Assembly: GCA_013115125.1 (NCBI GenBank)
Contig: JABANN010000297.1
Coordinates: forward strand, 1 to 41,543
Length of the DNA: 41,543 nt
Reading direction: 5' to 3'
From: Perkinsus olseni
Taxonomy: Eukaryota
Program-made: the position numbers and the translations under genes
The notes under the pieces: model-generated
What the model was told of the DNA's origin: nothing
The model's database searches: none
What the model saw: the letters and a program-made list of their open reading frames with translations, nothing else
Part shown: positions 1 through 41,543 of the stretch, one piece after another
How positions within the stretch are numbered: position 1 is the stretch's first letter
Layout of the letters: the number at the start of each line of letters is the position of its first letter

Positions 1-289
1 AGGAGCTATTAGGCTCCCAGGTAGGCCCAGCAAACCTCACGTACCCCATTCCATTCCCCATTCCCCCTTAGGTCAATCTGCGTGAACTCAAGTCACGAGT
101 GGATCAGCTCGTCGGTTCGACCGCCGATGAGGTCCTCTTCGACCCTTCAATGGGGCCGGAGAAAACCCTCTCGTTGGGACCGTCAGACGAAGGAGGTCAT
201 CACCAACAGCCGCAGACACTGACAGCCCGAGGAATCCATGCTGTGCATCGATTCGCCGGTAGCCTGCGCTTCTAGGCATATCCTTTGCT

Positions 290-3200
290 GTGCGCTTTCT
301 GTCAGGCATCATTTTATCAGAGGCCTTGTCCACCATAGAGCTGGCGCTGTGGCGTCTACGAGTGTCACCGTCACAACAACCCCCCGCAAATTACCATGTC
401 GTGGTGGCAAAATTCTCCCCACTGGTCAACGGTATCAGCTGCTACTTAGTGCCCTGGCTAAAACAGCAACTGAAGTCCTCACCATGCGCCTTTCTACGCT
501 TCCTCGCTCCGCTGGACGCATCATCTCCGCCGGTCTTACTTCCATTAGCTCGAGACGAGATGCGGATCCTCAGCGCTCAGCTACACTCTACGGCATCGGA
601 GTTCTTCGGTTTCACGTATTGTGAGCTTGCACTGCAAGCAGGAGCCGGACAGCCTCGAAAAATTCTCCCAGTCAGCGGCAGGCTATCCGATCTACTGCCT
701 TCTCGAGGGAGGTCTCTTGTCCCTGCTGGTGGCTCATCATGGCTGTCGGCAGCCGAGCACCCACTCTACTACAGCTTCACTGTCGTTCCAGTGGCCTCGG
801 AGACCCTGTCCCCGGCCAAGCGACTCCAGTACGACCTGCTGCTCTCGGTAACATCACAGTGCCCTTGGGGAGAGCATAGAGAACCCTTCACAATGGACAC
901 CCGAAAGTGGATGATAGACATCCCCAGCTATGCGACCAGAAGGAGAGTTACTCGAATAGCCTTGCCGATGGACGTCATGGACGATCGTCTAACCGAGATG
1001 GACAGGGACATCGGTGATGTGCAAGATGGACCGGTCGAGGCCCCTGAGGACCCCCAGCGTGGCAGACCGTCGCTCTACTTCCACATGCTCAGGCCAGGAC
1101 CCGGAGTGGTCACCGTGAGACTCACCAAGATAAGCTTCTTCCATTACGTTCAAAGCACGTGCGCATCTCGCCGTATGCCGGCTGTTAGACGCTGGGCGTT
1201 CCTGGCGTTGATGCTCCTAGGAGGAGGCAGTGGCTCCGGAACCCTCACCATTGCTGTGCTGAGTCGACTCCATGCTATAAGGCCCTTCTTTCCTGGTTAT
1301 GATAACTACATGGACTGTAGTGAGAGAGAAGAAGAGCGGCACCATCGAGTGCCCGTCGTTTGCCCTTGCGTCAGAGTGGCTGGTCTGCACAAGGTAACAA
1401 CCACCTCCTGGGTATTCCCCCTTTGCCGAGGTCCCACTGGTCTCAGGGGGTATGTCTTTTCGACAGCCATAGAGCCTCGCAGCCCCACAGAGTCCTCAGA
1501 CAGCCCACGCTTGGTGAACTAGGTAAAGTATTCATCCTGCCCACATCCTTCGTCCACGCCCCTACAGGCTCGCTATGGTGGTCTAAGGCTGAGGAGACCT
1601 CGATGGAACTCGCTCTGCTCACAGAGGACGTGTCGACCCGACTGTCAGATTTGAGAGATCTGGAGAGAAACGTGAGCCGTGGCGCTGCCGGCCTTATCGA
1701 CGCATCAATTCGTGAAGCTAGATACGCTTCGACCTCCCTCACACAGAACCTAGCATGGGGATTGCTGTTCTCTCCGCGGTGGGCAACAAGTTGCTCGATA
1801 CATGGTCCAGGGTGAAGGGCGCATGGGACGAGGTGAGACGGCAGGTTTGGTGTTCTTCCTCATTTCTCGTACACCTACGTATCAGGTGGATGATGATGAT
1901 GATGAGCTGGGGGAGGGAAGTGACTATGAAGGCTCCACCAACGATGAGGATGAGCGAGACGAAGAGTTGCTCGCCCCCGACCCGGAGTGGGGTACGGAGC
2001 TGGCCGATGGGCCCTTGGCCAACAAGAAGGAAGCAGAGTAGGCCCATCATTGTGCGGTTCTCTTCTTTGATACTACACCCGTCACACAAGGCAGCGAGAC
2101 GCTGGATGCCGGGGATGCTGTTTCACCCACTTGAATATGAAAGGTGCTGGATAATACTATTTTTCGTGCATAAGTATACTAGACTTGTATTACAAGTCCG
2201 CCTACCCTTGTTCAGGTTCATGTGGGACTTCATATCGCCATTGGCATCGTCGCAGCAGGAGCAGCTACCACCCGGATACGAGCCAGAGCCCGAGGAAGAG
2301 GTCGCCGATCATGAACGCCTGTTGCCTAAGCCAGACAGGGCAAGCGCTCGAGAAGGGGTAGCCGCCACGCTGCTGCTGTGCTCCCGATGGGGCTGACGAG
2401 CCATCCTTCCAGACGAGCACCTCCATGAGTGTTGGTGTATCATCATCGGCAGCAGCCATCGCCTCAGCAGCAGCGACCTCGTCATCAGTGGTGGCTGGGG
2501 CGACACCAATGGTACTACGCCTCGATGCCCCACTGTGGTATCGGTAGTACAGGTATACACCTACGGCCCCATGACACCTCCTAACAGCGTGTCGTATATC
2601 CCCATGTTTGAGTATAAGAATGGCAACATACTCATAGACCATTACCAGAAGGTAGTCCACTGCTCCCTAGCCATTGCTCTACTCCTGTTCAGATAACGGT
2701 AGCTCACCCTCCCTCGGTTTGGCACTGGGCTCCCCTCCCGACGCCAACTGTCCCCCAGTCCCCCATCGTCGGCCTTCCCGCAACAGCCGCAGCCAGCGCC
2801 CTACTTCAGGTCAGCATCAGCTAGGCCGTCGTTCATACAACTTTCGATTCTACAGGGTGGATTTGCCTTGGCCACGTCCCTATACGATCTGCAGCACAAG
2901 AGATGCTCCAAGAAAGATGTCTATCGCTGCGTGTTGGAAGCTGCCAGCAGAGGGTCGGCAGTCGGGGCCTGTTGTTGGACCCTTGCCAATGTTGCTGCGG
3001 TCACCAATGTGGCCGTCCTCTCTGGTGAGTACACTACTCCAACAGCCGGCGCTCAGCTCACCGCTAGGCACGGTCTCCCTCCTGTGGCTAGCCTTAAGAG
3101 CCCTTACCGTCCACTCTCGAGAGCAGCTCTTGTCTGATGCTTGCGTGACCTTGAGCGGGACGGCAGCTGCTGTTGCTGGTGTGTCCAACCGCTCTCCGAG

Positions 3201-4288
3201 TACTACGGCGGGCTGACGCTCATCTTAGGTTTCCTCCTCTCGACGAGTCTCCTGCCTTCCTCTGCTCTGCTAGCTGTCATTGCTTCTGTATTCAGCAGTG
3301 GTATTGGAAGTACCATAGGAGCCGATCTCTACGCTACGATTCGGAGGTTGCTTTTGAACTACCTCCTATAGGTGCTGATGATGATGCTCTTTGCAGATGG
3401 CGACAGGCGGGGAGCAAACAACGCCTGGTTCGTCTCGCAAGGATGATGCTTGGACTGCCTCGTGATGGTTCAGCGGATGAGAAGGCAAAACTCGAGGATG
3501 TCTGAAGTCCCAGCCAGACGCTGCCCCCTTCCCTCTAGGTCGATTCGCGATGGCGTTTTGTCGCTGGTATGGTTCACCCGGACAGACGAAGTGGTGGCGG
3601 AGGCGAGGAGATCTCCAACGAGGATAGGAAGCTTTTCGAGTTGTTCATGCTCTGCAGAGAGGTTGGACCGTCACACGTTGCCACCACTACCCTTGCAGTC
3701 TGTTGGCGTCGTAGAAGGCGTTAGCGGTTAAATAATGTTTCGTGCCCAGTGCGTATTCCCCAGGTGGGGACGACGCTTCATTTCCGCTCGCCCTAGAATA
3801 GATACGAAACTGTTGATTATGATGTCCACGATGAGGACCGGCGTAGAGATTTGTGCGAAGCCTCCTTGCTCAGATCGTGAAGCTTGCTCTGGAGGAGAGG
3901 CACGCGAAGGGCGGTAAGCAGTATGATACGGGCCAGGCAGGCGGGGTAAGCCGCGGTATTTATGAGAGCTGCTCGCCATCCCCGCTCCCAGGCTCCACTT
4001 TATCTTGAGGATGCACCATCCACACTGGATGATAACCCAACAGTCGTCGATGAGCCGCTGACGTCGATCGAGACGGTCGTTGGTGCAGTACAGGTGAGAA
4101 GGCCGGCGAACAACCCGTTTGCTTTGGACGGCTCGGCCGTGTGTTAGCGATTCGCGTACATGGCGATCGTCGAGCCCCAACTGCAGCATCAACGGCAAGT
4201 TGAATCAGAGCTGCGTAGAGCCGTACCCGATGGTGGGGTGGTGCCACGGCATGAAGTCGATGATCGCTTAGGAGAAGTTCTTGATTGA
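290..4288 (+). CDS. Hypothetical multi-exon protein(s), with acidic low-complexity stretches and a Gly/Ala/Ser-rich hydrophobic segment
   Basis: Plus-strand ORF pieces 290-1522, 1570-2040 (acidic DDDDDELGEG...), 2215-2530, 2868-3027, 3200-3345 (hydrophobic GLTLILGFLLSTSLL...) and 4000-4288 are separated by apparent GT...AG introns. No family was recognised, and it may be more than one gene. Confidence 0.35.
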
Positions 4289-4721
4289 TCTACCCTCTGT
4301 CGAATTTATGTTCGTGTAATCTTTAGTTGAATTTATGGAGACATGCCCTTAAATGCTCTGCGTTGTTGCTCAATGGGGACCGCTAGTCCGTCTCATGGGG
4401 CTCACACGGCGAGTAGTTCCCCTAGCCACCGGCTTGTGCAGCGTTTCTTACGCGGCCTCCTGTAATGGACGCCAATCGTGAGGTTGCCTTGGAGCCAGGT
4501 CCGAGAGAGTAAGTGGGTAACCATTCGGCGAGAATCTTACCCTGCTCGAACGCACCTTTCATGCTCTCTTCCGCTTGCTCTTGCGATTCTAGTGTGCACG
4601 AGTAATGTTACTTGAACGACGTAAAACTTCGCTCCTAGGCCTAGTCCGCAGTAATCAGTTTCGTTGTTTTACTAGATTCAGACACCCGTCCTGTACCGAT
4701 CTGCGTCACCTCTTCCTCAGA

Positions 4722-5319
4722 ATGGCGGGTTACGGTTCTAGCGCATGGTAAGAGGACAGCTGGAACGATTTATGCTATTCCGTACCTGTCTTGCCCCAGG
4801 TACATGTACCCCATTACGTAATACCGTGGTACGGCGGAGTCCTCAAGTTTGCGCGGGACTTTCTTCAGACCTATCTAATCCTAAGGCTCCTGAGTGATTT
4901 CTTGATACAGATGTGAGCCACAGTGTATGCCGTAGTCTGATAGACCTCTTCACGCTGCTTGGGACCGTCTCTGTTCCGTCATTGGCTGCACGAATCGTGC
5001 AGCACGATCCCGGAATTGTGTGGGGGGTTTTTCCATAGATTCCTGCGTATAGCTGTGATAAATGCCATGAAGGCCCTCGGAAAGCTGCGACTAAGGCTGA
5101 GAAAGGGGAAACGCAGAAGGAGAGGGAAGCACAGAAGAAAGCAGAAAAGGTGGGGGTCACATCATGTTAGATAAACTTGGGATCTGTTTCGGGGCACGAT
5201 GGTTGCTTAGACGCAAACTTGGACAGAAGCGGGTGGACAGAACCGCCACGAGGCTCAAGTCACTACGAGTATTACCTTACCAGAAGATCGCTTCCGTGCG
5301 ACGTACGGAAGTCGAGTAA
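4722..5319 (+). CDS. Small hypothetical multi-exon protein (CDKC motif, Lys/Glu-rich tail)
   Basis: Pyrimidine tract-AG-ATG at about 4711-4724 (MAGYGSSAW, then a gtaag donor). An exon CDKCHEGPRKAATKAEKGETQKEREAQKKAEK at about 5053-5149 ends in a GT donor. The internal structure is not resolved. Confidence 0.25.
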
Positions 5320-5360
5320 GTGTTCTTGATTCGACCTCGGCGAGTCAATCAGCAATACCT

Positions 5361-6420
5361 TCAAGCCGCTCGCCTCTTCTCAGCTGCAGCATCTGTCTGG
5401 CTCCGTTCAACGCCGCTGACAACTGCCGTATCCTCCCCTGTCATCACATATTTCATAAGGAATGCATCGACAGTAGGCAGCACCGTCACAGTCGAACTGC
5501 GGCTGATGTATCGTTTACAGGATGGCTGAAAGAGAGGTCGGATATCTGCCCTCTGTGTACCCGTCCGGCCATACACCCCAAGCCAAATCGTTGCAGCTGT
5601 TGTGGAAGGATGTGTTAATTACTGCATGGACTGATTGCCGATTCTGCCCGTCTCAGAGGCTTTCATTATTCTTGGAATTTTGTGTTCGTATCATAGTTTG
5701 ACCCGACTTTTGATGGACAATTCTAGGATGGTGAGAGTTTTCGACTGAAACACTGAGCAAATAATGAGAAGTTTTGTGTCGTAGCTTCAACAGCCGACTC
5801 GGCATGGAGGTTGCTTCGCGCAATATCTAATTTTGAGTAGCAAGCTCACTCTGAGTAGCTCCGATAAACGGTCGTAGGCCATCCTTACTGTGCTCAACTC
5901 AGCAATATCAACGATGAATATCAATAACGCAGTGGGCATGAATGAAGAGTCCTAATGTGTCCAAACCTTTCCTCCATGTTCGCGTATTAATACTATAGCC
6001 TTCCCACTCAGGAAATCATCCGTACGACGCCTCCAACCCTTCGGGAAGATTTAACTGAATGTCAGTGATCAGCTGTACACTCTGCAGTAGATCTGATTGA
6101 TGGACCGCTGATTCTGCCATTAATACGCGAGTCGCCGTATAAGATCTTTCCCGCCTTCCCATCTTCTTCCCTGGCATCGGACACGCAAGATCTGTTCGAC
6201 GGTAGCTGAACGCGGAAGCTGCTGCCGACTATGAACCTCACCATGCAAGTTGGCTTTACAACTTGGTTTTTTCCTTGTTATCAAGACAAAGGCAAATACC
6301 TCAGGACTCTTGAGTCAAGAGGGCGAAGCCTGAGCATTCTCACAGTTTCCGGTGTGAATGGGAGAGAGATAATCTGGTCCGGCACGACTCAACTCGACAT
6401 CATCTTCGACCAAAATGAAC
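5361..6420 (-). CDS. Hypothetical multi-exon protein
   Basis: Minus-strand ORF fragments at 5361-5576 and 6062-6244 with intervening putative introns. No homology was recognised. Confidence 0.2.
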
Positions 6421-6427
6421 ATCATAA

Positions 6428-7427
6428 TCAAGATGGGTAATCAGTTACCGAGGTGCTCTTCACAGGCCATCCATTTTCGTGCATTAGACGTAAAACTGAA
6501 TCCATCTTGTGGCTGAGGAACTCGCTAATCCAGTCTCTCGAGGCCCTTTGGCCCTTTGGGGGATTCGACGCGATGAATGCGATCAGCTCGGAGCACTTCC
6601 TTTCCGTCATACCCGATCCGAGTTTCGCTTCCACCATGTTGTACAGATTGCTAGGGAAAGGAATGATACCAGCGAATACTCTCTTGATCTCCTCGGGGGG
6701 CCCTTCGGCTCCTGTACGAAAACTAGAGGTCTGGTATATGATCGACATCTTGCTCCCGCTTCCATCCCTGACAACGACATTTGCTTTCGGAGCGGACGAT
6801 CGCTAGCTGTTCATAGTAGCTGCTTATGAGTATCACCATTTGAATATGATTGTATTATTGGACTCTCCTTCCCACCAAACGGTATAATAACCGGCATCTA
6901 CGAACACCAGGAAGGAGTTGCTTGGATAGTTAGCTTGGCATGTTGTGTGATCCGCGTCTATCTGGGGGAATCATAATCAAGCTCTCGTCACGATGAGTGT
7001 GAGGAAAACTTACGTTTCGGGTAAAAACGTTCAACCGATCCACTTGGTTACTCAAGTTGCCTACAGTGCTGCCGAGCTTGGACACTTCAGCGTTGAGCTC
7101 AGCCATGCCGTCGCTCACTCGCGCCTCCATCTTTCTACTCAACTCGCTCAGTTGAACCTCTATTCTATTGCTCAGTTTGGTCAGCTCAGCCTGTATTATC
7201 TTGCTTATCGCGGACTTTTGAAGCCTCATCTTGTTCTCCATTGCTGATTGCGGGACCCTTAGCTTCTTATTCATGATGGATTGTTGGGATTCCATCCTCT
7301 GGTTCAGCCCAGATTGTTGAGCCTCAATCTTATCGTTCAGCTCGAACACTTGAGCCTCTATCGTCCCGCCCAGCTTGGAAAAGAGGGTCCCCAAGCTATC
7401 CGGCCGATCTGTCTCAGAGTCGGCCAC
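6428..7427 (-). CDS. Hypothetical coiled-coil protein
   Basis: ORF 6930-7427 has a clear heptad / 11-residue periodic coiled coil (LNDKIEAQQSGLNQRMESQQSIMNKKL...LSNRIEVQLSELSRKMEARVS). ORF 6428-6800 is a plausible globular C-terminal exon. Confidence 0.5.
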
Positions 7428-7504
7428 CTAAAAGAGGTGGAACAATCAGCGGTAACTCCACGCGATCACAAGTTTTCAGGAGTACCCTCCGTCGCTTGCG
7501 GCTA

Positions 7505-8720
7505 CTAGACAATCCAGTAGCCTGAAGAGCGATCATCGATCGCATGGCTAGGGTCATTAATAGGACGGAATGAGCGAAGGCAAGCATCACACTGTAGGGG
7601 ACAGTCCGTGAAGACAAAGACACTAGTCCCATGAGCAGGAGTGCCTTTCCTGCGATGTTCCGTTGGGAGGGTCCCGCCCACACGAAAGCGGTCTTCGCAG
7701 TTCACAAGCATACTGGACCGCCACTAGGACCGAGTGTAAAAAGATAAGACTACCCGAAGGTGGGGCCTCATTTCATTCAAATTCTATCTAAAATACCTGC
7801 TCAGAAAAAGAGAAGGCAGTGACATTAGGAGAGATGTAGAGGGGATGAGGCCGCGGGAGCAACGGCGAGAGATAACTGGATGATGCGAATTCGTTGACCA
7901 ACATATAACAGCCACTCGGCTCTGGTGGGTTGGGTGAGTCAGCCTGGGCCAATCTCTATCTCTGTTGCGGTCAACAGCGATGAAGCCATTGGTGGCCATC
8001 ATCTCGACGTATGCCCTCGGAGACGTGTCCAATATTGAACAAAACAGAGGATTGAACACGGTGTTCTCGTTTGACCGTAAAGCTACGCCTGGGATCGCTT
8101 CGATGAGCATATTCTTGATTCCAGAATGTGGAATCCGGAATACGGGACCCAGAGGTGCTGTGAATGGCCGAGTGATGGATGCCCATTTCCTTTCGTCCTC
8201 GAACGCCCTAGACACACGAGACTTGTGCACCGCCAGCGCGGTAAGAGAGCCTGGCTCCAATAGGGGCAACCAGTCTCCTGCCATTCCGCTCATAGCACGG
8301 AATTCCGCCTGCCCCGTGCCACAAGCGCGCGTCGTGAAAAAGACCGATGAACGTTGGAGCTCACAGTCTCCCACTATTGTGGCGGCATTATCTCGCCCTT
8401 GTACAAGTTCTGTTTGGAACTGTGTAGTGGTGAAAAAGAGGTTTATAGGAGACTGTCTCGATGCGACCACCGGGTCGTACCTGGCAACGATCTTGTCGAG
8501 CATACGAGGGAAGGGAATGATCTCAGAGGATGCTTTTCAGATGCCCCCTTGACCTTTCTTTGAGTTTGGCGTCAACGTATGGAATGCTCATCATCCTGGA
8601 TTGAACGCCAGATTAAGAGGCTCTTGACAAGCGGTGCAGGGAGTGTGGCTTTGCACGTTGTGTTATTTGTCCGGTCGCAGTATGACCGTAGGACCGGTCG
8701 ACTAATGATGGCCTTGACAT
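7505..8720 (-). CDS. Hypothetical protein (it may be the 5' part of the coiled-coil gene)
   Basis: A 239-aa open frame at 7784-8503 with protein-like composition, plus a smaller exon near 7505-7720. No family was recognised. Confidence 0.35.
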
Positions 8721-9043
8721 CATTGAGGCTTTCAGTCCATCTGGGTTAATCTGCTCTACTCCCATCTACATTGCAGCCGATGGTACTAGGAGGGAAAGAG
8801 CACCCGCAGGGAGGGGCCACGCAGAGTCCCTGTGCTCAGCATCGTGGGAAACCAATTCGACAATTATGTGCCCGAACCGAAGAGATTCCGGGATCTCGAC
8901 GTATCTCTTAACAGGATGATCAGCGACTCGAGTTAACGAAACAGAGGCTCATGTCATGAAATCTTTCAGTTGTACGTGGTGATGGTCCATCTAATGTACG
9001 CTCGACACTGAGGGCTGCTCGAACCCAGTCGGGGGGCCGCTCG

Positions 9044-10980
9044 TCATCCGCTGAGCTGGTTGGACTCATCACACGCACAGAGTGTCTCCCACCAGGCCGT
9101 GCCTAAAAAGGTGTGAAGTCGCGCAATGTCCTTCAGCCCTACACTCATCCAGAGGTGCCGCACTGTAAACTGTGTTCGTATCGTCAACAGCAGCCGACCG
9201 TGCCGCGGAGTCGCTAATGTCTTCGTCAGTATCGAGTGAGCCCTCGAACCTGTCACCGAGTAGCAGTCGTTCCTCTCGACCCGACGCAGCACCCCACCGG
9301 CACAGTAAGCACGGCAGAATCTGTGGAGGTCCGCCCTTCCCCTTGCTACTCCTCCGGGAGTCCGAGCTCTGCTGATACCTACCCAGCAGCGCATCCAGCC
9401 TGCGTCTAGGGCACGCTAGAGCCTCACAGTGCTATCAGCTCTTTCACACATAAGATGTCGTCTTCTATTCCGCTTATTTCTTGCTCACAGCTGGATCCGC
9501 TCCGCTGGCCCATAGACCTAGCGCTGCTGGTGGCGGATCCTGTCAGCAGTCCCGCGCCTTGTTCTGTATCAGTGGGGAATGTTGTTCGGAGTCCCAACCT
9601 AGCGACAAAATATCTTCGCCACATCATTGGGCAACAATCTTAGTGGAGAGTAGTGGAGACACGATGACACAATTTGCCATTGTGCCAAGAGCTCAATATG
9701 CCAGAACGCATAATAGGTTGCCAATAGGTTCGAGACCGGTATCCGGAGCCGATCCCGGCAGTGATTGGGACAGTTGTTCCGTGGCGCCGAGCGCGACAGT
9801 AATACTTTGTGCAGCACGCGTGCACAAAGCGTTTCGTCTTCTAGCGTTTCGCTAGAAACCGTTTCATCATTACTCACTAATCACTTACCATACTTGTACT
9901 TTCTTAAGTTTTCCTAATTACTATGTCCTCCAGTAATTCTCAGTCTGCGTTGCGTTCGACTATCTTGCTCCCTCCTGAGATCGGACTGATGACCAGGCCC
10001 CCACTACCTCTCCATGAGAGGGTCCTCCTTAGGCCTCGAGAGGTGCTTCACCTGAGGCAACGCCACACTTACCACCTTGAAGGTGGCACCTTCCCATCCC
10101 CCCTAAACCCCACAGTTTACCTTCCTCTTCCACTTCATCAACTCCTTGCATTTAGACAGCTGTTCATAAGCCGCCGTGAGCTGCCTTTTGTCAAAGAGGA
10201 GAACTGCTCGCTCGTACGAGTACTTTACAGAATGTGGACACCGATCCACATTTTCTTGCGTTTCCTGCAGACGGCGGCCAAGAGTGGTGTTGGCTTCCAT
10301 TCCTGACCAACCTGGTCCTTCTCTTTGAAAGAGGCTGAGACGATCTCTATTGCATGCATGTTATGGAGTGCACAACCAAGAGGCAGTCCGTACTTCTCCA
10401 AGAGCTCCCCTGCGAGGTAGCTCTCAGACAACGCCAGTGAGGCCTTGCCGGCATCCCAATACCTACCACCAAGTCAGTGTTGATTCTGACTAAGTTTAAC
10501 GCCCGAGTCGTTATGTCTACCGTATCGCCAGATTGAAGTGGCCAATTATCTTTCTGAGTGGTATGGCCACACGATCAGGCCCTTGAACACGAGTCTCAGC
10601 CTCGCGGAGTTTAGCCGACACCTCCTCATCGCGAGGTCTAATACGGAAACACTCACGCCATTCAAAGACCTGATCAGACCCCAGCGGGCTCGCGATGCTG
10701 CCATCGAGATGGAGTCCTCACAGCGAGGCGCCATTCGCTATTCTTTTCATGCGCCAAGGCAGCCTCTTTGTGGTTCAAGAAGCGGGTATAGGCCGATGGG
10801 TGAGTTGATGTCGCTGTTGTTGATACTGCTGCATTTACACTTGACATGAACTGCAATGGCATGGCGAGTAGTTTGGGGGAACGGGGCGAATACTCGGCCC
10901 TTTCAATGAAGGTAAACACGCTTCAGAAGGTGACCCCCGCCTCCCTTCGGTGGACGCAAGGCCAGCTTCTCGATTGACAT
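9044..10980 (-). CDS. Hypothetical multi-exon protein
   Basis: The ATG at 10980 follows AG plus a T-tract (MSIEKLALRPPK...). Exon-like fragments lie at 10225-10431, 9599-9877, 9424-9627 and 9044-9394. Confidence 0.3.
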
Positions 10981-10996
10981 GAAAAAAACTCGCGAC

Positions 10997-11889
10997 TTAT
11001 AGAGATGATAGCTGAGTTTCGTGAGGCGTACGCTGATTTATAGTTCTCGCGATCGCCGATATCTCCCTGAGCAGGCCAGACTCCGCCGTGTGTTGTTGCC
11101 GATATCAGCTCACTTGAATCTAGGGTGATCCTTCGTACGCATCATATCGAACAGGATGCTCTCGCTTGTCGTCATGACCGCCCCGGCGCGCGAGAGACGT
11201 TCAAATGCTGCCGACCTGTCCAGCAAGCGGCTCGCCGATACACCGTCTGTGACCAGGAACCTGCATGCAGCGAGTAGCCGTCCAGGACAGGCGACGGCGA
11301 GCCTACAGAGTGGCATCTGGACGCTCTGTGAGGATGTCCAGGGCAGTTTGCATGATACAGACATGAGCCTCGATGCCGCAGAGGATGAACTGATCTCGAC
11401 TGAGGAAAAGAACGGTCGTCGTAACGGCGGTTCGGCTGGTGATACAACAGCTCACCCTCGGCAATGAGTATCCAGGTGGGCCCTAACCTCCTCGGTCATC
11501 ATTGTGAAGGGCTTCTTGGCAAATACGGGGCACCCCTTGATATCCAGCGACGCCACCGACCCGCCGAGCTTCTCGGGGTACTGCTCTGAGAGGTCATTCA
11601 TGCCAAACGAGAAGGGCCAGCAGGTGTGCATCTCCACACGTGACTAATGTGAAGCAAAACCACACCCTGCTCACCTGTGACCACCACAGGGAATCCGAGC
11701 ACTCTAGAGGCTCCAATGAGCGTATTAGCGGTTTCAACGATGTGCGGCTGAGCAGGAGAAACTACTGATTCAAGTGGCGCCCAGTGTACCAACCATTCTC
11801 TGGATCGTCTTGGCGAATGCATCCTGCAGATCACATACCAACAACACGGCCTTCTCGGCAGAGGCGCGGGTTAGGATTTTACCAGCCAT
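10997..11889 (-). CDS. Isochorismatase domain-containing protein (ISOC1/2-like cysteine hydrolase), copy 1
   Basis: Spliced translation: MAGKILTRASAEKAVLLVCDLQDAF...VVVT/EQYPEKLG...FAKKPFTM...GIEAHVCIMQTALDIL...FLVTDGVSASRLLDRSAAFERLSRAGAVMTTSESILFDMMRTKDHPRFK/EISAIARTINQRTPHETQLSSL*. The D-K-C catalytic residues are present. Confidence 0.9.
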
Positions 11890-12066
11890 CCGATAATGAT
11901 ACGGATACCAATCAACTGCCCAACTACGAAACCTCCACACGCCACATAACGACTTCACGAATGCCCATAAGAGGATTGAGAGACAACGCGAGAACCACAC
12001 AATCGGAGAAACCATAGTCCAAAAAAGGAGTGAGAATTCTGACTACAGACGCCGCCCAAACCGCCA

Positions 12067-13127
12067 TTATAGTCCTTGTAGTTGCTCTTCACGGGGCGTC
12101 CGTGTGTTGATCGTCCGCACGACAGCGGAGAGCTCTCTGACGGAGCAGAAGGGTCATCAAGTATCGGATTGAGTTAGTCGCCGGCGCTCCTTCGAATAAG
12201 CTCACTTGAAATTGGGATGGTCCTTGGTCCGCATCATATCGAAGATGAGGCTCTCGCTAGTGGTCAACACTGCACCCGCAGCAGAGAGTCGATGCAGAGC
12301 CGTCGAGCGGTCCAGCAGGCGACTCGACGATATACCGTCAGTCACCAAGAACCTTGAACAATATAAACGGCAATGACCCATCCATTAGCGAAGTTGGGAA
12401 GAAACGGACAGTGGCATCGCACTACTGGGTCCTACACGGTAGACTGGGGATGCCTGGTTAGGATGTCGAGCGTTGTCTGTGTTATGCATATATGGGACTC
12501 AATGCCCATGAGAATGTATTGGTCTCGACTGAGGAGAGAAACCAAGATGAGACAGAAGAGTACTCCGTGGGGAAATTAATTGAGGGACTCGCAGCTCAAT
12601 AATAATTACTCTGAGCATTCCTTGTTTAGGTACTCTACGACATCATCAGTCATCATACTGAAGGAATGTTTACTGAACACTCGACAGTGAGATGTGTCCA
12701 ACTCGGGCAGAGTGTGGCCTAGCTTCTCGGGGTACTGCTCTGAATAAAAGTCGAATTGGTGAGAGTCGTGATAGCTCACGACATCGTAGCCGAGACGCTG
12801 CCAGCCGCACTTCTGCTCCAGTCTACTGGCATACCTCCCACGCAGTCCCCCCCTTCCTACCAGTAACAACTCCTGGGATATTCAGAATTCTTCCAGCACT
12901 GAGCAGGGTGTTGGCGGTCTCCACTACATGAGGCTGATCGAGACACAACATGCTACTGATCCTACCTCTACGTGACTGGGCCTTACCATTTTCTGTATAG
13001 TCTTGGCGAACACTGGCTGCATATCGCACATCATCAACACCGACTTAGCGGCACAAGCTCTGATCATGTTCCTTGATGCAACGCCAGCGGCTGCTGCTGC
13101 TGCTGCTGCTGCTGCTGGGAAAGCCAT
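12067..13127 (-). CDS. Isochorismatase domain-containing protein, copy 2 (poly-Ala N-terminus)
   Basis: MAFPAAAAAAAAAAGVASRNMIRACAAKSVLMMCDMQPVFAK...EQYPEKLGHTLPELD...FSKHSFSM...GIESHICITQTTLDIL...TTSESLIFDMMRTKDHPNFK/ELSAVVRTINTRTPREEQLQGL*. The intron layout matches copy 1. Confidence 0.9.
13089..13116. repeat. (GCT/GCA)n trinucleotide microsatellite encoding poly-Ala
   Basis: About 9 tandem gct units lie inside the first exon of ISOC copy 2. Confidence 0.85.
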
Positions 13128-13648
13128 TCGTCGAGATGGAAAGGATAGGCAGAAAAAAATGAGGAAAATTGAAGGATACTAAAAAGGATGACAAGCCCGG
13201 TGGAGGGAGAGTCCGGGCACGTTCCGTACGATAAAGATGATGCGGAGCCCAGCCCAGTGTGTACTCAACGCAAGTCCCAAGATCTCCTACATGAAGCCAT
13301 GAACAAAAATAGATATCTCGCTCGATCAGCTACTCTGCCAACCGCAGGGAAGGTGTCCTATGCATGCCTCAGAATCCTAGGCAGGCGAGAATCACTCATT
13401 CGCAACTGTACGATTGAGCGAGACGCCTTCAGGAGACGGAGAAGAACAAAAAATACCGAGTTGAAGTGAAAGGATACCGCGTACTTTAACCAGATGATAG
13501 TCGACTTATTCCACAAATACTGAATGACTAAGCCAAGTGATGGGCAGTTAGTACTTAAAATGTAACAAGTGAATAACATGATGATGATGAGGGAAAGAGG
13601 ATACCACTGATTGGTGACGGTCAACTGGCAAGTATAGTAGACGAAACA

Positions 13649-16600
13649 CTATAATTGATGACTACTGCCTCTGTCCGATGGGACCTGGTCACTGGGCCCA
13701 TTGTAGCCTTCCTTGGCTACTACACCTGACATTCCCGCCGGTGAGAAGGCTGCCAGACTGCCCCTCCTGCTCGAGGATCCAGTCGTGCGAGGCGTCTTGA
13801 TGCGAGATCGTCGAGCAGAGTTAACTAACAAAGCACCTTCGCCAACTACAATCGCCATCAATGTCAGGCAAATGAGCCAGGAGCCTTCTGAGCAAGAGTC
13901 TCTCCACGTGGGACTTACGGCGAGCACTCAGCTGGGGTTGTTTCTCAGGAGTGCTGAGCTTCTCTATGGCATCACTTTCTTCCCAGACTCGGAACCAGTC
14001 AACATCCACATGGGGAGGACACGGCGGGATGTCGCGAATTTCATCCTCTCTCGTACCTGCGAGGAGTGTCTTACTCGACCGTAACCCGAGGGTATAACTC
14101 ACGTCGCTACACTCACCTATTTTGATGTGCTCCCTTTCGAAACTGTACACTAGGACATTCTGGCACAGAGCGCCCAGACGAAACAGGAGCGCACTGAGGC
14201 GGTACCAAGGGAAGGCGATGAACCTACGAATTTCGAGTTCAACGAGATTGACCTCAAAGCGAAGGATTCACGTAGCTCCCCGAAGATGTGCATAAACTTA
14301 CGTGAGAATCCCAGCCCTCAGCTCCTTTCTTATCCGCAGGACGACCAGTTGGAACACGATGAGCACAGAATATAGGACGAGAGCGTTGAGGCCGATCATG
14401 ACCATCAAACCCAGCCAATCACGCAAGAGCAAACCACATACCAAGAAAACCCGCATCCAATCCAAGGCGATGGCTAGTAACTGACACATGACGGGCGGGG
14501 TGGAGGCTGTCCTACTGCCATGAAAGGAGAGTGATGATGACGGGACCCATGGCTTCAACAACAACTCGCTATACGACACACAAGCGGCAACATACTGCTT
14601 CCACATTCATGAGTGCCACACGTACTTCCACCTAGCTGGCCTACCACGGCAACTGCGATGTCGAGGGGAGAGACCAGAAGGACCATGTCTATTCCATCTA
14701 CAGGGAAGCTTCTACATTCAAAAGGCTAGAATTACCTCCTGTAAGAAGTACGGCTTGAGAGCCCAACTGGGACCATGGCAGAGCGAGGAAGGATTCACCA
14801 ACTCGAAGAGGTAGGTGAAGGTCTTCTTATGAGACGTGAGCTCCCACGATTTCACTCTTTGACGGAACAGGAACTACCAAGGCGCTAATGACTTCGGGTT
14901 CATAAGGAAGGGCGTCGCGAAGCTACCTTCCACGTGTCGGGGGCATAGGTCGGTACGAGAGTCTGTGCGCACGAGATGATCTTGGAGTCATCCCTCTTCT
15001 TGAGCAAGAGTAGGCCCATATACCTGTGACCAGCAGACCATCACGGCTCACTGAGAGGTTATCTCACATATCTTCCCCATTGAACACAGTGTCGTGCTCG
15101 AATAGTATATCATCCAAGGACTCGCGATCCCACAGAGCTATTGCTCCATGACAGGATAAGCACCTAGGAAGGAAAGTGTGCATAAATACAGCATACAGCA
15201 CCCACACGGAGTATATTCGATATCAACTTTGAGAAAATGATACCGTAATCGGGAGGCTACAGGTGTTGGGGTGCCACACTACCGCACTGCCATCACGAGG
15301 CCCCGACAGACTGACCTTGATAGCATGGCTTGGAATAGCTTATGTACTGCAGCCATCTTATATTCGACATCTTGACATTGTAAGAGCAGATTAGGACTCC
15401 CATGGGGAGATGCAGCGGTAATAGGAAAATGTACCTTCAACGGAAGGCTACTCTGTAACAAACCAGGGGAGCACTCGATCGCTCAGCAAGCCTCACACTA
15501 CCGCCTTGATATTAACGTTTTTATCGAGTTGTTCTCGAGGTATGTGTAGATCATTCGGCAGGGGCACATCGTCATCAATTATCAAAGCGTATCTACAGGT
15601 ACAACGGACTCGGCACGATACGACGATGCCCTCCACCGTTACCTAAAGTTCGTTGTTCTTCCTGTGGAAGCTAGGTATGGTATCCAATAACGATTGCACC
15701 AATAAAAAGCGAAGGTCTTATTGCCTTCGGGAATATATAGATAATTTATATCGGGATGAACCTGCCGCGGTTAACTCACCAACTCTCCACTCATGATAAT
15801 ACCGAATAAAACAACACCTACTACCTGCTGTGTGGCCCACTGAGTTTCATCTTCGGGTTTCAAAGACGGCCCATTATCACACACGAAGATGTGGCTCGGC
15901 GGGAATACCGCCAACGCTGATCTCAGCGTGTTAGAGAAGGACTCGTATTTTTCCTCTGTCATTGTAGATAGATGACAGGCTATCATCAAGCAGCAGTCCT
16001 GCGACATAGTTTGGTTTACAACCTACAGGAGCACGTCGAGCAAGAGCACGCGTGAACAAGATCTTACGAAGTCCAAGCTTATTGTGTCATCACTGCTGCT
16101 TTTGGGGAGAGCTGCCTCCACAGGAGCCCCGCTCTCGATGTCTCGTCCAGTATTACTGCTGCCTCCAGATGGAGCGGTAGCCGAAGATTGACGCTCCTGT
16201 TGCAACTGCCGATCATTAGACGAGGACTCCACCACTTTATGTATGGCATTCTGAACAGTAGCAACTTGCCCGCGTCGAGGGCTTCTAAGCACCATGAACG
16301 AGTTCCCACCTGTAGATGGCGGCTGAAGACCGGCGCGCTGGGCCACTTCACCGCCAAGCATGCAATGAGGAAGAGAAATACATCCAATAGGACGTCAACA
16401 AATATGAGGGCATCCAGCCAGGTTCTAACCTCCCAGAAAGATGCCTCGCCAACGAATACTTCCCATAGCTAACAGCGGGGGCAGCAGCAGAGATGAACAC
16501 AGCTAGCATAGGGGAGTGGTCACTCACCGAGCTCTGGCTTCGCATCTGCTGCGGCGAGAAGAGTAAGATGAGATATAGCAGGCACACTAGAAAGACGAAA

Positions 16601-18545
16601 AAGAAGAGGTTGAGCAAAATCTGCGAGCAAGTAATAGCCTGTCTATCCACACAGAGATCATTACTCTTCGAAACATATACTTTTTTGATATCATACTCAG
16701 CTTAGCTGATCTGAGTTCCTTCCATTGCCTCAGCCGTCGGCGCCATGCATTGGACTCGAATCGCTTACGAGGATCTCGGCTGTACATCAGGGAGTGTCTG
16801 AATGAGGATTGCTCAGAGACCTTCCATCTGCTATCAATCTACTTTTCTTTCCTAGAATTGGTACTGACTACGCTTCGCTCTGTTAGCCATCCCGACGGTA
16901 GAGGTGTGGGCAGCACGGGGCCTCTGTCCTGCGAGCCACTCGATGGGCTTTGGCTCCCTCGAGGGGTGTTGTAGTTGTTGCCCCCCATAGGGGCCTCCTG
17001 GAGGTTGTTGGTGCTCTCGGAGTGGACTAGACCCCCACCATCAACTTGGGCGCTATACTGCAGTGACGAGCGGTACCTGACCAACCTCAGGCTCACACGG
17101 ACCGAAATGGTCCCATGATGGATCAACTTCCTACAGTTCTGGGGAGGAGCGGTTGATCATGCTACGCTCAGTCAAGAAGCCCGGAGCCCTCAGGCGTGGT
17201 GTTGTGAGCATTCCCCCACTCGGCGGCAAGGGCGGCAGGGGCGCCACCACATAATGTGGATCGGAGCTGAGGCATACCGCACTGCGTGGCCTTGTAGATC
17301 ACCCTGGCGCCTACGCTGGATAGTTGCCCGGAGTGTCCTGGGATGCAGTCCATGGGGTAGTAGTGGGGGCCTCGAACATGGCAACCATCGCGTCATTCCT
17401 CCACTTCAACTCTACGTGAAGGCGAATTTGCCTGATCATAGCAAGCAACAGGATGAGCTGATCCCCCTCGGGGACTTACTCCCGCTTGGCCGGCAGCTCC
17501 TTTGCCATCCTCTGCATACCGAGGATCTTCTCCTTCCTATTCTCCTTATCAACGCTCCTCAGCACAAGTTCCGCTAGAAGCCAGAATAAGGTGATGAAGG
17601 CTATGGCGAGGACCATCCCTCTCATGGTTATGACATTGGATGGCGTTAAGGTGTAGCTCTCGTTACCTGATAGGCTCTTTCACTGAGCAGCATGGACATT
17701 ACACCGTCTCTTCCCAAGCTACAGTAAGCTCCATCCAGCACGTCAATGCACGGCATCTCGACGTTAACAGTGTTACTGTCGCCACCAACACGGACGACGC
17801 ACATCTGCGGGTCGGCGCCGAACTTTCTATCCATGTCCAGCCTGTCGGGGTCCGGGCATCTGCCACAATGTGGTGACGGGAATGATCCACGCAAGAAATC
17901 GATGCGACCGTAGTAGTGATACAACTGCCACTACTACCGAGTCCATTGATTATCCTGATAGGTTTGGCATACATTACTGCATGTATCCTGCATGTAGCAC
18001 AGTATATCGGTATCTATTTTACCGAAGGAGGGTATAACACACCTGAGAACACTGCGCATAGTAGCAGGACACTCCTGTGGGCAGCCTAGATGTTCCTGTC
18101 TTTACCGACGTGTGCCACAGCCCGCTGGGGGTTTACTTACTTATTCCTGCGTTCACTTAACGATGCACCTTCCGGTACAGCTAAACTAGCATTAACTAGG
18201 CCCTCCAGAGTCAGCGGAGAAGCCCTCATAGATACCTCAGAAAAGAGAAAGACTTCCCTCGAAGCTCATTGGGGACTCACCCACCTGACACCTAGGTCCG
18301 TCAGGGCCGACCCCTCGATGTTGAAAAGCCTCCTCTATAGGAGGGCACTTAGCCAAAGGCCATTCGTCACTCTTTGGATCATAGATCCACTGATACCCCT
18401 CAGTCCACCATGTACATGCAAGCGCTACAGCCAGAGTGAGAGCCACGAAGAGGGAGAGAGTCCGGCCTAGGACCGGAAGAATAGACGGCTTGGGTATGTC
18501 GAAGCTCGATGATGCTGAGGATGATTCAGCAGCCATCTTACTCAT
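13649..18545 (-). CDS. Processive family-2 glycosyltransferase (polysaccharide synthase-like) with a long N-terminal Cys-containing extension, copy A
   Basis: Exons carry the GT2 synthase motifs IFVCDNG (about 15875), LIIDDDVPLP (DxD, about 15570), CQDVEY (about 15365), EHDTVFNGED (about 15075) and LFRQRVKSW (QxxRW-like, about 14860), with TM helices before and after. The C-terminal motif is EDEIRDIPPCPPHVDVDWF. Upstream exons from MSKMAAESS (18545) are paralogous to copy B. Confidence 0.8.
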
Positions 18546-18662
18546 AGTAGAGAGAGGAGGATAGGATAAACTTGAAAGGCGCGACGAAAGGGAAATTGAC
18601 AACGCGAAAGACCCGTGACGACTGGAGAAAAATCCGTAAACGATAGTTCTGATGTCGATGGC

Positions 18663-19145
18663 TCAGAAATACACCGAACTGATGGCCATGACGAGCCAGC
18701 CACCGGCCATCAGGAAGCCTCCGATAGGCGTTATAGCTCCTAGTTTCTTTATGTGAGTGAGTGCGAGGGCTGAAGCAGCGATGAGCAGTAGAGGGGACAG
18801 TGGGACACAACGACAGTAGCCTACCGTATAAACTGCCTGAGAATATGAGGATGCCGATGAGGAAGCATATAGCGGCCCAGTTGCGGCCCGACCCTTTGTG
18901 AGCCATAGAGGCGACTACTATACCAAAGGAATGATACATCTGGTAACGTACCGCCTTCTCCCATACCTACAAGAGAACACGGATCTACGAGAATCCAAGG
19001 GCAAGAGATTCCCTACCTCGAGCTCATAAGGGCCGATATCGGATCTTGACTTCAAGCCGTGGGCACCGAATGCACCAGTGAATACACCAATACAGGATCC
19101 CAGGCAGCCGAGACGGAACCATAACGCTTGAGAGGGATTTACCAT
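18663..19145 (-). CDS. TMEM256: TMEM256 / DUF423 (YgdD-like) small membrane protein, copy 1
   Basis: Three exons: MVNPSQALWFRLGCLGSCIGVFTGAFGAHGLK...ELE/VWEKAVRYQMYHSFG...GILIFSGSLY/ALALTHIKKLGAITPIGGFLMAGGWLVMAISSVYF*. The GAFGAH, YQxYH, FSGSLY and TPxGG signatures are present. Confidence 0.92.
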
Positions 19146-19307
19146 GGGCGTGAAGGGAGTTGCAGAATGATTGAGGGGCCGATCCATAATACTGAAGGGG
19201 GACAGTTATCTTGTGTGCCAAAGCTGGTCATCTCTCGAGAGACTCTCATGGAGTGAGGTGGGTATTGAAAGACTTGTGAACTCAATGGGCGCAGAGCAGA
19301 AACAGAT

Positions 19308-19748
19308 CTAGAATGCCATGGCCAGCCACCCAGCAGCCATCAGAAGCCCACCTATCGGGGCGAGAGCCCCTAAGCGCTTGACTCCAGTGAGGACTAGAGC
19401 TGAAGAAGGACAACGTGCTCAAGGCCGTGATCGGCGATACTGTCTTACCATATAGAGTCAGAGAGAAGAACGCAGTACCCGTGGTAAAGAGTACTGCGGA
19501 ATAGTTCACCCCCTTGCCTTCATGGATATTGGCCGCTATGATGATACCAATACTGCTCAGAATTTGGTATCTAGCTGCTGTCTCCCATACCTGCAACCGA
19601 TTAGAATGATCAGGATGATGAAACAATCGTGTGGTACCTCAATATCACGAGGCTTGATGTTGGGCTTGGAACGGAGACCATGAGCACCGAAGGCATCGAT
19701 TAGGACACCCGTAGCGGCCCCAAAACAACCTAGACGATGCCACATCAT
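19308..19748 (-). CDS. TMEM256: TMEM256 / DUF423 small membrane protein, copy 2 (divergent)
   Basis: Three exons: MMWHRLGCFGAATGVLIDAFGAHGLR...DIE/VWETAARYQILSS...GTAFFSLTLY/ALVLTGVKRLGALAPIGGLLMAAGWLAMAF*. The intron positions match copy 1. Confidence 0.88.
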
Positions 19749-20278
19749 GTTCGCTATCAACAAAAAACTACAGGAGCAGCAGACAGACTAGCACAGGGAT
19801 CCGTGTCGAGCAGCACAGTTGGCACGTGAAACGAAACAACGAAAGACACACCGAGGCAGCACGAAACCGTTGCATCATTCATGGCGACAAAAAAGACGAT
19901 ATTTTCATTTTCGAGAGGTGAGGGTAAAACGACTACGACGACGATGACGGAAGGGGAGGGGCTGGTGACTAGGATAGACTTGCACGCTAAGCTGATGATG
20001 ATGACGCTGCAGTCTGGCGCTACGATTGGTTACGATTATGACAAACGATTCCGATACAAAGACGAAACGACAAAAATAGGGAGAGGGTAGTATAGATAAC
20101 AAAAATGGATTCGACTTAATCACCATTTGATATACGGGACGAGTGGTACGTGCACGCATGCACAGAATTGGCGGCGATCGCTGTCGCTACTTGATAATTA
20201 CTGCATGTTGGTGTAGTACTGAGTCATGGGATAGAGAGGAGAGAACCAACTTAAGCACAACTAGCTATAACAAGTATC

Positions 20279-23200
20279 CTAGTCCCTCACTGCAAAGCGA
20301 CTGTGTTGCTGCTGAGGATGATGCTGTTGATGATGAGGGTGAGGATGCTGACCATTGAGAGCCCCTGATAGTAGTAGTGATGCTGGCGATGATGACAACG
20401 ATGCCACTGTGCTCGGCGAGGCCGCTGTGCCTCGACGAGATCCTAAAGGACGTCGTGGACATGAGTCTTCACTGGGTGCTGCGCTGGCTCACTGGGCAGG
20501 GGATGAGGGGCCACAGCAGACTTCTCAATTGGGTCACTCTCCACCCAGACTGTGAACCAATCGACATCAGGATGAGGTGGGCATGGAGGAATGTCCCTGA
20601 TCTCATCCTCGCGAACACCTGACAACAATAGCCCAACGACTCACAGGGCGACAGCCACTAAAGGAGCAACTGTAGTGGATGATACAAACACGACATCACC
20701 ATGACACTCGATGAATCGACGACAGAGAAGGCAAAGCCCTCAGGGCACCGAGTGTATATACGGGTGGGGCAGTGGTGAGGCAGGGGCATGACACTACTGC
20801 TACTACTACCAATTTTGATGTTGGTGCGTTCATGACTGTAGACGAGTAAATTCTGGCAGAGTGCTCCGAGACGGAATAGTAAACCGCTGAGACGATACCA
20901 CGGGAAGGTAATGCACCTACAGACCAGGCGGCGGTGGTCCCCATCAAGATGCTACCGGTACCCCCTACGTGCAGAGAGTGCTACGCAGTTCCTTCCTCTC
21001 ACGCAGTACAACGATTTGGAAGACAGCAACAACGAAGTAGAGGAGGGCCGTGAAGACCATAGTCATCATCAATAGGCCAATCCAATCTCTCAATAGTAAG
21101 CCGCAGAGGAGGAAGACTCGGAGCCAATCGAGAACGATAGCCAGTAACTGAGAAGCATCGAAATGATGGTGCTGATAACAATGCTCATGGTAGTGGCTGA
21201 CCTCCTGCAGGAAGTATGGCTTCAAAGCTAGGCTAGGGACATGACAAAATGATGCAGGATGGAATACTTCAAACAAGTAGGAGAATGTCTTCTTGTGAGA
21301 TGTTAATTCCCACGACTTCACACGTTGACGGAACAGAACCTGTCATCACGCAATACTAACGAGGCAGTAGTAAGGATGCCTGTAGCGGTACCGTCCAAGA
21401 ATCAGGGGCGTAAGTAGGGACGATGGCCTGGGCGCAGGATATGATCTTAGAACTGTCTCTTTTACGGAGTAGGGAGAGGCCCATGTACCTTCGAACAACG
21501 AGCTAACAGACCGCTGCCGATAAGAGGCCCTGCATATCCTCGCCATTGAAGACCGTGTCATGCTCATAGAAAACCTCATCTAGAGCTTCTCGGTCCCAGA
21601 GGGCGATGGCACCATGGCATGATAAACACCTGAATACTCCTCAACTGTTCACCATCTTCATCAGTCGTGAGGTTGGAAGGGCGATACCTCGACATGGTTG
21701 CCTGTAGTAACTTATGGACAGCAGCCATCTTATACTCGACATCTTGGCAGCGCACAAGGAGGTTAGGCCGTCCATCCGGTGATGCCGCTGTGATCGGGAA
21801 GTGCACCTGGAGAGGGCCTTTCATGAAAGCATTGCGTGGAGGCCGAGCTGACAGCTTTGATGGTATGGTCCTTCTCAAGATGCTCCTGCGGGATGTGGAG
21901 ATCTGGTGGTAGTGGGACATCATCGTCAATAATGACTGCGAACCTGGCACTAGAACTCCCTCCTCCGCAACGGCAGACCGTGGGCCTACCTAAAGTCCTT
22001 GACCCTGGAGTACCGGGAAAGAAATGGTATCCAGTATTTGTTGCACCAATAGAAAGCGAAGGTCTTATTGCCCTCTGGAATGTACAAGTAATTAATATCG
22101 GGATGAACCTATACCGAAACTTCCCCGTGAAGCAGTGTGAAGTACTGCTTACCTGCTGAACGGCCCATTGTGTGTGGTCCTGCGGATGGAGGCTGGGACC
22201 ATTGTCGCACACGAAGATGTGCCCAGGAGGGAAGACCATCATAGCAGATCGTAGAGTGGTAGTAAAAGTATCAAAGCGCTCAGCGGTCATCGTAGACATA
22301 TGACAGGCGACCATTAGACAACAGTCTCTGGCCATTGATTGGTTCATGACCTGATGGTAACGGGGAGAGTTATAATAATGAAGCCATTGTCGCATGGCCG
22401 GGCGTACAAAGTCGGCTGTGACGGTATCTTCGCTGCTGTCCCGACTGAGGTTGAGGTCTACTGCATCGCCACCATGCATATCCACTCGAGGAGTGTCCAT
22501 CGCATCCTCATCTTCATACCCACGGCCCTCCTCTAGGGCTCCATTAGTAACCTCATCAACAGCTATCTTCATAGCAACCTGAGAAGAATCTTCGCTCCAT
22601 CATGGTCAGTGATAGTGAACTCACTTGAAGATGACGGCTGAAGACCGGCGCCCTAGGCCACTTGACGACGCAGCAGGCGATGAGGAAGAGGAAGGTATCC
22701 AGCATGACATCGATGAATATGAGGAGGTCGAGCCAGGAAGACATACGCCAAATTGATATGTTCCCAAAAAGGGCGTCCAGTGCCTACGAGGCGAAGATAA
22801 ACCGGGGCTTTGAGTGCACCCGTGCTACCGTTCGTTTGGTCTTAACTTGTTGTGGCGAGAAGTAAATAATAAGATATAGTGTGACGATGATGAGGAGTAG
22901 GAAGAATATGTTGAGGAGAACAGTACGGAAGCGTTGCTTGGTGAGGAACGTGGTGAGCTTCTGTTCCCTCAGCTCCTTCCACTGTCTCAGCCTCCTTCTC
23001 CAGGCGTTACTCTCATAACGCTTCCTAGGGTCTCTCGATCGTAGCTGTGATCTCCTGCGTAAACCAGAATAGAGTACATGCACCAATGACGATAGCGCGA
23101 CCTACACTTTGCTGTCCATCAGGCCAGCACTGCCTCCCAAGCTATCATAGGGCCCCGAGCCTCGGGGCGTGGCAGAGTGGTGGCCAGATGACGAGGTATT

Positions 23201-24781
23201 AGGCACTGGCGAGAGGCCTAGGGAGGACACCCCTCACAACAGCCATGCGCCAGTCTTCTCGACTACCGGCAAAGCTTCTCGGTGTGGCCCTAGGAGTGAT
23301 GCCAGTAGTGGTAGTAGGTGGACCACCCATCTGATGACTGTATACAGAGCTGAGATCATACCTGCTATTGCTTTGGCAGGACCAGGGCGTTGGAGCCTTG
23401 GCAAAGTACGCTGTGCCTGGTATGGAAGAGGTATCGCTATCAGCTTTATACGCCAACTGGGCTTCCTCGTCCCATCTCAGCTCTATCTGAGCCCTCAGGT
23501 ACCTGCCTTGAATACTGTTCATCGCCCCTCAACTCCATGCAACCTCACGCTCTTTTCTCAGGAAGTTCAACGGCCATCTTCGCGAGACCCTCCGCCTTCT
23601 CTTTACGGAGGTTGATGTCAACATGTCGCAGTATGAGCTCAGCCACAAACCAGAATATAATGATAAAACCAACACCAGCGACGAGGCCTCTCATCGCCAC
23701 TATGTTGGAAGGGGATACACTATAGTCGTTGTTACCTAGGTTGGGATACCGTATGACGGCTAAGGAGAGCCCTACAGTAAGAGCCGTCGAGTATATCAGC
23801 GCAGTTCATAGTAACCACCACTGGAGAGAAATCCTGTCTACGACCGACAAGGATATCACACTGGAGTGGCACAGCGCCATAAGCTTCATCGTCATCAAGA
23901 GTCGAAGGGTCGGGGCATCTGATCATGACCATCAACGATGGTAGCCGAGGAGGCATCGCGGCGTACCTCTGCGTGGAGCCTGATACACGGCACGTGTTGC
24001 CGCAGTAATCGAGTGAGTAACAAACGATGTCGTTCTCATGGTGAGCCTTCGACGGTATGACGCACTTCCCTCGACTGAACGGCGAGCCACCCGCTACCGC
24101 ACCCACACCGTCACTGGGGCTCACCGCTCGTCTAGATCGGCGTTCTCGGACACCGCGAAACCGTTCTCCGCTATGATGGCCACTGCCGCCGTTTTGTAAG
24201 GAAGCGACACCTACGACGTTTTGATAGGGGTATTGGCGTTGTCCTCAGCCCTGACCTGGCAACGGGGGCCATCCGGGACCTCCAGGCTGGAGGCGAACGT
24301 GTGGGCCAGCTGTGGGCATTCGTATATCGGGTAAATGCCGATACTCTCCTCGATGATCCACGTGTATCTGACTTGATACGCTACAGCGTTGTTGAGAGTG
24401 AGGCTGCCTACCCCCACGACCACCAAGTGCAAGCTGTCCCTAGACTGATGGTGAGAGATATGAACAGGACTATGATACGTGTAAAGATCGGGCAAAGGGA
24501 TGGCTTCTGGACCTTGGGCACCTTCAGGGGAGCACGACCTGTCTCCTCAGCTCCCATTCAATGGTTAAACAGTCTAACACCGGCCCGCCACTGCATTTCC
24601 GCTTACACTAAACTCAACCCTACTTTCATGATGGACTGAACATCTCTCGTTTAATGACGCAGCGCCACCCCCATCCCTTCCCAGAACCCTCAAAGCAGTG
24701 CTAAGGCTGTGTCATACCGTGTGCAGGACAATAGAGGACGGCGAAGAGCTGAGTACTGCAGAGCACAGTGATCATGAACAT
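20279..24781 (-). CDS. Processive family-2 glycosyltransferase with an N-terminal Cys-containing extension, copy B
   Basis: It has the same motifs as copy A: IFVCDNG (about 22205), VIIDDDVPLP (about 21925), CQDVEY (about 21740), EHDTVFNGED (about 21550), LFRQRVKSW (about 21325) and EDEIRDIPPCPPHPDVDWF (about 20590). The N-terminal exons share PDGPRCQ, CPDP, DGxYC and MRGxV...FWxxAELxLR with copy A. The start codon is uncertain (about 24500-24781). Confidence 0.8.
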
Positions 24782-24986
24782 GCGCTCGTTCGGTTTCGCT
24801 CCGCCGAAAGAGCATAATTTTTAGCGCGCGCCCATTAAATGATCGAAGTCTTTTATCCACTCAGGGCGGGAACCCACGGATACCTGACCCTTGGTCAGTA
24901 ATGGATGGATTATCGTAGCTAATACTTTATTAAACTCATTCTTCCCCTACTCTGGCCTGTTGGCCTTCCCATTCCCCTCGGCTGCA
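24782..24986. promoter_or_regulatory. Divergent strand-switch region (candidate bidirectional promoter)
   Basis: All genes called from about 5.4 to 24.8 kb are on the minus strand and all from 25.0 kb onward are on the plus strand. The interval contains AT-rich tracts flanking GCGCGCGC (about 24824). The function is inferred from position only. Confidence 0.4.
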
Positions 24987-27900
24987 ATGATCAGCCTTAT
25001 CTTGCCTTTACTGCTACTGACAGGGCGGGCTGACCTCCCTCTACACTGCACTGTTGAGGACGCTGAAGGTCGGTATCGGAGGCCATTGCCGATCGTCGTA
25101 TGCCGCTATGCTCAGGCTGGTGGCAGCTGTACCTCCTAGAGGGTCCCGTGCCTGACTGGAGTAATCCAGCTGGGCAGGCGGACAACTTCTGTGGATACAC
25201 TCCTATAAACAGCAACGAGGGCAACATAGCCCGGGGTCAACAGGTCATCATTACTTCACTTTGCCGCGGGTCGTTACTTGTGGTGCAGGTACAGCAGCTT
25301 ATGGACGCAACCACCCAGAGTGGCGGGGAGCTCACTCCTCTGGCCACACAGAAGATACTGAGTATCCCCTTAACCTCTTCCGCGGCGGGCAGTACTCAAG
25401 CTCAGATATGACGCTGTCATCGAGCCCTGTCATCGACCTCCACCTATCGATGGACCAGGAAGTCAGCGATGGCCGGGATCATCATCTGAAGGTAGACGGC
25501 TCCTGTAAAACTGCTGCACAGAGGACTCGAATCAGATCCTGGATGACGTTGGAGCCTACAGGGGCAGCTGGTCTGTTGGTTACGACGAAGGCCTAGTGTT
25601 GAAACATTTGGTCTTGAGTAAGTCGGATCATGTAGCTCCTCTCGCTGTACCGTTTCTGCCTTAGATGATGCGACTCCACCACGCAATATGGCCGCCTTCT
25701 TCCGCTACCGCTGCCTCGCTGATAACACGCACTGTGGAGACTATAATGATTTCGAAAACGAGTGCTCGGGGCAGGGCTGCTGTGGAGCATCTTCCGCGTT
25801 AACTGGAAAGTTCAGTATCGTTTTCGTTGCAGGTTCGGTTCCACTGACGGCTACGAGTCCCTATGTGGCCAAACTCTGATTGGGTGGTGGAATTCGGTCG
25901 GCGGAGCGAAGCAGGGTTGCTTCTGGATGAGGAAAAAGAGCTACGAGGAGGCGAATAAGGTCAGCTGATATCCGAGGTGTTTGGGTGGACCTCGACCGCT
26001 TTGCAGATCCACAGCGTCGCAATAGCCGGCGGAGACGAACGGCCTGTTTCCCAGAGCTCTACTACCCTCTCGGCACTCATCGCTCTGAGGGAAGGAAGAC
26101 GCAAGGCTAAAGCATCACGGTAGGGGTCTCAACACTTGGACAATCAGGGGTGGAGCCTCGATCGGGACTTTTGGAACAAGACATTCCAAGTGAATGACGA
26201 TTCGGTTCGCGATCCGTCGACATCGTGGTGGCATATCTCTCATGATTCTTCGAATGCCAGTGATGTTCACAGTAGGACAGCAGTCACCGTAATTATTGAT
26301 GTGTCCTTCCTCAGTTCTCGCGCCCTCTCTCTGAGCATGAGGGGTATCGACAGCGGTCCATTAGATGAGGTAAGCTGGGACTGATTACCCGGCAGCATCA
26401 CGGCTCTCAGATTGCGGCAGATGAGGACGCCGACGGGGGGTATGCAGATTTAAAGGGGAGGTAGCCAAAGCAATGCCGGAGAGCGTGCCTTTAGAGGACA
26501 TGCGGTCAGGTACCACATCCTGAGTGAAGGCGATTACCCCGACTACGGCTACGACGATGAGGTCAGAGTGTACCGCTCCTATACCGGCCAAGATGAAGTG
26601 TTCAGGCGCCCATCAAATACCCTCCGCAACCAGCAGATGAAGCTTGTATGAATACCAACAAAATTGAGGATGCCAACCTAATGTCATCACTCCCCAAGGC
26701 GTATGATTTTCGTGAAGAGTTTCCGAACTTCGGAGGTATCACGCGGACCCCGTGCTGTTCTCGCTCAGACTTTGTCTCAGGTCTTGAGGCCCAGCAAATG
26801 CTATGCGGCAGCTGTTACGCTATAGGCGCGGTGTCTGCCCTTCAGACTGCCATAGCCCGGCAGTTCCGAAGTGTTGGGATGGCCCTTCCCGTCAATTGGA
26901 GCCTATCAGTTCAGGGGGTGAGCGAGGCGACGGTCTCTTCCTTGTCACCTCTGGGATGTTGGCAGGCGCTGTCTTGCAGCTATTCTTCCCAGGGCTGTAA
27001 TGGTGGATTCCCAGGTGATACTCCTGGCCGGACTCCACCGTTCCCATCCCTACTCTGCAACTAGGTATAATGGCATTCGACCTGACTGCACAGGGTGTAC
27101 CTCAAGCCTCCTGCATGCCGTACGACGGGGCTTACCGCGTGCCAAGGATAATTTATCGCCGTCCGAACCGTCTCGGATTGAACGCTCCACAGCGCTTTCT
27201 TCCTCTTGACTGTAGGGTTAGCTGTGCTCTTGGTAGGTATCAAGGCACACCGGAATCATGTGATCGTTCCTGCTACAAGGATCCTAAGAAACTGTGGTAT
27301 GCTAAGGACTTCGGCTATGTTGGTAAGGTGACCGCGCCCCCACTGTGGCAGAGTGTAGTGCTTCCCCAGGAGGGTTTTATGGCCGCTGCAGTGAGGCTTT
27401 GATCAAACAGCATATAATGGAGTAGGATTGGCACCTGCAACTAGGCTTTCACATGTACCTCAGGAATGGCCCGGTCTCTGTCGCAGTGAATGCCCAGAGT
27501 GACTTGCTCCCAAGGTCTCCTCACAACATCACCGGCTTTGATGCCGGCACGCCATATGGGACGGAGCACAGCGTTATCGAGGGCAACTCCGTGGGTTTAT
27601 CGCTGTGTTGACTGCTGCTCTTATTCCTCTCTGTGGTAAGGTAAGGGTGACGGCTAGGCGCCTGCCTTCCATAGGGAGGAAGACTCTTGATGCTCACCTC
27701 TTCACGGTCGGCAGCAGCTTCAGAAGCATCGAGATCAGAAACAGCACTTCGTTGATTCAGAGAATGACAGCTAAAGGTGAGCATCAGCTACGAGGTGGTA
27801 TAGACGGCAGCTCCGTTACAGCAACTTCCCATCGAGACCTCACACTGAAAGCGAAATTGGTTAAAGGAGTCACTTCATGGCCCCATGCGGCGGAGGATAT

Positions 27901-28562
27901 TGCACGCATACTCAAGTCCACCGGCCTTGGTGAATACCGGCTAGGAAACCCTCAGTATCTAGGTGAGTTAACTACTGCCCGTACGACTGCTTGACACTAT
28001 GTCGTTCCTTCTTGGGAAAAGGTCATTCGGATCTCCCGGAGGCGCTGGTTGTCGCGAGGCTGTTGCATTTCCCTTGCGAGAATGGGGATGATCTCGCTGG
28101 ACTCGGCTTCTGTTTTGGTTCAGGCATCGATAGGTGGGAGTATACCAACCATGCTCTGCTCGTCACCGGATGGGGATCGGAGATGGACCACAAGGCTGGC
28201 AAGGAAGTGGACTATTGGATAGCTAGGAACTCATGGGGCTCTACCTGGGGTGAGTACCCACCAGTGGCTTATGTGCAGTTCGCTATCACCCGACCTCTTA
28301 GGGCCTAGCAAAGACGGGTATGTCAAAATACTGAGAGGAGTGAACTTTGGTGGTATCGAGTCTCAGGCTGTATCGATAATACCAGACCCCTGCAGAGGGG
28401 CTTTCCGGGGTGAGTACACTACTCGACGCATCACCAGTCGCTTGAGATACGTACGAAGTTCCGTATATCTCAGATCATTTGGATCGTCATCTCCTCGAGA
28501 CGGGAAGGCCCGTATCCTCCTTACCCCATTCCATGCAAGGATGCTATGCATCATCATCATAG
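24987..28562 (+). CDS. Cathepsin C / dipeptidyl aminopeptidase (papain family C1A), copy 1
   Basis: A signal peptide precedes DLPLHC (start of the exclusion domain). Other motifs are CGQTLIGW, LPKAYDFR, QMLCGSCYA (catalytic Cys 26813-26815), LSCSYSSQGCNGGFP, GFYGRC, NGPVSVAVNA, WEYTNHALLVTGWG (His), YWIARNSWG (Asn) and GYVKILRGVNFGGIESQ. The gene has many introns. Confidence 0.9.
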
Positions 28563-28672
28563 TTGTTATCTGAGTGGAGGTCTTTGCGTTCGCTATACGG
28601 TGGGTCGAAGGTAAAAGCGATAATGACGAGAAATTGAAACGGGGTCGTCACTGGCGAAGTAAAGACGGTCGA

Positions 28673-31600
28673 ATGAAAGGCCCATCGTCACCAGCAGCTC
28701 TTTCTGCACCGATGCGCAAGCGTCGATCGGCTGTCTTTGCCCTCGCAGTGGCAGCCGTGCTAGAGTGGACAGCGGCCGATCTACCCAGTCACTGTACGCG
28801 TGAGGACTCCAAAGGTGGCTCCATATTCCGTGATTTGTAAGCTCTAACTTACTGAGCCTTCAGGAAAGTGGCTGTTGTATTACCTGAAGGGTCCAGTGCC
28901 CGATTGGAGGACTGATACTGGAGGGAACTTCTGTGGCTATACGGCAATCAATACTAACAAAGGCAACTTAGCGATGGGCGAAAAGGTGCAAGCTAGCCTT
29001 GGATAATGGCCTGGGGAATATCCTTTTAGATCGCGAAGCTGATGCAGCGTGACCGGCCTACCAATGAGGACTTTACGGAAATCATCGGTAGGGCATGGGC
29101 TCACGGGGCTGCCTCGAACCTCGGCATAGGTATGGGTGTGGATGGAGGGCCGACCGAGATTGAGCTGTCTTTATCACAGAAGATTGAGGATGCTTATGGG
29201 GAGAAGGATGCTCATCATTTGATGGTAAACCGAAGCCTGCAGTCGGCCACCCGCCAGCGAGTTGATCTCAGATTCTCGATGCTTCCGATGCCTCGGTGCA
29301 GCTAGGGCACTGGTCGATGGGTTTCGATGAGTTTATCATCCTCAACAACTTCACTAGGCCTAACTCTACTGAAAGTACGATCACCTAGTCATCTATCAGC
29401 TCATGCCTTCACGCCCGATCAGCCCCGAGGAAGATAGACTTGTTCGTTCGCTACCGATGCACGGGGGAGAGGGAGTGCGGCGGGCCACAGGATGCCGAGT
29501 CACCGTAAGAAGCAGCAGCAATCGTCTTGTTTTCATCCCCCTGGGATGGCAGGGACGGCACAACCGAGGGCTACGTATCGTATTGCGGTCAAACCCTCGT
29601 CGGGTTCTGGTCCGCAATCGACGGGTCTGAGCAGGGCTGTGCTTGGGCGAGAAAAGTCGACACGGAGGAAGCTAACAAGGTGGGCCGATGGAAGTCCGGT
29701 AACCCACTGCTGTACACTTCGGCTCAGATACACAGCTTGGCGGTGCCTCACAGGGAAGGCACAGCTGGGCGTGCGACCAAGATACTAGCGCCTGAGTACA
29801 CCGTGATGGAGCCTTCGAGGAGGGTAGGGGAAGTCCATGCCCACGTCGAAGAGGTAGGAGTCTCGTCTATAATGAGCCCAGGATACGTCTCCACGGTCGT
29901 CAGGGCGAAGAGGAACGGTCAGTGAGCTACACAGGGATGAAGAAGAGACGGTAGGAACGAGACGGGTGGTAGCAGTCAGGAGGGTTTACTGTTGCCTGCC
30001 AAGATACCAACTGTATGAAGCTGAGCCGTTGCCCGATAACTTGGACTTCCCTTTCACCAAAGGCATTTTCGATCGGTTGCAGGAGGACAGCCCTGCGAAG
30101 GTGAGGCCTGCTGGGAGCTACTCCGACCCAACAGCCACATGGTGATGGATCTTTAGAATGATCGACATTTGGACCTCTGCCAAACGGAGGAGTTGTTTGA
30201 AGCCGATCGAATCCTCGCCACGCTACCAGAGGAAGTCCGAGCTTCCTACGACTTCAGACAACACTACGGTGACTACGGGAGTAATCCATCACCCTGAGGA
30301 CAGGGCCTTATCGTTAGTTCTCTAGGTCCGGTGAAGAACCAAGGCCCCTGTGGAGGATGCTATGCCATGGGTATCGCGGCTGCCGTCCAAGGGGCTATCT
30401 ACAAGGACTTCACATCAATGGGGATCCCCATACCAGATGACCTCGAACTTTCCCCTCAAGGGGTGGGCTGGGTTTGAGAGCTGCCCTACCGGAATTGTAT
30501 TGATCTTACCCGCAGATTCTCTCCTGCAGCTACACTGCTCAGGCGTGCAATGGTGGATTTCCAGGTGAGCTGATCGATAGTGGCGCCAAAGGACTCTGTG
30601 TTGGCAGGCTCCGTGGGCTTCGACCTACTCGTAACTGGTATAACGACGGAGCGATGCATGCCGTGGGTCATCGTTGCTCAGGTGGATTACGCGGTCAGAA
30701 CGCTCATTGCTAGGTATGCCTCCAATGACGGGAAATGCAAGCCCGAATGCTTCCATGATGAGAGGAAAGTGTGGTATATTAAAGAGGGCACTTACAAAGG
30801 TAGGGTACTGTGTGGGAGTTGAGCAACGTGTGATCGTGTGACCGATCGCAAGCATGTACTGCATAGTATCACGCATCACCTCTACGGAGGCCTCTGTGGT
30901 CGTGTAGAGGGTAGAGTTCCTCGCAGGTGGCTTCTACGGCCGATGTAGCATGGCAAGGATCATGCAGCATGTCTATCAGTGAGAACACCAGCCGAACATT
31001 GGTGGTGGTGGGAGGAGGAGGGCCCCCATTCAGGCATGGACCGATGCAAGTGGCAATAGAGGCCCCCAATGGTCTCACCCCTACTCTCTTCCGTGATATA
31101 GTGTCAAAAGACTTTCACCATGTGGAGCCCGACAGGAGCACAGCGGATCTGGTAGGCACAGCCCTAGATCACTGCTGGCTGCTCAGCTTCCACGACAGGT
31201 TGAAATTGCCGTTGCTAATACCCCCAGGAAGTTCCTCGACGTGCTCAACCACGTCAATTTGCGGGACCAGGACGTGGCCCTCAGCGAAGAGGATCGGACG
31301 CTTCTGCGTGAGTGCTTCTGAGCGATGTCGAGTGCCTTCTCTATCAGATAGTGCAGCGTGCCGTCGATTCTATCATACCTGTCCCCTCATGCATATCTCG
31401 TTCTCAGGGCATCTCCGTATCGCACCAGGGAAGCAGCCGGAAGCGGACGGTGATGTACACCTGCGGATACACGCCTCGTTCGAGCCCGACAAGACCGCCC
31501 TCTCCCGATCGTTGGAAACCCTCCTCTCCAGGTTCGGCAGCGGTTCCCAAATAGCAAGGATTGAAGCCATCGGTGAGCTGGGCAGATGCTTGCTGTTGAA

Positions 31601-32101
31601 GGAGCCTTTGACTGACGATAGGTTATGATCACTGGGGGTACACAAACCATGCTCTGGTCATTGTGGGCTGGGACTCAGAAACTGACCCCAATACAGGGAA
31701 AGAGCTGCCCTACTGGATCGTGAGGAACTCTTGGGGTCCCAACTGGGGTAATGCAACACCAGCCAAGCACAGTGCCATGTCTCCCATCTATCAGGTCCGT
31801 TCGGGGATGGCCATCTCAAACTCGAGCGTGGTATTAACCTTGGCGGTGTGGAGGCTCAGGCGATGTCCTTCTTGCCGGATCCCTGCCGAGGAGCCTACCG
31901 ACGTACCACACTTCCCCGATATCCTGTCGAGTCATTGATCCTCGCCCTCCTAGCGAAGTCTAGAGAACTCACGCTAAGGATGTAACCCGCAAAATATGCT
32001 CATCTTCTTCAGATTATGTTGACATGTACATCGAGGACGGTCAGTTGGACAAAGATCATTTACCAGAACATGTTCGCGCGTGTTACCAAAGGGTGGCATG
32101 A
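28673..32101 (+). CDS. Cathepsin C / dipeptidyl aminopeptidase (papain family C1A), copy 2
   Basis: A signal peptide precedes DLPSHC. Other motifs are [23 protein letters not shown] (Cys 30358-30360), [51 protein letters not shown] and [13 protein letters not shown]. The exon layout parallels copy 1. Confidence 0.9.
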
Positions 32102-32795
32102 TGATCTCCGCATGAAGCGCACTATGTCACACTTGAACCGTCATGCTCACTGTTGGGTTATTAACGACCCGCTGTAAACTACCCCAATAAATTCTTACCG
32201 TCTCCCGTTCTTCGTCTTAGTGACGAAGCCATCCGTCTATATCTCCATTGACGGCATGTTCGACAATCCCGCTGCTTCTTTAGCATATGACAGCATAGAC
32301 CCGTCAACAAGCTTGAGGTTCTAATGTTTTCATCATTTCATCTGCTGCACGATCTGACTGAACGTAGAGTGAGTAAGATCTTTAATTGCGTCCACAAGCC
32401 AGCATCGCCAGCAGCCACCTACATATCGCCTCCGTTGCCCTCCCTCACACAGTTCCATTAAAATACGGATGCCCGTCCGTATACCTTGAGTCTGCGTGGC
32501 AACGTTCAAGTCGTGCGGGGACTGTCGATGTGCACGCGTGTACACGACGCGCCGTGCCGAGGATATTTGTCGTTGTGGATCGGGGACCGCCAGGGCTTGA
32601 TCGTAGATAGCTGGAAATGAAACCATCTGCCTCACATCAAATACATAAGTCCTAGAATCACTCGTACTCCTACATACTTTCTCATGAAATGTACAAAATG
32701 AAACGCTTTCTAGCGGAGCGAAGCGCGTGTTGTCCACCTATATGTATCGTCATCTTGCGCTGCCTCTCCTAGTGCTCTGTCTTGTTACATCATCG

Positions 32796-34251
32796 ATGTT
32801 CGTCCGTCAATCGGGCTTCCGGTATGTGCAGAGGCAAATCAGGATGTACAGGTGGAATCGCCTGACCGCCAACATGCTCCTCACTGGGAGTCGTTCTGAA
32901 GCTGGATCATCGATGGCCTTGGTAGTGTCCGTATGGCCATTATGGGCACTGAAGTGTTTTTCGTTAGGTGATCTGTGGTGCTGGTATTGGAGGCTTCTCC
33001 CTCGCGTCTCACGCGGTAGTATCTCCCAACGATCATGGCAGCTCTTGTGGATGGTTTGGTAGTAGCAAGAGTAATAAAGTGGACGAGGTGGTTGATGAGA
33101 GGGACGTCTTGAGTGATATCGAGTCCAATAAGGTAATTATTGAGGCCTCAGTGAACCGAGCATGTTACTGGTTCGTTACTTGAACAATCAGGCATTTACT
33201 ACGGGCAGTGGCGGCGGGTGTAGCATTGTAGCCAAGCTGGGTGATGGCCAGGAGACAGCCACGGCTGATTCAACACCCTCTACGTCTTCGGGTGGTGGTG
33301 ATGATGCTATGTGGGGAGAGCTTATGGAGGGAGCCGAGGCCCCGGCGGATGCCAGGGTTAAACCTACTGAGCTGCACTTGGCTGCCTTCAGAGGCGATTT
33401 AATCAAAGTAAAGTCTCTTATTGACAACGAGGTGATACAGGGCCGTCCTCGTCGTATCGAACTTGCGCACAATATTCGCTCATCGTTCGTTGGCACGCTC
33501 AGGAGCATCAGATAAACCAGGCTGATAGTGAAGGCATGACGCCATTAATGGTAGCTGTTAAGCAAGGACATTTGGACGTGGCTGAGCTGCTCCTACCGGT
33601 CAGCGATGTGAAGGCCACAGATAAGGAGGAATGGACCGTTCTGCACTGGTAGTGTTCTATGGTTGTTGTCTGGGAGGCACACGAGGTTCCAGGGCCTGCG
33701 AGGTCGGAAGGTTGGCCATCGTTAAGAGACTGTGTGGAGAACACTCGGAGCTTCTGGCGATGAAGGACAAGAGAGGCCTCTCTCCCCTGCATGTAGGAGC
33801 TTCTGACTTGCAGCTAGAGGTGTCAGAATCCTTAAGTAGATCGCGTGTTGGCAAGGGAATGAGGAACTGGCTAGGATTTTATTAGATAATAAGGCAGACA
33901 TAAAAGCCCTGACCAAATGGGGCGAGACCCCGCTGGTGAGCCCTTCATGTCTTCGCTGCTCCTTAACAGTTGTCTCGTCATCGTCGTCAGCACCACGCGG
34001 CATTCTTTGGCCATGTTGGGGTATGTCGACTCTTATTACAACATGGGGCCGACCCTTTAGTGAAGGATAGGCTCCGTCGCTCGCCCAAGTCCTTGGCGAG
34101 TGGCAAGGCTGCCAGCGCGGAGTTGCGGTGAGGCTGAGTTAGTCATTCGTCTGCCAGTGGGCTCCTCTGTGCCAGAGACCTCTTCCGCGAGGCTGCTGCT
34201 GCTGCAGTCCCCCACAACGATTCGACATCGCCGGCCTCCTCCAATGAGTGA
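32796..34251 (+). CDS. Ankyrin repeat protein (about 5 repeats)
   Basis: PTELHLAAFRGDLIKVKSLI, GMTPLMVAVKQGHLDVAELLL, WTVLHWACEVGRLAIVKRL, GLSPLHIACWQGNEELARILL and GETPLHHAAFFGHVGVCRLLLQHGADP appear after splicing. The start is approximate. Confidence 0.85.
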
Positions 34252-34439
34252 GCGCCTTTGTCAATTATATATGAGACGACGATCCATGATGGTGACACGA
34301 CAGTGATGGTGGTTATACACCATCATATGGGTGGTTAGTAGCCGTAGTAAGTGCATTCCGTTTCAGAGTTTGTCAGTGATAAGAGCGGATTGGGTTCAGT
34401 GTCGAGGCTCAATCACGGAAAAACTCCTCAGGTTTTTTG

Positions 34440-37400
34440 ATGACTCCTATTGTTGCCGGGCGTTGTCGTCATACTCGTCGAAGACGTTCGTCACTTCCCT
34501 ACAGTCTGCTGGTCTTGGCTGTATTCCTATATGTTGTCATCCAGCTCAGTACACCAGCCCTCTTCGTGCTGCCTCGCCCGGCAGTGCCACAGTCTGCCGT
34601 GTCGAACACTTACGGGAGGCCTCATGCTACCAATCTTAGGGCTCGGCACAGTGCTACTGTGGGCAGAACGCCTAGTGCGTATCCGACCTCTCTCCTGGTC
34701 CTCGGTATGGGGGTTGCTGCATTGGTGTCCGTAGCGATGGCGAAGAGACGAGGGGGAAAGAATGTCAGCCGTCGTGCTGCTGTTGAGGCCACCCCTTCGA
34801 TTCCGGCCACCTCAGCGCCATTGCCTAGGAACCCAGCCGTGAGGGTGGGTAGGCTGAGTAGCGGCCTGCAGTATGTTATTCAAGACCACAAGGATGTTGG
34901 GGGAAAGGCAGTCCATGCCACCCTAGAGGTGCATGTTGGCAGCCGAGATGAGAGTGCCGGGGAGCAAGGTATGGCCCATCTAGTGGAGCACGCTGCCTTC
35001 ATGGGGTGTGACCGGAGGAGGGCAGCACTGGCAGCGAAGGGAGGCCAGAGCAATGCGGAGACCGACTATCATCATGTTAGCTTCGAGACTGTCATACCTA
35101 ACGCGGCTGGCCTTGGGGACGCTCTGGGGCTGCTGAGGCAGGCGGGGTTCGAGGCTGAGTTGAATAAGGATGTGGTGGAGAGGGAGAGGTTGGTAGTACT
35201 TCGGGAGAAGGCTCAGATGGATACACATGACTACGCCCAGGAGTGTGCTGCGCTGGAGGCTCTGCATAGTGAGAACGTCTTGGGCACGCAGTTCCCTATT
35301 GGAAGCTCTCAGCTTGTACAGGGATGGACGGTGAAGCAGGTGAAGGACTTCTATAAGAAGTGGTTCAGGCCGGCCAACAGCACGCTGTTCATCGTCGGGG
35401 ATCTTGCTGGCCGCGATGAGGACGTTATATCGAAAATTGAGCAAACCTTTGGCGATGTGGAGGTTGGTGTCGCCCCTGTCCGCAAGCCAGTGCACCATGT
35501 ATGGTCACCTAAGGCCCCGACCATCCGTATTGACCCTCAGTCGGAGGAGTCATCGGTAGGCCGCATAATGCTGATGTCGAAGCAGCCAGTACATCCATTG
35601 CGGACACGGTTGGACATGAGGAGGTATGTGGCCGAGGACATAGCTATACGGGCGGTGGCATCGAGACTGCAGAGGGCTAGCAGGGCTTTGGAAGTGCCAG
35701 TGGTAGCGGAGGCCGACTGTCTGGATAGTATCAGGGAGGGCTGTAGGGTTACTAGTATCCGGGTTGGAGGTACAACTGTCGACGGAGCGAAGCGTGGAGT
35801 GAGTCAGGCAGCGAGGGTTGTGGAGGATGTGTGCTCCAGCCCATTGGATGAGGAGGAGGTGATGGCCCTTGGACAGGAGTATGTTAAAGGCTTAGCTGAC
35901 ATGAAGGAGGCTAGCAGTGCAGAGCAGCTACAGATGTTGATGGACCTCCTGTTATTGGGCCATACGCCAGTGGCACCCGCTGATGCGACGAAGTTGGCTG
36001 AAGAGACCGTGAGGGAGGTGACCCCTGCTGAGGTCATGGAAGGGGCTCGAAGAGTGTTCGGTTGCCTGCTAGATGAGAGGCTTAGGGTTTACGCTACTGG
36101 TCGAGGATGGACTCAATCCTCCATTTTGGAGGCCATCGATAGTGGCGTGAGAGACGAGGGACCAAGGCCGCTGCCCTTAGCGCTCCATTGCCATCATCTT
36201 TTGGATCATCAGGAGGCCTCGTCGCCCCGTGTACTCGATATAGACAAGAATGGCGAAGTCTGCAGTACCCGCTTGGCGACTGGAGTGAAGGTGCGGGTGG
36301 TCCAGTCATCAGGAGAGCCTGGCAACTATCGTATACGTGTACGGTGGCCGGGTGGGGCCTTGAAGGCTAGAAGCTCGGCCCATGCCGCCGTTGCCGGCCA
36401 TGTCCTGGCTTCCCATTGGCAGAAGGCTGATGGCAGCGTTGATGCCTTCATGAAGGAGCACTCTCTCAGCGAGCCTGTGATGGGCCAATCGCTTGAGTGG
36501 ACCGAGATTACTGTGTCTGGGGCCAAGGGCGTGGAGGCCGCGTTGGAATTCGTGAAGTTTGTGCTACAAACGCAGGTAGAGGCCGGCGCTGAAGGGTCGG
36601 CACATGTTGCCAAGGCCTTGGCGAGTCTCGAGGCCTTAGAGTCTGGTCGTGAGCTGTCTATTGAGCGAGAGGGGCTTGATAGGCTGGTGGGAAGCATGTA
36701 CCCCCACACTGATGTCCTCAGAGAGCCCAAGGGGTTGGGCCAGGTCCGGGAGGTCACGCGGGAGTTGTCTTGGGGTGATGACTCTCTGCTGGCGATCGAC
36801 ATGGTAGGAGACTTCAGCAGCCCTCAGGAGGCCTTTGCGGTAGCTGACAAGTTCTTTGGGGCTTCGAAGATGATGGAAGGTGAGCCCAAGGCAGAGGCAG
36901 CCCCAACACTGCCCAGCGTAGCCGACTCGTGGACTGATGCACCACAGAGGGTGAGCATGCCGAAGGTGGCCAATGACCGGGCCTTGGTCCTGCTAGGAGG
37001 AGGTATGGAGAAGCGACCGGAATGGCAGGTAGCGTTGCTGGCTGAAGAGATCCTGAATGCAGCACTGTTCAAGAGGCTGAGAGAAGAGGCCCGACTAACG
37101 TACGATGCCCGTGGCTCTTTCTTGGTCCCTGATCGGCCTAATACGGGTACTGGCCATTGGACGGTGGCAGTCCACACTGACCCAGCTGATGCTACTCAAT
37201 GCGCGATGGAGGCTCTACGGGTAGTAAGAGAGCAGAGAATGGTAGACGATTCATCCTTAGCCCGAGCGAAAGCAAGTGTGATGGGCCAGCTATCTCAACT
37301 GCAGACAGCCAATGCCTTTATCATGGCGATGTTGGACAAGCCTGGTGGTCTGGAGCGAATACAGCAGGTCTCCGCAGAGGAGGTGGAGGCTGTGTTCAAA

Positions 37401-37472
37401 GCTATGCGTGCTGGGCCTCGGTCGACCCATGTTGTCGTGGCCGAAGGCGAGGCTAGGAATGTTTCTACGTAA
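34440..37472 (+). CDS. SPP: Plastid stromal processing peptidase-like M16 zinc metallopeptidase, intronless, with an N-terminal plastid-targeting presequence
   Basis: A single ORF of about 1010 aa with the inverted zincin motif HLVEH. SPP-like blocks include LEVHVGSRDE, SNAETDYHHVSF, LHSENVLGTQFPIG, WFRPANSTLFIVGD, PVHHVWS and a C-terminal LFKRLREEARLTY. The first ATG is at 34440. Confidence 0.88.
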   Translation: MTPIVAGRCRHTRRRRSSLPYSLLVLAVFLYVVIQLSTPALFVLPRPAVPQSAVSNTYGRPHATNLRARHSATVGRTPSAYPTSLLVLGMGVAALVSVAMAKRRGGKNVSRRAAVEATPSIPATSAPLPRNPAVRVGRLSSGLQYVIQDHKDVGGKAVHATLEVHVGSRDESAGEQGMAHLVEHAAFMGCDRRRAALAAKGGQSNAETDYHHVSFETVIPNAAGLGDALGLLRQAGFEAELNKDVVERERLVVLREKAQMDTHDYAQECAALEALHSENVLGTQFPIGSSQLVQGWTVKQVKDFYKKWFRPANSTLFIVGDLAGRDEDVISKIEQTFGDVEVGVAPVRKPVHHVWSPKAPTIRIDPQSEESSVGRIMLMSKQPVHPLRTRLDMRRYVAEDIAIRAVASRLQRASRALEVPVVAEADCLDSIREGCRVTSIRVGGTTVDGAKRGVSQAARVVEDVCSSPLDEEEVMALGQEYVKGLADMKEASSAEQLQMLMDLLLLGHTPVAPADATKLAEETVREVTPAEVMEGARRVFGCLLDERLRVYATGRGWTQSSILEAIDSGVRDEGPRPLPLALHCHHLLDHQEASSPRVLDIDKNGEVCSTRLATGVKVRVVQSSGEPGNYRIRVRWPGGALKARSSAHAAVAGHVLASHWQKADGSVDAFMKEHSLSEPVMGQSLEWTEITVSGAKGVEAALEFVKFVLQTQVEAGAEGSAHVAKALASLEALESGRELSIEREGLDRLVGSMYPHTDVLREPKGLGQVREVTRELSWGDDSLLAIDMVGDFSSPQEAFAVADKFFGASKMMEGEPKAEAAPTLPSVADSWTDAPQRVSMPKVANDRALVLLGGGMEKRPEWQVALLAEEILNAALFKRLREEARLTYDARGSFLVPDRPNTGTGHWTVAVHTDPADATQCAMEALRVVREQRMVDDSSLARAKASVMGQLSQLQTANAFIMAMLDKPGGLERIQQVSAEEVEAVFKAMRAGPRSTHVVVAEGEARNVST

Positions 37473-38033
37473 GACTATAGGCCTAGCGTTGGGGAGGGGA
37501 GGTGCCTAGTAGCTCTGTCTCTGTCTAGTTCGCTTTTCCACTATAGCGCCACCGAAGAAGAAAGGAGCCGAGGCTATTGTGAAGCCCAAGGCTAAAGCCA
37601 AGGGTAAGGCGAAGGGTAAGGCCCGAGCCAAGGCGGCTGCGACAGCGAGCGCTGAAGTGGTAAGAGGTATTGCTGCCTGCGGTATCTCGTAGATCTTTAT
37701 ACAGGACCCTCAAGAGGCCGATGTGTTGATAGAAGCTTGCAAGAGCTGAGGTGTGTTCAAGCGAAGCGCGGCAGCTCTTGCCGGGGCTCTAGAGGAGCGT
37801 CGGCCAGGGACTACCGTGGTAGTGAATGAGAACGGTCAAGCCAAGCCGAGGAAGGGGACTTTCGCCGTCAAGGTGCCACGTCGATGGCCGTTTCGCTCCG
37901 CTATGCTGTTGTGGTGTAGGTACACGGGGGAAAGGAGGTCCTGGCTTTGGTAGCGATGCCACGCCCCTTCAAGAACCTTCGCGAGTTGGACATGGAGGAA
38001 GCGGCCACGCAAGTGGTAGAGGCTTTGAAGTGA
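37459..38033 (+). CDS. SELENOH: Selenoprotein H-like (Rdx / thioredoxin-like fold, CxxU) with an in-frame UGA read as Sec at 37747-37749
   Basis: Exons (37459-37468 tentative), 37547-37659, 37705-37872 and 37920-38033 give ...PPKKKGAEAIVKPKAKAKGKAKGKARAK...ADVLIEACKSUGVFKRSAAALAGALEERRPGTTVVVNENGQAKPRKGTFAVKVHGGKEVLALVAMPRPFKNLRELDMEEAATQVVEALK*. This matches the SelH pattern (VxIExCxSU...AAAL...KPRxGxFxV) and has a basic N-terminus. Confidence 0.9.
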
Positions 38034-38063
38034 GGATGGCCTCCGGTAAAGGTCCTATCTATA

Positions 38064-38121
38064 AGAGCGAATGACATCGCGTCCACAAAACCATCTGGCT
38101 GGACGTTGATTGATATGCTTT
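38064..38121 (+). promoter_or_regulatory. Eukaryotic SECIS element (type II-like) in the 3' UTR of the SelH-like gene
   Basis: Helix I is AGAGC/GCTTT. The core is ATGAC (38071-38075) ... TGAT (38111-38114). Helix II is ATCGCGTCCA/TGGACGTTGAT. Apical unpaired AAAA lies at 38087-38090, followed by a CC(A)/(T)GG mini-stem. Confidence 0.88.
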
Positions 38122-38303
38122 CGAGGGAGGATACTACGCAAGGCTCATATCTATCACCAATTCAAATGAATTTTTAATAACGTGCTGCTAGGGTTGTACT
38201 GGGTCGTGTTAGAGTAATGCTGACTGATCACTAGCCATTACAAGGGACAGGCATTGTGTCGGCATCTTTGCTGAATAGATTGTTTCTTCGGTTATTCAGT
38301 TTG

Positions 38304-39398
38304 ATGAGTACTAATCCTATGAATCCTATCAATGCCTTCGCCTTCGCCTTACTCAAGGAGCTCGAACCGGAGCCTTCCTCTAATTACGTTACGAATACTG
38401 TAGTGAGTTCGCTGTCGCTCTTCCAGACCATGGCTATTGCGGCATATGGTGCCCACGAGGGTAAGACTCTCGACGGCTTGCTCAACGTCACCCATGCTGA
38501 AGACCTGGAACAGCTTTGTGATGTCAGCCGTGACTTCAGTCGCTCCGGCGGCGACCGTGATGTGCTGCTGTCCGCCAATGCTGTCTGGTCGCCTTACCTC
38601 ACGGAGTCCTTCATAGACGATGTCAAGACTAATCTGAATGCAGAAGTGTTCCCTGAGGTACCCAATAAGGACCTCATCAATGCCTGGGTTGACCGGAAGA
38701 CGAAGGGCATGATTCAAAACTTGCTCTCAGAGGATCCGCCCGATGGTGCAACTCTGGTCAATGCTGTACATTTTAAAGAACAGTGGAGGACAGCGTTCAT
38801 GAAAACTTTCACTCGAGAGGCCGATTTCCACGCCCGGAAAGATGAGCCACCTGTGAAGGTTGAGATGATGGTCGCTGCGAGCCCCTATGGTGATACTAGA
38901 CAGAAAGGCTTTGATTATTACGCCGATGATAAAGTGCAGGTGGCAGAGATCCCTTATGCTCATGATGACTATGATGCTCTGATAGCCTTGCCGGCTGAGG
39001 GGGTTTCCGTTGATAATTTCGTGGCGCGTGACTTTGACACCTGGTGTGAGGGGATGCAGCATAATAAGGAGGGTAGTATTTCATTTCCCAAGTTCAAGGC
39101 GGAGTATGGCGTGCGGGATATGACGAATGAGTTCGAGCGTATGGGTTTGGTGTTGGATGGAGACTACAGTAAGATGGGCCCGGGGCTGCGGGTCGGCTCG
39201 GTGCTTCACAAGGCGCTTATGAAAGTAGACGAGGAGGGTACCGAGGCCGCAGCAGCATCAGCGATGGTGATGCTAACGGCGATGCCTATCGATCCTCCCT
39301 TCCGTATGGTGTGCAACAGGCCCTTCATGTTCATAGTGAGGCACAAGCCCACTAACAGCATCGTTTTCATTGCTAAGATTAGGAATCCGACGGTTTAA
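38304..39398 (+). CDS. Serpin (serine protease inhibitor family I4), intronless, probably inhibitory and intracellular
   Basis: Motifs include NTVVSSLS, INAWVDRKTKGMI, LVNAVHFKEQW, PKFK, VLHKALMKVDEEGTEAAAAS (intact hinge) and MVCNRPFMFIVRH (serpin signature). There is no signal peptide from the ATG at 38304. Confidence 0.95.
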   Translation: MSTNPMNPINAFAFALLKELEPEPSSNYVTNTVVSSLSLFQTMAIAAYGAHEGKTLDGLLNVTHAEDLEQLCDVSRDFSRSGGDRDVLLSANAVWSPYLTESFIDDVKTNLNAEVFPEVPNKDLINAWVDRKTKGMIQNLLSEDPPDGATLVNAVHFKEQWRTAFMKTFTREADFHARKDEPPVKVEMMVAASPYGDTRQKGFDYYADDKVQVAEIPYAHDDYDALIALPAEGVSVDNFVARDFDTWCEGMQHNKEGSISFPKFKAEYGVRDMTNEFERMGLVLDGDYSKMGPGLRVGSVLHKALMKVDEEGTEAAAASAMVMLTAMPIDPPFRMVCNRPFMFIVRHKPTNSIVFIAKIRNPTV

Positions 39399-39536
39399 AA
39401 GGACTTTTTATAGTAGAAAGATTTCTCCTGTGGGGGCTTGTGGTGTTGAGCTACAGTGACCGCGGGCTCTCGTGCCGCTTCATTGCTATCATGGATATGG
39501 CTTCACGCGGGTCTTCTGCAGTTTGTACCCTTGTCA

Positions 39537-40323
39537 ATGTCCAGTCCTGACCATAATGACACGTCGGTCTCAGACCCCTCGTTGAGGCCTGCTGCTCATG
39601 AGGGAGAGCCTCGTAGCGCTATGGACGTGGCAGACGACCTCCTCAACCACCTCACAGCCACACAGTTGCTCTACACCCTGCATCGAGTTCACCATCTCTG
39701 CTATCATGTAGTGAAGGGCAAGCTAGAGGTAGGATGCGCTAGCTCGGACATGATTTTGTCTTCAGGCCCCGGAGAAGGCGAGGGAGCTCCTTAATGAGGA
39801 CCCTAACCTGTCACTTGCGCTCATCCACGCACACTACCTTCTGGGGGTCACCACAGGAGAGCGTCTGCTGCCTCTCACTGCGGATGAAGTAAGGGGCTCG
39901 TTAGCGTTACCAAGTAGGCAGTAGTATCTATCTTAGGTGAGCCTAGCGAAGGACCGGCTGCAGCAGATCAGGACCCAGGGTGCAGTGGCAGCTTCGGAGT
40001 CTGCAGTCCAGCCAATGCCCTTCTACAGTCAGCAGGCTCCTGGCACGACTGAACTTCAAACAGTGGTAGTATACTGCAGCCCTCGGATAACTTTTCATGT
40101 AACGCCTTATCGCCTGTAGCTCCCGTCGGCCGCCCCGGTGCATCCTACGGACGATAAGCTCGATCATCTAGCAAGGGAGATATCCGAGCTCACTGGCTCG
40201 AAAATCGCCGCTGATACCGAGAGTATCCTGGCCGCGTTAGGGGACTTGTCGCCGGAGCAGATCGGCTCTTTACCCGAGGAGGTCCAGGCGCAGGTGCTGG
40301 AACTCTTGCAAGGGGCTGAGTAA
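39537..40323 (+). CDS. CstF-64/Rna15-like protein with hinge and C-terminal domains but no visible RRM
   Basis: The hinge-like segment is LLNHLTATQLLYTLHRVHHLCYH/APEKARELLNEDPNLSLALIHAHYLLG. The C-terminal segment ILAALGDLSPEQIGSLPEEVQAQVLELL resembles CSTF_C. About four exons. Confidence 0.7.
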
Positions 40324-40487
40324 TGAGGAGCCTTCTTCCACAGTGTTTCACTCTTATACGTATGTATGATTCTAAATGAAGGAAGAAGATAGCAGTGTTG
40401 TATGTGGGGGAGTAAGCCAGTGAGGAGCAGGAATTTCGTGGCGCGCGGTGATTTCCCTGACAGCTTGCATTCCTTCTCTGTCTCCTG

Positions 40488-41257
40488 ATGACCTTTCCTC
40501 CATCAATACCATCAGTGCCGCGGTATAAGCTAGTCTTCTCACTAGCCACTATCATATCAGCAGGAATTACCGCCATACCTCTGTATGTAGCACCGAAGAC
40601 CGCGTGGTATGCGTACCTTTCGGTAATCCAAGGGCAACTATTCACCTACCGAGCCCGAATAGCTCCATCAGAGCGTCTTCGGTATAGGGTCTCAGCGTTT
40701 CGCAGTAGGCTGTGTTTTGCTGTCTTTCGACTAGACAGGATGAGCAGTTGTGAGTACTCCGGCTCCTCTCTGACTGGTTTTTCTTGTTCAGATTATCGGC
40801 CCTATATTCTCCAACTTCGCTGTCAAGTTCAATTGGCCTGCCATCAACAGCTTCGCGAGGACCAGTATTATCGGCCGTTGGCTCGGTACAGGGTTGGGCT
40901 GTCTGGCGCACTTCATTGTCGATGAGATGGGTGGCGGCACCTACTACAAGCTTTGGGCTATACTATTCTTCCTACCTGTTACTTACTTCTTCTGTATGTC
41001 ACAGTCGAGTGGCGGATGCAAGTTGAGTGAACTCATCATGGGCCAAACATCACTGGTCTCCTCTGGTGTTGCCGTCCTGTGGTTCGTCAACAATGGTTAC
41101 AAAGAGGGAACTGCCTTTGCAGTGTTCCAAACTTTCGGTACCATCACGTCATTCGTCATCCTCAAGCTACTTCATGTCACCCACCTCCTCCCTGCCGACA
41201 GCCCTCCGCCCTTTCAACGCTTCAGCTACTCGGCAGCCAACCTCTATGACGTCATGA
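40488..41257 (+). CDS. Hypothetical multi-exon membrane protein
   Basis: Hydrophobic segments LVFSLATIISAGITAIPLYVA and YYKLWAILFFLPVTYFF sit in exons bounded by GT/AG, followed by a Ser-rich tail. Confidence 0.35.
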
Positions 41258-41543
41258 CATCCTATATAGTGTCTGGTGATCAGCACACAAGACTCGTATG
41301 CTCATCCTATGACGATTTCCTGGACGCCTGTCTCAAGGTTGCCTCCCATCCTGGGCCTGCTGAGATTGAGACCCCGGCGTGGTATATGGCAGCTTACTTG
41401 TTCTCTTTGAGACAAAATCTGAAGGCGGGTAAGTTCTCAGATCTTATTTTACAAAATTACTGGCAACCAATGGCCGCTGATCTGCTGGAGCTCAGAAGCA
41501 GTGTGGGTCTGGTGCTGCGGTCCATATATGAGAAAGACCAAAC

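Follow-up and report, generated by a model that had tools for sequence, protein, structure and literature searches.

Does the TGA at 37747-37749 end a short peptide in Perkinsus olseni, or is it read as selenocysteine (Sec)? The codon lies on the + strand within TGC AAG AGC TGA GGT (37738-37752), which translates as C-K-S-UGA-G, and is followed by 82 open codons that run across a correctly spliced intron to a terminal TGA stop codon at 38032-38034. The window considered here, i.e. the whole stretch of DNA that was analysed, is 41,543 nt long. Reading of the sequence bears out the CxxU frame with an in-frame UGA that an earlier note had proposed, as well as its remark that the ORF track holds nothing more than a 66-aa fragment after the UGA: in the ORF list, the only trace of the gene is the ORF at 37753-37953, located 3′ of the TGA.

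We conclude that this locus, from P. olseni or a very close relative, is very probably the gene for selenoprotein H (SELENOH), a member of the Rdx/thioredoxin-like family, and that its internal UGA would be translated as Sec via a SECIS-like hairpin in the 3′ UTR. At its core, this reading describes a SelH-like CxxU gene whose frame contains a UGA, which has two short introns and which carries a SECIS-like hairpin in its 3′ UTR. It is supported by the match to the family profile, by the Sec/Cys column in common with homologues, and by spliced RNA in which the TGA is retained. The internal UGA almost certainly encodes selenocysteine.

Spliced transcripts retain the in-frame UGA

The features of the gene from its first RNA-supported exon onwards are as follows.

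37547-37659, + strand: Lys/Ala-rich N-terminal exon, covered by X8 record 3 (37558-37658) and X9 record 8 (37620-37658)
37660-37704, + strand: intron, 45 nt, GT..AG
37705-37872, + strand: redox-motif exon (exon 3), with C-K-S-U at 37738-37749
37747-37749, + strand: in-frame TGA, predicted to be read as selenocysteine
37873-37919, + strand: intron, 47 nt, GT..AG
37920-38034, + strand: final coding exon (exon 4), ending at the stop codon TGA 38032-38034
38035-38191, + strand: 3′ UTR, at least to 38191

Both GT-AG introns put forward in the earlier note are skipped by joints in one contig each from the RNA runs X8 and X9, and these contigs, spliced at both introns, keep the TGA, which settles the two points on which an RNA check had been suggested. 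The longer view is provided by X9 record 8, a contig of 481 nt (depth 10.1) spanning 37620-38191 with no letters other than those of the genome, so that the internal UGA, the stop codon, and the hairpin are found on one spliced RNA without base differences. X8 record 3 likewise includes the TGA. Since X9 record 8 reaches 38191 and the contigs of the next gene start at 38298 and 38329, the length of the 3′ UTR is ~160-260 nt.

The gene lies between an upstream M16 peptidase gene and a downstream serpin gene, and it is transcribed separately from both: peptidase, SelH, and serpin are found on separate RNA contigs, with no contig coverage at 37466-37557 or 38192-38297. The public gene models tell a different story. 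Three P. olseni models skip the UGA stretch and fuse the SelH gene to both neighbours, and one P. chesapeaki model also omits the UGA stretch, as anticipated by the suggestion that gene callers would truncate or miss this gene. Taken at face value, the three P. olseni models describe a single M16 peptidase-SelH-serpin protein in which the UGA stretch is an intron. This is very improbable, since the RNA contigs are continuous through the UGA stretch with no joint skipping the UGA, the three genes lie on separate contigs divided by the two gaps, and the splice sites needed for the fusion occur in no contig.

The encoded protein belongs to the selenoprotein H family

When compared to an HMM built from 119 plant SelH-family proteins, many of them carrying the name selenoprotein H, the spliced protein scored 90.4 bits (E 1.6e-26), with an alignment over positions 48-174 of the 181 in the profile. 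Among 2000 shuffled controls, the highest score was 9.4 bits, i.e. the similarity is far beyond chance. The alignment is ungapped where exon 3 meets exon 4, and it includes the N-terminal exon, which falls on the basic N-terminal part of the profile. CKSU is aligned with the plant CKQC, so that U falls on the second Cys of the CxxC motif, which answers the check on this column proposed in the earlier note; the aligned plant proteins have Cys in this column in all but one case (P0117, which is without the motif).

Exon 3 alone (56 aa) also matched the broader family models, over positions 2-46 of 74 in both cases and below their cut-offs: NCBIfam TIGR02174 (SelT/W/H) with E 1.9e-5 and 24.9 bits (cut-off 34.2), and Pfam Rdx PF10262 with E 0.032 and 14.9 bits (cut-off 22.6). 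The only match to a PDB sequence was 2ljk (C17orf37, E 0.65), with its CxxC aligned to CKSU. These profile matches suggest a putative thioredoxin-like fold.

Several known systems help place the protein within this family. The Rdx family, reportedly as laid out by Dikiy et al. in 2007, comprises SelT, SelW, SelH, and Rdx12. The Rdx profile matches of exon 3 are shared with MIEN1/C17orf37 (Rdx12), but they are weak and confined to the first 35-50 residues, whereas the C-terminal KPRKG..RPF..LD part of the Perkinsus protein fits the SelH profile and not MIEN1/C17orf37; to our knowledge, it does not match SelW or SelT either. Plant SelH proteins (CKQC) match over the whole domain as well as the basic N-terminal region, with 35-43% identity to exon 3. 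They differ from the Perkinsus gene in having Cys at the position of the UGA, and longer N-terminal linkers. Plants, as far as we know, have the Cys form of SelH and no SECIS.

Animal and algal Sec-containing SELENOH proteins are ~120-135 aa long, with a basic N-terminus, a CxxU motif in a thioredoxin-like domain, one Sec, and a 3′-UTR SECIS. Size, basic N-terminus, CxxU, single predicted Sec, and candidate 3′-UTR SECIS are in common with the Perkinsus gene, as are the conserved C-terminal motifs KPR[KR]G..F and RPF..L..LD. The Perkinsus gene differs in that its start codon is only putative and its SECIS candidate scores below the Rfam threshold. A published paper (PMC7539508) ranks SELENOH with the Sec proteins that have the broadest distribution in algae.

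Homologues share the Sec/Cys column

Beyond plants, 19 metagenome loci (L001-L019) encode proteins with 40-55% identity to the Perkinsus protein over 50-115 aa. This group of environmental protist SelH sequences carries an IEACKSU motif, identical locally to that of the Perkinsus gene. Among the distinct homologues, the codon in the Sec column is TGA in 15/16 and TGC in 1/16, and several of them also use TGA as their terminal stop codon. Closer relatives retain the region as well: exon 3 is 96-100% identical to three P. olseni proteins, and the part downstream of the UGA is recognisable in a P. chesapeaki protein.

This conservation bears on whether the UGA could be a real stop. In that case, what is seen would be a SelH pseudogene in decay, or a gene for no more than a ~54-aa peptide, and the similarity downstream would be a relic. 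Such a reading could draw on the fact that ARAGORN detected no tRNA gene in the window, that the frame from the ATG at 37459 is blocked by TAG TAG so that the start is only putative (see below), and that the UGA is not read by public gene callers. We consider it quite improbable: the 82 codons after the UGA are open and retain 40-55% identity to homologues, two RNA runs show expression and splicing of the mRNA, other P. olseni isolates conserve the part beyond the UGA at 96-100% and P. chesapeaki has a recognisable version of it, and the same TGA is found in 15 of the 16 distinct homologues.

A UGA that is read need not be read as Sec, and decoding as Cys or Trp, through near-cognate read-through or a local change in the code, was also considered. 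Nothing specific speaks in its favour, and it is highly unlikely given that UGA also terminates the same ORF (38032-38034), that the long ORFs nearby stay open when translated with the standard code, that a classical selenoprotein family has its Sec/Cys column at this site, and that a SECIS-like hairpin lies downstream. Translation of the UGA as selenocysteine is the reading retained below.

A SECIS-like hairpin lies in the 3′ UTR

The candidate signal for this translation is a single hairpin.

38064-38121, + strand: SECIS-like element, form 2; lower helix 38064-38069/38116-38121 (6 bp), AUGA 38071-38074, GA 38112-38113, upper helix 38076-38085/38100-38110 (10 bp, one bulge), unpaired AAAA 38087-38090 and mini-stem 38091-38098 at the apex

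All SECIS hallmarks listed in the earlier note (AUGA/GA, helix of ~10 bp, apical AA, lower helix) could be found at 38064-38121, specifically an AUGA/GA quartet, unpaired AA 10-13 nt further on, an upper helix of ~10 bp, and a lower helix. The first base of the ATGA, 38071, comes 36 nt past the end of the stop codon. The hairpin is the only candidate for the [AG]TGA..AA..GA pattern in 38000-38320 and the better of two descriptor matches in the window. The other, at 21249-21300 (+), is weaker (8 pairs, -8.5 kcal/mol) and was set aside as a likely chance match.

Quantitatively, the hairpin passes the descriptor but no curated threshold. It was the sole match to Rfam SECIS_1 (RF00031) in a 1-kb search, with 19.5 bits (E 0.88) against a gathering score of 35, and a search of the whole window returned no Rfam SECIS match at E<=10. 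The folding energy is unremarkable (RNAfold z -1.58, with 15/200 shuffles folding equally well), and 6/50 simulated 41.5-kb windows contained a pattern match at least as good on either strand. The hairpin alone is not beyond chance; what strengthens it is where it lies, on the correct strand and within a 3′ UTR of ~160-260 nt.

The environmental homologues offer a comparison for this element. With the descriptor set to the Perkinsus hairpin's own values, sites were detected 42-193 nt past the stop codon in 8/14 distinct sequences, as SECIS-like AUGA..AAA..GA hairpins, and 0 were detected in the other 42,058 nt; the remaining 6/14 distinct homologues were without a canonical descriptor site. 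Five of these elements covary at 13/17 pairs, in an alignment fitted to the model. A plain MAFFT alignment of 8 elements was inconsistent with the structure and was dropped. Covariance models were derived from the environmental SelH SECIS-like elements, with one seed (R1), four sequences (R2), and five sequences (R3). R1 recovered the elements of L004, L017, and L006, and R2 recovered that of L019 at 19.3 bits. The Perkinsus hairpin was absent from the E<=10 lists of all three models and scored 1.2 bits with R3 in a 221-nt search. We read this failed test as over-fitting of the models to one G+C-rich clade. The environmental helices are longer and more G+C-rich than the Perkinsus element. Rfam SECIS_1 in turn had no match at E<=10 in all 19 environmental loci, nor in two sets of three loci that together hold six SelH SECIS-like elements, which indicates that the Rfam model is insensitive to such protist elements.

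These results define an alternative in which the locus is a genuine selenoprotein gene of the SelH type, whose SECIS would be not the hairpin at 38064-38121 but an element located elsewhere or of an unusual form. The sub-threshold Rfam score, the failure of the covariance models to detect the hairpin, its unexceptional stability, and the 6/14 homologues without a canonical site, which suggest that protist SelH SECIS elements can escape simple patterns, all lend it some weight. Conversely, the 3′ UTR is short, as RNA reaches 38191 and that of the next gene begins by 38298; the hairpin is the sole [AG]TGA..AA..GA candidate in 38000-38320; its distance of 36 nt from the stop resembles that of the homologues, the nearest of which are at 42-57 nt; and the low Rfam score means little, because SECIS_1 also fails on the six covarying environmental SelH elements. 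A SECIS other than this hairpin therefore seems unlikely, and we take the hairpin at 38064-38121 as the candidate SECIS of the gene.

The mechanism that we propose would then proceed as follows. At least two short introns are removed, to leave an mRNA that retains the in-frame UGA within the C-K-S-U redox motif. In the 3′ UTR, 274 nt downstream of the internal UGA, a SECIS-like hairpin of form 2 would direct Sec insertion at that codon via eukaryotic Sec decoding, which works with SBP2, EFSec, and tRNA-Sec, and the second UGA, 36 nt 5′ of the hairpin core, terminates the protein. The predicted product, of ~130 aa, would have an N-terminal tail rich in Lys and Ala and a thioredoxin-like domain with the CxxU motif.

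The start of translation is putative

The earlier note derived a protein of ~134 aa from the two introns. The introns stand, but the start is not as implied: with these two introns only, the frame from the ATG at 37459 runs into TAG TAG at 37507-37512, and a 134-aa protein would require a putative third intron, e.g. 37469-37546. Two provisional features would result.

37459-37468, + strand: putative micro-exon at the start of the coding sequence (ATG and 7 more nt), chosen because no nearer ATG can be joined to the frame by splicing
37469-37546, + strand: putative first intron, 78 nt, GTAAGA..TATAG, with a donor hexamer identical to that of the confirmed intron at 37660

The putative micro-exon shares sequence with the final codons of the M16 peptidase ORF upstream, and no contig of X8 or X9 covers 37466-37557. 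Alternative putative first introns can be drawn at 37502-37546 (45 nt, GTGCCT..AG) or 37469-37528. More generally, an enumeration of start models found 248 ATG/GT..AG combinations that keep the frame open, and the sequence alone thus cannot fix the start. Short ORFs that might show the N-terminus encoded by the mRNA were sought with a 49-aa in-frame reference, and none was found.

The region between TAG TAG (37507-37512) and the UGA contains no in-frame ATG, and no RNA-supported exon contains an in-frame AUG. Together with the genome sequence at 37542-37562, which reads I-A-P-P-K-K-K where homologues begin MAPKK or MPPKK, this raises the tentative and rather doubtful possibility that the AUA codon at 37542 or a trans-spliced leader provides the start of translation, and not the 37459 micro-exon, in an mRNA without a conventional start. 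Were this the case, the selenoprotein would be made with two non-standard decoding events.

Probable selenocysteine use in Perkinsus and significance of the gene

Supplement S8 of PMC4561486 lists an entry ‘SPS.1.selenocysteine.Perkinsus_marinus’, and SPS2 is presented as a marker of Sec use in eukaryotes in the same paper. A working Sec system in P. olseni would thus be expected by analogy to this published Sec-SPS prediction in its congener P. marinus, rather than from the P. olseni genome itself. Perkinsus is absent from the supplements of the Secmarker paper. Our literature search returned no paper naming SelH in Perkinsus or Perkinsozoa, and no named Perkinsus selenoprotein gene in the searchable literature; the predicted P. 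marinus Sec-SPS appears in the paper's supplement only.

The SelH product is probably a nuclear thiol-redox protein, by analogy to animal SelH. Animal SelH has a nuclear or nucleolar location, and it is the Lys-rich N-terminus of the Perkinsus protein that suggests a nuclear localisation for it.

The Perkinsus gene is an ordinary member of the known SelH family, and the biology is what would be expected for SELENOH, which belongs to the most widespread Sec proteins of aquatic eukaryotes (PMC7539508). The value of the locus accordingly lies in annotation correction and selenoproteome cataloguing, and no new principle is established. The annotation error is a concrete one, with P. olseni models that chain three unrelated genes and cut out the Sec codon. 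At the transcript level, the spliced RNAs provide direct evidence that Perkinsus uses UGA recoding, and a well-supported selenoprotein is added for this parasite of farmed molluscs.

Transcript structure and public annotation of the SelH locus

The motif C-K-S-UGA-G (TGC AAG AGC TGA GGT, 37738-37752, + strand) lies within a locus that is very probably a real selenoprotein H (SelH) gene; the earlier note's observation is confirmed apart from the 5' end. As described there, the sole ORF listed 3' of the TGA under the standard code is a 66-aa fragment (37753-37953). Exon 3 (37705-37872) is 96-100% identical to three Perkinsus olseni "hypothetical proteins", which assigns the window to this species or one very closely related to it.

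Neighboring genes and introns of the SelH locus
34437-37472: upstream ORF, 1011 aa, with Peptidase_M16 and M16_C domains
37660-37704, +: intron, 45 nt, GT..AG, joint in contigs of both X8 and X9
37873-37919, +: intron, 47 nt, GT..AG, joint in contigs of both X8 and X9
38256-39398: downstream serpin ORF, 380 aa

RNA contigs from two RNA-Seq runs, X8 and X9 (both recorded as metatranscriptomic), were aligned to 37000-38600, and both short introns previously proposed from the sequence are present as joints in the two runs. One contig, X9 record 8, is 481 nt long at depth 10.1 and differs from the window at no letter. It spans 37620-38191 and crosses both joints, so that a single spliced RNA carries the in-frame TGA (37747-37749), the stop TGA (38032-38034) and a SECIS-like hairpin. 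Contigs of the peptidase stop at 37416 and 37465, those of the serpin start at 38298 and 38329, and no X8 or X9 contig covers 37466-37557 or 38192-38297. From these joints, extents and coverage gaps, the SelH gene is expressed as its own spliced transcript, which retains the TGA unedited.

The expectation that gene callers would truncate or miss such a gene is borne out by public annotation. Three P. olseni models of 371, 1471 and 870 aa (the set P0003, P0004 and P0005) combine the C-terminus of the peptidase with SelH pieces and the serpin, and all three lack the UGA stretch; these fused models (34437-39398) are contradicted by the RNA contigs, which correspond to three separate transcripts. 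The P. chesapeaki model P0009, a syntenic orthologue, retains the residues immediately preceding the motif and all those after it, has unrelated sequence in place of the CxxU region and continues into a serpin-like N-terminus. Just past the serpin gene, a weak SNORD43-like C/D-box snoRNA match (39631-39700, -; 23.3 bits, E 1.1) falls short of the gathering score and is at chance level.

Family membership and conservation of the UGA

Exon 3 alone matched the NCBIfam family TIGR02174 (SelT/SelW/SelH; E 1.9e-5) and Pfam Rdx (E 0.032), both below the curated cut-off and over profile positions 2-46 of 74, and the sole PDB sequence match was C17orf37/MIEN1, also of the Rdx family (E 0.65). An all-against-all search of representatives gave five matches at E ≤ 0.001, including P0009, a hypothetical protein, and the plant SelH-like protein P0008. 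The latter, used as query, retrieved 303 plant family proteins at E ≤ 0.001; 119 of the 120 listed, many of which carry the source name "selenoprotein H", were built into an HMM. Against this model the spliced Perkinsus protein scored 90.4 bits (E 1.6e-26), vs. 9.4 bits for the top of 2000 shuffles. The alignment extends from the basic N-terminal region through to the C-terminus, has no gap where exon 3 meets exon 4, and sets the UGA opposite the second Cys of CxxC in the plant proteins.

A scan of metagenome contigs yielded 19 loci with 40-55% identity to the spliced protein over 50-115 aa, or 16 distinct sequences once identical copies were merged (L009=L010=L011, L012=L015). Since the query had Cys at the site and the pattern used for searching came from another part of the protein, this search was without bias toward TGA. 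The UGA-aligned codon is nonetheless TGA in 15 of the 16, mostly in an IEACKSU context, and TGC in the remaining one (L016). Judged from these sequences, the predicted Sec/Cys column is a classical selenoprotein-family signature, and it supports, together with the HMM match and the TGA-bearing spliced RNA, the reading of the motif as a SelH-like CxxU with an in-frame UGA.

Three environmental loci have further features. The Cys-form (CKQC) homologue at L016:418-1512 has a very long N-terminal extension of Lys/Ala/Pro/Glu-rich repeats. At L018:20-1195, the SelH frame is without TAA or TAG back into an upstream gene, which from its translation looks like a ribosomal protein gene, with only a TGA in that frame between them. 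At L004:775-899, 3' of the SelH gene, GGTACCGG-like units form a G+C-rich repeat with several spurious Rfam miRNA/sRNA matches.

A SECIS-like element in the 3' UTR

The earlier note had credited the hairpin with every SECIS hallmark. The structural elements are indeed present, in a form 2 layout, but the score is low: SECIS_1, the one Rfam family that matched in a 1-kb search, reached 19.5 bits (38070-38120, +; E 0.88) vs. a gathering score of 35.

Layout of the SECIS-like hairpin (38064-38121, +)
38071-38074, +: AUGA quartet
Upper helix of the hairpin, +: helix of 10 bp with one bulge
12 nt past the quartet, +: unpaired AAAA
Apex region, +: mini-stem of 2 bp
38112-38113, +: GA
Base of the hairpin, +: lower helix of 6 bp

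Our own descriptor, which requires ATGA, AA 10-13 nt further on, a closing helix, GA and a lower helix, found two sites in all when both strands of the whole window were searched. The hairpin is the better of them and the sole candidate within 38000-38320; the other (21249-21300, +) is weaker, with 8 pairs and -8.5 kcal/mol, and probably a chance match. Set at the hairpin's own values, the descriptor was applied to 14 distinct homologues that carry the TGA and whose stop could be read. This set excludes the duplicates L010, L011 and L015, the Cys-form L016, and L014, which extends beyond the end of its contig. Eight of the 14 carry a site 42-193 nt past the stop, and the remaining 42,058 nt of these loci have none on either strand. 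In a covariance-model alignment of five of these environmental elements, 13 of 17 pairs show two-sided changes and 94% of the cells are paired, with 0 of 500 shuffles as good and 30-49% paired in slid controls, although this alignment was fitted to the structure and is biased in its favor. SECIS_1 gave no match at E ≤ 10 to six of these environmental SelH elements (3.7-3.9 kb searches), hence a sub-threshold Rfam score is normal for the SelH SECIS of such protists.

Several results weigh against the hairpin. Its folding energy does not stand out (z -1.58; 15 of 200 shuffles equally stable), a descriptor match at least as good occurred somewhere in 6 of 50 simulated windows, Rfam over the whole window did not recover the SECIS match, and three covariance models of our own, built from environmental elements, did not detect it, the hairpin being absent from their match lists and scoring 1.2 bits in a 221-nt search. 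The case for SECIS function rests instead on where the hairpin lies, on its strand and layout, and on the fact that a UGA-bearing SelH mRNA needs such an element, not on model score.

Along the spliced mRNA, the distance to the AUGA is 274 nt from the Sec UGA and 36 nt from the terminal UGA. A UGA that close to the SECIS is reportedly not recoded in mammals, and the closeness fits a stop role; L003, L017 and L018 likewise end in TGA, with a SECIS-like site 42-57 nt further on.

The 5' end

The frame from ATG 37459 runs into TAG TAG (37507-37512), so the two introns alone do not give the open protein of about 134 aa previously proposed. That length is obtained exactly, however, if a third putative intron (37469-37546) is removed.

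Putative introns that keep the frame open
37469-37546: 78 nt, donor GTAAGA, the same hexamer as in the confirmed intron at 37660
37502-37546: alternative, 45 nt, donor GTGCCT, resembling the confirmed GTGCCA donor
37469-37528: alternative

By enumeration, 248 ATG/GT..AG combinations leave the frame formally open. Between the TAG TAG and the UGA there is no in-frame ATG, and a search for the N-terminus among short predicted ORFs gave no match. Environmental and plant homologues begin with MAPKK or MPPKK; at the corresponding place, 37542-37562, the unspliced genome has I-A-P-P-K-K-K, and the other P. olseni models have I there too. Because of this correspondence, a non-AUG start is a live alternative, and the site could represent a start at AUA or the loss of an ATG. 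Perkinsus mRNAs receive a trans-spliced leader. A possible lack of a conventional start codon is the most unusual point about the gene.

Selenium trait and novelty

A predicted Sec-containing SPS is listed for P. marinus in supplement S8 of PMC4561486. According to this paper, SPS2, in its Sec or Cys form, shows a perfect correlation with the presence of selenoproteins across eukaryotes and has a scattered occurrence in Alveolata. Together, these data support a Sec trait for the genus Perkinsus rather than for the P. olseni genome of the window. Our full-text literature search found no paper naming a Perkinsus selenoprotein H, and the supplements of PMC4561486 might already list one. PMC7539508 ranks Sec-containing SELENOH with the most widespread selenoproteins of algae; for this reason, the Perkinsus SelH is a well-supported new member of a known family, and an annotation correction.
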